Below, in pieces: positions 1 to 64,000 of a DNA stretch of 64,000 nt; position 1 is the stretch's first letter; every line of letters starts with the position of its first letter. The DNA is from Guillardia theta CCMP2712. Its lineage: Eukaryota > Protista > Cryptophyta. Under the pieces are notes generated by a model, which was not told the DNA's origin, made no database searches, and worked only from the letters and a program-made list of their open reading frames with translations. Location of the stretch: NCBI RefSeq assembly GCF_000315625.1, contig NW_005434673.1:210270-274269 (forward strand), in the 5' to 3' direction. The translations under genes were made by a program, and so were the position numbers.

Positions 1-800
1 CTAGCTCGAGCGCTAGCTCGAGCTCGAGCTCGAGCTCTAGCTCTAGCTCTAGCTCTAGCTCGAGCTCTAGCTCTAGCTCTAGATCGAGCTCTAGATCTAG
101 CTCTAGCTCTAGATCGAGCGCTAGCTCGAGCTCGAGCTCTAGCTCTAGCTCTAGCTCTAGCTCTAGCTCTAGCTCTAGCTCTAGCTCTAGCTCTAGCTCT
201 AGATCTAGCTCTAGCTCTAGCGCTAGCGCTAGCTCTAGCGCGAGCGCTAGATCTAGCTCGAGCGCTAGAGCTAGAGCTAGCTCTAGAGCGAGCTCTAGCG
301 CTAGATCTAGAGCTAGCGCTAGCGCTAGAGCTAGAGCTAGAGCTAGAGCTAGCGCTAGAGCTAGAGCTAGAGCTAGATCTAGAGCTAGAGCTAGAGCTAG
401 AGCTAGAGCTAGAGCTAGAGCTAGAGCTAGAGCTAGAGCTAGAGCTAGAGCTAGAGCTAGAGCTAGAGCTAGATCTAGAGCTAGAGCTAGAGCTAGAGCT
501 AGAGCTAGAGCTAGAGCTAGAGCTAGAGCTAGAGCTAGAGCTAGAGCTAGAGCTAGAGCTAGAGCTAGAGCTAGAGCTAGAGCTAGAGCTAGAGCTAGAG
601 CTAGAGCTAGAGCTAGAGCTAGAGCTAGAGCTAGAGCTAGAGCTAGAGCTAGAGCTAGAGCTAGAGCTAGAGCTAGAGCTAGAGCTAGAGCTAGAGCTAG
701 AGCTAGAGCTAGAGCTAGAGCTAGAGCTAGAGCTAGAGTTAGAGCTAGAGCTAGAGTCTAGAGCTAGAGCTAGAGCTAGAGCTAGATCTAGAGTCTAGCG
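1..800. repeat. Hexamer satellite, (CTAGCT)n switching to its reverse complement (CTAGAG)n
   Basis: Direct reading: ~1-240 mostly CTAGCT units, ~330-790 nearly pure CTAGAG, mixed CTAGCG/CTAGAT units between. Confidence 0.97.
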
Positions 801-832
801 CTAGGGCTATGATGCGAGAGGTAGGGGTAGAA

Positions 833-920
833 GGAGGAGGAGGAGGAGGAGGAGGAGGAGGAGGAGGAGGAGGAGGAGGAGGAGGAGGAGGAGGAGGAGG
901 AGGAGGTGGTGGTGGTGGTG
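833..920. repeat. (GGA)n then (GGT)n microsatellite
   Basis: Direct reading. Confidence 0.95.
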
Positions 921-1016
921 TTTGAAAAGTGGATAATTCACAAGAGGGCTGTGCAAAGGGGAGAGGAGGAAGAAGCATAGATAAGAAGACATTGACAAAC
1001 TTTCCTTGACAGGTCT

Positions 1017-1332
1017 TAACGCGAGTTGACTTGATCGATTTCATCGTTTTCTCCATCACCTTTTGTATCCTTGTCAAACAACAATAAAGACCATCAGCAC
1101 ATAATCGTCATCGTCATCGTCATCATCTCGATCATCATCGTTATAACAATCATGATTTCATTATTACATTTGCGTGCTCGACCACCCTTTTTGTAGCATT
1201 CATCATTTCTTGCAGCTGGTTGACGTAATGTAGGTGAGTGAGTCCATGTGAGAGAAAGAAGTTGAACCTCAAGCTCTCGCTCGTTCAGATCCATCTGCAA
1301 CTGGATCTTGGTTTTCTCACACCTGAAAATCA

Positions 1333-1364
<32 letters not shown>

Positions 1365-1416
1365 GTCATCATCATCATGATCCTCCTCCTCCTCCTCCTC
1401 CTCCTCCTCCTCCTCC

Positions 1417-1451
<35 letters not shown>

Positions 1452-3417
1452 GTTCCCCTCACGATTGACTAGCACATAGACATGATGATCTCTGTACATC
1501 TCTCACTATTGAGGTTCAACCATCATGAGCAACGTCAACATATTTGACCTTTCTAGATGATGCCTCATATCTTTGATCGTGGCGCTTTTGTTTCTTGCCA
1601 CATCAAGGTGATTCGGTAGCGGAGATTTCAAGATCGTCGATCCCCTAAAATCATCATCATCACAGATCTTCAAATTTTGGAGGATCTGTAACCGTGGCCG
1701 AAACGCAAACTTGAATCCAAACACGCTTGAGAACTGCGAGCTGGGATTAAGGCAGGAGAGACGATGCGAAGAAGACGTTTTGTCACCAGAAGGCTGACAG
1801 AGACCCCAAAACAAAATGCTGAGGAAACGTAAGAACTGATCAATGAGAAAAACAAGAAAATGTACCAAGACAGAGGAGAAGTGTTTGGACTGATCGAGAT
1901 TGCTGTGGACAATGAATATCATCAGCCTCTTCGAATCACTTTTAATCGGCAGTGATGATGGTGCCGACGAGGGTGGTGATGGTGGAGATAGAGAAGAAAC
2001 TCACCGATTTTTGACCGTTTTCTTCAGTGAACTGCCTCTTCTCCGCTTCATGCTTCTGAGGAACAAACCAGTGAACAATCTCAAACATGTTCTCAGCTTG
2101 CAATAATTTCTCTCACCTCGATGACATGCGATGCTTCAATGCCCGAAATTTGTGCTTGCAATATGACCACCTGTCCATGGAGTCAAACGTGCAGGAGATA
2201 TTGATTCAAACCTTGTCTTCTCTTGCCCTCAACTCAGTTTCTAACTTCTCAACCCTGACTGCACCCACCAACAAAGTCAACCCAGCAACCACAAGCAAAC
2301 AACGACCCGTTACCTTCCAAGTTCTCATTGATTTCCTGCAACAGCACGTTCTCCTTCCGACAGTTTTCAAAGTCCTGCTTGGATCCTCTCAGCTCCCGCA
2401 TCCCCTGCTGCTCACCAGCACCTCAAAGATCTTGTCGCTGAGCGTGTTGATCTCTGCGGACATGCAAGGAGTTGTCTTCATGCTGATTGCCGGGGGAGGT
2501 GTCGCCTCCTGCGGTCCAGGGACAAGCGCTAGGAATCAAGTCAAGAGAGGAAGGAGGAGGAAAGAGACTGTCGCACCGATGTCATGCTCCACAGAGCTCT
2601 CGACGAACAACTCTCTCCCCCTCCCTCTTTTCTGCTGCTGCTGCTGCTGCTGCTTCTGCTGCACCATATTAGCACGTGCTGAGTAACTCCATCAACAGCT
2701 TCACATATGTATTCGCCGGTGAGTGGCCTGCCATGCCCTCTCGGTCTTCCTGCCTCTCCTCCTGGCCAGCCTCGCTCTCATACAGCAACCTCGTCTCCTC
2801 CAACGAGATTGTCGACTCCTGCCGCGTCGTCATTGACCCATTGCTCCAGGAGAGCACCTGTGGGACTCACTGAGTTCTGCGACAGGTCCCTCGAGCACTC
2901 CCTCGATGTCTGCTGGCTCCTGAGACCCCCTGCGTCATCGTGCATCACGATCATGCCGAGATCTTACCTGCTGATCTCAATCTCGGCCATCAGCGCTGCG
3001 GCAGACGCTGCTACCAGTCGCTTCTGCACCTGTGATCAGCCCCAACGACGATCGACACGCCATCACCTTGTCGCTGACTCTCTTCTTCTTGTTGCCCGGC
3101 CCGGCCAGAACCTTGCAAGGTGATCAGAAGTGAGGACGAGAAGAGAACAAGGTACCGGATCGGACATCCTGACGACGAGTGCAACCTGAAAGAAGTAGAA
3201 GGTTAGGCCCCGGAAACAATCCCCCGAAAGAATCTCAAGTTAATTCTCCTCCTCTCCTCCTCTCCTCCTCTCCCTCCTCTCCCTCCTCCTCTCCTCCTCT
3301 CCTCCTCTCCTCCTCTCCCTCCTCTCCCTCCTCCTCTCCTCCTCTCCTCCTCTCCTCCTCTCCTCCTCTCCTCCTCTCCATCTTCTCCTCCCCCATCGAG
3401 TTGTGCCAACATGAAAT
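1017..3417 (-). CDS. Multi-exon hypothetical coiled-coil protein (boundaries approximate)
   Basis: Splicing short GT-AG introns gives heptad-like exons (SAEINTLSDKIFE / DFENCRKENVLLQEINENLE; CEKTKIQLQMDLNERELE). No recognisable domain. Confidence 0.5.
1329..1450. repeat. Compound (CGT)n(CAT)n(CCT)n(CAT)n microsatellite, probably intronic
   Basis: Direct reading; lies just upstream of an AG acceptor of the minus-strand gene. Confidence 0.9.
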
Positions 3418-3499
3418 GCACCCTTCGACTTCTCTAGCTAGCTAGTTGTTTTGATCATTGTAACCGCCCGAAAAAAAAAGTCATCGGCCTCGGAAACTG

Positions 3500-3740
3500 A
3501 TGAAGTCTGGTGGTGCGGCGGTCACCGGGCAGTGCCGGGCCGCCGCCGCCGGCCCGGAGCAACCGTTGATCAGGTGACGGTACTGGCCTGAGGGGCGCGC
3601 CTGCCAGCCTCGCCCGACCGTGACTAAGTCTTGGCCGATTTTTGGATCATCCGATGATCACCGGATTGATCGGCCCATGATCGGACTCGGGATGGGGGCC
3701 GGAGAACCTCGTCGCTGACAAGCCCCTCATGGTCCGGTAG
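3500..3740. promoter_or_regulatory. GC-rich CCGG/GGCC island between divergent genes
   Basis: High CCGG/GGCC density, CCGATGATC (3651) and GGACTCGG (3683) motifs; head-to-head position. Confidence 0.4.
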
Positions 3741-4098
3741 AGTCGCTTCATCGTGCATGAAGTGTATCATGACTACTGATAGTCGCAGACAGGCGCACTG
3801 CCACGGCATGACAACGTCGCAAAAAAAGGGTCTTAATACGCATTTACTCGTTATCGGAGTTGAAGCTTCATCCGGCGTGACAGTGTTGGGAGCACAAGAG
3901 CAACTCCGAGTCAGTTGTCCCCGCTCACAGTCGCGTTTTCATCACCGGGCAAGATACCTTTGCCTGGAAATGACATCGTTTGGTAAATCTTTATCCCCAC
4001 GAAACGTTGCCTATTGAGGAAGGTGCTACCAGATACCAAACAAGCCTCCCCTTCTAAAGGCCTCCTTGACCCTGACGCTGACCACCCTTCCCTGACCG

Positions 4099-4632
4099 AT
4101 GCTCGCCCATCCCTCTATCGATGCCGCTGTTGCTGCGCTCTATCCCCTTGACGTCCATCCCATCTACATCTCTGGTCAGAAAGACTTTTTCTCTCGCATC
4201 GCCTCCTCTCCTTGCTCTTCCGAGTCCTCCCAGCCATCGTCCCCCTTGCCTGCCTGGCAGCCCTCCTCTCCTCCCGGACCTCCTCCCTCGTCCTCTTCCA
4301 CCATCGACGACGACGACGACGAAACAGCAAGTACCTTAAACTCGTCCGTGGATGGAGACTCCTCCTCCTCTATCTCACCCTCTCGGCGAAGATTGTGGGC
4401 CCCCGATGAGGAAGCCCGCTTCCTCCAGGCGCTTCACCAGCACGTCTCCCTCAAGCACAGGACCGGGCTGCTTGACATGGCGACGGGCAAGCTGCGGGTC
4501 GGGCTGGGACGAGGCGTAGCGAGGAAGATCGCACAGGCAGTGGGGACGAGAAGCGAGGCGCAGGTGCGGTCGCATGCCCAGAAAGTGTTCCAGCATGCCA
4601 GCAAGGCCGGCAAATCGCCATGGGAGATGTAG
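4099..4632 (+). CDS. SHAQKYF-class single-repeat MYB transcription factor (intronless)
   Basis: WAPDEEARFLQAL...IAQAVGTRSEAQVRSHAQKVF matches the MYB-related SHAQKYF signature. Confidence 0.9.
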   Translation: MLAHPSIDAAVAALYPLDVHPIYISGQKDFFSRIASSPCSSESSQPSSPLPAWQPSSPPGPPPSSSSTIDDDDDETASTLNSSVDGDSSSSISPSRRRLWAPDEEARFLQALHQHVSLKHRTGLLDMATGKLRVGLGRGVARKIAQAVGTRSEAQVRSHAQKVFQHASKAGKSPWEM

Positions 4633-5355
4633 AGCATGGGAGGTGAAGAGAAGAAGGAGGAGATGGGGGGGAGGATGATTGTATGTACTGATAAAGCAAA
4701 GCATCTTTATTCCTGTCCATGTTGCCACCCAAGAGCCCCAGCGCCTCCCAATCCAACTTGATTCCCTTCATCTCTCCTTTCCCTCCAGTCGACCCTGCGT
4801 GCTTGCATGCTTGTCTGTCTGCGGAGATGGCAGCCTTCTGCTTCATGAAGTTTGACCGATGCATGCACACAAGTAATGCATCTCCTGCTAGCTGCTGCCT
4901 GCCCCGTCCAAGTGTTGATCAGATGAGCTCCTGGCAGCGAGGCAGCTTTGTCATCGGCTCGAGTACGCTGACTTCATCATGAATGAGACTTTCTTCATGC
5001 ACTCCAGGCTCAGGTCTCCGCACTCTTCTTGTATGCTCTCGCTATCATGACCTTGACTTGAACTGCAGGTCATCGTGTGTCTTCCGAACCATCACGACAA
5101 GATGTTGCGAATCACCTAGCGGCTCTGCTTGCTCGTGGTTCACGTGCTCTTTCTGGAACGCTTGCATGTACATCATGCTCTCTTAAAGTCATTTGACTCG
5201 CTCCAAGAAGAAATTTGCGCAGAGAAAGAGAGCAGGGTAGAGAGAGCAGGGAGAAGTTTTGAGCCCACAGCAGCAGATATCGAAGTTTACAAACACTCCC
5301 TAGTGCTGAAGTCGGAGTGGGATGCTGATGGAGCTCGACACAGATCTCAGTCAGG

Positions 5356-7056
5356 TCAGATAACTTTGTCCAGTGTGCCCAGGTGCAGCAAAACCACCCA
5401 GACGACGCCTGAGGACGGCAAGTTAGTGACCAGTCATGATGCAATCCAGTCCAGCGGGCCTCACCCACAACCACAGAAGATGCGGAGGACACGAAGATGA
5501 GGTAGAATTGCACCTGAGACAGAAGTTACTCCTGTCATCGACCCCTCAACATTCTACCCTGCTGGTGGATCCTAATCTCGAAGTCAGCTCCCCCCAGAAG
5601 GCCGCGAACACACCCATTGTCTGCTATGGCGTCAGCAACGAACACTCGGGCAGGTAGGAGAGACCAGGATGCTGGTGAAGCAGAACGAGCCAAGGTAGCA
5701 CGTGGACTTCACCGCATCGTGCATCGACACCTGCACGACTGTCCATCAGCCATGGAGTCTGAGGTGCAGGTGCAGGAGGGTCACCGCTGGAAGGACGCCG
5801 AGGATGCCTCCAGGTCCAGCTATGCCGTGAAGGATTCCAACGCCGAGCTGTGAGATCAAATCGTCATAGAGGCCAAGATCATGTGCAGCGATGATTTCTA
5901 CCGATAGAATCTTTTGGCCCGTGGCGTTGCTTATCAACAGAATCTTGCGGCAGACGCCACAGGAAAGGCTCAAGCCGCAGCATCTGATGGCGGATTCAAC
6001 CCTTGAAGCTCCGACCGATGACAAAGATACCTCGTCGAATTTGCTGAGCTTGTGGTGTTCCCATTGACGATCACTTCGAACGCGTAATCCTTCGACTCTA
6101 CGTATCTGTCAAGTGAACGACTTCACTTGAAAGGACAAGTACCATTTTTCTGAAAATCAGCCAGGAGACTCTGACACAAACAATCTCAGGGGTGGAAGAC
6201 ATACAAATCAAACGATAAGATACAGCACCTCTGATTCTGCATCCACGTCCATGCCTGATTCAATGTCTGCATCGCCGCCTTCCGACACAAGCTCGAGCTC
6301 CTTTGAGTTCCCGTCAAGGGCAGAGTTTTCATTCTGACTGACTTGCACGGTCTCACTTCTGAACAGGCTCCTGGTCAAAAACTGTCGGCAAGGCCCTAAT
6401 CATGTGTACCTGTAAGCTCGGAAAATCCCAACTGCCCCCAGCACAATCATAAAGACACCCACGAACTGACAACGAAAGCATCAAATCTCATGCTAGAAGT
6501 CTTTACAAGTCTCACCAAATCAGCGACGTAGTTCAACGCGCTCCCTTCTCCTATGATTCCCTTCCCCATGTAGATGAACACAACGAACATTATCAACAGC
6601 CCAATGCTGCAGGTACCAGTCACACACCCCACCCTGCCGTCCCGCTCCCACCACAAGTTCCTACCTGTGCCCCACCCCCCATCGCATCCCCAGCCAGAAT
6701 GCCTTGTAGCTTCCTCCCACTGACAGCGTCACAATGGCGCTGATGTGATCAGGCCCAGTGAGCACGTGGATCAGGCCAAGGGTCCCTCCCAGCAAGCACA
6801 ATGAGACCGGGCCCATCCTAGCGGTAGGAGACTTCCTCGGAAGCTGGCTCCCCATATCCTTTGCTGGTCTGTCATCCAGCCGGATGTCGGAACCATCGTC
6901 CGTGACGAACGAGCGGACGCCATACTGCTTCACAGTCCTGGATGTCCTATGGCTCGTATCTTGTGGGTCCTCCCCGTTCAAGGGATTCACCAGCACTGCA
7001 AGCAGCAGCAGCAGCCTCAGCAAGGATCTCAAGCTTCCGGCTGAAGCTGAGAGCAT
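5356..7056 (-). CDS. Nickel/cobalt permease (NiCoT/UreH-type) with N-terminal signal peptide, multi-exon
   Basis: GLIHVLTGPDH (HX5DH-type metal motif), GMRWGVGH, GVGILHGIAG. Spliced C-terminal TM exons end ...LGTLDKVI* at 5356. Confidence 0.85.
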
Positions 7057-7321
7057 GGTATTCCTCAGCCAATCGCCCTAGTCTCAACTCGGTAGCATTC
7101 TGAACAACTCAGGTGGACTTAAAAGTGGAGAACTGTTGGAGCCAGGGAATTGTCTGTCCTCTTTCTCTCCGACTCGTCCTCCTTCCAACGTGGTGCTCTC
7201 CTCTCTCCCCAGAGCTATATCTCCTCTCCTCTCTGTCCTTCCTCCTCCTCTTCACGCCATTTCGTCGTTCCGTGCCATCCCTGCGTCATCGCCATCAACC
7301 TTTATCCTCAACCCTAGAACC

Positions 7322-7358
7322 CTTTACTCAAAGTTAAGTTAAAATCAGTACGAGGACA
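7322..7358. repeat. Dispersed conserved motif, copy 1 (CTTTACTCAAAGTTAAGTTAAAATCAGTACGAGGACA)
   Basis: Identical to 62718-62755 apart from one extra A in copy 2. Confidence 0.92.
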
Positions 7359-7784
7359 ATCAGGAGAGTCGAGGAGGCTTGACCCTGACACTGTCGCCCA
7401 AACGGCGAGAAGAGAAAAGACAGCGAGAACCAAACCTAATCCTGCCGACTGCTGTCCCCCAAGCTTAACTGATACCTTCACTTAACGGCGCGCAGGACAA
7501 GTCCCCCGCGCGGCAGCGATGTCGCGGTGGCCGCCGCCGAAGGAATGAGACGCTCCACCTGTTCCCATACCCCCTCTATACTACCCCTCACATTACCATA
7601 TCACCCCCACTTGAACTTCATATACCCCTATTTTACACCATAAATATGTCGGTATTCTCATCAGTGTACCCACCCACCATACAGGGTTGATCCACCCCTA
7701 CCCTTCACTCACCCCTCTCATCTTATAGACTAAATTATTTACTCACACTAGTGCAAAGTCGAGGGCAGCGATAAAAGGTTCTAG

Positions 7785-8083
7785 GGGAGCAGGGAGCAGG
7801 GAGCAGGGAGCAGGGAGCAGGGAGCAGGGAGCAGGGAGCAGGGAGCAGGGAGCAGGGAGCAGGGAGCGAGGGAGCGAGGGAGCGAGGGAGCGAGGGAGCG
7901 AGGGAGCGAGGGAGCAGGGAGCAGGGAGCAGGGAGCAGGGAGCAGGGAGCAGGGAGCAGGGAGCAGGGAGCAGGGAGCAGGGAGCAGGGAGCAGGGAGCA
8001 GGGAGCAGGGAGCAGGGAGCAGGGAGCAGGGAGCAGGGAGCAGGGAGCAGGGAGCAGGGAGCAGGGAGCAGGGAGCAGGGAGC
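7785..8083. repeat. (GGGAGCA)n heptamer minisatellite with an internal (GGGAGCGA)n block
   Basis: Direct reading. Confidence 0.97.
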
Positions 8084-8229
8084 ATTGATAGAAAAGGAAG
8101 AGGGGAAGGAAGAGTGGCGGAAGCAGGGAGCAGGGAACGAGAGCGATGAAACGAAGGGAGGACAGGAACTGACAGGTGTCAGAAACCATGGCCTACGAAA
8201 CATCGCCGACCCGAACATGACTTGCGGAC

Positions 8230-11200
8230 ATGTCGCATCTGCTCCTCCTCCTGCTTGCCATCATGTCGATCCTTCCAGTCATGCTCACCCCCGTAGATTC
8301 CCGAGAAGCATTTGTTGGGCACGCCAGCTTCTTCCGCCGCCGCCATGAGGCCCGAGGGTGCCTGCGCGAGCGTGCTCGGCTCCGCTGCCTCCGTCGGGAC
8401 CACCGCAGGCTGGTCTGCATGCAGCGAACGGACGCAGGACAGAGTTCTCCATCCTCCGCGTCGGGAGATGGAACTGCGAGCGACGAGGAGTCTTGCGAGG
8501 TCGATGGGCAGGAAGCTGCTGGGCCGGACGCAGCCTGGTGGGAAAAGATGGAGGAAGACAACGAAATGCTAGACGGCAACCTTGAAGCGTGAGAATGGCT
8601 GAAGTTGTTTGTTGGTACTCCGTGTAAGACCGTTCCTTTCTTCAGGTCATCAGTCAAACTGCTCAAGGACGTCTCCGAGGATTTTCTCTCCAAGGTGACC
8701 AGAGCTGTGCTACCCCTGTTACAGGCCTCATGCTGGTCTACAGCTCCCCATCAGCAGGCTGCTCACGACGCTTATCAAGCCTGAGGATCCTGTGGTGGTG
8801 CCGGCCGTTGGTAACGTCTCGTCGGAGTACAGCGAGGAGGAGGATGGGACGGCGCGGGTAGAGGAAGACTCGCCCGCAAGGAAAGGAGATTACAGTGAAA
8901 GTCTTGACCCCGGGACTGGAACTTTCAGCGCGCTGGGAAGTGAAATCCTTGTCAGCACGTTGACGAGCTCTGTGTCCAAGGTGATTTCAGGCTTGAGTCT
9001 GGTAAGGAGGAGGAGGAGGAGGAGGAGGAGGAGGAGGAGGAGGAGGAGGAGGAGGAGGAGGGAAGGGGCGGGTCTAGGAAGGGAGGAGGAGGAGGAGGAG
9101 GAGGTTGGAGATGTTTCAGTGATTGTTGGCTGATAGAAGCCAGAACGGCAGAGCATCCCGAAAATACTTCTCTACTGTTCGAACATCACCGATCTGCTGG
9201 AAGAACTGGAGACGATCTGCACTGTTGAGGAGGGAGGAGCGGGAAAGAGAGAGGGAGCAGCATGGATGAAATTTCAGGAAGTTCTGAAGCCAGAGGATGC
9301 TGTGCTGGCTCTGAATCACATCAAACGGCTGGAAGGACAAGTTGGGATCGACTCGATCGCATTGAATGAGAGGAAAAATCGAATGTTTGATCACCTTGCT
9401 GCACAGGTGAATGCAATGTTCCCTCCTCCTCTCTCCTCCTCCTCCTCCTCCTCCTCCTCCTCTTCCTCCTCCTCCTCCTCCTCCTCCTCCTCCTCCTCCT
9501 CCAACATTACCTCCTCTATTCCCCATTCTCAATCCTTCTCCTCGCCGCTCCTCCTCCTTTGCTCCTTTCACTCCTCCTCCTCCTCTGGCCCCTTTCTTTG
9601 TGTGACTCCTTGCTTGATAGATCTGCAAGGAGATGAGCGCGCTCGGCCCCAAACATGTGGCGCTAGCAGCGACCGCAGTGGCGACGAGGAGGAGGAGGGA
9701 GGAGGTGGAGAAGAGCGAATGCGAGTGGAAGGAGCTGATGAGCATGTTGTCAGATGATGCGTGCAGTGACCCGGCGTCTCCTTGAGATGCAAGCAGATCC
9801 TGTCAGGGAGTTTGTCTTCACAGAGCAAACCATCGCCATGCTCTTCAACGCGTTCGCCAAGGAGAGGAGGAGCGAGGAGCAGGCGTTGTCGATGCTGTCC
9901 TCCCTTGTCCTGAACCTATCGGGGGGCATGAAGAGCTTGCAGAACGTCGCGATCATTCTGAACTCGATGGCAAGGTTGCGATGGATGGCAAGTAGTGTTT
10001 TCTTGTCTTGTCTTGTCTTGTCTTGTCTTGTCTTGTCTTGTCTTGTCCTACCTCTTGAGTTTGTGTTGACTTTGACGGCCAGCGGAAAGACGTCATCCAA
10101 CATCTCATTGAGAATTCTCAACGTTGCGATCCGACGACTTTCACGTCTCAGGTGTGAAGTGACCAAAGAAATTTCCGTTTGCTGTTCAAAGAATGTGCCA
10201 GCTGGCACATCATCTTTGTCCTGTCTTCCATTCTTCGATTGAACTCCCTCTCTCCCCTCCCTCTCTCCTCCTTCTCCTCCTCTCTCCTCTCTCCTCCTCC
10301 TCCTCTCTCCTCCTCCTCCTTGTCCTCCTTGTCCTCCTTGTCCTCCTTGTCCTCCTTGTCCGTCCTCCTCCTCGTCCTCCTCGTCCTCCTCGTCCTCCTC
10401 GTCCTCGTCCTCCTCGTCCTCCTCCTCGTCCTCCCCTCCTCTCTCAGTCCTCATAAGGTCTTTAGGCAGTTGCAAGCGTTCTGAATGCTGCTGTTCGTTT
10501 GGACGTGTCCAACGAGAATTTCTTTCGTTTCATGTCGTCGTACGTGAAGGTGAAGCTGTTTGTTCTTCTTTCTCTGAATGATCATGTTTCCGATGAAGAA
10601 AACGCCGACAACCTTCATCATTCCTCGCAATCTCTTTCGATCATTGCAAACTCATTCGTCAAGGCGTCGTTCAGCGATCATGAATTATACCAGGTGCTGA
10701 ATACATGACCATCATCATCATCATCGTCATCGTCATNNNNNNNNNNNNNNNNNNNNNNNNNNNNNNNNNNNNNNNNNNNNNNNNNNNNNNNNNNNNNNNN
10801 NNNNNNNNNNNNNNNNNNNNNNNNNNNNNNNNNNNNNNNNNNNNNNNNNNNNNNNNNNNNNNNNNNNNNNNNNNNNNNNNNNNNNNNNNNNNNNNNNNNN
10901 NNNNNNNNNNNNNNNNNNNNNNNNNNNNNNNNNNNNNNNNNNNNNNNNNNNNNNNNNNNNNNNNNNNNNNNNNNNNNNNNNNNNNNNNNNNNNNNNNNNN
11001 NNNNNNNNNNNNNNNNNNNNNNNNNNNNNNNNNNNNNNNNNNNNNNNNNNNNNNNNNNNNNNNNNNNNNNNNNNNNNNNNNNNNNNNNNNNNNNNNNNNN
11101 NNNNNNNNNNNNNNNNNNNNNNNNNNNNNNNNNNNNNNNNNNNNNNNNNNNNNNNNNNNNNNNNNNNNNNNNNNNNNNNNNNNNNNNNNNNNNNNNNNNN

Positions 11201-12304
11201 NNNNNNNNNNNNNNNNNNNNNNNNNNNNNNNNNNNNNNNNNNNNNNNNNNNNNNNNNNNNNNNATCGCCTCCTGATCAGCATCATCTCACCTGCGCTCTC
11301 AGAGTGTCGCCCAACATCGCTTGGAGCTCGGCGGTTCTTCGTGTCTCGCACGCTCCTCTCCTCGCTTGGCTTGTTTCAGCCGTCGATTTTCACTTGCCTC
11401 GCATCCGAGATTCTTTCCTCGGCCAGGTCCACCCTCCTCAACCCTCGTATCTTTCCTCCCTCCCTCCCTCCCCCTCCCCTTCCCCTTCCCCCTTCCCCTT
11501 CCCCTCTCCCTCCTCCCCTCCTCCCCTCCCTCCTTGTAGCTCACCCCCCGTCCTCCTTCCGCTCATCAAGATCGCAACAGATCCTCCTCTTCATCCGTTG
11601 GTACCGCCTGGCCCTCCCGCCGCAAGAGGAGGGGGAGCTACTCGCCTGTCGCAGGAGCTTCGATCGCTGGGAGGAACAAATCATGTGCAGGATCGGCCGC
11701 AACCGAGTGAAGCCAGTGAGGAGCTCGGAGCTTCAGAGGAGCGTGGGGGCAGCAGCGGCTCTGCTGGGGCTGGAGGTGGAGGAGGAGGTAGTAGAGGAGG
11801 ACACTGGACTTTCCGTGGACTTCTTCCTCCCTTCTCTGTCCCTGTACATCGAGGTGGATGGGCCTTTCCACTATGCTGTGGATTTGGCTGAGGAGGAGGT
11901 GGACGCTGGTGGAGGAGGTGGAACAACTCAGTGGCTGAAGGAGACAGAAAGGAAACTTCCTCTGGGAAGCACGATATTCAAGCAGAGATTGCTAGAGCTC
12001 TACCGCAAGGACGTCAGAGGTGAAACCCCCTACCCTCCCTCCTCCCTCCTCTCTCATCAAATTTCCTTCTGCCCTCCTCTTCTCTCTCCCTCACGTCTCC
12101 CCCCTCGCGCTCCCCCTCCTACATCCTACATGTCCTACCCTCCCTCCCCATCCCCCCCCCTTCCCTCCTGATCCTCATGCAGTGATCCCGTACTGGGAGT
12201 GGCTGAGCCTGAGGGGAGAGGAGGAGCAGCGCGATTACCTCAAGTCTCTTCTCCAACCAGGAGGAGGAAGCAGTGGGGAAAGCTCATCAGACGTTGAGCG
12301 GTAG
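8230..12304 (+). CDS. Plastid-targeted helical-repeat (OPR/HPR-like) protein with C-terminal RAP domain; spans an N gap
   Basis: Signal peptide followed by ...SREAFVGH; repeats such as FTEQTIAMLFNAFAK, LQNVAIILNSMARL, FTSQAVASVLNAAVRL; RAP motif SVDFFLP...IEVDGPFHY...LGSTIFKQRLL...VIPYWEW. Confidence 0.85.
10737..11263. other. Assembly gap (N run)
   Basis: Ns following a CAT/CGT repeat. Confidence 1.
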
Positions 12305-12391
12305 AAACTTCAACCATGGGTTCTACTCTGCTCCTGCGCAGACACTCCCTCCTATCCCTTCCTTGTGTTTCATTCTCATTCTTTACATCCT

Positions 12392-14271
12392 TTACCGAAG
12401 TTTCTTTGCCAAGGATTTGCACTGATCGGCAAAATCTTCCAAGAATTCGGATTCCTTGACAGAACCAGCCTGCTCCAAGTTGTCACTACAGCGATGGAGG
12501 AGACAGTCGGAGCAGGTACACCAGGCAGGCGAGGAAGGTACAACAAACCAAAGAAGGATGACAACAGAGAAAGGAGGGATGATAAGGTACAACAGGGGAG
12601 AAGGTGGTAGAACAGAAATGAGGAGGATCAACAGGGAGGAAGTGGTCGTACAACACAAGGAAGGTGGTTAGCGAGCAGCATCTCGATTACACCCACACCA
12701 GCACTTCATCGCACAGCCAACAAGAAGTGGTGACGTCACCACCGACTTCTCACCTCCTCAGGCCCACAGAACCTTGCGACGAGCAGCTCATACGCGATCT
12801 CAACCTGTGACAAGACGATCTCATCACCCATCCTCCTCCTGCCTCCACTGCCACCAACCTCCGATGCGCACTCTCCCGCCTGGTGATGCTCCACCACGTC
12901 GGTTAGGAGGACGCGCTTCTGATCCCGCGTGATGTGTCCTTCCTTCGCCAGCTTCCTCAGCGCCGCCACAGTCCTCTCCGTCACTCCCTCCATCAACTCC
13001 CTCTCGTTCAGCACCTGCAACCCTGTCACTCCCTCCTTCACCTTCCTTCCTGCACCCGCACATCATCTCCAAGATCGCGTCCGTCGTCTCGCAGACCACT
13101 GACGAGGAGATCAGACATGTCAGCTGGGGAGTCAGGAGAAAGATGCGTCACCGTCTCATGTCATCATCTTTGTCGTCGTCTGACAACTCGAACATCATGC
13201 TGCCAACATCAGGTCAGTTTTACAGTCTCGTCCAACTCTTTCTCGTCACCTCCCGACCATCCCGCTCCCTTCCCCGTTGCTCGACTGGTTCGCTTCTTCA
13301 GCATTCTCTAGCGCTCCTTGCAGGGCCCTCACAATCTCGTCCACGATCTCATCCGCATTCGCATGCCCATCCCCTTCCCGCAGCGACGACGCATCGAACC
13401 TGATCACCCGGGCTCCTCCCGAGTTCCCTTGCAGGAGATCTTCGATGGAGGCAGGGCGAACAGAAGCTTGTGACGCATGGTGGTGCACCAGGTACCACCT
13501 CCCTCCCAACTTGCGGAACACGTTGGTCGCCAGCATCCGCCGCTCAGTGCCCGGGGAAGAGACCTCCTCAGTGCAAGTGACGAAGGCCGAGGTTCCCCGG
13601 ACGTGCACCTTCACGTTGGAGGGAGTGATGGCTGTGCTCTTGAAAGCCTTGTCCCGCGCCTGGAACATGTTCCGCCACATGTTCACGATGTTGTCGTACC
13701 CCAGCAGAGGCTTCGCCCCTGGGTGGATGCACTGAACGTGCGGGCTGTTGTGCCACACAGTCCCCATCAGCTCGATGTTCTTCGTGCTGAACGCGTTGTA
13801 GAAGTCGCTGTTCGTCTTCAGCACAGCTGACGTGTCGTCCATGTGCATTCGGCTTAGCTCGTCCCTAAGGGTGCTCGCCTCGCTGTAACGCTCGTTCTTC
13901 ACCGCAGACTCCAACGAAGTCTCCAGCTTCTCCACCCACTTCTCGATCACCTGCTCGTCCGGCTGCAGGTCATCCATCCCGCTCTTGGTCTTGTCCGAGT
14001 GCCGATCAACGATCCTGTCGTCCGGATCCAACTCCTCCCCGCCATCCCTCTTCTTGCAACACATCCAGTCCCGGAACGCGGACACCGCTTTTGCCCTGCA
14101 ATGGTTGGGACATACGTTGGCAGCGGAGGGCATCTTGGTGCAGATCGTGGAGCCTGAGCTAGGGCGCAGCACTAGGTTATGATAGTGCGGAAGATTGGAA
14201 ACGGAGAAGCTGTAGCTGACTGGAGAAAGGCAGAGCCCCAACAAGGTTAACTGTGCGACAAGAACCCTCAT
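12392..14271 (-). CDS. Plastid-targeted UVR + SnoaL/NTF2-like domain protein
   Basis: Signal peptide with ...VSYS-F; UVR-like LESAVKNERYSEASTLRDEL; SnoaL-like NSDFYNAF...CIHPG...ATNVF...WYLVHHHAS. Downstream exons splice to ...CKSLAKKLR*. Confidence 0.82.
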
Positions 14272-16139
14272 CGTTCAATCCTTCTTTCAGGACCACCAAC
14301 TGCGAACAGGCTGGTGTTAGGAGCAGCCTGTGGCACAATCTTTACTCTCACTCACGCCGGGTTTTGGACAAGTCAGCCCAAAATTGTCAGCGTCTCCGCC
14401 AAAAGTCGCTCTCACCCTACCAAATAAGCTCCTACGGTTTGAGCGCAACCAATCTGCGAAACCAAACACCATATCAGACCAGATCATCTTTGCCAGCAAC
14501 CTCAATGCATGTGGACAATCGTCTCATAGGTATAGACGGTGCTCCTGCACTGGCACCAGTCTACCCCATCTCTAATCACATCCATTGCAACGGAAAACAT
14601 CTGCTCTATTGAAACCCCAGTGCCAACTAAGAGCGATCGAGGCGACTCAAAACTACATTCAAAACTATGTTTGCTTCCATGCGATCCAATCGAGTTGTCT
14701 TGTTCCCAAATCACGAGCTCATCTTCTCCAATCACTTCAAAATTCACATTTTGGTCCCCTGTATGGCCCCCCTTCAAGCTCCTGCCGCCCTCCTCCACAG
14801 CCAACTCATCCTATGGCTTTCGGACTCTCAATTTAACACCAGCTCCTTCACTTCTTGCAACCTTGCCTGTTTCCTCGCACTGCTCCTCCTCCTCTTCCGT
14901 CTCTCTCCTTCTTTCCTCCCCTTCGCCAGCATGGCTGGCCATGTTAGAAAGGGGAGCCTGGGGGGTGGTCCATGGGGTTTAGAGGGTACCTCTGGGGAAA
15001 TGGAGGGGTGGGGTTACGGGATGGCCTCGTTGAGGGAAATTAAAATATATTTATAACATTGGTACTGGATTCATAAAAAAAGTTGTCTGCAAAGAAGACA
15101 GATTGAAGCATATTGTTTTTTTGGGCCTATAACCCGATTGTACCCCACCCTTTTCCTTCAAAAGATGGAATGAGGACTGGTGGGTTAAGATTTCAACCGG
15201 TGGGTGGAATTTCACCCCACCCTACCTTCATCGCTGAAACACTACCCCCACCCTACTTTTTCCATCGGCTACAGTACCCCATCCTAGATTCGAAGTGATC
15301 ATACAGAGGTGAATTCGAAACATATGACCCCTACCTATCAAATAGATCAATTCAAAAGGAAAGGTCCGGGTATACCTATCACCCCTACCCGTATCAACAA
15401 AAACCCTACCCACCCATGTACCCCTGGACTTGTTCAGGTACAGTTGATGCACCCACCTACCGGTACCAGATCAGATTTCATTTCACCCACCCTCTCTATT
15501 TGACGACAACGCCGGGAGAAATTCAAGGATGGAGGTGGGGTAGTCATCAACAATTTTCAAGTGGGGGTCCTGGAGGACATCACGAGAATAGGAAATGGTG
15601 GGGTACTTTTAGGTAATTTGACGGGATAGTGATGGAGAAGATGAAGATTGAAGGGGTGTCACAGTTGCAGGTTCTGGATGGTAGGGTACTTGGGGTGGGT
15701 GACACGGACTAAAATTAGATCCCTTTGTGAACGTAAAAATATTTATAATGATAGTTTGGAACCGTATGGAAAAATGCATCCTACAAGCATTTGTAAATGA
15801 AGGATTGAGTACCTGATGGTAAACAAACTAAATTCATTATAGGTTTTTGATGGTACAGGAATCTCACAAGTTTGTTTTTATGCTGTACCCAAATTAAACT
15901 TATATATTTTTTATAATTTTGTTTGTACTAATCAGCATTTTAAAAGTAATGACAGTGCGAGAGAGGTGGTCATAGGATTGATAAGCCTCTGGTCCTAGCT
16001 TGAGCCTTGAGGAATTTCCATAGGTAATAGGGGTCTTGAGCCTTTAAAAGTTTTACAGGTCAGTCCCTGACATGACGAGGCTCATAACCTGTTATTCGCA
16101 AGTTGTTACACAGTTGAGTACGGAAATGTACGGTACGGT

Positions 16140-16420
16140 CACGCCGTGGTGACGCCGGACTCGGGGCCCCGAGCCGCCGGGCCGGCCCGTCATGGCCGGC
16201 CGCCGCAGATCAGTGATGATGACGATCGCTCTCGGATGCATGGCATGATTGCCACAATTTACGGCGGGTTCAACCGTTTCAAAGAAGTTGACAGAGCCAA
16301 GTCAAGGCAGTTTCGAACTGACGGTTCGGCCGCGCTCGGCCCGGCCCGCCGAGAGCCTGAGCGGGCCTGGGCTCATCCGTTTGCACTGACTGCCGGCCGC
16401 GCGGGCACTGGTGATTAATA
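16140..16420. promoter_or_regulatory. GC-rich CCGG/GGCC island in a divergent intergenic region
   Basis: CCGGACTCGG (16155), ATTGCCACAA (~16248), dense GGCC/CCGG. Confidence 0.4.
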
Positions 16421-17216
16421 ACCGCCGAATAACGGTTCTTTACAGAGTTTGTTGCACTCAAAAGGAGATCTTTTAGGGTCAAGGAGGGGTGGGTAGTCCT
16501 TGTAGTGACCAGGGGTACTAATATGTTTAAGGACCCGTTCATACGGTTACCTTGTTTGGAATGGGAGGTAGGGGTATTTGCAGTACCGGTAATCACAAGA
16601 TGGATATGAAAGAAGTCATAGTGAAGTCATAGCAGATCTACCATATTAGTTTGGGTATTTGGAAATAAGGTGGTAGGGGTAGTGTTTCAGTCCCAGTAGG
16701 TAGTAGGGTGGAGTGTGTGCAGTATTGTCAGGGGTGGTGGACTGGCATGGGGAGGGACGTGAAAAATGCCGAGAGGGCGATAGCGGGGGCAGGTCGAGAG
16801 AGCAGCATGAGAGGAAACGGAGAGATGAAAGGTGCAGTATTGTTGATGGGATATGGTCAATGAAAGAGGAGGAAGATGAAGTGATATCATGAGCGAGGCC
16901 TGGTTTCGCCAGGTGTGAGAGGGAGAGGAGATTGGAGAAATGCAGCGGGCGTGTAGATGCAGGACCAGGAGGAGAAGAGAGAAATTGACAAGAGAGGGAA
17001 GGAGAAGAATGACGATAAAGTTGAGAAAAGTGATCATGCATGGATGAACAGAGGATTCGTGTAGATTTTAGCAGCCGAGGAAGCAAATATGGTGTACAGA
17101 GGAAGGGGGGGGGTGGGGGGGCGGGGGGGGAGCGGGGGGGGGGGGGAAAGGTTCCTGGGGAACCTTCGAAGTGGGGGGGGATTTCAGTGAATTTTCTTCT
17201 GAGCGCCTGACAGGAC

Positions 17217-18052
17217 ATGGATCGGCTTCCAAGAAAAAAAGCCAGCGATGTGTTCGTCGACGAGCACATCGAGGCGCACACGAGTGACAACGAAGACCAT
17301 ACCTTCGCCGGCATCATGTTCAATGTCTCTGTCGCTAACCTCCCCTTCGAAGCTGTCCAGATCAGCTCCGTGTGGATCAGAGGTGGGCTCGGTCCCATCT
17401 CGATCTGGTCGACGCCGGAGGGCTTCGAGGACAAGCGTGAGAAGCAGGAGGAGTGGGAGAACCACTATTCGAAGCAGCATCGAGCGAGCTTGTATCAGTT
17501 CAAGGAGATGAAGCTGAAAAAGCCGATCCTTCTGAGCGCAGGAGAGACTAGGGGCATCTACATCCACTCGGCGTGCGAGGGGGACGAGCAGATTGTCTAC
17601 GACGACAAGCGTGGAAGGCAGACATACTCGGATTTCTGTCTCAAGATTCGGCCAGGTGAGAGGCACGCGGTGCCGCTGGCGATGCTGAGCAGCAAGCAGG
17701 GTATGCGCATCTCTCCCACGTTCCCTTCAGCGCTGAGCACACGAACTGGGGGGGCTGGGGCCCAGCATGGAGGGACAACCGGGCGTTCGTGGGGAAGCTT
17801 GACTATGGGATCAAGTGGCTGCGGTGGAATCCAGAGGTTCACGTCCAGCTTCCCTCCTTTTTCCGCAAGATAGTTTGGTGCCTGCTGATGTCGCAGCATG
17901 CTCGGGCGTCCTGCAGCTTCTTGCACGTGCTCGAAGAGAACAGCCTCTTCTACATCATCAACAGCGTCAACTGGTGGGAGATGGCTGGTTCGAAGAAGGC
18001 GTTGAGGAGGAAGAAGGTGGTGAGGGAGGAGGCTGAGGAGTTAGGTGAGTGA
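17217..18052 (+). CDS. Hypothetical protein (intron at ~17656-17699)
   Basis: Coding-like codon usage; intron removal joins ...LKIRPG to ...HLSHVPF...WLRWNPEVH... Confidence 0.7.
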
Positions 18053-18661
18053 TTATCTTGTGCGTATCCCATGAAGCAAAACCTTGACTCTGGTGAGCAG
18101 CAGGCAAGAAGAGTAAGAAGAGGAGTAGGATGTCATGGCCAGGGCTGAATTACTACGTCGATGACGTGGCGGAGGGCGACGAGCTATAGGGTAGAGGGAA
18201 GATGTTGTATCGTATATGGTGTGTCGAGTGTCTGGCTGCTCCTTTTTGAGGTGTTGGGGGAGGCTGAGGGTGTTTGTGCTGATATTGTCGTCTTGCATTC
18301 TAATTGAGATTTTCGCCCCCTCGCATGTTTGATTCAACTTTGATTTACTTGCATCCTGATTAAAGTTTGATTTACTTGCACCTTTATTAAATTTTCGTCA
18401 CGCACAACGACTTGCAAACATCAGCACTACGTGCGCTGAAGTTTTATTTCCTTCCTTGTCCTCCACAGTCCCTCCATCCTCCCCCTCTCTCCCCTCCCCG
18501 CGCCTGCCTGCTTGAATGCCTGCATGCCTGCCGAACCCACCCCGAAATTATCCTCTCCGTCTCCCTCTCTATGTTCCCCTCCAACTCTTCCTCTACCACC
18601 CTGACCCTGTCGCTCCCTCGCTCCTCCCCCAGCAGGGATGCTTCAAGACTTCTGCTCGGCT

Positions 18662-21548
18662 TCAGTCCAGCACTCGTGGGCTCGCGCTCTTCTTGATAGA
18701 TGGGCTCAGGTCACCCTGCCGAGGTAGGAAATTAGGAGGAGGAGGAGGAGGAGGAGGAGGAGGAGGAGGAGGAGGAGGAGGAGGAGGAGGAGGAGGAGGA
18801 GCTTCGCTCACCTTGCTTGTGTTGAAGGAGGAGCGGAGAGCGTAGGAAGGGGAGGAGGAGGTCATGGACCTGAGGGACCCCTGAGTCTTGACCTGATGCT
18901 CGGCGATGGTCTTTCTCGGAGAGAATTCTTCCTGCCTCACGAGGAATTTCTTCTTGAAGGGGACGACGCGAAGGAAGACGGGGATGCGGAAGACGGGCGG
19001 GTCGGCAGGGGAGAAGCGGAAAAGGATCTCCCCGGAGAAGTAGCCGAGCTGGAACGTCCTGGCGAAGAGGAAGAAGGAGATGGAGCAGCCGGGCGCGGCG
19101 AAGTTCGAGTCGATCTCGAGGGAGGAGTTGCGAGCACGCGCCTGGATGCCGAGCTCGAGGAGGGGAAGGCCCTCGATGTTGAGGAAAAAGCGACGATGGT
19201 GCGAGTCGAGGTTGCGGATCACGACCTGGAACCTGTGGGGGGAGGAAGGAGAACCGGTCCTCTCTGCCATGGCCTCATCTGCCGTGATCTGGTGGACTAC
19301 CATGGCGATGAAGGTTCCCTCAAACGGGACCCAGGGGATCGTCTCGTTATCGAGCCCGAGGAGGAGGAGCTTCTTCACTAGCCGCACCATCGCCTCCTCG
19401 TTGCTGTCGACGGTTCTGCATCTCTCCCTCATCTTCTCGAAACCCATCGACATGATGAAGCCCGCTCCTCCTCCTCCTCCCTCACCCTCCGCCTCCTTCG
19501 CGCTGTCGTCCCGCCATGTCCCGAACGTCCCCGTCGTCCTGTGAAGCTCGATGAGCCTCCCGCGGGTGAACTTGAGCCCCTGCCCGAGCTGCATGTCGAC
19601 GGCGAGATCGAGGATCGAGTCCAGGGGGTCCTCCCGAGGGAAGCAGACGAGGGCGAGGCGGACGAGGGCGCACAGCCATTGGGAGTAGGAGACGTGATGG
19701 ATGTCGCACTCTACCTCGTGACCCCACCTGGCGTCCCAGCTGATGGCTGTGGGGAGCTGCTTGGTGTGGTGAATGAGCCAGGCGATGTCCTTCATGGAGA
19801 TCTGAGCCGACGGAATCATTTCGCGCACGAAGTGAAGAAACTCCGCCGGGTTCATGGTGACCTCCGAGCCTGCGGCAGCTTGAGAGGTGGAAGGAAGATT
19901 GAGGATGGAAGGGGAGGAGAAGGAGGTAGATGGGGTGAAAGGTTTGGAGTGGGGGGTGACAGGGAGAGAGAGCCTAAGGGGAAGGAGGGAGGAAAGAGGG
20001 AGAGCGGGAGGAGGGAGGAGGGAGTACGACTCACTGGCAATGTCGTCGAAGGTGATTGCCGAACCCTCTAGCGTTTGTCTGCCGCAGTAATACTTGAAGA
20101 TGAAGTAGAGGATGCTGCCGTTTTCCTTGATCTGCCCGCAGATCGTCGAGTCGTAGAGGGTGAGGAGGTGAAAACGATGTCGCTTCATGCAAGCAAGCAG
20201 CTCTGGCTCCCTCGCTCGCACCTCCTTCTTGAAGTTCTCGAACTCCCAGCTGTCTTCCGCCACGAAATTCTTCCTCGCGAGCTCCACCGCCTTGGCTACC
20301 AGTTGGGAAGGAGCTGCGGAGGGGATCGTGTTGTCGTCGCTCCTCTCCCTCCACGAGTAGCCCAGCTTGGGTTGGAACTGCCTTACCTCCTCACTGAACT
20401 GCAGCACGTGCCCCGCATACCCCTGGGCACGGGAGGCGGTGAGCGAGAGGTTCCGAAAGTAGTAGGACAGCTGCTCCGACTTTTCCTGCCTCCTCCTGCT
20501 TGTCTGCGGCTCCCCATCCTCCCCTTGCAGGGAAGCCCTTGGCGTGTTGTACTGGGCGCTGACCCTGGAAGTGTGCAGCAAGTGGACGCTCCTTGCCGTC
20601 GCTCCTCCCGCCGTCTGCTGCTCCTTCGTCGCCTCAGGTTGGGCGGCATCTGCGAGAACAAACATCAGCAGGCGAAGGTACAAGTCGTCGCTCACAAGTG
20701 AAGTTGCGCCGGGGAGTGCAGAAGTTTTCCACCTCTAGCTTTCCCTTCCCCCAGAAATCCTTCCCCACGCTCTTCAGCGCCGAGATCTTCTGCCTGGTCG
20801 TCACTGGTCCCTCTTCCATGTGCGAGCTGCGTTCACTCAAGAGCCCTCTAGCTGAGAGCTTCGTAGGAAGAGTCCTCGTGGTCGGCAGCCCTACGGAAAG
20901 GTCTTCTTCCTGCTGCAATGCTGCATGATCGACGATGGTAGCTATCGGAAGCGTCGGGACCCTCGGCTCGAAGTAGCGCTGGCCCAGCATCCGCCCTCGC
21001 GCATGTTTGCCGCCGTCGATCACCGTCAGAGCTCTGGACGGCTCTCTTCTTACAGGCTTCAGTCGATTCAAGGCCACAACCTTCTTTACAGCCTTGCGGA
21101 AACCAAGAGCAGCTCCGGGGGCCCTCCTATCGGCATGAAGCTCTTCAACCCCTTGACTCTCGTCTGAGAGGTAGGGAGAGATCAAGGTCATGATAACAAG
21201 GTCAGTTCATGGCTGCCCCGTCCGACTCTGTTGAAGTACGTAAGATCGAAAACTGGTAATGACAGCGCCTTGAAAAATATCTCAAGTGATAGCAACAACA
21301 CCTACCCTACCCTCTTGTCACTGAGTCAAGTTCCTGTTCTGTGTGCCCTGCCCTGCCCTGCCCTGCCCTGCCCTGCCCTGCCCTGCCCTGCCCTGCCCTG
21401 CCCTGCCCTGCCCTGCCCTGCCCTGCCCTGCCCTGCCCTGCCCTGCCCTGCCCTGCCCTGCCCTGCCCCGTCCCGTCCCGTCTTCTCTCCTCCTCTCCCC
21501 TCCCCTCTCATCTTGTAGCGGCCGCGAACGGCTTGCCATATCCGCCAT
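18662..21548 (-). CDS. Large multi-exon hypothetical protein with degenerate EF-hand-like segments (start uncertain)
   Basis: 677-aa and 185-aa ORFs with strong coding bias; low-complexity stretches are in-frame introns; MNPAEFLHFVREM and VSYSQWLCALVRLAL segments. Confidence 0.65.
21346..21468. repeat. (CCCTG)n pentamer repeat
   Basis: Direct reading. Confidence 0.97.
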
Positions 21549-21676
21549 CAACGCCCTTGACCTCTACCGTTGGGCGGTTACAAATACAGTAACGGAGTTT
21601 CGGATTTACTTAAAATGAGTGCAGCAACCCCGCCCCAGCGACACTTCACATAGGTAGAAGAACAATGTGGGGGAAC

Positions 21677-21842
21677 GAGCAGGAGCAGGAGAGCAGGAGC
21701 AGGAGAGCAGGAGAGCATGAGAAGGGGGAGGGGGAGGAGCAGGAGCAGGAGAGCAGGAGAGCAGGAGAGCAGGAGAGCAGGAGAGCAGGAGGAGCAGGAG
21801 GAACAGGAGGAACAGGAGGAGCAGGAGGAGCAGGAGGAGCAG
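21677..21842. repeat. GGAGCA/GGAGAGCA-type low-complexity repeat
   Basis: Direct reading. Confidence 0.85.
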
Positions 21843-22058
21843 AGGAAGGTTCAGGGTATGCATTAGGAGCAATTCAAGCACGCAGATATGAAGTAGGAGT
21901 TTTCAGGGATGGGTTGGTATGTTGGGGAGGAACGAAAAATGGCTTCAAACCATGCACCATCATGAGTGATAGACAGTAAGTTCAATAGCAAGCTCGACAC
22001 GTCAGAACTTGCTATAACCAGATCGATTGCTCTACCCATTGATATCTGCTCGCAGATC

Positions 22059-22617
22059 ATGAGGAAAGTCGCCGGGAAATCTCTGCTTGTCCTGTTGCTC
22101 GCTTTCGTTTCGTTGACCTCAGGCGCCAAGTTGGGCGCGTCAGAGGAAGATGATGAGGTGACAAGACGGTGACATCCAGCTGCTATGTCTGAATCTTGCT
22201 CCTTCTCTCCTACCAGCATGTGAAGCAAACCAACACACGGATAGAGCGATCAAGAAGGATGGCGCGAGAGTTGGAGAAGCATGCGATGAAGATGGAGAGC
22301 GCCCTGCAGGACGTATGCAAATGTCGTATCCCGAGATGTGCTGTATTGTGATCGCATCGTTACTTCAGAAACTCGCTCTCCTGATGGAGAAGAAGATGGA
22401 AGCCAAGGCCCGGAGAGAGAAAGGCTCCTCCAAGCACATCACTGTCAGGGAGCGAGCAACCTCGAACAAGCAAGCTTTACAGCAGCAAAAGCATTCTTCT
22501 CTTCCTCCTCCAGCAGCAGCAGCAGTTGTCAGCCAAGGAGCAGAGTCGTCGTCGTCAAGCAGAAGTCACAGGAGGCATCAGGTAGTTGCGATGAGAACCA
22601 ACAAAATTGCTGGTTGA
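22059..22617 (+). CDS. Small signal-peptide hypothetical protein, multi-exon
   Basis: MRKVAGKSLLVLLLAFVSLTSGAK signal peptide followed by short charged exons between GT-AG introns. Confidence 0.55.
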
Positions 22618-22799
22618 AAGTGCATGACAGAACAGGAGAGGCCTCTTCGCGTCATGGTTGAACGGTTGGATCTGGCCCACTATCTAGAGGTGTATCATCA
22701 ATCTCATATCATATTCTTTCTACGAAGACGATCTTTTTGGAATGCATGAACCTGTACAGTTACTTGTTTGTCACGGTCTGTCTTGTCGCTGTCAAGTCT

Positions 22800-25700
22800 T
22801 CCCTGCCTTGTCTCTTCATATCTCACACATTCCATCGGGGGGTTGCTCGCATCCTGCCGTCCGAGCCCTTCTCGAACCACAGATGCTTCGTGGGCTTGAA
22901 CTTGGAGTGAGTCTTTGACTTGGCCCTGAGGGAGAAGAATGAGAAGGGACGGAAGTCAAACATGCGCGAAGACAAGCAGAGGAGGAGGAGAAGAGGAAGA
23001 GAGCGAACGAAGAGACGAGAGGACTAACTCGGACAGGAGGCGATCAGGAAGCAAGGGATGGGGAGGGAGTTTGGACGGCAGCAGCAGGTGACTGACCGGA
23101 GGGAGTTGATGGACTTGTAGTGTCCTCCGATCATCTTGGTGCTCATGGCCTTCCTCTCAAAGGATCCCAGCACATCCTTGGTGGCTGTGATCGCCTGCTC
23201 CTCTCGTCAGTTGCTCGTGTGGAAAGATTCCTCCCACCTCCAGGGATCGCTTCCTCCTTACTGCCTCGTCGATCCGCTGCGCAAGGATCTGCACATCCTT
23301 GAGGAGAGAAGGAAGAAAAGGAGGAGGAGGAGGAAGAAAAGGAGGAGGAGGAGGAGTGGAGACGAGGTGAACAAACGGGGATGACGAAAGCTGCACTCAC
23401 CCTGTTCTCCGGGCGGACAAGGGAGACAGCATACCCTCTCCCTCCTGCTCGGCCAGTGCGACCAATGCTGGGCAGGAGAGGTCAGAGGACAAGGCAGAGA
23501 GAGGGACCAGGTAGCGAAAGGGAAGTACCGATGAATATAGTCGATCGAGGAGGCAGGCATGTCGAAGTTGATGACAGCCTTCACCTGAGGGATGTCCAAC
23601 CCTTCAAAGCATGTCAGGCCGGCAAGGAGCACAAGAAGAGGAGGGAAGGAGCGAGGAGCGAGGAGCGAAGGAGCGAAGAAGGAAAAAGCAGGAGACAGGA
23701 AGGAGGGAGATCTTACCTCGAGCAGCGATATCAGTACAGACGAGAGCTTGAAGCTGCCCATCAACAAACATTTGCATCTGAAGGAGGAGGGTCAATCGGC
23801 AACAGAAACCTCGTGAGGCAGCCTGCCTGCAAGTATCTCTCCTCCTCCGAGATGTCTCCATGGATGGAAGCGTGGGGAATTCCTTCTTGCTACCATCTGC
23901 GCGTCAGAGCAGAGACGAAGGACGTACAGGAGGACATAGGAATTGCTGAGGAAGAAAGGAGGGTGTGGAACCAAGGGAGGGAGGGGAAGATGCAAAGGAG
24001 GAGGATGAAGGAAAGAAGGAGGACCAAGGAAGGAAGGAGGACGGAGGAATCAAGGAGGAAGGAGGAGGGGAGAAGGGAGAAGGGAGAAGGTAAGGAGGAG
24101 GAGGACGAGGACGAGGAGGACGAAGGAGGAAGGAGGAAGGAGGAGGAGGAGGAGGAAGGAGGAGGACTACAAGTGAGAGCGCAAGTGACCTTCAGCTGCT
24201 CGTGGACGAACGAGCATCCTGCCCGAGTGTTGCAGAAGATGAGGATGCTGGCCGTGTCTCCGCTCTCCTTCTGGACTTTGGTCAGGCAGTAGCGAACTTG
24301 GTCCAGGAGCACGTCTCTCTGCCTCGATCGTCAGCTTGCGAGGACATGAAGGGCAAGAGGAGGTTCCTGTTCCGAAGGCTTCACTTCAATGAAGTTCTGG
24401 ACGATCCCGGTGGGGATGTGATGCAGTTGATCTGTCTTGACTATCTTCAGCTGCAGAACCGAGTCAGCGGCGCAAGTCCTTTGACTCCTTTTTTTCTACA
24501 TGTGGAATCTTCTTGGTAACAATCTTCTCCGCATCAAGCCTGATCGTCGCAGCGCTGAGAAGGAACTGCTTCAACGTCATGCTCTCAATGTACATGACGG
24601 GCAGCCACCTGGAGGGAGCCGTCGTCCCCCATGGAGAAGGGAGTACTCCTCTGCAGCATCTGAGCTTCCTCCTGCAAGCAGACCATGAGGAAGAAAAGAT
24701 TCTCTCCGCTGTGAAAGCACCTCAGAGGAAAGCCGGATCTTCATAACCTGGCGGTGAATTTCTGCAGCTTTACGACTGGCCTGCGAGAGGGTTCAGAGAT
24801 GAATGTCTGAACTTTCGCTGTACGCTAGTAGTGGCTCTAATAATCTTATCAAGCTCGTTCTCGAACCCCTGATTGGTCTCGTGAGTCACATTGGCTGTGC
24901 TCACAGTCCATTGCGAACCTGCGTGAACATCGTATCGGCCTCGTCGATTGCAATGAATCGAATGTCTCCGAAGTAGAGTGCACCAAGTTTTGAAAGTTGA
25001 ATCTAACAATCTATTAGAGAGGAAAGCTATGAGGTGTGAGAGAAGGTGAATCATCACCACTCTCGTGGGAGTTCCAATCACGATGTCACCTGCATGTCAA
25101 GATCATGCACGAGATCGCAACTCCAAGACATGGCTTACATCCAGCTTGCAAGCTTTTCTTTTGTTTTGACAGAGTGCCAGACCCTCCAAAGAATCCTTCG
25201 ACCTTAAACCTGGCAAACGGCTCTCATAAACAATCTCCACCCCACGATATGTTTCTACTTGATGTGATGGCAGAGGCTCTTAGCTATGGCAAGCACCTGT
25301 AACGCGTATGATCGTCAACGCAAGAGAGGCAGAGTCTCACTTGTTCTCCAAGCTCTCTGGTCGGGACGACGATAAGAATGCGCGGGCGATTAGGCAGTGA
25401 ACGTTTGTTAGTGAGGGACTCCAACATCTTCAATCTTGTGATCGCTGCATCGCAGTGTGTCAAGACCAAGGGCTCATCATATCCCACCATTGCGAGGCTC
25501 ACCCGGGATGAGGAAAGAAAGAGTTTTGCCTGTTCCTGTCTCTGCCAGGAGCAAAGTGCTCTTCCCGCGCAACGTCGTTGGTAACGACAGCGCTTGAATC
25601 TCAGTCGGCGTGTCGAATCCGAGCTGCTTGAGCGCGTTCAATATCAGCGGCTGCAGTTCCGGGCACCAAGTTCTGGCCTCCTGTGACTTCTTGGGAATCT

Positions 25701-25976
25701 GACTCACTGTCTTCACATCTTGACTCGCTCTCGCTGTTCGCAACATTCTGGAGCCTGAGATGTCCTGGTGATTGTTCAGGGTTCTCCTTGCAGATGCGAA
25801 GTGATCGAGCACTGTGGGGTGAGAGAGCTGAAGTCCCTTGCAGTCTTGATGTTTCTCTCCACCTTGAAGTGTACGAGGAGCCCGCCATTGCGAGTACCGC
25901 CTCTGCTGCTGATTGAGCCATTGACCGGCCAATCCTCGTAATTCATTCCTATGCGCAATTTGAACTTGGTAGGCAC
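22800..25976 (-). CDS. DEAD-box RNA helicase, multi-exon (ends approximate)
   Basis: Q motif GFDTPTEIQ, AETGTGKT, VPTREL, IGTPTR, IAIDEAD (~24940), SAAT, IFCNTR, TDIAARGLDIP, YIHRIGRTGRAG. Confidence 0.93.
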
Positions 25977-26318
25977 ACTGGTAAAGACGCTTGATTTGCA
26001 TCTGTGACAACTATCGAGTTACAATAGAATAGAACGAACATACACACAATGGACCAGAAAGTTAGAGAGGTTTGTATGGGGTCAGGGACGATGAGTGTGA
26101 TCATGGGCATGCATATTCCAATAACCATTTGCTTCTCGTTCCCATTCCAGACCCGGGAGAACAGCGAGTGAGGAAAGGAAGCGTGTAAAGTCTATCGGTC
26201 ATCACCATCACCATCACTTCCTTCCCTGCTCCTGCCCCTGCTCACTATCGCACATACTCATTCTCCACCTCTCTTTCTCGTCCTTCTCCTTCAACTTGCC
26301 CTTCTCCTGCACGGTCTT

Positions 26319-26518
26319 TCCTCTTCCTCCTCTTCCTCCTCTTCCTCCTCTTCCTCCTCTTCCTCCTCTTCCTCCTCTTCCTCCTCTTCCTCCTCTTCCT
26401 CCTCTTCCTCCTCTTCCTCCTCTTCCTCCTCTTCCTCCTCTTCCTCCTCTTCCTCCTCTTCCTCCTCTTCCTCCTCTTCCTCCTCTTCCTCCTCTTCCTC
26501 CTCTTCCTCCTCTTCCTC
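26319..26518. repeat. (CCTCTTCCT)n nonamer polypyrimidine repeat
   Basis: Direct reading. Confidence 0.97.
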
Positions 26519-26819
26519 CCCTCCCTCGTCCCCCCTCAACTCTCTACTCATTCTGATACGCTCGGACCCCTGCGATTAGGCTGCATGTGGACAAGGGGAT
26601 TGACAGGACCACCGGTAGTTTCGACAACCCATAAGGGGGTATTCCAAAAGTTTGTGTTTTCTCCCTCTGGAGACTTTTTGAGAAAGTTTGGGCGGCTCAA
26701 TCTTCCGAAGTTCCGCCGGGCGGCCCGGCAGGACTCGGGCCCGATGATCGGAATTGAGTAGAGAAAGTACTACAAGTCTATAGAAACAATATCTATTGGC
26801 CGCTGATGATATTTATCAC

Positions 26820-29666
26820 TTAGTAACCGGGCACAAGGGAAGGGACTTCAAAGTCTGCATCGGGCTGGGACTCTATGTCTGAAGTACTTATCGTCGAATC
26901 ATCATCGTCCTCACCGCTGCTGCCTGTCTCAAATTCATACTCTCTGTAGGAGACCTCTGATATCTCCTCCGACTGTGCTGCGGCGTCGTAGTGCAACTCC
27001 ATCCCCGTCGGCGACCATCTCTTGGCCAGCTCTCGGGCTGCTCACAAGGTCAGCAACTGGAAGTTCTCAGCTCACTTGACTCTCGACCGAAGGCTCTGAT
27101 CTCAGGGCAGATTCCGCCGACCGTCTGCTCTACTAAGGCCAATATGACCTTCTGGTAGATGGCCTGCAGAGGTTCAGCACGGGGCCGGCGGCAGCAACTG
27201 AGTTTCAGCTCACCACCCGCTGATCCTGTTCCATGATGACAGTGTCCAAGTCCGATACGTTCAGATGCTTCTGCCCAGGACCGCAAGTCAACTCGCGATG
27301 TGCAGGGCGCGTGCTGGAACCTGGTTGCTGAGGATACTGGCAAGGTAGAGGTTCTCGGCGTGATATTTCTCCGGGTTCAGGTTCGGCTGCATCGTCGCAC
27401 GAACGAAAGGGATCTTGCAGTCGTTCGGCGGTTCAATCTCCCCCCTGGCCTGCACGCTCGAGATAAGACTAGGAAGAAGCTTTCTCCGGCACTCACAATC
27501 TTGCGGTACTTCTCCAAGAGGGTCTCCTCGGATTCAAAAGTACTCTGAAAGGACATTTCAACCGCAGGGCATCAGAGGGCAGGTTGCTTACAGTATCTTG
27601 TTTGAAGTAGTAGACTTTGCCCTGGAACGTTGCCTTCACATAGTCTTCCGCGATCATGATTGTATACAGGATCTCCTTGTGCTCATTCTTGGTTTGAAGT
27701 GCATCAATATCGCACTACTGCCACAATCAAAGAACTTCTCACATTCATCTTCTCGTAATGTCTGCTGCAGAATGGAGTGCCTGGTGGCGGGAGCTTGAGG
27801 TGGTATCGTTCCAGCAGTGCAGTTTCCTGTTGAATCGTTACGATCGAACGTGGACGGCAGCCGTTCACTGTCTCGTTGAACGTGAGGATATTAGGAACCC
27901 TCAGCTTCGATGCGTTAACTCGTATCTGCTTGCACTCAACGAAGGCGCCATGAGGTTAAACAACACCTTTGTGGTTGATGAGACATTGAAGTATTTCTGG
28001 AACAGCTCAACATATTCCTGATCTCTCCTCTCGTTGAGCTCACTCTGGGAAGTGTAACACTTCAAGTGCTGCAATCTCCAACTCAGACACCAAGAAGCCT
28101 CTCAAGAGGAATCAATGCGTGCCTGGTTCAAATACGAGCCTAGAGGGTGGATTGATCGTTTTGCCTCCCACCTGTATTCCAATTACTTTTCATACTTCTA
28201 ATCACATCAGCCTCTCATACCTTTCACGGATTTGAGATCGTATATCCTTGATCAGACGTGCAGACTTGCGATCTGGCACCTCTTGAACTTGAGTCCAAGA
28301 GAAGCCATTGGTGGGAATTTTGCAAGCGCTGCAAATTTGCCTGTACCTGGACGAAGGTATCACCAAGAGGACTTCAAAACACCTCCTCATGCACCAGAGA
28401 GCCTCATGGTTGGCAAAAATGTCTGCCTCGACGAACATCGGCCTCGAGAAGCAGTGCTTGCATGTTCGAACCTTGTGCCTAATCTGCACACACCTCACAA
28501 TCCAGGCACCAACGCAAAACAACTGCTTCCACCTCCTTCCACTTGCCAAGGTCGTAACCTCTCTCGACGCCCTCTCTCAGGTATGCAGCAGCCGTCATTC
28601 GATGATCAAGTTCGTATGAGCAGTGGAGAGGATTGCCGTAGGAATTTGTGCCATCGTCATGAACCACAGGTCCTGGACAGTAGGGGCAAAAATCCATGGT
28701 TCTTTTTGAGATGTAGATCATTTGCTTGTCCACGTGATTCAGACTCTTCATTGATGAACCATATCGTTTCCATACTCTTCTGGTGGTCTTCGAGGTGTTG
28801 TCTTCATTCAACCTTAGTAGAATACAGTTGTTTTGGGGTTTTTCCCTAACCCGGATCAAGTTCAAATTTGTGATTTTTTTTGGCTTGTCTGGCTTGATGC
28901 GCCAGCCCAAGTCTGCATCAGGCATCTGGTCAATCGCTTTGGATTGCATCTTGAGCTGTCGAACAGTGGAGGTGCTCAGGGTAGCCTCGGATTTCTTCTC
29001 CATCAGCACCAACTTTTCAGGCTTCACTGTCTCGATCTCAGTTTGGGAATACTGAGACGTCAAGACTTCATTCTCGTGATAGCTCCTGTCCTCTTGCATT
29101 GTTATGGGCTCATGCATTTCAACAGATTGTTGGTGAAACCCATTCGCCTTGGTGTCTTGGGTACTTGCTGACAACATGTCGGCAGCAATGGAGTACACCC
29201 TCGCAACAGGGTCCCTGCCGTTGTCAACTTCATGCTGAAAGAAGACAGGCGAATCTTCAAAATTCAACGTAGGGAATCTCGATCCCGGTGATGCCCTATG
29301 ATTCACAAGAGCCGACATGTCATAGGCTAAGGCGGCAATCTTTGCCGTGGAGTATACACCAATGGTCTTTCTCAAGGACTTTGCTGAATAACCATCTTTT
29401 GATTTTGATACACCCCTGTACTTGACATTTTGATGTTCCTCTCCATGATGATCCGCGAATTTCCATCTTGTCAATGCTGCTTTCTTCGGTGTCTGGGCTA
29501 TGCCATCGTCTTGTGCGAGCGGCCTCTTGCCTGCTCCTCCCCGACATCTGCAAACACTGACGTACTGAGCTGACAATGGCTCAACGGTTCTCAATCCTGA
29601 AGTGGCAAGGAACAGATAGAGAAGCAGACCTATACGGTAAAGTTGTAGCAACAAACGTGTCGCCAT
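26820..29666 (-). CDS. Signal-peptide protein with AP2-like domain and Cys/His zinc-finger-like region, multi-exon
   Basis: Hydrophobic N-terminus; YRGVS...IGVYSTAKIAALAYD (AP2-like); CPYC...HC, CKHC and CSAC motifs; acidic tail ending at 26820. Linking all downstream exons into one gene is inferred. Confidence 0.65.
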
Positions 29667-31202
29667 GTATCATTCCTACTCACAACCATCCCACTGATTG
29701 GCAATGATGGACCATGATTGCTCTACAATGACAACCTGGGACATGTTGGACGTTCTACTTCCACACGTGATTGAGAGGAAAGCTCGATCTTTCACAGGGG
29801 AGTTTCTGCCCCGTCAATTCCTCAGACGCTACTTCCCCTCTCCTCGCTCCCTCCTCGTTCTTCTCTTCCTCCAGCTCCGGCGGCCGCATCTCGTCTCATC
29901 GCTCAAGTGCATGGCCCTCATCACCCGGACTCGGGCTCGGAACTTCCCCCGGCGAGCACTGAAGTGCTGACTGAAGTGACCGGCACGCAGACCGGCACGA
30001 TCCCAGTAGGGCAAGAGCGGGGATGAGGGTGAGCGAGGAGCGGAGGTTGAGGTGTCCTCTGCGCGTGAGCATGGAGGGGCTTCACGTTGTGTATGTCGGC
30101 AATGTCAGCAGCGCGACGTCGGTGAGAGGAGGAGGAGGAGGAGGAGGAGGATCACGAGGATGAGGAGGAGGAGTAGGAGAGGAGATGGAGAGGTCGAACT
30201 TGACAGGGATCAGATGAAGATACGTGGGAACGGCAGATGAAGCGTGGGAGGTGGTACAACGTGCAGGATTGGAGGGAGGATCTGGGTAACGAGGAGCAAG
30301 ATGATTGGGAGTATAATGAAGGGGTTACGTCTTGATGAACACAAGCAAAGGAGCTCTGACTTGTTCCATACTCTGAATTTTCAGAGGCATGATACTGATT
30401 TCATCTTGTTCAGCCCAAGGCAATCGAAGAATTGTTCACAAAATTTGATTCCTTCGTCAGCTGTGAGATGAAGAGCGCAGGATATGGATTTGTGGTCTGT
30501 GTAACTTCAGGAATGGTTGATGCATTTTGACACGTTCGAGCAGAAGTTTGAGAAATCGTCTGATGCCGAAGATGCCATATCGCAGTACGATGGGTGAGCG
30601 ATTCATGTGATATATACATGTCAGCGAACATTGTTTGGATGGTCTCCTGTATGAGCATCGTAGTCGGTGATGAAACCGCCAGTAGGTAGTGACGTGTTCA
30701 ACCATCGTATCGTGTTGATGTGGGTGGCATGCAAGAGGACTTGTTTGCCAAGGGCATAAGGACTCATTTCTGGAGTTGTGGGCTGTATGAAAGACACGGT
30801 GTGTTGACGCTGTCATCCATGAATGGAGGGAAGGATCGCTCACGGGTTGAAGGAAGGCTTTTTGCTCTGTGAGGAAAGAGAGTAGTGTGCATGCGAGGAT
30901 AGGACAGAGCTTTTGAAATGAGTGCTTGTTTGGGGTCTCTTTGGACACGGAATGTGGATTTGGCAACTTGAGGCATGACAAAAAACCAACATCTCTTGGA
31001 TGAAGGGGTCTGCTTCTGAAAGGGGTCAAGTGAAACATGGAGGTTATGGACTTGATAAGGCGGGGACACAATATGCACTTGGTTGTCATAGAAGTGTTGC
31101 AGCTTTTGTTGGATACAGAATTTATCATCATGCCGCCCATCTAGAGTCACTTTCTTACTTCTCCTAGGTATGAGCTTGAGGGCAATAAGCTCAGGGTCCA
31201 AC

Positions 31203-32694
31203 ATGGGAGGTCACAAGCAGGTCGAAGAGGTATCTCTCTATTTTCTAGGCATTGGCTCAATTTCAAAAACCAAACTTATGCATCCTGCTTCTCACTTGGT
31301 TTGAACTAAGGCGACGATCGCGGAGGATATGATGGTGGCCAAGGCTCTCGAGGTCCTCGCCCAACTGGCCAAAATCGGGTTGGAATTTATTTCTTGGATT
31401 TGGATGCAAAGACAACTTTCGTGTGTTTGTTGTGGATCTGGCAATCACGGCCACCAACTGAAGACTGGACAGCTTCTAGATTTGATCTAACCAGGTTTCT
31501 TGCAGGTCTACGTTGACGGCATCGATGAAAAGACGAGCTGGCAAGATCTCAAAGATTTTGCAAGGAAAGCCGGCAACCCGGTGATTTGTCAGACATCTCG
31601 AAATTTTGTGCTGACTCCCCTTAGGCCTATACGGACACGGTCATGGATTCGAAGGGCAAGTACGGAGTCATTGAATACAGGACTGCAGAAGATTGCTACA
31701 GTGCATGTCGCATGCTTGACGGAACCATGATCGGCAGCTGCAAAGTTCGCGTTTACGAGGTAAAAGTGCGCTATTCTGAATCGTTGTTTGACAAGCTTAT
31801 TACTCTAGGCCAGCGGATCTTCTTCAGGCGGAGGCAGCAGTAATTTTTTCTTGTCTTGATTCCTGTTAATTTGTGACCTGGAATGTCAAGGGAGCGGAGG
31901 TAACCCTCGAGAACGCAGTGCAGGACGCAACGGTGGTTCAGACAGGTAGGTGGAAACGTATATCTGATCCCAAGCTTGAACGAATTTCTATATGGATTTT
32001 ATGCTTTTTCTCACTGCAAAATATACAGATATGAGGATAGAGGACCCCGAGGTTCTGATAGGAGGGATTACCCTGACCGTAATCTTTGCGGACGGAAACG
32101 TCGGTCTGTGCTCATCTTGTTTGTGAGCAGGCTATGAACGTGGTGCTGGGGATCGCTACGGTGACAGATACCCACAAGGGGGTCGCAACGGTGAGCTGCC
32201 CTCGTCACCTCAGTGCTCTAACTGGACGGAAGACCGTCCTCCCATGGATCGCGGCGGCTATGATCGCGGTGGCTACGACCGTGGTGGCTATGATCGCGGC
32301 GGTTACGATCGCGGAGCCCCGCCGCGCGGAGGTCCAGATCGCTATGAACGAGGTGGGCCTGACCGCGGAGGCTACGGCGACCGCGGAGGCTACGGCGACC
32401 GTGGAGGTTACGACCGCGGAGGTTATGACCGCGGAGGCCCTCCTGTGCGTGGAGGCGGCGGTTATGACAGGCCCCCCATGGGCGGCGGCCGCCCCAGGTC
32501 GAGGAGCCCAGTGCGGCCGAGGAGCCCACGACAGAGGTAGAGAGAATGGCGAGTCTGCCACGAGGCTGACAGGACGCAGATCTCCTCCTCGCCGCGGCGC
32601 ATCCCCTGTTCGGTAGTGTGCGATCGCGTGCAGACACTGGGACTGACTGTCCTTTAGTAGGTCCCCTCGCCGTGGAGGATCCGAGCCAAGATAA
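31203..32694 (+). CDS. SR-like splicing factor: pseudo-RRM (SWQDLKD), DRGGY repeats and RS/RSP tail
   Basis: VYVDGIDEKTSWQDLKDFARKAG...YGVIEY is the SRSF RRM2 signature; followed by an RGG box and RSRSPVRPRSPR. Confidence 0.88.
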
Positions 32695-33365
32695 ACATTT
32701 TGCCACCAGGACCCAAAGACACACACGCGTACTAGGCGTTTCTTCATGAATAAATTGGTCGTGTTATAGAATTCTCGAATGAGTCCAAGATCACAGCAGG
32801 ATAAAAGTTGGTGTACTTGCCGTACGCATGAGTGGATGGAAAACGATAAGTTAGATAACCTGGAGTGAGGACATCTTTCAAAAGCGCGGACTGCACCGAA
32901 ACAGGACTTGAGCTGGAACGTCTTGTATTAATGATGGTTGGCATGTATACTTCTCTGACGGTGAGCTATTAAAGCGCTTCGATTCTCGGGAGTTTGAGAG
33001 TCTACTCATGTAGCAATCCATTCGCAGAATGCGTTCTGAAAGCTTCAAGAGCATCGGTTTATCTGTATCTTGAGGTGAATTGACAGCAGGTCGATCACTT
33101 AAATCAAAGTACCTCATCGATCAGGTGTGATCTGACTCAGACTGAGAGCAGTGGGCCAATTCCACCTCTCTGAACTCGTTGTCTGATTCAGTATGAGACA
33201 GTCGTAGTCGATTTACTGAGATACGAAAACAGTATATCATATGGAGAGCTACAAGTCTTTAATATCAGCTCCTGGCAGTAGGCTGGCTATCACGCTTAGA
33301 GGCAAAAGGCGGCAAGAAAGAAGCCCAACGACGTACCAGCTGTTGTCCTTGTCAAGTCTTAGAGC

Positions 33366-34271
33366 TCAACGGATTGTAACCTGCCCGTTCGTCTCCCTCC
33401 TCATGATGGCCTTGGCTTCATTCTGAGGCAGGTTGGTGTAAACCAAGAAGGAGTTGCCGTCGGAGTTTTTATCGCAAGTGATACATCCTGAGAGAGCGAT
33501 CTCCATGCTGTTGATGTTGCAACCTCTGCTGCCGATGAACCTTCCAACCTCATGTTGTGGCACCCGCACCTCGAACGTGGGTAGACTTCTCATGCTCTGC
33601 AGCCTGGCTTGTGACTTCGCGCATGCTTGTTCACATCCTGTGGGGTTGGAGAACGAATTAGCGATCTGCATCCTATACAAGGGGATCGTAGTGTAGACAT
33701 CTCCTCCTGCCACTTGAATCATGGTCTCAGTAAGAGGACGTGATGCCCAATAGGCCGGGTTAGACTTGTACGGGTTGAAGGAGGCGTTCTTGTGTGTGTT
33801 GAGGGGAAGGTTCCAAGCTTCGAGGGTTAGGTTGAGGTTCGGACGCGAGTAGCATCTTCTGAGCGTCATGTGCCAGGCTTGTGTGTCATGCACGTTGACG
33901 ACCGTGATGCCATGACAGTGGAGGAGACAATCAGCGTCTGCAGCCGGGTCATGGATGACTTTGAGGACAGACTCGTCCTCAAGCACCTGCTTTGCAAATG
34001 CAAACAGCTGGTCTTTGATGGGAGAGAGCATATCCAGCAGGAAGCAGAGTTGCCCTCCATCTTCTCTATCGATGGCAAACTGGATCAAAGTGACCGAGCC
34101 GATTCTTGAGAGGTTGACGCCCTCGCAGTCCCAGGCAAGGAGCTTCACATGCTCGAGCTCTTTCTTCAACCTCGCCAACGAGTCTGCTCCATCCACAACA
34201 AGCGTCTCGACGTTGCCTTCCTCCTTGATGCTCAGCCGACTGAGAGTTGCGGCAAGCTCTGATCGCCGCAT
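33366..34271 (-). CDS. EXD1/Egalitarian-like DEDD 3'-5' exonuclease fused to a KH domain (intronless)
   Basis: LAWDCEGVNLSRIGSVTLIQ, KVIHDPAADAD, VHDTQ, WASRPLT; KH segment VRVPQHEVGRFIGSRGCNI with GXXG loop. Confidence 0.85.
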   Translation of the reverse strand: MRRSELAATLSRLSIKEEGNVETLVVDGADSLARLKKELEHVKLLAWDCEGVNLSRIGSVTLIQFAIDREDGGQLCFLLDMLSPIKDQLFAFAKQVLEDESVLKVIHDPAADADCLLHCHGITVVNVHDTQAWHMTLRRCYSRPNLNLTLEAWNLPLNTHKNASFNPYKSNPAYWASRPLTETMIQVAGGDVYTTIPLYRMQIANSFSNPTGCEQACAKSQARLQSMRSLPTFEVRVPQHEVGRFIGSRGCNINSMEIALSGCITCDKNSDGNSFLVYTNLPQNEAKAIMRRETNGQVTIR

Positions 34272-34355
34272 AGGCCGCGTTTCTTAGCTCGCAGGGGCCC
34301 GAATTCGAATTCGGGTCAAACAGTGGCGCTGTTGACTAATCTTTGTATTGAGAAA

Positions 34356-35821
34356 TCAGACTTTTAGCTTTTTTGTTTCTTCTTTTTTTCTATATCCTGC
34401 GTTAGAGGAGGACGGGATAAACACTGCGAGCGACACAGGCTGACTTGGAGCACGAGGAGGGACGCTGACTTGGAGCACGAGGAGGGACGCTGACTTGGAG
34501 CACGAGGAGGGACGCTGACTAGGAGCACGAGGAGGGACGCTGACTTGGAGCTTTCGACGGGCTGGTTCGGATATCGAGCTCTCACTCGCTTCCATCAGCG
34601 TTCTCAAGAATCCGTTGGAAAAACTTGTCAAAGTCGATCCTGCCCTCGTCACCTGCACCCGTGTCAACCGACTGAAGGCTGGCAAACAGGAGCACCATGC
34701 TGATCTTGTGGGTGGTGAGATGTGATCCCGAACCTCTTGAGACCTGGAGGAAAGAGTCAGCTCGACCCACGGGAGGATGCCATCAGGGCTGAACAACCTT
34801 CAAGGACGTCGCTCGGTAGCAAGAAGCCCCTGCAACTGACGTCCATCTCGTGGAAGAGAAGCCATGACATCCCTTGCATAGGGTGACATCTCTTGTGTTG
34901 TTCTGCATCGGAGGAGTTCGAGACATCAGGTTCACTGTTGACAAGTTTCTGCAAGACAAGGGAAGATCGAGAAGAACTCTCAACGAGGTGCCACTGGCCA
35001 TGCTCAGAGGTGAGAGTGCACCGGAAGACTTGGAACCAGCGGAGTAAGCATTGAAGAGCTGCGAGAGAAAGCTTGACACACTCCTTGAGACCTCGACGAA
35101 TCTCATTGCCAAAGTTGAGAATGCGATTGGACTGAGCGAAATCTCTCGACTTGACCTGCCATTCACTCTTTCTCACTTGCTCAGCAACTACATGGCACTG
35201 GTTGACGACTGCGAGCAAGAAGTCCTCGAGTGTTCTATCCATGCTGTCTTTCGCCGACAAGAGATCGAACACCTTGGGTCGAGCATCAAGAGCTGCCTGC
35301 AGAAACTTCGCTTCCACTTGTTCAACGATCCCATTGCCAACGTCTTCCTCTGTCTTCCTTGCAAGTATCTCCATGTTCAGCTGCTGGTGAATCAGGTCCT
35401 GCATGTGATGCTCCTCCTGAACTCTCCTCTCATTCTTTCTTCTAAGATACATTCTTTCTTCGCGTTCCCGCCAGTCGTCGTACACAGGCTCTTCTCGGGT
35501 GCCTTGCTCTGCTTGTCTTGCAAGTTCCTGGGCATGAATTTTGAACTCCTGCCGGTCCAACACAAATCCAATGAAATCATCGTGCACCCTCCCGTCTTCG
35601 TCCACAGTCTTCCGCATGTCTTGCATTTCGTCTCGAGAAGCAACGTGCTTGGCGAGGCTACTCTGCTCTATGCGACGGATCTCATCGTCGTTGGTGTCTA
35701 GACGTGTGACGCCGTCTCCGTCCCGGTCCTCTTCATCTCGGTCTAGCTCTGTCTCGGCGTCCAAAAGCTCTCCTAGGTTGTAGCTCACACTGATCGCCAT
35801 TGCAGATTGAGTCATCGGCAA
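34356..35821 (-). CDS. Hypothetical protein with a C-terminal EF-hand-like motif, multi-exon
   Basis: 354-aa charged ORF followed by the DTGAGDEGRIDFDKFF exon. Confidence 0.6.
34439..34551. repeat. 25-bp tandem repeat x4.5 (GCTGACTTGGAGCACGAGGAGGGAC)
   Basis: Direct reading; one T>A variant. Confidence 0.95.
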
Positions 35822-37009
35822 AACTCATCCGCAGTGCGGTACCGGTTCAAGGTTAGCTGTCAGCATGATGAAGAAGCGGGGGCTTCCTGAGAAAGTCCCA
35901 ACTTCATCTGACCTGCATCATCTTGTCGACATTTCCTCCTCTCGGCTCTTTCCTCCGACCCTCCAGACTTTCCCCTATCTCAGTCCCGCCCTCTCTCCTC
36001 TCCCTTCTCTCTCCCATGATCAACGGCGCTATAGTGAGGTTCCTGACTGATCGCCCGGGTCGGAGCGCGAACGCCGGTCGGAGCCTCCTACCGTACCCGG
36101 CAGGCAAGGGCCTACCGTATGTTCATCTCTTCCCATATTTGAAAATAAAGAGGATAATTTCAAAATTCTTCAAGTTGTGATTGAAATGTGCTATTGGGAT
36201 GAAGACCACCCCACTAAACCTGCTTCCTCAAATCCCTATCGTGACATTCAAACCTGTCTCTGTCACATCAGTTTTAAATTCAAAATTATGTTTAAAATTC
36301 CAAATATTTGAAAATTCCTTCAATGCTGTAGCTTGCATGTGGTAGGTAGTTTGAAACGAGTAGGGGTGTTTCAGAGGTGAAACTATGGGGTGAATATGTA
36401 CGAGGGTAGGGGTAGGTTGTTCAGGGAGAAACTCAAGGTGGGGGTCATCGAAATGGGTTTTCCCCCAGTACTGTCGCTGATCGCCAAACGGGGCAAAGAG
36501 GAGGCGAGGCGGTAGAGGAGGCGAGGAGAGCAAGGAACAAGGGATATAAGGAAGACGTGAGACTGCTTCCACAAGTGCACCCATCGAGAGACAGGAATAC
36601 ATCCTTGATAGGACGGAATACTTTCTTGGGAGGTACCACAGTTGAAGGATTTCATGCACGCAGCATGTGCGACAACAAGTTAGGAAGAGTACAATCCATG
36701 CTGTGAATATATCAGGGACCGAAGTGGAGTCGACTAAGAGGTCAACTTCGTCCTGGTTCAGATAATTTAGTCTCAAACAGACCAAATCCTCGGACAGATA
36801 CTGGATTCGTTTGCAATCGGCACAAACAGCTTCGAACACTCTCTCAAAGGTGAAGCAATCAGAGGCTACATTTATCCTGGTACCAGTTTAACATTGATGC
36901 AGAGGTGTATTCAAGTTCCTAAAGCTATCAGAGCACAAGAAACGGCAGAGGAGCACAAAGCTTTCTGACTGGCATACTCTACTCCAACTTTGAATTCCTC
37001 GCGCACGAA

Positions 37010-38850
37010 ATGGAGCGATTTACAGACTTGCTGCGTGGATCTAACAACGTGAGTAACGAGATGACGATTCCCGTTTCTGTTAAATCTTTGCGAGCAGAGT
37101 CCTAAGTCTTATTCTAATTTGCGAGACAAAGTGAGAAAGAAAGGAGAGGAGTGGAGAAAGAATGTTCAAGAGTGTTGTTTCGGCAAAGCTGATTCGACTT
37201 TCCTATACAGAAGGACAAAGGCTCTGATATGGATGTCGAAATGGGAGAGGTGCGATTACACCTAGGCCCTTCCACGTTAATCTATCATTGAGTGGTTCTT
37301 TGGTTCTTTTCCCTCCACCAGACTTTCTTTCCTTGTTTCGTGAGACCTCTGACCTTACTGTCAGGCCGATCCAAATCAATCGCCCTTCATGCAAGAGTTC
37401 TTTGACAAGGTTCATCAATTAAAGCCCATGAATGTGTTGCATTTGAATCTTGATGCAGATTTCTCAAGTCAAAAGGAACATGGATCAGATACGCAAGAAC
37501 ATGGGTCACATGGAAAAACAGGTTCACTTTGCTAAGCATGTCCGTTTGTTCTTTTGACTTCGGTGTTGTAGCACGGGATGGCCCTTACCTCTGTGTCAAG
37601 TTCAGCCTCCAATAAGAGACAGGTTCGGGGACGTCACGTAGAGTTTGTCTTGGGATAGTTGACTGTTACCTAGGAGGAGCTTGAAGGCCTTATGGATCAA
37701 ACTAGCACTCTGATCACTGCGGTACATCCCCGAGAGCGTCTGATTCAGCTGTTGTTGAGAGTCGTGCAGGTCAAAGTTGCCCTGAAGGACATGGATAAAG
37801 ACAGCAAAGCACATGCTGCAAAGGTGGCCATTGCTGACTTCTATCTACCCTTCTGTGATTATGCCTTCCATGATAGGCGGGGAAGGCTGGTGATGGAGAG
37901 GCAAGAATTCGTCAGAACATGCACAGTGCACTGACCAAGAAGTTTATTTGTGACGATTTGATCTGCTGGAGATGCTAGCTCTCTGACATGGTGTACAGCC
38001 CTAGTCCAAGAGTATCAAGAGATGCAAACGAATTTCAAGGGAAAGTACAAGTACGGACTAGCTGTTGATGCATGGTGCTTCTAGTCATACCTGATGTTCT
38101 GTACAGGGAACGTGTGGGCAGGCAGCTCAAAGTCGTGAGACCTGATGCAACAGATGATGATGTGGAGAGGCTGCTGCAGGTAAGTTTGTCGAGATGCCAA
38201 GGATCTTCTAGGAGGTTGTTCTCATCTTGTCTTTCCAGGATGGAGGTGACAGCAACATTTTCAAACAACAACTGCTACAGGAGCGATCAACTCAGGTTCG
38301 AGCATTCGATTGTTTGATTTCCTTTGGTCCCTCACAAAGGTTACCGCAGGCTGCGAAAAATGCCCTGGCAGACATTCAAGACAAGCACAGAGATATCATT
38401 CGACTGGAGCAGGTGAGATAGTGTGAATATTGCAAATTTGATGGATGATGTTTCAGAGCATTGTTGAGTTGCATCAATTGTTCGTGGACATGGCCGTTTT
38501 GGTGGAAACACAGGTGAGAGTGGAGGTGACGTATACCAAAGTTAAATGAGTTTCACAGGGCGAGATGTTGGATCAGATCGAATATAGTGTGCAACAGGTG
38601 ACTCCGGCCGAAGTTCTATGAATTGCTTTCAACGCTGACAGAATTGCAGGCACATCAATATGTTGATCGCGGTGTGAAGCAACTTGAGAAAGCAAAGGAG
38701 AGCCAGAAGAAATCTCGCAAGGTCTACAACACTCGTCTGGGTTGTCTTCATTTGATCTTATGTGCAGAGAATGTGCTGTTTGCTTTGCTGCTTCATCATC
38801 ATCCTTTTCATTGTTATTGGAGTCGTTTTCGGAGGACTGAAAGGGGCTAA
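37010..38850 (+). CDS. Syntaxin (Qa-SNARE, plasma-membrane STX1/SYP1 type), many short exons
   Basis: Spliced SNARE motif [50 protein letters not shown], C-terminal TM helix, MERFTDLL N-peptide. Confidence 0.95.
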
Positions 38851-39103
38851 AATTGTTTAAAGGAAGTGTATATACATCTCAGTCATAAGTGAAAACAAAA
38901 ATTCATGCGCGAAACTTTTCTTCACGTGTCATACCTCCTACCGTCACTCCGATTACACATGGCCCGGGATCGGCCGGCCGGGCCCGGCCCAGCGCACTGA
39001 CGGGCCGGGCGGGCGCGCGGCTCCGGTGAGGCCGCTGAGCCGGGGAGTCAGGCTGGCCCAGAAGTTAAAACAACACCGGGGAAGACAGCTAGCAGAGTTC
39101 GCC

Positions 39104-41731
39104 ATGGCGGATGGGCGGAAGTCGCCTGAGGCGGTGCCAGCAGGCGAGAATGCGAGCATGAGCGACGCGGCGAAGTGCTGAGCTGCTCCCAGGATAAGCA
39201 AGCACAAGATTCGAGCAGGAGGAAGAACGCAGAAGTTCCAGGAAGCTTAAGGATACCAGAATGGAGGAGCAACTCATGGGATATGTGCGGATGGAAGTGA
39301 CCATAGGAGAAGAGGTAAGTCAGCATGATGGTGCTCGATGTCGCCTCCTCTTTCCTCCTGTCCCCAGTATTGTTCTCGCTCCGCTCTTGCATGAGGAGAG
39401 GGTTGATGAAGGCGCGTGAGATATCAACGACTGTTGATATGAGAACCCACAGTACTTCGAAGTAGAGTAAGAATACAGGAGCGTAGGTTCGTGTAGGTTC
39501 GTTGTCCACATAAGCAGCAAGTGCAGATATCACGGATAGTGTAGACGTTCAGGGCGGAGGGAAGGGTGTTCTGGTAGCAGCACCTGCCTTGTAGTGAGTG
39601 GTTGTTCAACCCAGGACGAAGTTCGACGAGACGTGTTCTTCCTGGGAGAAGACCTGTCCATCAGAGTCTTCGTACACCTGCCACTTGGTCAGAAGTTCCA
39701 GGGAAGGTTCCTCACAGACTGGAAGCACTTCTTCTCCAACCTCGACATTTCCGTCCAGCTCTTCGAGGCTCTAGGCACCGACCAGTCGGCAGAGCTGAGC
39801 GAGAGCTCGGTACGGGAAGACGACGGCGCCTCGGAGAGCTTCATGGACGCGACCGAAATGTTCACGCTGGTCCGGATGGATACATCCGAAGTGGAGAAGG
39901 GGAAGCTGATCGGCTCTCCATCCTTCCTGGGCTCAGGCATCGCCTCCAACACCAACGACGAGGGCGAGGAGACAACAGGGAAGTGGATCGAGTCCAACAA
40001 GGTTGCATATTCACTGAAGTTGCGGCTGTCGCTGGAGAGGGCTCATCTCGAGAGGCGGGTGAGTGTTGACCCTCCTGATTCTATGTCTTGAGCTTTTTAA
40101 CGTCTCCTCCTCCTCCTCCTCCTCCTCCTCCTCCTCCTCCTCCACTTCTTTTCCCTCCTCCTCTCTTCCTCCTCGTCTTCCCTCAGCTGGTCATGAAAGT
40201 CACTGCGTCTCCCCCGACCTTTCCCATGGACGAGGCAAACTTCCTCCTCCCATCCCAGGACCTCTCTCCGAGGTCTGCCATCTCCTCATGCCCCTCCCTC
40301 CGCTCCCTGAAGCTTCTTCAGCTCCCACGAGGCAGCGCGTCTGCTCCACGGCCTCTACTCAAGGAGCAGCACTTCAAGAGGATTCCGTCCGACTTACAAC
40401 GCGGAGTTCTTCATCAAAGTTCAAGACCCGCTCTACGTTGAGACAACCCTCCGAAGCTCTCCCATGTCCCATGACTCGGTATAGCCCGTCCCCTTCATTT
40501 CATTCCACCTTCCTACCTCCGCGCCCCCATGCCCCCCTCCCTGACCCGATCCGAGGGGCCGCTCCCTGCTTCTCTTCTGCTCTTTCTCAACATCTTTCCC
40601 TTGTTTCTCCACCTCCTCCCTGTTTCCTCCTCCGTAATTACCTTCTCTCTGTTTTTCAACTTCCAGCCTTCCTAACCCATGGTCCTCTGTTTCACATTAC
40701 TTTCTCCTTGACGAGATCTATATCTTCTCATTCCAATCCACTTCTATTCCTTCTCCTCCCTCCTCCTCTTACATCGCTCTCACATTTGGGATTCCAGTAT
40801 GTCCTGGCAGTTGTGGTTCAGAATCGTTACCCTCATGACTGGTCACTCGCGATCGACAAGGTGGAACTCTCCTCCCCCGCCTCGAGCCTCACAGGATGGA
40901 ACATTCGCTGGATGGGATGCGAGGAGGAGAACCTGATTCTCCACCGAACGGAGCAGCAGAGCATCGTGTGCTTGCTGGAGCCGTCTTCCACTCAGGTGTC
41001 CACCCTCCCAGAGAGCATGCAGCTTGTGATATGGTGGAGGCTGAGAGGAGGAGGAGGAGGGGAGAGCAAGATGAAGGTGGTTGATCTGCACATGGGAAGC
41101 GTCTCTCGCAGACTGCAAGGACTTGACATGCAGACATCTCGGGATATGAACATAATGTGCAGCATACGAAACAACGACAAGGTACGAACGGCAACATGCA
41201 TGATAGCTTGTCTACAAGTGCTCCTCCTGTCGTCCTTGCCTCCTAATGCACCAGCCGACTGCAACTCAACGACACCTTCCCCTCCTCTACCTGCCTTCAT
41301 GAGATGTTTTTCTTCCCCTCCAGCTCTCCTCTCTGACCACTCAAAATTTTCGCGCCAGGTCGTCGTAGGCTGCAAGTCCTTCTGCGAGTTCAACATCAAG
41401 AACGGGGGGAATGAAACTCTCCATATCCTCCTCTACTTCCCCGACTCTCACCTCCTCTCCTCCCCCGAGGCTGGCAAGCAGGATGGCGCGCTGCGCTGTA
41501 TCACTCGGCTGATCGAGGTGGGAAAAATTCCGCCCAAGAGTGACACCACTGTGAGCGTAGAGGTGAGGACGGAGGAGAGGGAGAGGGGGAAGGAGGGAGG
41601 TGGATGATGTTGATGAGTAGGTGATGGGGTTGAGGGCTGGGATGGCGAGGATGGAAGCTTGTTTCCTGCATGATATGAACTCGAAGCTGTCGGTCGAGGT
41701 CTTCACGCACTGGGCGACGATGGTGACGTGA
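39104..41731 (+). CDS. Putative TRAPP-complex-associated beta-sandwich protein (Trs65/TRAPPC13/14-like)
   Basis: YVLAVVVQNRYP...; FCEFNIKNGGNETLHILL...IEVGKIPPKSDTTVSVE. Family call rests on resemblance only. Confidence 0.45.
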
Positions 41732-41839
41732 AGAGAGGAGAGGGAAGAGTGTGGTGGGTTGTACAGTGAAGCAAGGGACAAGAACATCGAAGTTGGTCGC
41801 TCAGCTTGTTTCTACTTCTCTCTCCACGCCTGCCTGCCC

Positions 41840-43645
41840 CTACTGCTTGCTGATCGCCTCAAGTCTCTTCATCTTCTCCTCCAACCTCTTGCGTATCGAC
41901 TGACGAGAAGCTTTCTTAGCGACGGAGACGGAGACAGACACTTCAGTCCCTTCCTTGACACCTGCAAGGGTGCGTAGGATGACGGAGTCGCTCGCCAAGG
42001 ACACGAGCATCGAGTCCTCCGGAGTCACTTGTACCTCCACCCCGAGGGGATAGAACCACTTCCCACTGGCGAAGATCACAGTTGCATCTCCCTCCACCCC
42101 CGACGAGCTGAAGGTGAGCTGGAAGTTGCCAGTGGAGGGTTCGAAGGAGTAGCTCGAGATGTTCCCTGCTACCTGCTGTGGGTACGTGCGGGCGATCAGC
42201 CGCACCTTGCCCTCCCTAAGGGAGCCGTCGGTCTGGTTGTAGAACCCTTCCTCCACCGTCCCGTCTGGCTCCATCGCTTGCGTCGTAGGATCATGATAGC
42301 TCTTGAACTGCCAGTACGTCCATGACTGTGCATGACGGTCGGTGATTTCTCCGATCTTGTCCGCCATGGCGCTGTCCACGGGCCCGTCGTCGATCATCGC
42401 TCCCCACTCGGTCAAGAAGCCAGCGACTGAGAGCTTCTCCAAGTCACCCTCGATCACGTTTGACAAGTACTTGTCAAAATAGGCGTTGCACAGCTCCGTG
42501 TTGGCCGGCTGCCCATCCCTCGTGTTGTAGAAGCAGTACATGTGGTAGCTGAAGACCTGGCGGTCGTTGTACTCCGCACCCCCTGGCCCGGCCGACAGGC
42601 CCGTCCCCGAGAGGCTCTTGAACGGAGTCTGACTCACTCCCACAGTGGCCTCGAAGAAGAGCAAGTGCCGGTCGTCGACCTCCCGCACGGCCTCGTGCAC
42701 TTTCTGGTAAAACGACTGGAGGTTCTTCTTGTCCGCCTGCCGGATGTCCAGGAACTCGGGATGGAGGAGGATGTCGCCGAGGAAGGGCTCGTTCAGGATC
42801 TCGTACCCGATGACGCTGCTCCTCGTGGCGAACCTGCCGTAACAGCTCAGAGCAGGGGCAAGAGGAGGAGGAGGAGGAGGAGGAGGAGGAGGACAAGGTG
42901 GACTAGGACGAGGTCTTAAGGAGCAGAAGGCATGCGGGTAGGACGTCAAGGGGGAGGCAGACCTCTGGGCTACGACCCTCCAGAAATTGACGAACTCGTC
43001 TTGGATCCCGTCGTAGTTGTCGTAGAAGGCCTGGAACGCCTTGCCGACGGCGTCGGAGAAGTAGTATCGGAAGAAAGCACTTTTGTAGCACTCGGAAGGC
43101 AGAGGATAGCCGGTCTCCGGATCTACCTCGTACTCGTGCCATGCTGTCGGGATGGGAAACTTCTCCGGCCTGACGCCCTCAGAGACATTGGTGTATGGCG
43201 TTGCCCAGTCCGGGAAGCCATTCCCGCAGAACTTCGGGGAGAACAAATCCTGATGCGCGTCCAGGATGGTGTAGATGCCGCTCGTGGCGAGGACGTCGAC
43301 GATCTCTGCGATCTTGTCAAGGTAGGTCTCGTTGACTTGACCACGAGCAGGGAAGACTCCGGGGAGAGCGACGAGGAGGCGAACGACGTTCACTCCCATC
43401 GCCTTCATGTCCTGTACGTCCTTAGCCACCAGAGAGTCCACGGGGTCGAAGTGATCGGTCTGCGGGTGGTAAGGAGGGAGCTTCGAGACGACGTTAACTC
43501 CATGGAAGATGACTTCTGCTCCTTGCTCGTTCACCAGCCTCCGCCTGTCCGGGTCCACACGGACCCACGGCAGACTGCCATGGGCGGTGGGCAGCCACAT
43601 GAGCGCGGCTGTGGCGCAGAGCGCAATCATGAATGTCAGTCGCAT
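41840..43645 (-). CDS. Secreted GH5 endoglycoceramidase-like glycoside hydrolase
   Basis: Signal peptide; FHGVNVV, ILDAHQD, GYEILNEP (acid/base), FLTEWG (nucleophile); one in-frame intron at ~42834-42962. Confidence 0.92.
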   Translation of the reverse strand: MRLTFMIALCATAALMWLPTAHGSLPWVRVDPDRRRLVNEQGAEVIFHGVNVVSKLPPYHPQTDHFDPVDSLVAKDVQDMKAMGVNVVRLLVALPGVFPARGQVNETYLDKIAEIVDVLATSGIYTILDAHQDLFSPKFCGNGFPDWATPYTNVSEGVRPEKFPIPTAWHEYEVDPETGYPLPSECYKSAFFRYYFSDAVGKAFQAFYDNYDGIQDEFVNFWRVVAQRSASPLTSYPHAFCSLRPRPSPPCPPPPPPPPPPLAPALSCYGRFATRSSVIGYEILNEPFLGDILLHPEFLDIRQADKKNLQSFYQKVHEAVREVDDRHLLFFEATVGVSQTPFKSLSGTGLSAGPGGAEYNDRQVFSYHMYCFYNTRDGQPANTELCNAYFDKYLSNVIEGDLEKLSVAGFLTEWGAMIDDGPVDSAMADKIGEITDRHAQSWTYWQFKSYHDPTTQAMEPDGTVEEGFYNQTDGSLREGKVRLIARTYPQQVAGNISSYSFEPSTGNFQLTFSSSGVEGDATVIFASGKWFYPLGVEVQVTPEDSMLVSLASDSVILRTLAGVKEGTEVSVSVSVAKKASRQSIRKRLEEKMKRLEAISKQ

Positions 43646-43880
43646 CGTCCCCTGTTGCAGCGGAGGAGGAGGAGGAGGAGGAGGAGGAGGCGCTCAGGCA
43701 AGCCGACTCATGTTTCTGTTACGAGTAACCTGAAGACAAAGTCAAAACGGTAAAAAAACAAATTCACCTTCTCTTCCCCTCCTCTTCCGCCTCTCCCTCC
43801 GAGTCTATCGTATACTTCTCCTCTCCTCCTCTTTCCTCTTCCTCCCCTTCGTCTTCCTCGTCCCTCCCCCCCCCCCCCCC

Positions 43881-43980
43881 NNNNNNNNNNNNNNNNNNNN
43901 NNNNNNNNNNNNNNNNNNNNNNNNNNNNNNNNNNNNNNNNNNNNNNNNNNNNNNNNNNNNNNNNNNNNNNNNNNNNNNNN
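43881..43980. other. Assembly gap (100 N)
   Basis: Ns after a poly-C run. Confidence 1.
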
Positions 43981-44377
43981 GAGGCAGGACTACAACCTCT
44001 GCAGTGACGGCCGTAGGGAACCGCCAGTATATCCAGTCCTTGCAGGAACGAGCTACTTCTCCTTCGATGACGATGGCTTCCTCCTCCCTCGTCCCTCCTC
44101 CCCCTCCTCCCTTTCCTCCATCAAAAAAGTTTGTTTCGTGTCCTCCGGCTCCAATTTCGCTCCGCCTCAGAGCGGAAATAAGCGCCAATGCCGCAATGGG
44201 CTCGCGACGGGAGGCACCTGAAGGTGAGAGATGGGATGGGCGGGAAGGGACTAGGCGGAGGAGGAAGGAGCGAGGAGGAAGCCATCGTCATCGAAGGAGA
44301 AGTAGCTCGTTCCTGCAAGGACTGGATATACTGGCGGTTCCCTACGGCCGTCACTGCAGAGGTTGTAGTCCTGCCTC
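43981..44377. repeat. Perfect 106-bp inverted repeat (43981-44086 / 44272-44377)
   Basis: Arms are exact reverse complements on manual comparison; ORF track shows the same peptide on both strands. Confidence 0.92.
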
Positions 44378-46191
44378 TACCTCCTGCCAATGACCCTCCC
44401 GCGTTCTCTTCAGCACATGTCCGTGCATGGCAACTGCGAGGCTTCGGTCCGTCTGGAGAGAGGAGAAGCTCGGGTTGGGCTCATGGACGACAGGGTGAAG
44501 CCTGGCGAGTGAGACTGAGGGAACTTGTAGGTGCTGCTGTTGCCTGACGGGTGGGGGACACAGGAACTGGTTTGATCCTCGTCTCAACGATCGGGTGACG
44601 TACATCGACACATACTTCGGCGCCGTCAGAAACGGAGGGAGGAGTCTGGAGGAGGGGAAGAGGTGAGGTCAACAAGGGGGGAAGCCGTTTGATCACGAGG
44701 GGATGGCCCAGGTTCAAGGCAGCCCCCCCGGATATCGTTACGCTCCTGTTGGCCGAGGACTCCCTCTCCTTCAAGATCAACGGTGAACTCTTCCTATACA
44801 CTCTCCCTCCTCTTCCTCCCTCTCCCTCTCCTCTTCCTCCTACTCTCCCTCCTCTCCCTCCCTCCCTCCTCTTCCTCGCTCTCACCCTCCTCCCTCTCTT
44901 CGCCCTCTCCTCCTCGCATGGTTCTCATCCTCCTTCAAGGGAACCAAGTTGCTCAGGTCCCCTTCAAGCCCTCCTCCGCTTTTCGCCTTGCGGTTCAGAT
45001 GTGGGACAAGGACGATGCTGTGAAGCTGATCGGGGGGGACGTCAACTCTCCTTACGCGCTGAAAGAACTCACGGCAATCTCTGCCGCCTCCTCCCCTGCT
45101 CCCAGGGTACGACCGAACCTGCTCAACTTCGATGAGTCTCAAGGAGGAGACTCGACAAGGATGTCCAACGGTAGGTCAGAGCTCTTCCTCCTCCCTTGTG
45201 TGCGGGACTGGCTAGCATGAGCGATGCTAAGTGCTGTGAGTTCAGTAACAAGGCTGCAGGAAGCGGAGGCCCAGGTCATGCTCGTCCGGCAGAGGAAGAG
45301 CGAGGAGGGGAGCAAACAAGTGTCGCTGGGTCCTCAAGAACTCGGCAGGAGGAGGCAGGCGAGTTGCCTGCCTGTCCCTGTGAGCTCTCCTCAACCTCTT
45401 GCGCAGAGCCCACGGAGAGGAACAATGAGTACGACGGCAAAGAAGCTGAAGCAGCGGGTCGACCGCGTGAAGGCAGGGAGGGATCGGACGTCAAAACAGG
45501 GGAGGAGCAGGAGGAGCAAAATGTTCAGCACGTGCGAGTCACGTCGGCACAGGAGCAGGAAGAGGATGGAGAGAATGCGAGGCAACCAACTCCTGCTACT
45601 CCGGAGGCAGCCATGGCCGACACAACGCAACCGGCTGACCCGAGCAATCAGGATGATCACGAGCACGAGAAAGGAGAGGGAGGAGCTGAGAGAGGAGGAG
45701 GAGGAGCAGAGGGGGTTGGAGGAGGGCCAGAAGGGGGAGAGGGAGGGGAAGGCGAGGCGGTGGCAGGAGCAGATGGAGGAGGAGTTGAACAACCTGCGGA
45801 GGAAGAAACTACGGTAGAGTACGGAGACGCGAAGAATTCCGGGGAGGAATCAACAGGAAACAAAACCGAAGAGGTAGAGACACCGGCTGCGTCCGATCCG
45901 AGCGCTGATGCCGCTCAGGAGGAGGCGCAGAAGGAGGAGGAAGCCGTTCCAGAGCCCCCCCTTGCGGATGAGCAGGGAGGAGAAGGAAGCAATCAGGATG
46001 GGCAGGGAGAACAAGAGGCAGCGACAGCAGCAGCACAAGCAGAGGAGGAGCCTGGCAAAGCTGCTGAGGCAGAGGAAAAGGTGGAACCGGATGCAAGTCA
46101 AACCAAGGAGGACGAAGGCAGCAAGGCTGCGGAGGAGGTGCCTTCGCCAGAGGATGCATCAGATAGTCAGGCAGCAGGTGGTCAGGAATAG
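44188..46191 (+). CDS. Hypothetical protein with a possible SPRY-like N-terminal beta domain and long acidic Glu/Ala/Gly tail
   Basis: Exons ...DIVTLLLAEDSLSFKING / NQVAQVPF...AFRLAVQMWDKDDAVKL; 331-aa acidic ORF. Confidence 0.55.
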
Positions 46192-46455
46192 TAGAGCTCC
46201 CAGCATGCTGACCAGGTAGCAGAATAAATCGATTGGGTACATCAGATCAGACAGGCAGGGAGGCATCATGTAAAAAAAGTGCTGGCAGAAAGAAATGTAT
46301 CATTATTGCAACCGAGCAAGCGTTTGAGATCGTTGCGTGCATGCGTCAGTTCGATGGCAAGACAGATTCTTCCGAGCATCCTCCGACGTGCTCCACCCAC
46401 GATGAAAAACAATTGGCGCACAAAAATTGAAAACCAGCAGCTAACGGCAATCGCG

Positions 46456-47156
46456 CTAAATGAATCCAGTCGGTCCGAAGGGAAACACGCCCTTGAGATG
46501 CGTTCCCCTCGTTCCATAGAACTCTTTGGATAGGGTTCCCTTGGATGAAATGATCCCATCATACTGCACACAAACGTTCAGTATGCTCGCTCTCCATGCC
46601 CTGGTCCACCTCACCCGCTCTAGGAAACCTGTGCTTTCGCTGCCAGTCCGAGACCTTCGGTACGAGTACTGCAGTCGACCTCCTTGACCTGCCCTTGGGC
46701 TTGACACCGACGACCTCATCTTGACAGCTCCTTGTCAGAATTTTACATCCTAGCAGGAGGACTGCCTTACAGGATGCTCGATTCGTGTTGAGATGCAAGG
46801 CTTGTCGAAGTCATAGTCGTATCTCCCCATGCTAGTCCGCGCGCGTATCCTATTCCTGTCGGATGTCTTCCTGCTGATCTGACGACCTGACTCGTAGGAC
46901 TGCAATGAGTTAGGGCCGAGATGAGCTTGAACAACATTTCTGTCCTCACCACAGGGCTGAGGAGATCCTTGCTATGAGACGTGATGTGCCTTGTACCACG
47001 GTCACTAGTTGCCTCTTGACTTCTTTTCCTCATCGTCAGCCATTTGTTTCTTGGATGGTCTTGATCCAGCATGTCCCTGACGTCCCTTCCGAGAGTCTCG
47101 TGTGGCTGCACCCTCCTTCCAACCCGAGCATTTGCAAATCTCATTCCTTCTCCCAT
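46456..47156 (-). CDS. Small basic hypothetical protein, multi-exon
   Basis: ORF fragments joined by ~50-nt GT-AG introns, ending ...GVFPFGPTGFI*. Confidence 0.45.
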
Positions 47157-48399
47157 CCTGATGCTCGCCGATAACGTGGCTTGTGACTCGTTGTGTGTGT
47201 CGCTGGTCTTTCTCTACTCTTCCCTCTTCCCTCCTGATTTGATTCTCTTCGCTTTCGACGAATTCTTCCTCCCTCAAAATCCGAACTTTTCCCTTCCACT
47301 TCTTTGACTTCCAAACGTTGAAAACTTTCTAGATCTCAACGGCCTCAGTGCTGATCTATCTGAAACCAGACTGTTCCTCTCTCTTCTACCTTGTGTATCT
47401 TTCTCTTTCAACTGGGTCTTCTCTAAACTTGCTCTCCTCCGCCACTTCCTCGTCCTTGTCGACCCAAAGTCACCATACCTCCACAATCGCTGTACCCCTA
47501 CCCCCAAAGCCTGAATTTCACCCCTACTTTGTCCTCTATAATGTACCCGTCCAGTGAATCTTACCACCGGTGTCAAATTTGACTTGCCTGGTGGAAAGTT
47601 GACAGAAAACGGTAATAGGGGGGGTAGTAGGACGGGAGATATTTCTCATTAGGGGGGGGGGGGGGGGGTGGTATGGGACGCGACGTCCCTTCCAGCACTA
47701 GGAAGGACAGCATACCCTAGGGTGGTTCAAAATACAGGGGTGATTTCTTAATTTTTGTAGGAGAATCGACCGAGGAATTCAGGGTGGGGTAGTATTGGGA
47801 TGACATTTTGATGATGGGGGTAACTTCAAGATACAAAAGGGTCACGAGGGGGTGGGGTGGAGTAGGTGGACGGGGTAGTCATTGAACCGTTGAGCGACGA
47901 TTCATCCGAGGAATTTTGACTGTTACAAAATAGTTACTACGAGAGAGAGTCCACCGTGGCACCGGACTCCGGAGAGTCTGACCCGTCCGACGGTCACCCG
48001 GGCCGGCGTGCCCCGGCGCCTCGGTCCGAGTGCCAGGGCCATCCGATGATCGACTAATTTGACCGTTGAATCTGTCCGTCAGTGACTCGCAATCGGATGA
48101 TAAACATGCCAGTACACTTGTCGATCGCGTTTTTCACTGGTTTGATCGCATCATCACCACAGGCTACCACCACGTAAAAATCAAAATCTACATAACTACA
48201 CATACTGCCAAGTTCGCCTTTCGCTCTGCCCTACATGAATTGTCTATTGGTTTTTCTTCTCGGACTTTGAATCTTTCGGATCCTGACAAAGAATCAGCTT
48301 TGCGAAGAAACATACATACCTCCAAGCTGAACACAATGAGCTACCTGCTTTGGCACCCTATCCAACAAAGCATCGTAGATTTCCCCAGTCGTGCTCCTC

Positions 48400-49094
48400 T
48401 TGAGTCTCAACCTGACCTTGCTCCTGCTCCATCATCAGGATGACCATGCGCACGTCTGCCATAGGAGCCTCACCACGGCGCACCGCGGAGGTACTTGGAT
48501 ATCATCCGCCGATTGCGAACATCCATTCCATCAACATCCAGCAGGAGGTCACCTTCCGCTACACCTCCCTTGAGAGCGCCTTCACTCGAGACTTGTGAAA
48601 CCATCTGGTGCCGTCGATGGGAAGTAAACCTCCAGGCGGGCAACGCAAGGACGGCTGGCAACTTACCCACGTTCCCCTCGTGCTCTGGAATTTAACGCCG
48701 CATCCCGGGCGGATGTAATCGAGTCGTCTGAGCCTGCGTCTGATCAGACACTGCTTCTGCTATGCGGATCAGACATTGCAGGTCTGCGAGGGGAGGGGAG
48801 AGCAATACCGTGAAAGACATCATCATCCCAATAACAGCGGAAGCACCGAAGAAGAGGAGAAAGCGATGTTCGTGGATCCATGAAGGGAGTGGACCTCGAT
48901 AGACGCTAGACATGTCATTGCCTTTTGCAGCCATGATGACCTCCCTGCTCCTGATCAAACCATTCGTATCATAACTGCTGCTAGCTCCCACACGGGCCAC
49001 ACCTTCCCCTAGAACACAGTCAAGCTCACCTGCCATCGAACTTGGACTTCATAGACTCCATCATCCCAACAGCCAGCATGAGAACACCTGCCAT
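48400..49094 (-). CDS. Small TM + PDZ-domain protein (approximate ends)
   Basis: TM segment FLLFFGASAVIGMMM; PDZ-like VSQVSSEGALKGGVAEGDLLLDVDGMDV...LRGAP. Confidence 0.55.
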
Positions 49095-49234
49095 GGCGAG
49101 CATCCGCAAGGCCAGTCTGTAGAGAGAAGGAAGCTGCATTCGAATGCGATCCTCCTCCTCTGCCCCGTCAGCCTCTCTCGCCATCACAACACGAAGACGA
49201 ACACGGACAGTCAGTAGTGACCTTTGACAAGGTC

Positions 49235-49620
49235 AATCACCGTGACCGCAGTGCCGAGCCTCACTGAGTGGACCCGGCGCCCGGCGCGGGCCCGGCGCGG
49301 CCGCGCCGTCATAGTCCGCCGGGCCGCCAGGCCCGGGAAGGGGGAAGAGGGAAGGGTGCGACCCGGGGGCAGCGGGGGCCACTGAGCGGGGGGAATCACA
49401 GTAATAGGGTGGCACCGTCACTCAGTGAGCGGGTCTGGCACGGGCCAATTGCCACAACCGTACACGGTCACTGAGTCCCCCGGACCCGGGGCTCCGGAGT
49501 CCCGGTGACAGTGACTCTATTAGCTGATAGAGGACATGATGGCGTCCGGCCGGGCCGCGTCACTCAGTGACACGGTGACCGTACACCGTGCCGCGGCACA
49601 GCCGGATGATGAGTGATCAG
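49235..49620. promoter_or_regulatory. GC-rich palindrome-dense island between divergent genes
   Basis: Repeated TCACT(C/G)AG, ACCGTACAC and CCGG/GGCC clusters. Confidence 0.45.
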
Positions 49621-50169
49621 TTACGAAATTGAGGATTTCGTAACGACTAGAAACGGCTATTGTAACCGTCTGTGGAGGAAGATGCGAGCCGCCAGTCATG
49701 CAGGGAGCAGGAGAGCGTCAGCCATGTTGGCTCGTTGAACGACTGGCTCTCTCCTCGCATCAGATGGCATGCTCTGTCACTTGCCCGCTCCTCTCCCCCT
49801 CTCTCTCCTTCTTGCCGTGCTCTTGATCCCGCTTCCACCTCACTGAATCACTTCGATGTTGGAAGGATCCTCGTGAGACTGTTCCTTGTCCTGCTCGTGT
49901 TATGCTGCCCCTGGAAGTGTCAAGCCCTCATCATCTCTCTATTTGTCATCTATAACGCTTGCGCTATTCTGAGCAAAATTTGTTCCTTTTCTGCTCTATC
50001 GCTGGTCGATTGCATTTCTGTGCTCTAGCACTTTTCGGTACCAGAACAGCGTGACGCTTCTATCTGTTTTAATCAGAAGTTTTCTGCTTGCAGGATATCT
50101 TTCTTCCTTTGATACTTTCCTGCAGGCAGGAATTGAATATCAGGGAGATATCGTCAGGGAAAGCGAAGC

Positions 50170-51587
50170 ATGGAGGGAATTATCCATCGGATCCAAGGCC
50201 TGAGCGGCAAACAAGATGATTGGCGATCTCTTGTCCAGCAACTGGACAACAACTTGGATTTTCTTTGTCAGAGCAGGCTTGCCATTGACGAGATCTATGG
50301 ACAGCTGAACCCTGAGAGCCATGGGATAGGATGCGTTTACCTGCTGTGAGTTCCGTGTTGCGTGCTCAGGGTGTGACTGTTTGTTGGCAGTTACTGCAAG
50401 ACGAAGGATGCAGAAAGAAGTAGCAGCGACGAGATGTTCATCCAGCAAGTCCGGGATCTGTGCGTTTCTGGCAACCCGGAGCAGCTGAAGTTTGTGAGGA
50501 GCAAGTTTTGTGAAGTTTGTAGGATATTCACCGAGATTTGCCGAGAGAGGTAGAATTGCAGTTTCATCTTACAGTGATCTCTGACTTTCGATGAAGTGCG
50601 TCTAGAGCGATGTTCGGCATCACTCCGCTGTGCGTTGGTATCAGCAAAGTGAGGCCGAGCCCTGAGCACCTCACATCGATCCATGCCGACTTGTTGCAGC
50701 TCTGCCTTGTGGCTAAGGTCTTCAAGGTATGGTGCAGAGCTGCGTCGATCGAGTTCATGAGTTTGCATTTCCAGCCTGCTCTGCCCATTGTGAGCCAGAG
50801 AATCTTGTATGTCACGAAAGACTGCGTCCAGGTGAACGATGGATGTAGAATTTGCTTCAGGTTCTGCTCACTTTCCAACCCAGCCCAGGGACTTTCTGCT
50901 CTACTACTACTATGGAGGGATGCTTTACACGGCGTTGAAAGACTACAACAAGGCCCTAGACATGTTCCAGCTCGCTTTCACGATGCCTTGCCACGGTTGT
51001 CAGTTGATCTTACTCACAGTCATCTGACGCTTGTTCAGCACTCAATGAAATCTTGGTTGAGACGTACAAGAAGTATGTGCTCGTCTCTCTGATTGTCCAC
51101 GGAGAGGTTCAGGTGAGAGGCTGACGGCTGTCATTCTTCGTTGGAGTGATCTGGAAAACTCTTTGCAGTCTCTTCCGAAGTATTCCACCAACATCGTGCA
51201 GGTGAGTTTCAAATCGTTAGCACTGAACCATCTGACTGTGCCACCAGCGGCTGATCAAGAACTGCTGCGCGGAATACAACGAGATTGCAAACGCATGCTC
51301 TGCGAACAAGCTGGATGAGTTGCGGGTACAAGTTCTATCGTCCTCTCACGTCTGTTGCTGATGATGAATGTCTCCGCCAGAATTGTGTAGAGAAGCACAA
51401 GAACTTGCTGACGAAGAATCAGAACCTCGGACTTGCTATGCAGGTCACTGGGAGCAGTCGACGTTTGCCCCGCTGATCCCCCTTGTGCCATCAGATGATC
51501 GACTCCATGTGCTCGAGGAGCATCCAGCGGCTGACAGAGGTGAAGAAATCCCTCCTCCCCTCTCTTCCCTCCTCCTGCTCTTGCTCT

Positions 51588-51624
<37 letters not shown>

Positions 51625-52356
51625 CCTTCTCCTCCTCCTGCTCCTGCTCCTCCTCCTACTGCTTTGAGTCGTCTGACACCTCCTAGACATTCGTCACCCT
51701 GTCATTGACGGACATTGCGCAAGAAGTGAAACTCCCCGATGCCGAGAGCGCGAGGAGTCAAGTGAGCGCAGCCGCCGCATCTTGTCAAGTCGCTGACTTG
51801 ACTCGCTTGTTGTCGTAAAGGTTCTGCGGATGATCGAGCGGGAGCAGATCGTGGCCACCATCGACGAGGAGAAGGGCATGGTGTCCTTTGACACCGAGCC
51901 GGACAAGGCGACGTCGCAGCAGCTGCTCCTCAGACTGAGCAAGCAGATTGAAGTAGGAGGGAAAGGGGAGGAGAACGAAAAGGGGGGAAGGCGATGACAG
52001 GGGAAGAGGAGGGGGGGGATCGGAGGGCGTTGAGAGAAGCAGAGGAAGAGAAATTCTGACGAGCAGTGCAGGTGGCCATGGAATTGAACGAGAAGTTGCG
52101 GCAGGCGGACGAAGACATCAGCGCGAACGCGGCTTACCTGAGCAAGGTTTCGATCCAGGAGCGCCAACTGCGTTGGGGGGATTCCGGTGAGGATGGTGGT
52201 GGTTGTGGTGGTGGTGGTGGTGGTGGTGGTGGTGATGATGATGATTATGAGGAGGAGGAGGCGTTGACCATTTGGATAGAGTGGGCAGCGACGGGTGCGG
52301 AGGAAATGCTGGACGTGGGCGAGAAGCCAGCGGGATTCAACTTTGGAAGATCTTAG
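50170..52356 (+). CDS. CSN3: COP9 signalosome subunit 3, multi-exon
   Basis: LNPESHGIG, EHLTSIHADLLQLCL, FLLYYYYGGMLY, VETYKKYVLVSLI, LPKYS, IQRLTETFVTLSLTDIA (PCI domain). Confidence 0.93.
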
Positions 52357-52554
52357 TAGGAGGAGAAAAAGAGGAGGAGGAGAAGTACAAGGGAGGGAAA
52401 AAGAGATCATGCCGTTTCTTTTCCTTTCTTGCCCTCCCGCTCGTTTGCCTGCCTCTCCTCTCCTCTCCTCTCCTCTCCTCTCTTCCGCTCTTGCCTGGTC
52501 TCCACTCCGCTCCTTATCTCCGCTCCTTCTCTCTATCTCTAACTTGACTTCTCT

Positions 52555-53159
52555 TCATGGGACCGGAATCTTGATCTCCTTGTTGTACTCGGCGAAGGCG
52601 TTCTCGAAATCCTCCAGCACTTTGTCATCTGCCATGTCTTCAAAGATCTTCTCCAGCTCCGCTTCCTCCTCCTCCACATCCATCTTGATCCTCCCCCCTG
52701 GCCAGAACTCATAGCTCTTGGACCTGCCGCATCCCATCAGTCTGCGCAAGTTGCAGCACCTCCGCTCACTCGTTGCTGCCCTTCTCCTGCACAACACAGC
52801 GCTTGATGCTCCATCTCGCGATCACATCGTTGCGGAGGCTCATGGGTATCTGCAGCAGGTGAGAAGGGTTGAGACTTGTTAGGGCGACTCACTTGCAGGA
52901 GACCCTGAGTGACGTTGAGCAGCCGGATGGAGTCGCCGGGTGTTTTGGTACAGTAGAAGGGAACAACGTCTCTGTCTACTCCGAAGAAGGCGAAGGGAGC
53001 TTGCGAGTTGACGGTGATCTGCAGGAACCCTGGAGGTGGGTGGGTTAAGGGAGGAGACGAGGGAGGGAAGGAGGGTCTGATTTGGAAATGGGGAGGAGTT
53101 TGAGGTGAGAGGAGAGCTAAGGTAGGAGAAAACGAGGATCAATGGAGATGATGACGGAC

Positions 53160-53226
<67 letters not shown>

Positions 53227-54650
53227 ATGACGATGATGAAGATGAAGATGAAGATGAAGATGATGATGAAGATGAAGAAGAAGAAGAAGAAGAAGATGAT
53301 GATGATGATGAAGAAGATGGTAATGGTGGTGGCGGTGATGGTGGTGGTCGAAGTAATGATGATAGTGATGATTATGATGATTATGATGATTATGATGATG
53401 AGTAGNNNNNNNNNNNNNNNNNNNNNNNNNNNNNNNNNNNNNNNNNNNNNNNNNNNNNNNNNNNNNNNNNNNNNNNNNNNNNNNNNNNNNNNNNNNNNNN
53501 NNNNNGAAAGGGCTCCTCGCTGAGCTCCTTGCTCTTAACCTCCTTCCGATATCCCCCAGGCCCGCGTCTTGAGCTCCTCCGGATGAACCTTCGGGGCGGT
53601 TGCCGGCTTCTTCATCACCCCGAGGAAAAGAGGGCCGTTGGAGCAGTCGATGTGGATGATCCACCGGCTGGTGCCCTGCTGCTTCGGTTGTGACCTGAAG
53701 CGGACAAGCAGCCATGAGCAGCAAGCAGGGGGGGGGAGAGGGAGGACCAGGTGATGTACGCGTAGTCCACGGGCTCGTAGTAGATGGGAGGAGGGTCTTG
53801 GTAGTCACTCTGGTCAGGTGACATCCTCTTCCAACCTTTTGGAGGCTTCCAGTGTGAGTTGCTCATGTTGATGTAGATGGCCTTGTCGTTGATCTGAACC
53901 CCATGGAGAACCGAGAGGACAACGTGATCTGTGATCATATCTCCTGAGAGATCGCACGTCAGGGTAGCAAGGGAGAGCTTCTCTCCTCACACTGACCCGT
54001 CTGAAGCCTGAAACGAGCCTTCTTACCGTCCTCGTCGACCTCTATGTCCCTGCTCCATTCACTCACGTTCCACGTCTCGTTGTACCGCTCGTCGAAGGTT
54101 TGCATCCAGTTGAACGGCTCATCGTCAAAGGGGACCATCCTGTCCTCATTGAACAGAGTCACGTTGGGGTCCGAGGCCATAAGATATCTGTCTGACTTCC
54201 ACCCGTACTGGGTGTCCTTGGTGGCATGCTTGCCGGGGAAATCACTGAAGAGGATGATCTATGGGAGGTCGTGGATGTCAGAAAGATCAAAGGGAGACGA
54301 AACACTCTCACGTTCCCGGAGATCTCTCGGAAGAGCTCAGCAGTATTAGGGAGAGGATGCCGTTTCTTCCTTGCCGGGGTCTTTCGCTTCTCCTTCCCTG
54401 CATCTTCGGCACTTCCCTGCTCTGTTTCTCTCTCAATCATGGCGTTGTTGTCGATGATCGACTCGATCTCATCGTCCAGATCTGATGACCCTCCTCGCAA
54501 GCTCAGCCGCGAAACATCCATGGACTTGACTTTCAGTCTAGAACTCCCACACCTCGTCCGCAGCTTGCAGGACGTGGAGCTTGGATGTTCCTGGCTGGCG
54601 TAGGGAATGATGATAGTGAGGATGATCGTCACCGTGATTGGCCTCCTCAT
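52555..54650 (-). CDS. Signal-peptide protein with LSLRGG motif and possible SPRY-like domain; spans an N gap
   Basis: Hydrophobic N-terminus; RLSLRGG; RWIIHIDCSNGPLFLGV...FAFFGV...VPFYCTKTPGDSIRLL resembles SPRY strands. Confidence 0.6.
53160..53505. repeat. Compound (TGC)(TGA)(GAA)(GGT) microsatellite abutting a 100-N gap (53406-53505)
   Basis: Direct reading. Confidence 0.95.
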
Positions 54651-55230
54651 GGCTCAATGCTTGAACCCTAGGTCTCTCAGGTAGCCCATGTCTGCTCAGG
54701 AAAGCAAGAGTGAGTAGCTATTGACGGTATTGACATGATACACAAGTATTGTCAGTCTTGCGTCATGCTTCTCCACGAAGACTCCTCTTCCCACATGTGC
54801 TAATCTTCCTGCTTGCTGTGTTCCTCCTTCTATCGTGTCTGTGCCTGCATGTCTTTCTCACGCTCTGCTCTGCTCTGCTCTGCTCTGCTCTCCCCTCCTC
54901 TCCTACAATCTAATGCGTCCGATCGTACATGCCCAGGATCATTCGTGTACCTCATCCCCGCTCATATCCTAGCAAACACCGGGTCCTCCAGGGGTCCTCT
55001 GCCGGGTCCTGCCGGGTCGGCTGCCGGGTCGGGCCAGGCAGCGGGCCAGGGGTCGGGCCGCGCCCGCGCCGCGGCCGGGCAGTCACCCGGCCTCTCGGAG
55101 TCCCGGAGTCCGGGCAGCCCGGCCTGGCGGCCAGCTCACTGACGGAAAGAGGGTTAGCCGTCCGTCAGACTCCATCTTTATATTTTAGTGTACACTGATC
55201 TACTCTACTATACATCCAGTCCAGCACTGA

Positions 55231-58200
55231 TCAAGGCAGCTCCTCTACGAACTCCAGGCACTCGTCCAAGGAGCCCCACCTGACTCTACACGCCTGCAGC
55301 TCATGGTAAGTGGAAGCGAACACAAGCGCTGGCACTCGTACCTGGCAGGATGGATCCAAGCACACAGCATGAGAAGCAGAGGCGATGATGCTGCTCGCAG
55401 GAGCAGGGGAAGGCATCTTTGAGACGTTGACCTGCTCCGCATCCTCGTTGTCCCCCACGACTGTGGAGGCTCCCGAGTTCTCTGCGGGAGATCGGGAGGC
55501 TCTCTTGGCAGCATGCTTGCTCGGCTCCACCCGCCAGGCCTCCTGGGACGCAGACATTGCGCGGTTGATGATGTGAACCTCCTGCGGTAGGGCGTCAGAG
55601 CTGGGTGGCGAGGAAAGGGGAGCGGCAGGCGGAGACCTTCTTGGTCAGTAGGGGAGGATAGGGTTTCTGCTTCCCATGGCTCGATTCGACGACTCGCCCC
55701 ATGCTGCTTGCTGGAGAGTGAACTGCTCCTGTCCACTCGGGACTTCTCCAGAGGTTCTTCCTGTTTTCCAGCCGGAAGCTCGCAGGGTTCCCCCCCCTCC
55801 CCTCCTCCTCCTCCTCTATTGGCCGCCGGCTGCTGCCAGCAGACCCGAAACTCTCCCTGACGACCCTTGCGGACGGAGGCCTGCTGGCCAGTCTCGCTGT
55901 CTTGGGGCGGACGGGCCGGTCGGGCATGTCGTTCCTGTCACTGACACGAGGGGCAGTGGAGGGTCGGCGCCTTTCGAGGGTGGGAGGAGGACCGTCAGAG
56001 AGTTTGACGTGCTCGAGGTTGAGGGAGAGGGAGGGAGTATCGATCAGCTTCTTCGTGCTCTTCTGCTGCATGCGGAACAGCCGGTTCCTCGACGTCTGCC
56101 TGCCCTCCCTGCTCACCAGGTCCCTGTTGCTCGCTCCCTTTCTGATCCTCTCAGAGACGAAGCACATGATAATTTTCCTCCTCAACATCCTCTGCATCGT
56201 GATCGCTGCGTTGACCGTCGTCGGGTCGTCGTGGTTCCTCCACACGGAGATCTTCTTGGAGAGGTTCGGGGCAGCCTCGCCCGACACGGCCACGAAGGAG
56301 TCGTCGACGATGAGGTGTTTGAACACGGAAGAGATGTCCTCTACAAACTGCTTCGACACCGCCTGGTCACACTTCTTCTGCCAGTTCTCAAGCGCGAGCA
56401 CCGACGCCCTCGTCTTCTCTCCCAGCAGCCACCTCGTGTTCTCATCCCAGTCCGCGTCCGCGTCCGACTGCGCATTCAGAAAGAAGTCCGACATCACCGC
56501 CTTCTTCGCGTCGTACGCGGCCTTGAAGTTCAGCGCCAGGTTCTGTTTCCCCGTCACTGAGTCGACCTCCCGCTGGTGCCTGGCGTCAGACTGCAACGTG
56601 TTGACTTGTCGCAACGTGAAGCCTGCGGCCTTGAAGCGGCTCAGCCGCTTCCCCTTGGGGACTTGCTCGAGGGGAGGAGCCGCCGGCGGGGTTCCTGCTG
56701 AGAGAGCTTCGGGGGATTCGGCTGAAGGGACGGAAGCTGATAAAGGCATGTTCTCCGGCAGCTGGTCCAGAACCAGTTGGACTTTTGCTTGTTTCAGAGA
56801 GGTGCGCTGCTCGCCTCCGGCTCCGGCTCCAGCTCCGGCTCCGGCTCCAGCATCAGCTCCTCGTGGTTCCCTTTGCTTCGCGCCTCCTCCTGCATTGCTC
56901 GCGCCTTCAAATGCCCGCACTTGCTCGGCTTGCTGGCTGTCACGAAGAACGCCGATGGTGGACAAAAAGTCTTTGAGTTCTTTCGCAGCGTCAGCTGGGA
57001 TGTAGGTGGACTTTTGTTCTTTTGCAGGAGGAGCCTTCTTCAGGCTAGCAACCTGACCTCCCTCCGCCTCCTTCACTAGCACGGGTTTCACGCCGCTGCC
57101 GAGATCCCTGGAGGAGCTGCTGTGGGAGGGAGCAGGAGTCGTCTTGGTCGGAGCTTCGGTTGTTTTGTACATGCTCCAGGATCGCATCTGATCCAGCGCA
57201 GCCCTGTCCTGCAGGATGAGGAAGAGAGCTTCCTTCATCTGGATCACAGACTGACGGCTGCTGAGAAGCACGTGGCTGTACTGCTTCTGCAAGAGGTTCA
57301 GCATCTTTTCGAGCTGCTCGTAGTCGACGCTGCCGTCACTCGGAGCCTCCTTGAACTTGAGGACCTCGCGCTCGAGGGAGAGGATGAAGGACTTGAGGTT
57401 TGCGTCATTGCTGAAGTTGGCGAAGATCTCGCCGTACTGCGAGAGGCTGAGGAGGAGGCTCATGTAGGAGGAGAGCAGAGAGGGCGTGTAGGATTGCTCC
57501 TTGCTGAACCTCGCGCGGATGTTGGTGAGGAGTTTGAAGCTAATCATCTCCTCTCTGCAGGAGGGATCCTGGGCAAGGGACTTGATGATTGAGAAGAGCT
57601 CGTCCAAGGACGACTTCTGCGGCTGCTCTAGCTTGTAGAAGAGGAGGTGGATGACTCTGACCTTCTTTTCCTTGGACAGCTCCATGAATATCCTTGAGCT
57701 CTTGCACAGCCTCCAGATCGTCTCCGTCGCCAGCTCCGAGGTGAAGTTCTGGTGGAGGGACATCAGGCCGATGATGTGGGGAACGACACCAGAGTCGAAG
57801 CAGGTAGAGAACTGGTGGAGGGAAAGGCAGTCAAGGACCATGCCGCAGATCAGCTGGACGGGGGAGATCTCCCCCTGCGCCGAGACGTTGATACACTGCC
57901 CCTCGTTCCAGGCGTCCAGCGTCATGGGAGGAGCCGAGGCCTTCAGTCCGACGTGCGACTTGGTGATGCTGAGGAAGGCAGACTTGGAGCAGGTGGCGAG
58001 GAAGAAGCGCTCGAGGTAGGGGAGGGTAAAGGTGACGCGATGGATGAGCTTGCGGTAGGCCACGCGGAGAACCTCCTTCCTGTGCTCCAGGGGGAGCTCG
58101 AAGTTCTGCCCTGACTCGGACATGTAGGCTGCCTTGCCGGTGATGAAGGTCGGGATGTCTCGGTCCCTCCTCCTGTTCTTCATCTTCACCTCCTCCATGA

Positions 58201-61200
58201 GCTCCTCGCAGTGCGCCATCGCTCGCTTCTTCAGCTTCTCGTTCTCCGACAGCATGCTCCGGAGGGCCTCCTGCGTCACCTCCACCAGTTCGCAGCTCGG
58301 GCTGATCACCTCAAGGGAGCCGAAGCATGCTTCCTCGGTAAACAGAGCCGACTCACCCCACATGTGCCCCGCAGACATCTTGGAGACGGTGACCGCCTTC
58401 GTCTTACCTCCGGTCTTGCACTTCACCTCGATCTCACCAGAGAGGATGATGTACAGTGACTTTGTCATCTGCCCCTGCCGCAGCACCAGCGTTCCCTTCC
58501 TCACTCTCTTCCAGTGGGACCTCTCAGCAAGGATCCGCATCTCCTTCTTCTCCATCCACGCGAAAGGCTTCACCGCCTTCTTCCTCAGCATCTTCTCCAC
58601 GATCTCGTCGATCACGTTCTCGTCGATCGTTTGCTTCACCCGCTGAGCCGAGTGGCGGCAGAGGATGGCGAGGCAGCCCAGGTAGAGCACATCCTTCTCA
58701 TAGATCATCCGATCGTTCCTCTGTGTCAGCTCCTCCGCCAGGATGCCTCCGATGTCCATCAGTAGCAGATGGTCGATGGCGACTTGGAGCTTGTGATGCC
58801 CCCGTGTGTTGGACATGAGCACCCAGAAGGTGTTGAGGAGGAAATTCTGCACCTTCTCGACGTGCGGCCGCAGGTTCTCGGCCTCCTCGTCCTCCTCTCC
58901 GTCCAGCGGCAGGATGCTCAGCGCTCTGCTCGAACGGGAGAAGAGGGAACTCCGTCTTCCCGGCGAGCTCAGGGGGAGCTGGACGTGAAGCTGGAATCGA
59001 AGAAGGAAGTCGCCGTGCTCTGGCGGCGGAGGAGGGACCTGATCTTGCTCAGTGACAGCCGCTCGAGCTGGGAAGTGTCGGAGCTGCGAATCATCTCCAC
59101 CATCCACTTGATGCTGTTTTTCTGCTTCGCCTGCTCCACCACGAAGGAGTTCTCCGTCAGGCTGGTCACTGTGTCGATCTTGAGCTCCCTCAACGGCTCC
59201 CACACGATCCCGTCCTTGCATCCTGCTGCCGTCAGCTGGAACACGAGCTTGGCCGCTTGCTCGCTCGCCTCCTCGCAGACGGATACGATGTAGTTGCAGA
59301 GGCCGAAGAGGATCGTGTTGGTCTGCCGGTCAACGATCACTTCGTTGCCATGGAGGGTGAGAACGTTGGAGAGGACTTCGAGGGAGGAAGTCCTCACTGA
59401 CTTGCTGCTGGACTTGTACTGGGCAAGGAGCCACGAGATCCCTTCAGCCTCCACCAGCTGCTTGCAAGACTCTGCGCTGCTGCGGACCAGCTGGGCAATA
59501 GCGTCCAGGCATTCCGACTGGATGCGGAGGCTCTCGGAGTTCTTGCACAGGTCCATCACGATGCCGACGGCGCCGTAGTGAGAGAGCAAGTGACCGTCAG
59601 TGAGGGCGAGGGCAGCGATGCCAGGGGCAGTCTGCTCCCTTATCTGGGGAATGATGGACGTTGCAGCCATGTCAAACAGCTGCCCGCAGGCGGAGTGAAC
59701 TTCCTTGCTCCTGGTCGACCTCTCGCAGTGGGAAACTTGATCAGGCTCCTTGTTCTTCATTTTCTCCATCTGAGTGTGAACGACATCCCAATTCTTCTTG
59801 GACCGCTCGTGGATCGTGTTTCTCTTGACCACCCTCTGCCTTGGCTCCCTGGGGATGAGCTCCAAGTAGTTCCTCCTCCTCCCGGACTGCACCACCCCGT
59901 GCTTCCTCTTCAGCCTCTCGGTCATGATAGCCACCAGCTTCTCCACACAGGCCTTGAGCAGCGCTTGATCCAGCCCCTTCCCTTGATCGACGTCATGAAA
60001 GACGTCCGTCGCTTCGCTCTTAGAGATCTTTCCCAAGGGGCAGTCCGCAGCAGAAACATCCTCCTTGGGTGGGTTCATGACGCCCGCACAAACAAGAAGG
60101 CCAAGGAACTCGTTCAGGTCAAGGAGACCGTCGGTAAGGGAGGAAAAGTCAGTCTTGATGAAGATAGAGTTCCGAACTGACTTATCCTTGAACTGGTAAA
60201 ACAGCAACATCGTGCTCTGCTTGAAGTGCTGGATCCATCTCTCCACCCTCGGCACATACTTGGGTCCAACCTCCTTGACCTCCTCCAATTCCTCCCCTTT
60301 CTCAGCCTCTCTCTCCACTAGGTTGATCATGATCACTCCATTTGCAAGCGGGTCTGCGTACCCACTGGAAGCTGATCGATACTTGTCGAGGTTCTTCTCG
60401 AAACAGCCGTTGGGACCTTCACAGCCGGCGATGATCTCCCCGATCGTCACCTCCAGCAGCCCAATCACGTTGTCTTCGCCGAAAGGAGCCTCCCTGCCGA
60501 AGGGATCGGGGTCGTCGTACACATAGAACGTGAGCTTCTCCTGGTAGTAGGAGGTCTTGGCCTTGGGGTTGAGGAACAAGGTCGAGATCTCAAAGCGAAT
60601 CTTCCTGGTGAAACGAGGAGCAGTGTTGTTCGGTAGCCTCTCCGTTGGGTAGTGCTGCCGCGGGAGTAAGCTTTAAGGAGAGGGCGTGTAAACAAAGAGA
60701 AAGATAAAGAAAGAATGGAAGAAGGGAGAGGGAGAGGGAGAGGGAGAGGGAGAGGGAGAGGGAGAGGGAGAGGGAGAGGGAGAGGGAGAGGGAAAGAGCG
60801 ATGAGGACCTCGATCCACTTCTCGCCAGTCTTCGATACTCCACTGCGAACGAGGATACACCTAGGATCGACGTCTCTGTTGGTCCTTCGCGGAAGATACT
60901 TGCAAGAGATCTTTGTCGGTCGCAACAAAGAAATGATCAGATCGAGCAGAGCAGGCGCAAAGGGACGGAAGCACCTGGAGCTCAAAGACCTTGCGAGTGA
61001 AGAGATCCATGTCCTTTGACGAGGCCAACCCTGCTCGCGCCAGATGTGCGTCGAACGGAACGACGATGTGGGAGAAGTCAAAGAATCCGCGCATGGCATC
61101 GCCAAAGAGCATGTCGTTCTTGACGATACGATCCCTCTCCTGTTCGGAGAGCTTGTTCAGATTGAGCGGGAACTTCGAGGTGCTCGAAGTGTATTGATCG

Positions 61201-62538
61201 TGGAGGGATGCTCTACGACGAAATTTGTTGATGTTTCCCTTCAACCATGCACTGAAGAGGTTGTACTTCTCGTCCAATGGAAGGTCCTCTGTCTCCTTGT
61301 TCTCTGAGATCAGCTCCGACTGGTTTGCTCCAATAAGATCGCAGAACTCATCGAACGACACCTAGCAGAATCCTTATAAGATGCCGTTTCAAGTTAGAGA
61401 AAGATAGCCTCCGACCTGTCCGTTTCCATCCAGGTCCGCGGCTAAAGTAACAAGGGAGCACATAGAGTCAGTTGGAATGGAGAGAGCACCCTCCAGGTAC
61501 CTCGCATGATCCTCCTAACTTGTACTTCGTTGACGTTGGGCAGGTAGAACTGGATAGCCTTCTGTAGCTCGTTCATGTCGATGAAGTCTGAGGAAGGAAG
61601 TTACGATCATCTAGAGTTCATCCAGGGCTGCGATCATGCGCAGCGAGAGCACTCACTCGATTGATCGATGTCAAAGTGGTCAAAAGCGGCCCGCGCCTTG
61701 ATGAGCGGGTCGGACTTGATGGCTCCTTGCTGCACCATGAGAGCAACGAACTCGGAGAACCCGATCTCTCCTCCACCGTCCTTGTCCACCTCCTTGACTA
61801 TTGCCTCGAGCTCCGTCATGTTCAACTTGACTCCACAGGATTCGAACACCTGTTCAGGAGGTGAGAACATGACTGCTGCATTGACGGTGACAACTTGACA
61901 AGTTACCTTGTTGAGCTCCAACACGCTGATGTTGCCTGATCCATCCTGATCGAAGACCGAGAAAGCCTTCCTCATCTCTCCTACATCCTCAACGTGCAAG
62001 CCATACATGCTTCCCAACTTCTCGTCTGAAAAGTTGTCCGGGTCGGCATGCCTCAAGTGCGGGTTCACGAAACTTCCTTCGCTTGGTTGTGTGGAGACCT
62101 TGCTTTCTCGCTCGTCAGCCTCTGAATGTCGCGGACTCCAGGCTCCGTGAAAATATTCTTCCTGTTTCTCCTCCTCCTCTCCATCACCATCGTCATCATC
62201 ATCAGGGATGTAGGGTTCATCATCGTCCTCATTTTCTTCTGAGTTGGGAACGCTGTGCTCTTCTAGCGTTCGTTCTTCCACTTGATTCTCCTGACTGTGT
62301 TGTTCTTGCATCATCCGCAAGATCGCCAAGTCATCCTGAGCCAACCCTCCTGACCGCATTTTCTCCCTTGTTGCTGGTGGAAGAACAAAAGTTGCAGGAC
62401 CGACCTGGAGGTCAACCCCGGACACCAGCTACTGGTACCGCCACGACCGACTTGAAGGGACTTCAGCTACTGACTGGTTCTCCTGCTCTCTCCTCCATCT
62501 TCGCGCTCCCCTTCTCCTCCTTCTCCCCCCGCCCTCCG
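55231..62538 (-). CDS. Giant calcium/cyclic-nucleotide sensor-like protein: EF-hands + C2 + ARM repeats + cNMP-binding + IQ
   Basis: DQDGSGNISVLEL, DKDGGGEIGFSEF; C2 (KLTFYVYDDPD...IGLLEVTIGEII); ARM-like helices; cNMP (VLRQGQ...LYIILSGEIEV...WGESAL); IQ-like AAITMQRMLRR. The 536-aa and 1208-aa ORFs join through a ~58-nt intron at ~58927-58984. Confidence 0.85.
60723..60792. repeat. (GGGAGA)n intronic microsatellite
   Basis: Direct reading. Confidence 0.95.
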
Positions 62539-62717
62539 CCTTCCTTGCCCTCGGGCATACCGTACGCCGTTGGGGGTTGACAAGGGTAGGGGTGGGGTGG
62601 ACCAAGTCAATCGGACGGGTGGGGTTCGGTACCTAATCTGTTGGTGACCACCTCCCCCCTCAGCTCCAAGTTGATCAATTGCCAACCATGATTGCCAACA
62701 GAATTGCCAACCTGAGT

Positions 62718-62755
62718 CTTTACTCAAAGTTAAGTTAAAAATCAGTACGAGGACA
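62718..62755. repeat. Dispersed conserved motif, copy 2
   Basis: Matches 7322-7358 with one extra A. Confidence 0.92.
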
Positions 62756-62919
62756 CTTGCTGCGAACCCTGCGCCTTTTACTCTGCGCCATGTTGCGCTG
62801 AAGGGAAGGAGGGGAGGGAGAGCGAGTCGGGAGGAGAGGAGAGATGGGGAAAAGAAGAGGGAAGATGGGAACGAACAGAGAGAAGAGGTCTCGGTACCGA
62901 GGTCAAGACCTTGCGCAGC

Positions 62920-64000
62920 ATGGCAAGGCTGACAGGAACGACACCGCTCAGCAAAAGGGCAGGTCAGGGCTCTGGCTCCTTGGGGCAGCCCAGCGGTCCT
63001 TGGGCATCAGGATCCAAGGGGAGGAGCAGAGCAACAGGAGGACTCTCGGAGCAGCGAAGTACAGTGAGTCGTCATACATGCTGTTTGAGAGGGTTGGTTG
63101 ACAAGGCCCATGTAAGGACTGACTTCCTTCCTGTCCATTGAGACCCTGTGGCTCTGGGTCATGGGGTTGTCAGCGGAGAGTTTTGCAAACACCTTTGCCG
63201 TTATCTTGATGGAGCCCTTGGCTTTCGTCTCTACATTCTTGCACGATGTGATTGCTCCTCTCATCTGGTTGTGCGATTGCTGATCTTGTCACGAGGCAGA
63301 CCGATCACACGGTCACCATACTCAATCTGACCGGCTCTGCACTCGAGGAATGTGCGTGTGGACTCGACATGCTTCTCCTGATGGGTTCGATGACCAGGGT
63401 GCAATCATATGGTTTGCGGAGAACAAAGTTGAGTTCAAGAACCCCCCTCTCCTGCTCGTGATTCGTTCAGGGTTGACCCAACATGAAAATAAGCAAGTAC
63501 AAGTCTCGTTCACCCGAGCGACAGGTTCTGTTCTGTGTGGACTTCTCTGGCAGCTGTGGTGGTAAATCAGACACGCTGGTGTGATTCATGATGTGATCGA
63601 GGTCTCTGCTATGACAGGAGCAAGCTGCTCGTTCCGACCTTACATTCGAGCATGGGATGAGGTGACCATTGATAAGCTGTGGCAGAAGTCGAAATGAGAT
63701 GAGAGATAGATACATCTCTTTCATGTTGGCTCTTGGCGTGCTTTTCAACATCCTTGGAAGGCAGTTTGCTTCATTGATACTTGCACCACTCTTGGAATCT
63801 CATGACATGATTCGTCGCAACGGGAAAAGGGTAGATGAAGCGTTTGCAGCGGCAGGAGCCTAAGACATAGCTTGCCTCACAGATCGTGGACTTGAGTGAG
63901 ACAGTCTGGGACGACCTCCTCTTTTACGCGTGCTTATCAATTGTACTGCTGTGAACCCGAGATATCCTATGCTGATGACCCGCAACTTGCAGATGCTTGC
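62920..64000 (+). CDS. Multi-exon hypothetical protein, probably truncated by the window end
   Basis: ATG at 62920 followed by short exons between ~50-nt GT-AG introns. Confidence 0.4.

Follow-up and report, generated by a model that had tools for sequence, protein, structure and literature searches.

An ultra-short, high-copy interspersed repeat with one fixed and one variable end in the genome of Guillardia theta

Analysis of a 64,000-nt stretch of the Guillardia theta CCMP2712 genome (the whole of which is referred to here as the window) revealed an element that is an ultra-short, high-copy and recently spread interspersed repeat. In the nuclear genome, its loci number at least in the hundreds and probably in the low thousands. 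The data point to a retroposition-type origin, which was not among the candidates put forward in the original prediction made from the sequence of the window. We regard it as about an even chance that the copies are very short retro-copies of the 3′ end of a minus-sense RNA. The two copies within the window are as follows.

7322-7358, plus strand: core of copy 1, 37 nt, A4 form, an exact 37-mer
7359-7367, plus strand: right-hand extension of copy 1, ATCAGGAGA, common to many genomic copies
62718-62755, plus strand: copy 2, 38 nt, A5 form, identified by sequence match, with its right end cut and without ATCAGGAGA

The claimed recurrence of 7322-7358 at 62718-62755 was confirmed, with both copies lying on the same strand and differing solely by one extra A in the A-run. 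Their flanks are unrelated, as had been claimed, because local alignment of 300 nt on each side stops at the element edges. In agreement with the earlier reading, no target-site duplication is visible at either copy; these are the only two genomic copies at which flanks were read directly, and a small local word repeat around copy 2 blurs the comparison there. In 100 shuffles of the window, no match to the whole-element pattern is expected by chance, and for 12- to 17-nt pieces of the element the expectation is 0.04-0.4, while each piece was found exactly at both copies; the right-hand piece additionally has scattered near-matches with 1-3 mismatches elsewhere in the window. No further partial or diverged copies were detected in the 64 kb down to 62% identity or to 12-nt pieces, and, one local inverted repeat aside, the element is the sole complex dispersed repeat of at least 18 nt in the window. 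An A-rich or simple-repeat tail is absent from the copies. The dyad symmetry and mini-hairpin that had been pointed out are indeed present as letters, but were given no weight because either strand folds worse than its shuffles (z = +1.1 to +1.6).

The size of the family was estimated from four public runs mapped onto window positions 61400-63900 around copy 2. Two of the runs, X3 and X1, are DNA and come from separate studies; X3 was recognized as DNA because introns and intergenic DNA are evenly covered at a depth of 58-72, and X1 because one of its contigs passes unspliced through introns. Nearly all mapped contigs of the four runs concentrate on positions 62712-62757. In X3, 997 contigs mapped, almost all of them on this interval, and the summed depth reached 512,943 at position 62733 versus 58-72 on the single-copy flanks, whereas X1 contributed 558 contigs and a depth of 30,220 versus approximately 6.8 on the flanks; such summed contig depth is an indirect copy estimate, in which overlapping k-mer contigs overcount up to about threefold and organellar sequence is possibly included. 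The expectation that two copies in 64 kb betray a large genome-wide family is therefore supported by distinct contigs, numbering in the hundreds, that carry the element in both of the independent DNA data sets, and by a depth ratio that suggests thousands of copies.

Other contigs with 255 nt of unrelated flank terminate on the element, and contigs of 6-17 kb contain it internally, so that the copies are genomic. A large satellite array was ruled out as the source of the depth, since contigs at the junctions of tandem pairs have depths of 63-175, about that of single-copy DNA, and the depth thus derives from dispersed copies. The count is limited to near-identical copies (at least 95% identity), and among these the family is homogeneous, with a second letter at only three positions, in each case with a small share of the depth. 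Patterns of 22-24 nt from the element had no exact match in IMG/VR, in JGI metagenome contigs or in 185,579 prokaryote species (one genome each). An adaptor, a vector or a prokaryotic contaminant was rejected on the grounds of these missing matches in prokaryote, viral and JGI collections and of the presence of the element in three independent studies and its embedding in long contigs. Searchable papers on the repeats, introners and non-LTR elements of G. theta do not describe the element.

The two edges of the element behave differently. On the left, loose contig ends fall only at 62717-62719 (26, 10 and 14 contigs in X3, and 18, 12 and 11 in X1), and the letters beyond this edge are random and differ between runs. 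On the right, loose ends occur at 62740/41, at 62753, at 62755 and about 9 nt further, and doublets of the element add right ends at 62739, 62742, 62748 and 62754. Beyond 62755, the consensus of the loose ends reads ATCAGGAGA in three runs (X3, X1 and X5) and is random thereafter. Because copy 1 and many genomic copies share this extension, the full unit was set at approximately 46 nt (7322-7367), and copy 2, where the extension is missing, was taken to be cut short on its right. The loose-end consensus has no common sequence beyond about 46 nt, and most copies therefore appear to end at nearly one point. The element thus has one constant and one variable end, as does the tail of a truncated non-LTR retrotransposon.

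Same-orientation doublets were present in at least 33 contigs, whereas random spacing every 10-30 kb would by our own estimate yield about 1 chance doublet per 1,000 copies. In the 12 doublets displayed, 0-39 nt separate the units; the left unit ends at 62739-62755 or inside the ATCAG extension, and the right unit starts at the normal left end, 62714-62719. One junction is a perfect tandem, in which ...ATCAG is followed by GAGT and then by the next unit. No strand-changing joints were found among those listed for any run, and terminal inverted repeats are absent, as direct comparison showed that neither half of the 46-nt unit is the reverse complement of the other.

Target-primed reverse transcription is favored as the source of the element because one constant edge, one variable edge and head-to-tail doublets of this form are the expected products of that reaction. 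According to the proposed mechanism, reverse transcription would be primed from a plus-strand nick just left of the element, which would fix the left edge within 1-3 nt, and micro-homology at priming would fit the 1-3-nt wobble of that edge. The RNA would be copied from its 3′ end (minus strand ...TTTGAGTAAAG), with synthesis proceeding rightwards and stopping or switching template after some 25-46 nt, thereby creating the variable right edge. If the enzyme switched to the 3′ end of another RNA copy, head-to-tail doublets would arise, in which the left unit is cut on its right and the right unit has a normal start. Insertions would occur, or be retained, in the narrow gene-free centres of divergent promoters, where the DNA to the left is rich in pyrimidines and that to the right in purines. 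R2-type reverse transcriptases are known to jump between templates, and the head-to-tail pairs of the element resemble the outcome of such jumps. The reverse-transcription mechanism and the minus sense of the RNA are inferred, as is the existence of a parent LINE or a source RNA, neither of which was found. The element is probably an ordinary, though unusually short, by-product of retrotransposition.

Among known systems, the closest resemblance is to extremely 5′-truncated non-LTR retrotransposon insertions, which likewise have one fixed and one variable end and comprise very short, near-identical copies, in hundreds to thousands, with unrelated flanks and, in the present case, one orthologous site that lacks the element (described below). 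The element differs from them in that no parent LINE was found, most copies seem to stop at about 46 nt and no target-site duplication was seen. These differences speak against retro-copying: 5′ truncation of a long element is expected to give a broad spread of lengths, whereas most copies appear to end near 46 nt, and neither window copy has a target-site duplication or an A-tail. A parent element with a reverse transcriptase was not found, the loose-end consensus sharing nothing beyond about 46 nt, and no reverse transcriptase, transposase or Rep domain was found in 10 large open reading frames of the window.

Several of the same observations bear on an origin at the DNA level, namely a miniature mobile element with a fixed left end and a variable right stop, which could be a rolling-circle or other non-TIR fragment, or tandem monomers spread by recombination or circular DNA. 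The discrete unit of about 46 nt, the perfect tandem junction, the fixed left and variable right ends and two TTAA words in the core are all in line with such an element. We nevertheless consider it unlikely, as the halves of the unit share no inverted-repeat similarity, strand-changing joints are missing among those listed, the single-copy depth of the tandem junctions leaves no source satellite, the left flanks (…AACC and …GAGT) break the A|TC rule of Helitrons, and no transposase or Rep gene was found among the 10 large window ORFs. The element shares with MITEs its shortness, its lack of coding sequence, its abundance and its position near gene starts; it differs from them in having neither terminal inverted repeats nor a visible target-site duplication, in its asymmetric edges and in being shorter than a typical MITE. 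The original prediction rightly placed the length of the element above that of a single binding site and below that of a typical MITE. Its suggestion of a transposase or recombinase end is not supported, given the absence of inverted-repeat termini, the unrelated halves and the lack of a strand-changing joint among those listed, and its alternative of an excision footprint is implausible for a 37-46-nt sequence in thousands of copies.

The surroundings of the two window copies were compared with regard to their neighboring genes and to short ENA metagenome contigs of a close Guillardia relative (PRJEB17505), of which L001 and L002 (samples ERZ930064 and ERZ930071) correspond to the two loci at approximately 94% identity. 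The relevant features are listed below.

6664-7056, minus strand: first coding exon of a signal-peptide membrane protein, left of copy 1 (ortholog ORF P0003, 96% identical)
61637-62359, minus strand: ORF of an EF-hand protein, left of copy 2 (EF-hand_7, 7.5e-12; ortholog P0001)
62780-63829, plus strand: spliced transcript right of copy 2, with its ATG at 62844 (RNA contig, run X5)
62672-62807, no strand assigned: intergenic stretch of 136 nt around copy 2 without a counterpart in L001, which has 48 unrelated nt instead

Both copies had been described as lying some 180-270 bp upstream of a minus-strand gene start, with a plus-strand gene starting on the other side. The distance holds for copy 1, which is 266 nt from the ATG at 7056, and not for copy 2, which is 359 nt from the ATG at 62359; both ATGs are backed by ORF calls in a relative. 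As for the opposite gene, the spliced RNA contig from 62780 provides it for copy 2, whereas no gene was recognized in the 2 kb right of copy 1, where the GA-rich polarity by itself suggests one. The RNA contig of the plus-strand gene starts 25 nt past the end of copy 2, which places this copy in a true head-to-head promoter. At both window copies, pyrimidine-rich DNA lies to the left and purine-rich DNA to the right within gene-free cores, and contigs from other loci similarly show CT-rich DNA directly left and GA-rich DNA directly right of the element.

The same region contains further details. Six introns, of 48-56 nt each, interrupt the plus-strand membrane-protein gene at 62780-63829 within about 1 kb, and one of its splice joints, 63345/63396, was reported with non-GT..AG ends, at a position that is ambiguous by 3 nt. 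At 62775-62783, 20 nt right of copy 2, CTTTTACTC is similar to a T4 variant of the element's initial 8-9 nt. This T4 variant of the element start is also present in other contigs, and CTTTTACTC may be a tiny second stub or may be due to chance.

Between the contigs of PRJEB17505 and the window genes, identity amounts to about 94% at the nucleotide level and 94-96% at the protein level, and protein word searches returned these orthologs together with one Hanusia phi transcriptome protein; the accession PRJEB17505 was found in none of the searchable papers. L001 aligns to window positions 61839-62671 and 62808-64000 and keeps both genes, and no trace of the element was detected at the L001 site orthologous to copy 2. 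The difference consists of 136 nt replaced by 48 nt rather than of a clean empty site; an insertion polymorphism in the form of a replacement was thus found, at one site and in one relative. At the locus of copy 1, homology to L002 is lost approximately 160 nt upstream of the ATG, and the contig ends near the expected position of the element. Because the element is absent from the orthologous site in L001, it is no conserved part of the copy 2 promoter. The proposal of a conserved chromatin boundary or origin element likewise conflicts with its absence from this one orthologous site of a 94%-identical relative. The relative's contigs in PRJEB17505 also offer a resource for empty-site tests across the genome. 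Left of copy 2, at 62680-62712, the window carries three ATTGCCAAC words, and L001 carries three TTGCGGAGC words in the same place (around 1226-1273); the repeated word seems to have changed in concert and may represent a binding-site cluster.

The promoter setting raises the question of a selected cis-regulatory module of divergent promoters, whatever its origin, acting as a TATA-like core or a transcription-factor cluster, with the AT-rich centre about 35-50 nt upstream of the right-hand transcript start. This fits the gene-free cores and the shared pyrimidine-left/purine-right polarity of the two window copies, the CT-rich left and GA-rich right sides in contigs from other loci, the start of the plus-strand RNA contig 25 nt past copy 2 and the near-identity of the copies. 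The relative, however, keeps both genes at 94% identity and lacks the element in the orthologous promoter, and near-identity over 37-46 nt in thousands of copies marks recent spread rather than a binding site. Selection also poorly explains truncated copies and doublets, copies are found within transcripts in both orientations as well, and the one known transcript end is a contig end rather than a mapped start. A selected promoter module, which would be compatible with a mobile origin of the element, is accordingly rated as quite unlikely.

A more specific version of retroposition, which we hold to be similarly improbable, would make the unit of about 46 nt a self-standing retroposon, with a tiny RNA as the template for the enzyme of a resident LINE acting in trans. 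It would always insert in one orientation, at the point where divergent promoters switch from pyrimidines to purines, and its AT-rich centre would there serve as a TATA-like box. SINEs and other non-autonomous retroposons resemble the element in being discrete, short, high-copy units that have no coding capacity and may need a partner's reverse transcriptase. Unlike SINEs, the element lacks a tRNA-, 5S- or 7SL-like head as well as internal pol III boxes and an A-tail, nor was an abundant RNA seen. To our knowledge, its length of about 46 nt is well below that of SINEs.

An introner-like element, that is, a mobile sequence creating new introns, is very unlikely. The unit size is close to that of G. 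theta introns (about 50 nt; 48-56 nt in the neighboring gene), and a GT in the left flank (GAGT, at copy 2 and at the tandem junction) together with the CAG of the extension would give GT...AG in about 46 nt. Against this, both window copies lie outside known transcripts, copy 1 lacks the left GT and copy 2 the right CAG, and no splice joint was detected across the element, which RNA contigs contain unspliced.

Transcription of the element appears to be passive. Only 29 of approximately 20 million raw RNA records touch it; their orientations are evenly split and 27 of the 29 are parts of other transcripts. RNA contigs contain the element internally and unspliced, with flanks of 180-255 nt on both sides. 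These reads within other transcripts, in both orientations, and the position of the element inside RNA contigs led us to conclude that it is passively transcribed. Within the window, Rfam gave 0 matches at gathering score; with E values of up to 10 allowed, a single match, to a chance-level lncRNA (E 9.3), overlapped the element. A possible likeness to the sarcin-ricin loop of large-subunit rRNA and to U5 loop 1 was rejected, as no LSU, U5 or other rRNA or snRNA match was obtained at E up to 10. The suggested small-RNA template is thus not borne out, given the low RNA signal in both orientations, the missing fold and the lack of an Rfam match.

The spliced leader of G. theta is the 17-mer CTCGGCGGCTGGTCAAG, with 20 gene copies (Roy 2017, PMC5619915). 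It had 0 matches in the window with up to 2 mismatches allowed, and the sequence of the element differs from it, so that this candidate was discarded. The genes for the spliced-leader RNA resemble the element in being a short conserved sequence at several genomic sites with abrupt edges, and differ in sequence and in number, with 20 copies versus hundreds to thousands of the element (PMC5619915). The element also has no Sm-site-like U-run after a donor, and joints between it and mRNAs were not seen. A small-RNA gene or a fragment of one, whether for a spliced leader, a snoRNA or another RNA, could be read into the minus strand, where ...TTTGA|GTAAAG resembles a splice donor and two CTGA words occur, but is extremely unlikely in view of the different 17-mer that is the known leader (PMC5619915) and is absent from the window, the missing Rfam family and fold, and the 29 reads in both orientations, nearly all within other transcripts.

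Other features of the window were recorded in passing. Positions 1-756 are a hexamer satellite of CTAGCT/CTAGAG-type units that reads as one long palindrome, with arms of about 374 nt and 86-89% complementarity; a long (GGA)n run comes next, at approximately 830-900. At 7784-8090, 430 nt right of copy 1, about 44 tandem 7-nt units AGGGAGC are accompanied by a block of AGGGAGCG variants. An inverted repeat at 43981-44377 sits just beyond the start of a GH5 cellulase-like ORF (41840-43645, minus strand); its arms, each about 106 nt long and including exact stretches of 58 and 62 nt, are some 185 nt apart. Of the 31-mers sampled from 6300-7750, 6-20% occur in metagenome runs from lake water, freshwater and wetland, which is odd for a marine alga; these matches may reflect conserved parts, carry-over or a freshwater relative.

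A repeat as short as this escapes standard repeat finders, and naming it aids the annotation of the G. theta genome. The element breaks short-read assemblies at each copy, where public k-mer contigs end, and it can mislead motif searches in promoters. If the copies are aborted or template-jumped reverse transcripts, they would suggest that retrotransposition in G. theta usually stops within a few dozen bases. Should the unit be a self-standing retroposon as outlined above, it would have rewired core promoters in G. theta at hundreds to thousands of genes since the split from its 94%-identical relative. If a consistent orientation and spacing with respect to transcript starts is established for the copies, the family would exemplify promoter turnover on a mass scale, driven by a mobile element, in a secondary alga.

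What the first reader, a model, noticed from the sequence alone, without database searches (positions are those of the whole stretch)
26820..29666. AP2/zinc-finger DNA-binding protein carrying an ER signal peptide: candidate host-encoded nucleomorph regulator
Seen: hydrophobic leader (LLLQLYRIGLLLYLFLATSG), no Phe at the predicted +1, an RCRGG motif, basic NLS-like stretches, an AP2-like domain and several CxxC motifs. Established: in cryptophytes a signal peptide plus a non-Phe transit peptide targets the periplastid compartment, which houses the nucleomorph. Inference: a nuclear-type factor with a signal peptide is best explained by import into the endosymbiont nucleus, i.e. host transcriptional control of the nucleomorph.
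Basis: partly seen in the sequence, partly recalled or inferred. Interest (0 to 1): 0.7.

Follow-up and report, generated by a model that had tools for sequence, protein, structure and literature searches.

The report
Leader-bearing AP2 protein of Guillardia
A nuclear gene of the alga Guillardia theta encodes an AP2-type DNA-binding protein that starts with the same kind of import leader as the histone known to enter the alga's relict second nucleus, so it is a good but unproven candidate for host control of that nucleus.

Summary
Spliced RNA contigs from three studies define a minus-strand gene with its ATG at 29666 and its stop ending at 26820. It has 13 exons, 12 introns of 41-55 nt, and encodes 754 aa. 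This is GUITHDRAFT_98971 of Guillardia theta CCMP2712; the deposited 711-aa model has a different N-terminus.

Residues 81-136 are a divergent AP2/ERF domain. Pfam misses it, but a family profile hits only AP2/ERF structures (E 4e-9). The AlphaFold model (pLDDT 85) matches AtERF1, WRI1 and TEM1 at Z about 7.

The N-terminus looks like a signal peptide, followed 16 residues later by RCRGG, a mimic of the ubiquitin tail. Relatives from Hanusia, Baffinella and several unnamed contigs keep signal peptide, R-x-R/K-GG and AP2.

Of 30 sampled LRLRGG-type sites in the genome, 18 lie behind a signal-peptide-like start, against 3% of control positions. These include the leader-bearing histone H2A, which Onuma et al. 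2017 localised to the nucleomorph, and an eEF1A-like protein. Import into the periplastid compartment is therefore well supported by analogy. DNA binding in the nucleomorph and regulation are inferred.

The PHD-like reading is not supported, and the C-terminal half has no relatives. Earlier notes of this scan reported the same leader class on other DNA of this genome.

The parts
26820..29666 (-). Coding region of the gene (GUITHDRAFT_98971): 13 exons, 754 codons plus stop. Exons in + coordinates: 28533-29666, 28395-28483, 28221-28346, 28123-28171, 27967-28068, 27869-27925, 27743-27826, 27592-27687, 27497-27544, 27321-27449, 27214-27270, 27088-27163, 26820-27037.
   Evidence: Spliced contigs of X1, X2 and X6; canonical intron ends; one open frame; identity with EKX55191.1 over most of its length.
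29667..29923 (-). 5' untranslated region with 8 upstream ATGs. It includes a 22-codon upstream ORF (29676-29744) and an ORF starting at 29673 that overlaps the main start.
   Evidence: Contigs run 12-23 nt beyond 29900; list of ATGs and alignment to L002.
29630..29683 (-). Candidate 54-nt intron (GTGAGT..TATAG) used by the deposited 711-aa model to fuse the upstream ORF to LLLYLFLATSG. It is not spliced in the RNA contigs.
   Evidence: P0024 sequence compared with the continuous contigs over 28533-29900; conserved in L002.
29595..29666 (-). Signal-peptide-like leader, residues 1-24.
   Evidence: Sequence; conserved pattern in Hanusia and in P0032, P0022, P0023, P0003 and P0006; passes the same rule-based test as 18 of 30 LRLRGG leaders.
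29535..29594 (-). Transit-peptide-like spacer, residues 25-44 (3 basic and 1 acidic residue; 5 basic and 1 acidic over residues 25-48), ending in RCRGG (29535-29549), a mimic of the ubiquitin C-terminus RLRGG.
   Evidence: The R and GG columns are invariant in the family alignment A2. Genome-wide leader class.
29259..29426 (-). Divergent AP2/ERF domain, residues 81-136: three strands then a helix, with YRGV, LAYD and LNF.
   Evidence: The profile of the family hits only AP2/ERF chains in the PDB (7wq5 at 4.3e-9, 2gcc at 3.2e-7, 1gcc, 5wx9, 7et4). Model pLDDT is 84.7. Foldseek's top 7 are all AP2. VIA-align gives Z 6.9-7.5 against 4.0 for the next fold.
29157..29252 (-). Two-helix extension of the AP2 domain with the conserved E..GRDP motif, residues 139-170. 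It is specific to this cryptophyte family.
   Evidence: Alignments A2 and A3; helices H70-79 and H84-100 of the model.
28533..28907 (-). Best-conserved block, residues 254-378, including CPYC (28677-28688) and His/Cys residues. Fold unknown.
   Evidence: 67% identity to Hanusia over this block; dN/dS 0.08; no family hit; model pLDDT 34.
28322..28462 (-). CKHC (28451-28462, exon 2) and CSAC (28322-28333, exon 3): C-x2-C, 23 residues, C-x2-C across intron 2. Possibly a zinc ribbon; unassigned.
   Evidence: Sequence; CSAC unchanged and CKHC read as CKYC in L002, so all four cysteines are kept; no family hit.
26823..26939 (-). Acidic, Ser/Asp/Glu-rich C-terminal tail, residues 716-754. It resembles an acidic activation region (inference).
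   Evidence: Sequence.

Best explanation
This is a single-copy, expressed nuclear gene of Guillardia theta. It encodes a 754-aa protein built from four parts:
1. A cleavable signal peptide.
2. A short transit-peptide-like spacer that ends in the ubiquitin-tail mimic RCRGG.
3. A divergent AP2/ERF DNA-binding domain with a family-specific two-helix extension.
4. A long lineage-specific C-terminal part with three CxxC pairs and an acidic tail.

Proposed mechanism:
- The signal peptide takes the nascent chain into the ER lumen, which in cryptophytes is continuous with the outermost plastid membrane.
- The non-aromatic spacer sends it across the next membrane into the periplastid compartment.
- The leader is removed at or just after GG. 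The enzyme is unknown.
- The mature protein, starting near residue 45, enters the nucleomorph and binds DNA through the AP2 domain.

Shown here: the gene structure, its expression, the AP2 fold, conservation of the leader, and membership of a recurrent leader class that includes the H2A gene with an N-terminal extension.

Inferred: the import route, the cut after GG, entry into the nucleomorph, DNA binding and any regulatory effect.
For: Gene and start:
- Spliced contigs from three studies give an open 754-codon frame.
- The Hanusia phi protein, listed in the EukProt collection, starts at the same Met with the same n/h/c pattern.
- The next in-frame Met (M117) lies inside the AP2 domain.

AP2:
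- The family profile finds bona fide PF00847 proteins and only AP2/ERF structures in the PDB.
- The confident model is strand-strand-strand-helix.
- It matches AtERF1 at Z 7.3 with rmsd 2.5 A over 55 residues and 34% identity.

Leader class:
- The pattern L-[RS]-[LF]-R-G-G occurs 353 times in the genome, against 255 for the reversed control.
- Of the first 30 sites, 18 have a Met plus an uncharged hydrophobic core 15-120 aa upstream. Only 3.1% of control positions do (p about 4e-20).
- These sites include a locus whose leader exon can be joined in frame to the histone fold of the only G. theta H2A gene found with an N-terminal extension. That protein was localised to the nucleomorph by immunofluorescence (PMC5443833).
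- An eEF1A-like GTPase start and a Trm112-like start follow directly after GG.
- By-eye signal-peptide cuts in 14 of these leaders give no aromatic +1 residue. Two light-harvesting proteins with intact leaders have ..S/A|F and no RGG.

Distribution: all named relatives are cryptophytes (Guillardia, Hanusia, Baffinella), and all carry signal peptide, RxR/KGG and AP2.

Selection: dN/dS is 0.23 against a 94%-identical relative, with all 11 introns that its contig covers kept.
Against: - No localisation data exist for this protein.
- No signal-peptide or ASAFind predictor could be run, so the cleavage site is my estimate. If the cut follows G24, the +1 residue is Leu, which in diatoms is a plastid-type residue. 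The H2A leader also appears to have Leu at +1.
- The motif here is RCRGG, not LRLRGG.
- By my reading of the profile alignment, against AtERF1 contact residues recalled from Allen et al. 1998, only R147 and R170 equivalents of the AtERF1 DNA contacts are kept. R150, R152, W154, E160, R162 and W172 are replaced, so DNA binding is not assured.
- NLS-like stretches are weak in this protein.
- The main ATG is the ninth ATG of the mRNA and has a poor -3 base.
- Contigs cannot exclude a minor isoform that splices 29630-29683 and alters the leader.
- That the nucleomorph is the target, rather than the periplastid compartment in general, is unproven.
Confidence: 0.55

Rival explanations
1. The protein is imported into the periplastid compartment but is not a transcription regulator. 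The AP2 fold would serve as a nucleic-acid-binding module of a repair, recombination, nuclease or RNA-handling protein, with the Cys/His-rich middle part as the working domain.
For: AP2 domains occur fused to HNH endonucleases; one of the profile hits, P0008, is HNH_3 plus AP2, and see PMC12220804. The block of residues 254-378 is the most constrained part (dN/dS 0.08) and holds CPYC...H..HC..ELDH, followed by CKHC. Most AtERF1 base-contact residues are lost (alignment).
Against: There is no HNH or other enzyme family hit at E up to 1 and no PDB hit. The model of this part is unusable. The acidic tail fits an activator.
Confidence: 0.15
2. The hydrophobic N-terminus holds the protein in the ER or nuclear-envelope membrane, or takes it into the secretory path. 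A cut at RCRGG by a cytosolic ubiquitin-type protease then releases an AP2 factor that acts in the host nucleus, as a membrane-tethered transcription factor.
For: The N-terminal hydrophobic segment sits directly before a protease-like motif and basic residues. The deposited annotation treats the gene as an ordinary nuclear gene.
Against: The uncharged core is only about 10 residues in this protein and 10-15 in all relatives, which is the length of a signal peptide and not of a membrane anchor. The same leader build is carried by the nucleomorph H2A and an eEF1A-like protein. A cleaved signal peptide would place the protein in the lumen, away from cytosolic proteases.
Confidence: 0.1
3. The leader is a plastid-stroma leader, with Leu at +1 acting like an aromatic residue, and the protein binds the plastid chromosome.
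For: L25 is invariant between Guillardia and Hanusia. [quoted passage not shown]
Against: The two G. theta light-harvesting leaders seen intact have Phe at +1 and no RGG. The leader of the nucleomorph H2A reads ..TSA|LRPV.., much like ..TSG|LRTV.. here. The spacer before GG is only 20 residues.
Confidence: 0.08
4. The functional product lacks an intact signal peptide. Either the 54-nt stretch 29630-29683 is spliced, as in the deposited model, or translation is dominated by upstream ORFs. The AP2 protein would then be a host-nuclear factor, or dual-targeted.
For: The candidate intron has canonical ends and a typical size. The upstream ORF shows 3 synonymous and 1 non-synonymous change against L002. 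There are eight upstream ATGs.
Against: All four contigs that cover the region, from three studies, leave it unspliced while removing the other 12 introns. The Hanusia protein listed in EukProt starts at the equivalent of ATG 29666. The spliced form would still keep LLLYLFLATSG and RCRGG.
Confidence: 0.07

Closest known systems
Plant AP2/ERF DNA-binding domains (AtERF1 1gcc/2gcc, WRI1 7wq5, TEM1 7et4, ERF096 5wx9)
   Same: Three-stranded sheet packed on a helix. YRGV at strand 1 and (A)AxAYD in the helix. Profile E 4e-9 to 6e-4. Z 6.9-7.5, and 34% identity to AtERF1 over 55 residues.
   Different: Below Pfam's threshold. Seven-residue deletion between strands 2 and 3. Most GCC-box contact residues replaced. 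Two extra helices with GRDP. An ER-type leader in front. A 590-residue unrelated C-terminal part.
Nucleus-encoded, nucleomorph-localised histone H2A of G. theta (Onuma et al. 2017, PMC5443833)
   Same: Signal peptide, then a spacer of 20-26 residues without an aromatic +1 residue, then R-x-R-G-G, then a chromatin- or DNA-binding protein.
   Different: The H2A has the exact ubiquitin tail LRLRGG, whereas the AP2 protein has RCRGG. The H2A has been localised by antibody, the AP2 protein has not. The link between my locus L007 and the published protein rests on it being the only H2A gene with an extension, not on an accession match.
Putative nucleomorph-targeted transcription factors predicted from the G. 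theta genome (Curtis et al. 2012, as cited in PMC6009652 and PMC4494062)
   Same: Nuclear gene, bipartite leader, transcription-type domain. It belongs to the estimated 2,400 nucleus-encoded periplastid proteins.
   Different: I could not read that paper or its lists, so I do not know whether this gene is among them. The deposited model has another N-terminus, which may have hidden the signal peptide.
AP2 proteins of other protists (ApiAP2 of apicomplexans, diatom AP2) and HNH-AP2 homing endonucleases
   Same: AP2 fold outside plants. Multi-AP2 and HNH_3-AP2 proteins are among the profile hits.
   Different: Those proteins have no signal peptide and act in the cell's own nucleus or as mobile endonucleases. 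This gene is single-copy, has 12 spliceosomal introns, is under purifying selection, and has one AP2 domain and no HNH match.
Membrane-tethered transcription factors released by proteolysis (ATF6/bZIP28, plant NTL, yeast Spt23/Mga2)
   Same: A hydrophobic segment plus a proteolytic site next to a DNA-binding domain.
   Different: Their anchors are full transmembrane helices, usually C-terminal to the DNA-binding domain. Here the segment is N-terminal and of signal-peptide length.

Membership tests
AP2/ERF domain (PF00847) | Score over Pfam's gathering threshold | tested here: not met
   No hit at E up to 1 for the 395-aa ORF, up to 10 for the 81-aa segment alone, or for P0024. Also not found by PF00847 in the genome scan.
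AP2/ERF domain (PF00847) | Homology to proven AP2/ERF domains by profile search | tested here: met
   A profile of 10 family members hits five PDB sequences, all AP2/ERF, at E 4.3e-9 to 6.3e-4. The whole-library profile search finds PF00847 proteins at 1e-7 and weaker.
AP2/ERF domain (PF00847) | Three-stranded antiparallel sheet followed by an amphipathic helix | tested here: met
   Strands E17-20, E23-28 and E31-36, helix H39-56, pLDDT about 90. Z 7.3 and rmsd 2.5 A over 55 residues to 1gcc_A, with unrelated folds at Z 4.0 or below.
AP2/ERF domain (PF00847) | Conserved YRG and RAYD elements | tested here: met
   YRGV at 83-86 and LAYD at 113-116. R, G, V, A, Y and D are invariant in A3.
AP2/ERF domain (PF00847) | Sequence-specific DNA binding | not testable with these tools
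   The Arg/Trp contacts of AtERF1 are mostly replaced by Ser, Lys, Asp, Leu or Thr (my reading of the alignment; contact list recalled from memory).
Cryptophyte periplastid-type bipartite leader | N-terminal cleavable signal peptide | tested here: inconclusive
   The n/h/c pattern is present and conserved and passes my rule-based test. No trained predictor was available.
Cryptophyte periplastid-type bipartite leader | No aromatic residue at +1 of the transit-peptide-like part | tested here: met
   +1 is Leu or Gly depending on the cut. The rule is quoted in PMC5443833. Caveat: Leu is plastid-type in diatoms.
Cryptophyte periplastid-type bipartite leader | Localisation in the periplastid compartment or nucleomorph | not testable with these tools
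   Needs GFP fusion or antibody.
Signal peptide + ubiquitin-tail (LRLRGG) leader class of G. theta | R-x-R/K-G-G 15-120 residues behind a signal-peptide-like start, at the border to the mature protein | tested here: met
   RCRGG at 40-44. The class itself holds for 18 of 30 sampled sites against 3.1% of controls. This protein has a variant, Cys instead of Leu.
Signal peptide + ubiquitin-tail (LRLRGG) leader class of G. theta | Motif kept in orthologues while the rest of the leader drifts | tested here: met
   The R and GG columns are invariant in 7 sequences: RCRGGG in Hanusia, RLRGGG in Baffinella and P0003, RLKGGG in P0004-6.
PHD finger | C4HC3 ligand spacing and a family match | tested here: not met
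   No Pfam hit. The Cys/His order is CxxC-x18-HC-x5-H ... CxxC-x23-CxxC, which does not fit C4HC3. The model is unusable.
HNH endonuclease | HNH/HNH_3 profile match with catalytic His and Asn | tested here: not met
   No HNH family at E up to 1 or 10. There is only a loose resemblance: CPYC..ELDH..CKHC.

The most novel reading that the evidence does not exclude
This would be the first sequence-specific, host-encoded regulator of nucleomorph transcription. It is conserved across cryptophytes, delivered by a leader that a ubiquitin-type protease cuts off after GG, and possibly switched between the nucleomorph and the host nucleus by optional splicing of the 54-nt stretch 29630-29683, which rewrites the signal peptide.
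Probability: 0.15. Interest if true: 0.8.

Novelty: new member of a known kind. Interest (0 to 1): 0.5.

Why it matters
Nucleomorph genes are transcribed almost uniformly, and the nucleomorph encodes few transcription proteins (PMC6009652, PMC5443833). How far the host steers them is an open question.

A single-copy AP2-type protein, seen among named species only in cryptophytes, carries the same leader build as the nucleomorph histone H2A. That gives a concrete, testable candidate: localise it, find its binding sites on the 551-kb nucleomorph genome (size from memory), and perturb it.

The case also corrects the deposited gene model. It adds a DNA-binding member to the leader class that ends in a ubiquitin-tail mimic. 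I did not find that class in the literature searched.

Tried and rejected
- Pfam on the 395-aa ORF, on ten open-frame pieces and on the deposited 711-aa protein; NCBIfam; phmmer against the PDB. No hit from any of them.
- The idea that the gene ends at 28479, suggested by the 395- and 397-aa database proteins P0001 and P0002, was rejected. These read through intron 1.
- PHD and HNH readings of the Cys/His-rich part: not supported (see membership tests).
- AlphaFold on residues 254-428 with three sequences: pLDDT 34, unusable.
- ESM Atlas look-alikes for that part: best score 0.77, below chance level.
- Word search for relatives of the C-terminal half: none.
- Paralogue search in the genome: only the gene itself.
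- RLRGG at about 59281 and about 41038 in the window: internal to other frames, not leaders.
- Raw reads of run X17 gave only 3 reads, so nothing can be said on 5' ends or minor isoforms.
- Curtis et al. 2012 could not be read.
- The taxonomic origin of the unnamed relatives (P0003-6, P0022/23, P0033/34) could not be settled. P0003's contig carries the same C-terminal module as the Baffinella protein.
- Exon 1 and the other pieces were searched by reference, and the stored model P0024 was used for the rest. The join was made only inside scripts, to check the frame and to count substitutions.
Full report
**What is there**

The window is a piece of the Guillardia theta CCMP2712 nuclear genome. 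The protein cluster of the ORF contains EKX55191.1/XP_005842171.1, 'hypothetical protein GUITHDRAFT_98971'. UniRef names it 'AP2/ERF domain-containing protein'.

A 395-aa ORF lies on the minus strand at 28479-29666. Contigs of three independent runs (X1, X2, X6) cover 26803/26828 to beyond 29900 and skip twelve stretches of 41-55 nt. On the minus strand these all have GT/GC..AG ends.

I joined the exons inside a script, only to test the frame. They give one open frame of 754 codons from ATG 29666 to the stop ending at 26820.

Two database proteins are shorter: 395 aa (P0001, a metagenome ORF call) and 397 aa (P0002, Hanusia phi). Both simply read on into intron 1.

The deposited 711-aa model (P0024) differs from the RNA-supported model in several places:
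- It starts at an upstream ATG.
- It removes 29630-29683 as an intron, which the contigs do not.
- It skips the end of exon 3, all of exons 4 and 6, and shifts one splice site.

**The AP2 domain**

Pfam does not see the domain. I built a profile from exon 1 and its two close relatives and searched it against 1.8 billion representatives. It found 20 proteins, almost all matching residues 75-160. Those beyond the closest five are mostly genuine PF00847 proteins, often with several AP2 repeats.

A 10-sequence profile of the domain hits five PDB sequences:
- WRI1 at 4.3e-9
- AtERF1 at 3-4e-7
- ERF096
- TEM1

All five are AP2/ERF.

AlphaFold on that alignment gives pLDDT 84.7, with three strands, a helix and two more helices. 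Foldseek's first seven matches are all AP2. VIA-align gives Z 7.5, 7.3 and 7.2 for WRI1, AtERF1 and TEM1. For AtERF1 the rmsd is 2.5 A over 55 residues at 34% identity. The next fold scores Z 4.0.

The fold is therefore settled. DNA binding is not. In my reading of the alignment, only the equivalents of R147 and R170 of AtERF1's base-contacting residues survive; that contact list is from memory.

**The leader**

Residues 1-24 have a basic n-region, a 10-residue uncharged core and T-S-G before the likely cut. Twenty residues later comes RCRGG.

The Hanusia protein keeps the same start, the same pattern and RCRGGG. More distant relatives have a signal-peptide-like start, then a spacer, then RLRGGG or RLKGGG, then basic clusters, an acidic linker, the AP2 domain and the GRDP helices. 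These relatives are:
- Baffinella frigidus P0032
- unnamed contigs P0003-P0006, P0022, P0023 and P0034 (P0033 starts within its spacer, so no start is visible)

R-x-R/K-G-G is the C-terminus of ubiquitin (RLRGG).

**Is that leader a class?**

Earlier notes of this scan on other DNA of the genome claimed that it is. I tested the claim.

The DNA pattern for L-[RS]-[LF]-R-G-G occurs 353 times in the genome, against 255 for the same pattern read backwards. Of the first 30 sites in genome order, 18 have an in-frame Met followed by an uncharged hydrophobic core 15-120 residues upstream. Only 3.1% of 18,407 control positions in the same loci do (binomial p about 4e-20).

After the GG come these proteins:
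- a protein that starts GKEKHH..GHVDSGKST, which matches GTP_EFTU and is eEF1A-like
- a Trm112-like start
- a methyltransferase and a RETICULATA-like protein
- at locus L025/L007, a leader exon that a 191-nt GTGAAT..TTCCAG intron would join in frame to a histone H2A fold

The genome scan with the H2A C-terminal family finds six loci: three canonical H2A genes without an extension, two H2A.Z-like genes without one, and this gene. That matches Onuma et al. 2017. They report exactly one G. theta H2A with a bipartite leader and show by immunofluorescence that it sits in the nucleomorph (PMC5443833).

Its leader reads ..SSTSA|LRPVD...LRLRGG. The AP2 leader reads ..LATSG|LRTVE...RCRGG.

As controls, two light-harvesting genes whose leader lies in the same exon have Ser/Ala followed by Phe at the cut and no RGG.

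**What follows**

The protein most likely takes the periplastid route. Because it carries a DNA-binding fold, the nucleomorph is the obvious destination within that compartment. That last step, the cut after GG and any regulatory role are inferences.

The C-terminal 590 residues add little:
- Residues 254-378 are the most constrained block (dN/dS 0.08, against 0.23 overall). They contain CPYC and several His.
- CKHC and CSAC follow in exons 2 and 3.
- No family, structure or look-alike was found, and the model failed.
- The last 39 residues are strongly acidic, as in many activators.

The 'PHD-like' label should be dropped.

**Rivals**

- A membrane-tethered host factor is unlikely, because the hydrophobic core has signal-peptide length in every relative.
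- A stromal destination cannot be excluded from Leu at +1 alone. However, the nucleomorph H2A seems to share that residue.
- An isoform without an intact leader is possible in principle. The 54-nt stretch 29630-29683 has canonical intron ends. The upstream ORF it would fuse shows three synonymous and one non-synonymous change against the 94%-identical relative L002. Still, every contig leaves it unspliced.
- The mRNA has eight upstream ATGs, so translation of the main ORF may be regulated.

**Novelty**

Predicted nucleomorph-targeted transcription factors are mentioned in the literature for G. theta (Curtis et al. 2012, cited in PMC6009652). The kind is therefore known.

I found no paper linking an AP2 protein to the cryptophyte nucleomorph. 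I also found none describing the RLRGG leader end. The library does not hold Curtis et al..

I rate this a new member of a known kind, of moderate interest. It is a well-defined candidate that makes host control of the nucleomorph testable.

**Limits**

- No signal-peptide predictor was available.
- There are no usable raw RNA reads (3 reads in X17).
Exon 1 and the other pieces were used by reference, and the stored protein P0024 was used for the rest.

Noticed in passing
window 29630-29744 (minus strand): A 22-codon upstream ORF (29676-29744) is conserved in the 94%-identical relative, with 3 synonymous and 1 non-synonymous change. A canonical 54-nt candidate intron (29630-29683) would fuse it to the leader, as in the deposited model. 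The RNA contigs do not splice it. This could be a regulatory uORF or a minor isoform with an altered signal peptide.
   Followed up: partly
window 28484-28532 (intron 1): The Hanusia phi protein P0002, listed in EukProt, and the metagenome ORF P0001 both end in read-through of intron 1. The read-through peptides are similar (..VE..V..W..C..). Intron retention would give a 395-aa protein with leader and AP2 but without the C-terminal half.
   Followed up: no
window 54159-54650 (minus strand): A second ORF in this window with a signal-peptide-like start and RLSLRGG 42 residues in, followed by an acidic stretch. No Pfam family.
   Followed up: partly
L007:430-1560 (G000:C4:101179-102309): Histone H2A gene whose first exon is a signal peptide plus LRLRGG leader. 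It is probably the nucleomorph H2A of Onuma et al. 2017. The exon join is inferred from sequence only.
   Followed up: partly
L023:1332-1640 (G000:C3, minus strand): An eEF1A-like GTPase starts (GKEKHH..GHVDSGKST) directly after the GG of a signal-peptide leader. Likewise a Trm112-like start (MKLFTHNLL) in L035. The leader replaces or abuts the native first residue, as in ubiquitin fusions.
   Followed up: partly
L039:1243-1960 and P0032 residues 235-302: The Baffinella-type relatives carry, after the AP2 domain, a module with ..LGLKS..W..W.. and ..SGF.SWEDFLG.. that the Guillardia and Hanusia proteins lack. I could not name it.
   Followed up: no
window 26291-26556: Long GAG/CTC-type triplet run that reads as poly-Glu on one strand and (PPL)n on the other, just downstream of the gene's 3' end. 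Runs of N (assembly gaps) lie near 43.8 kb and 53.2 kb.
   Followed up: no
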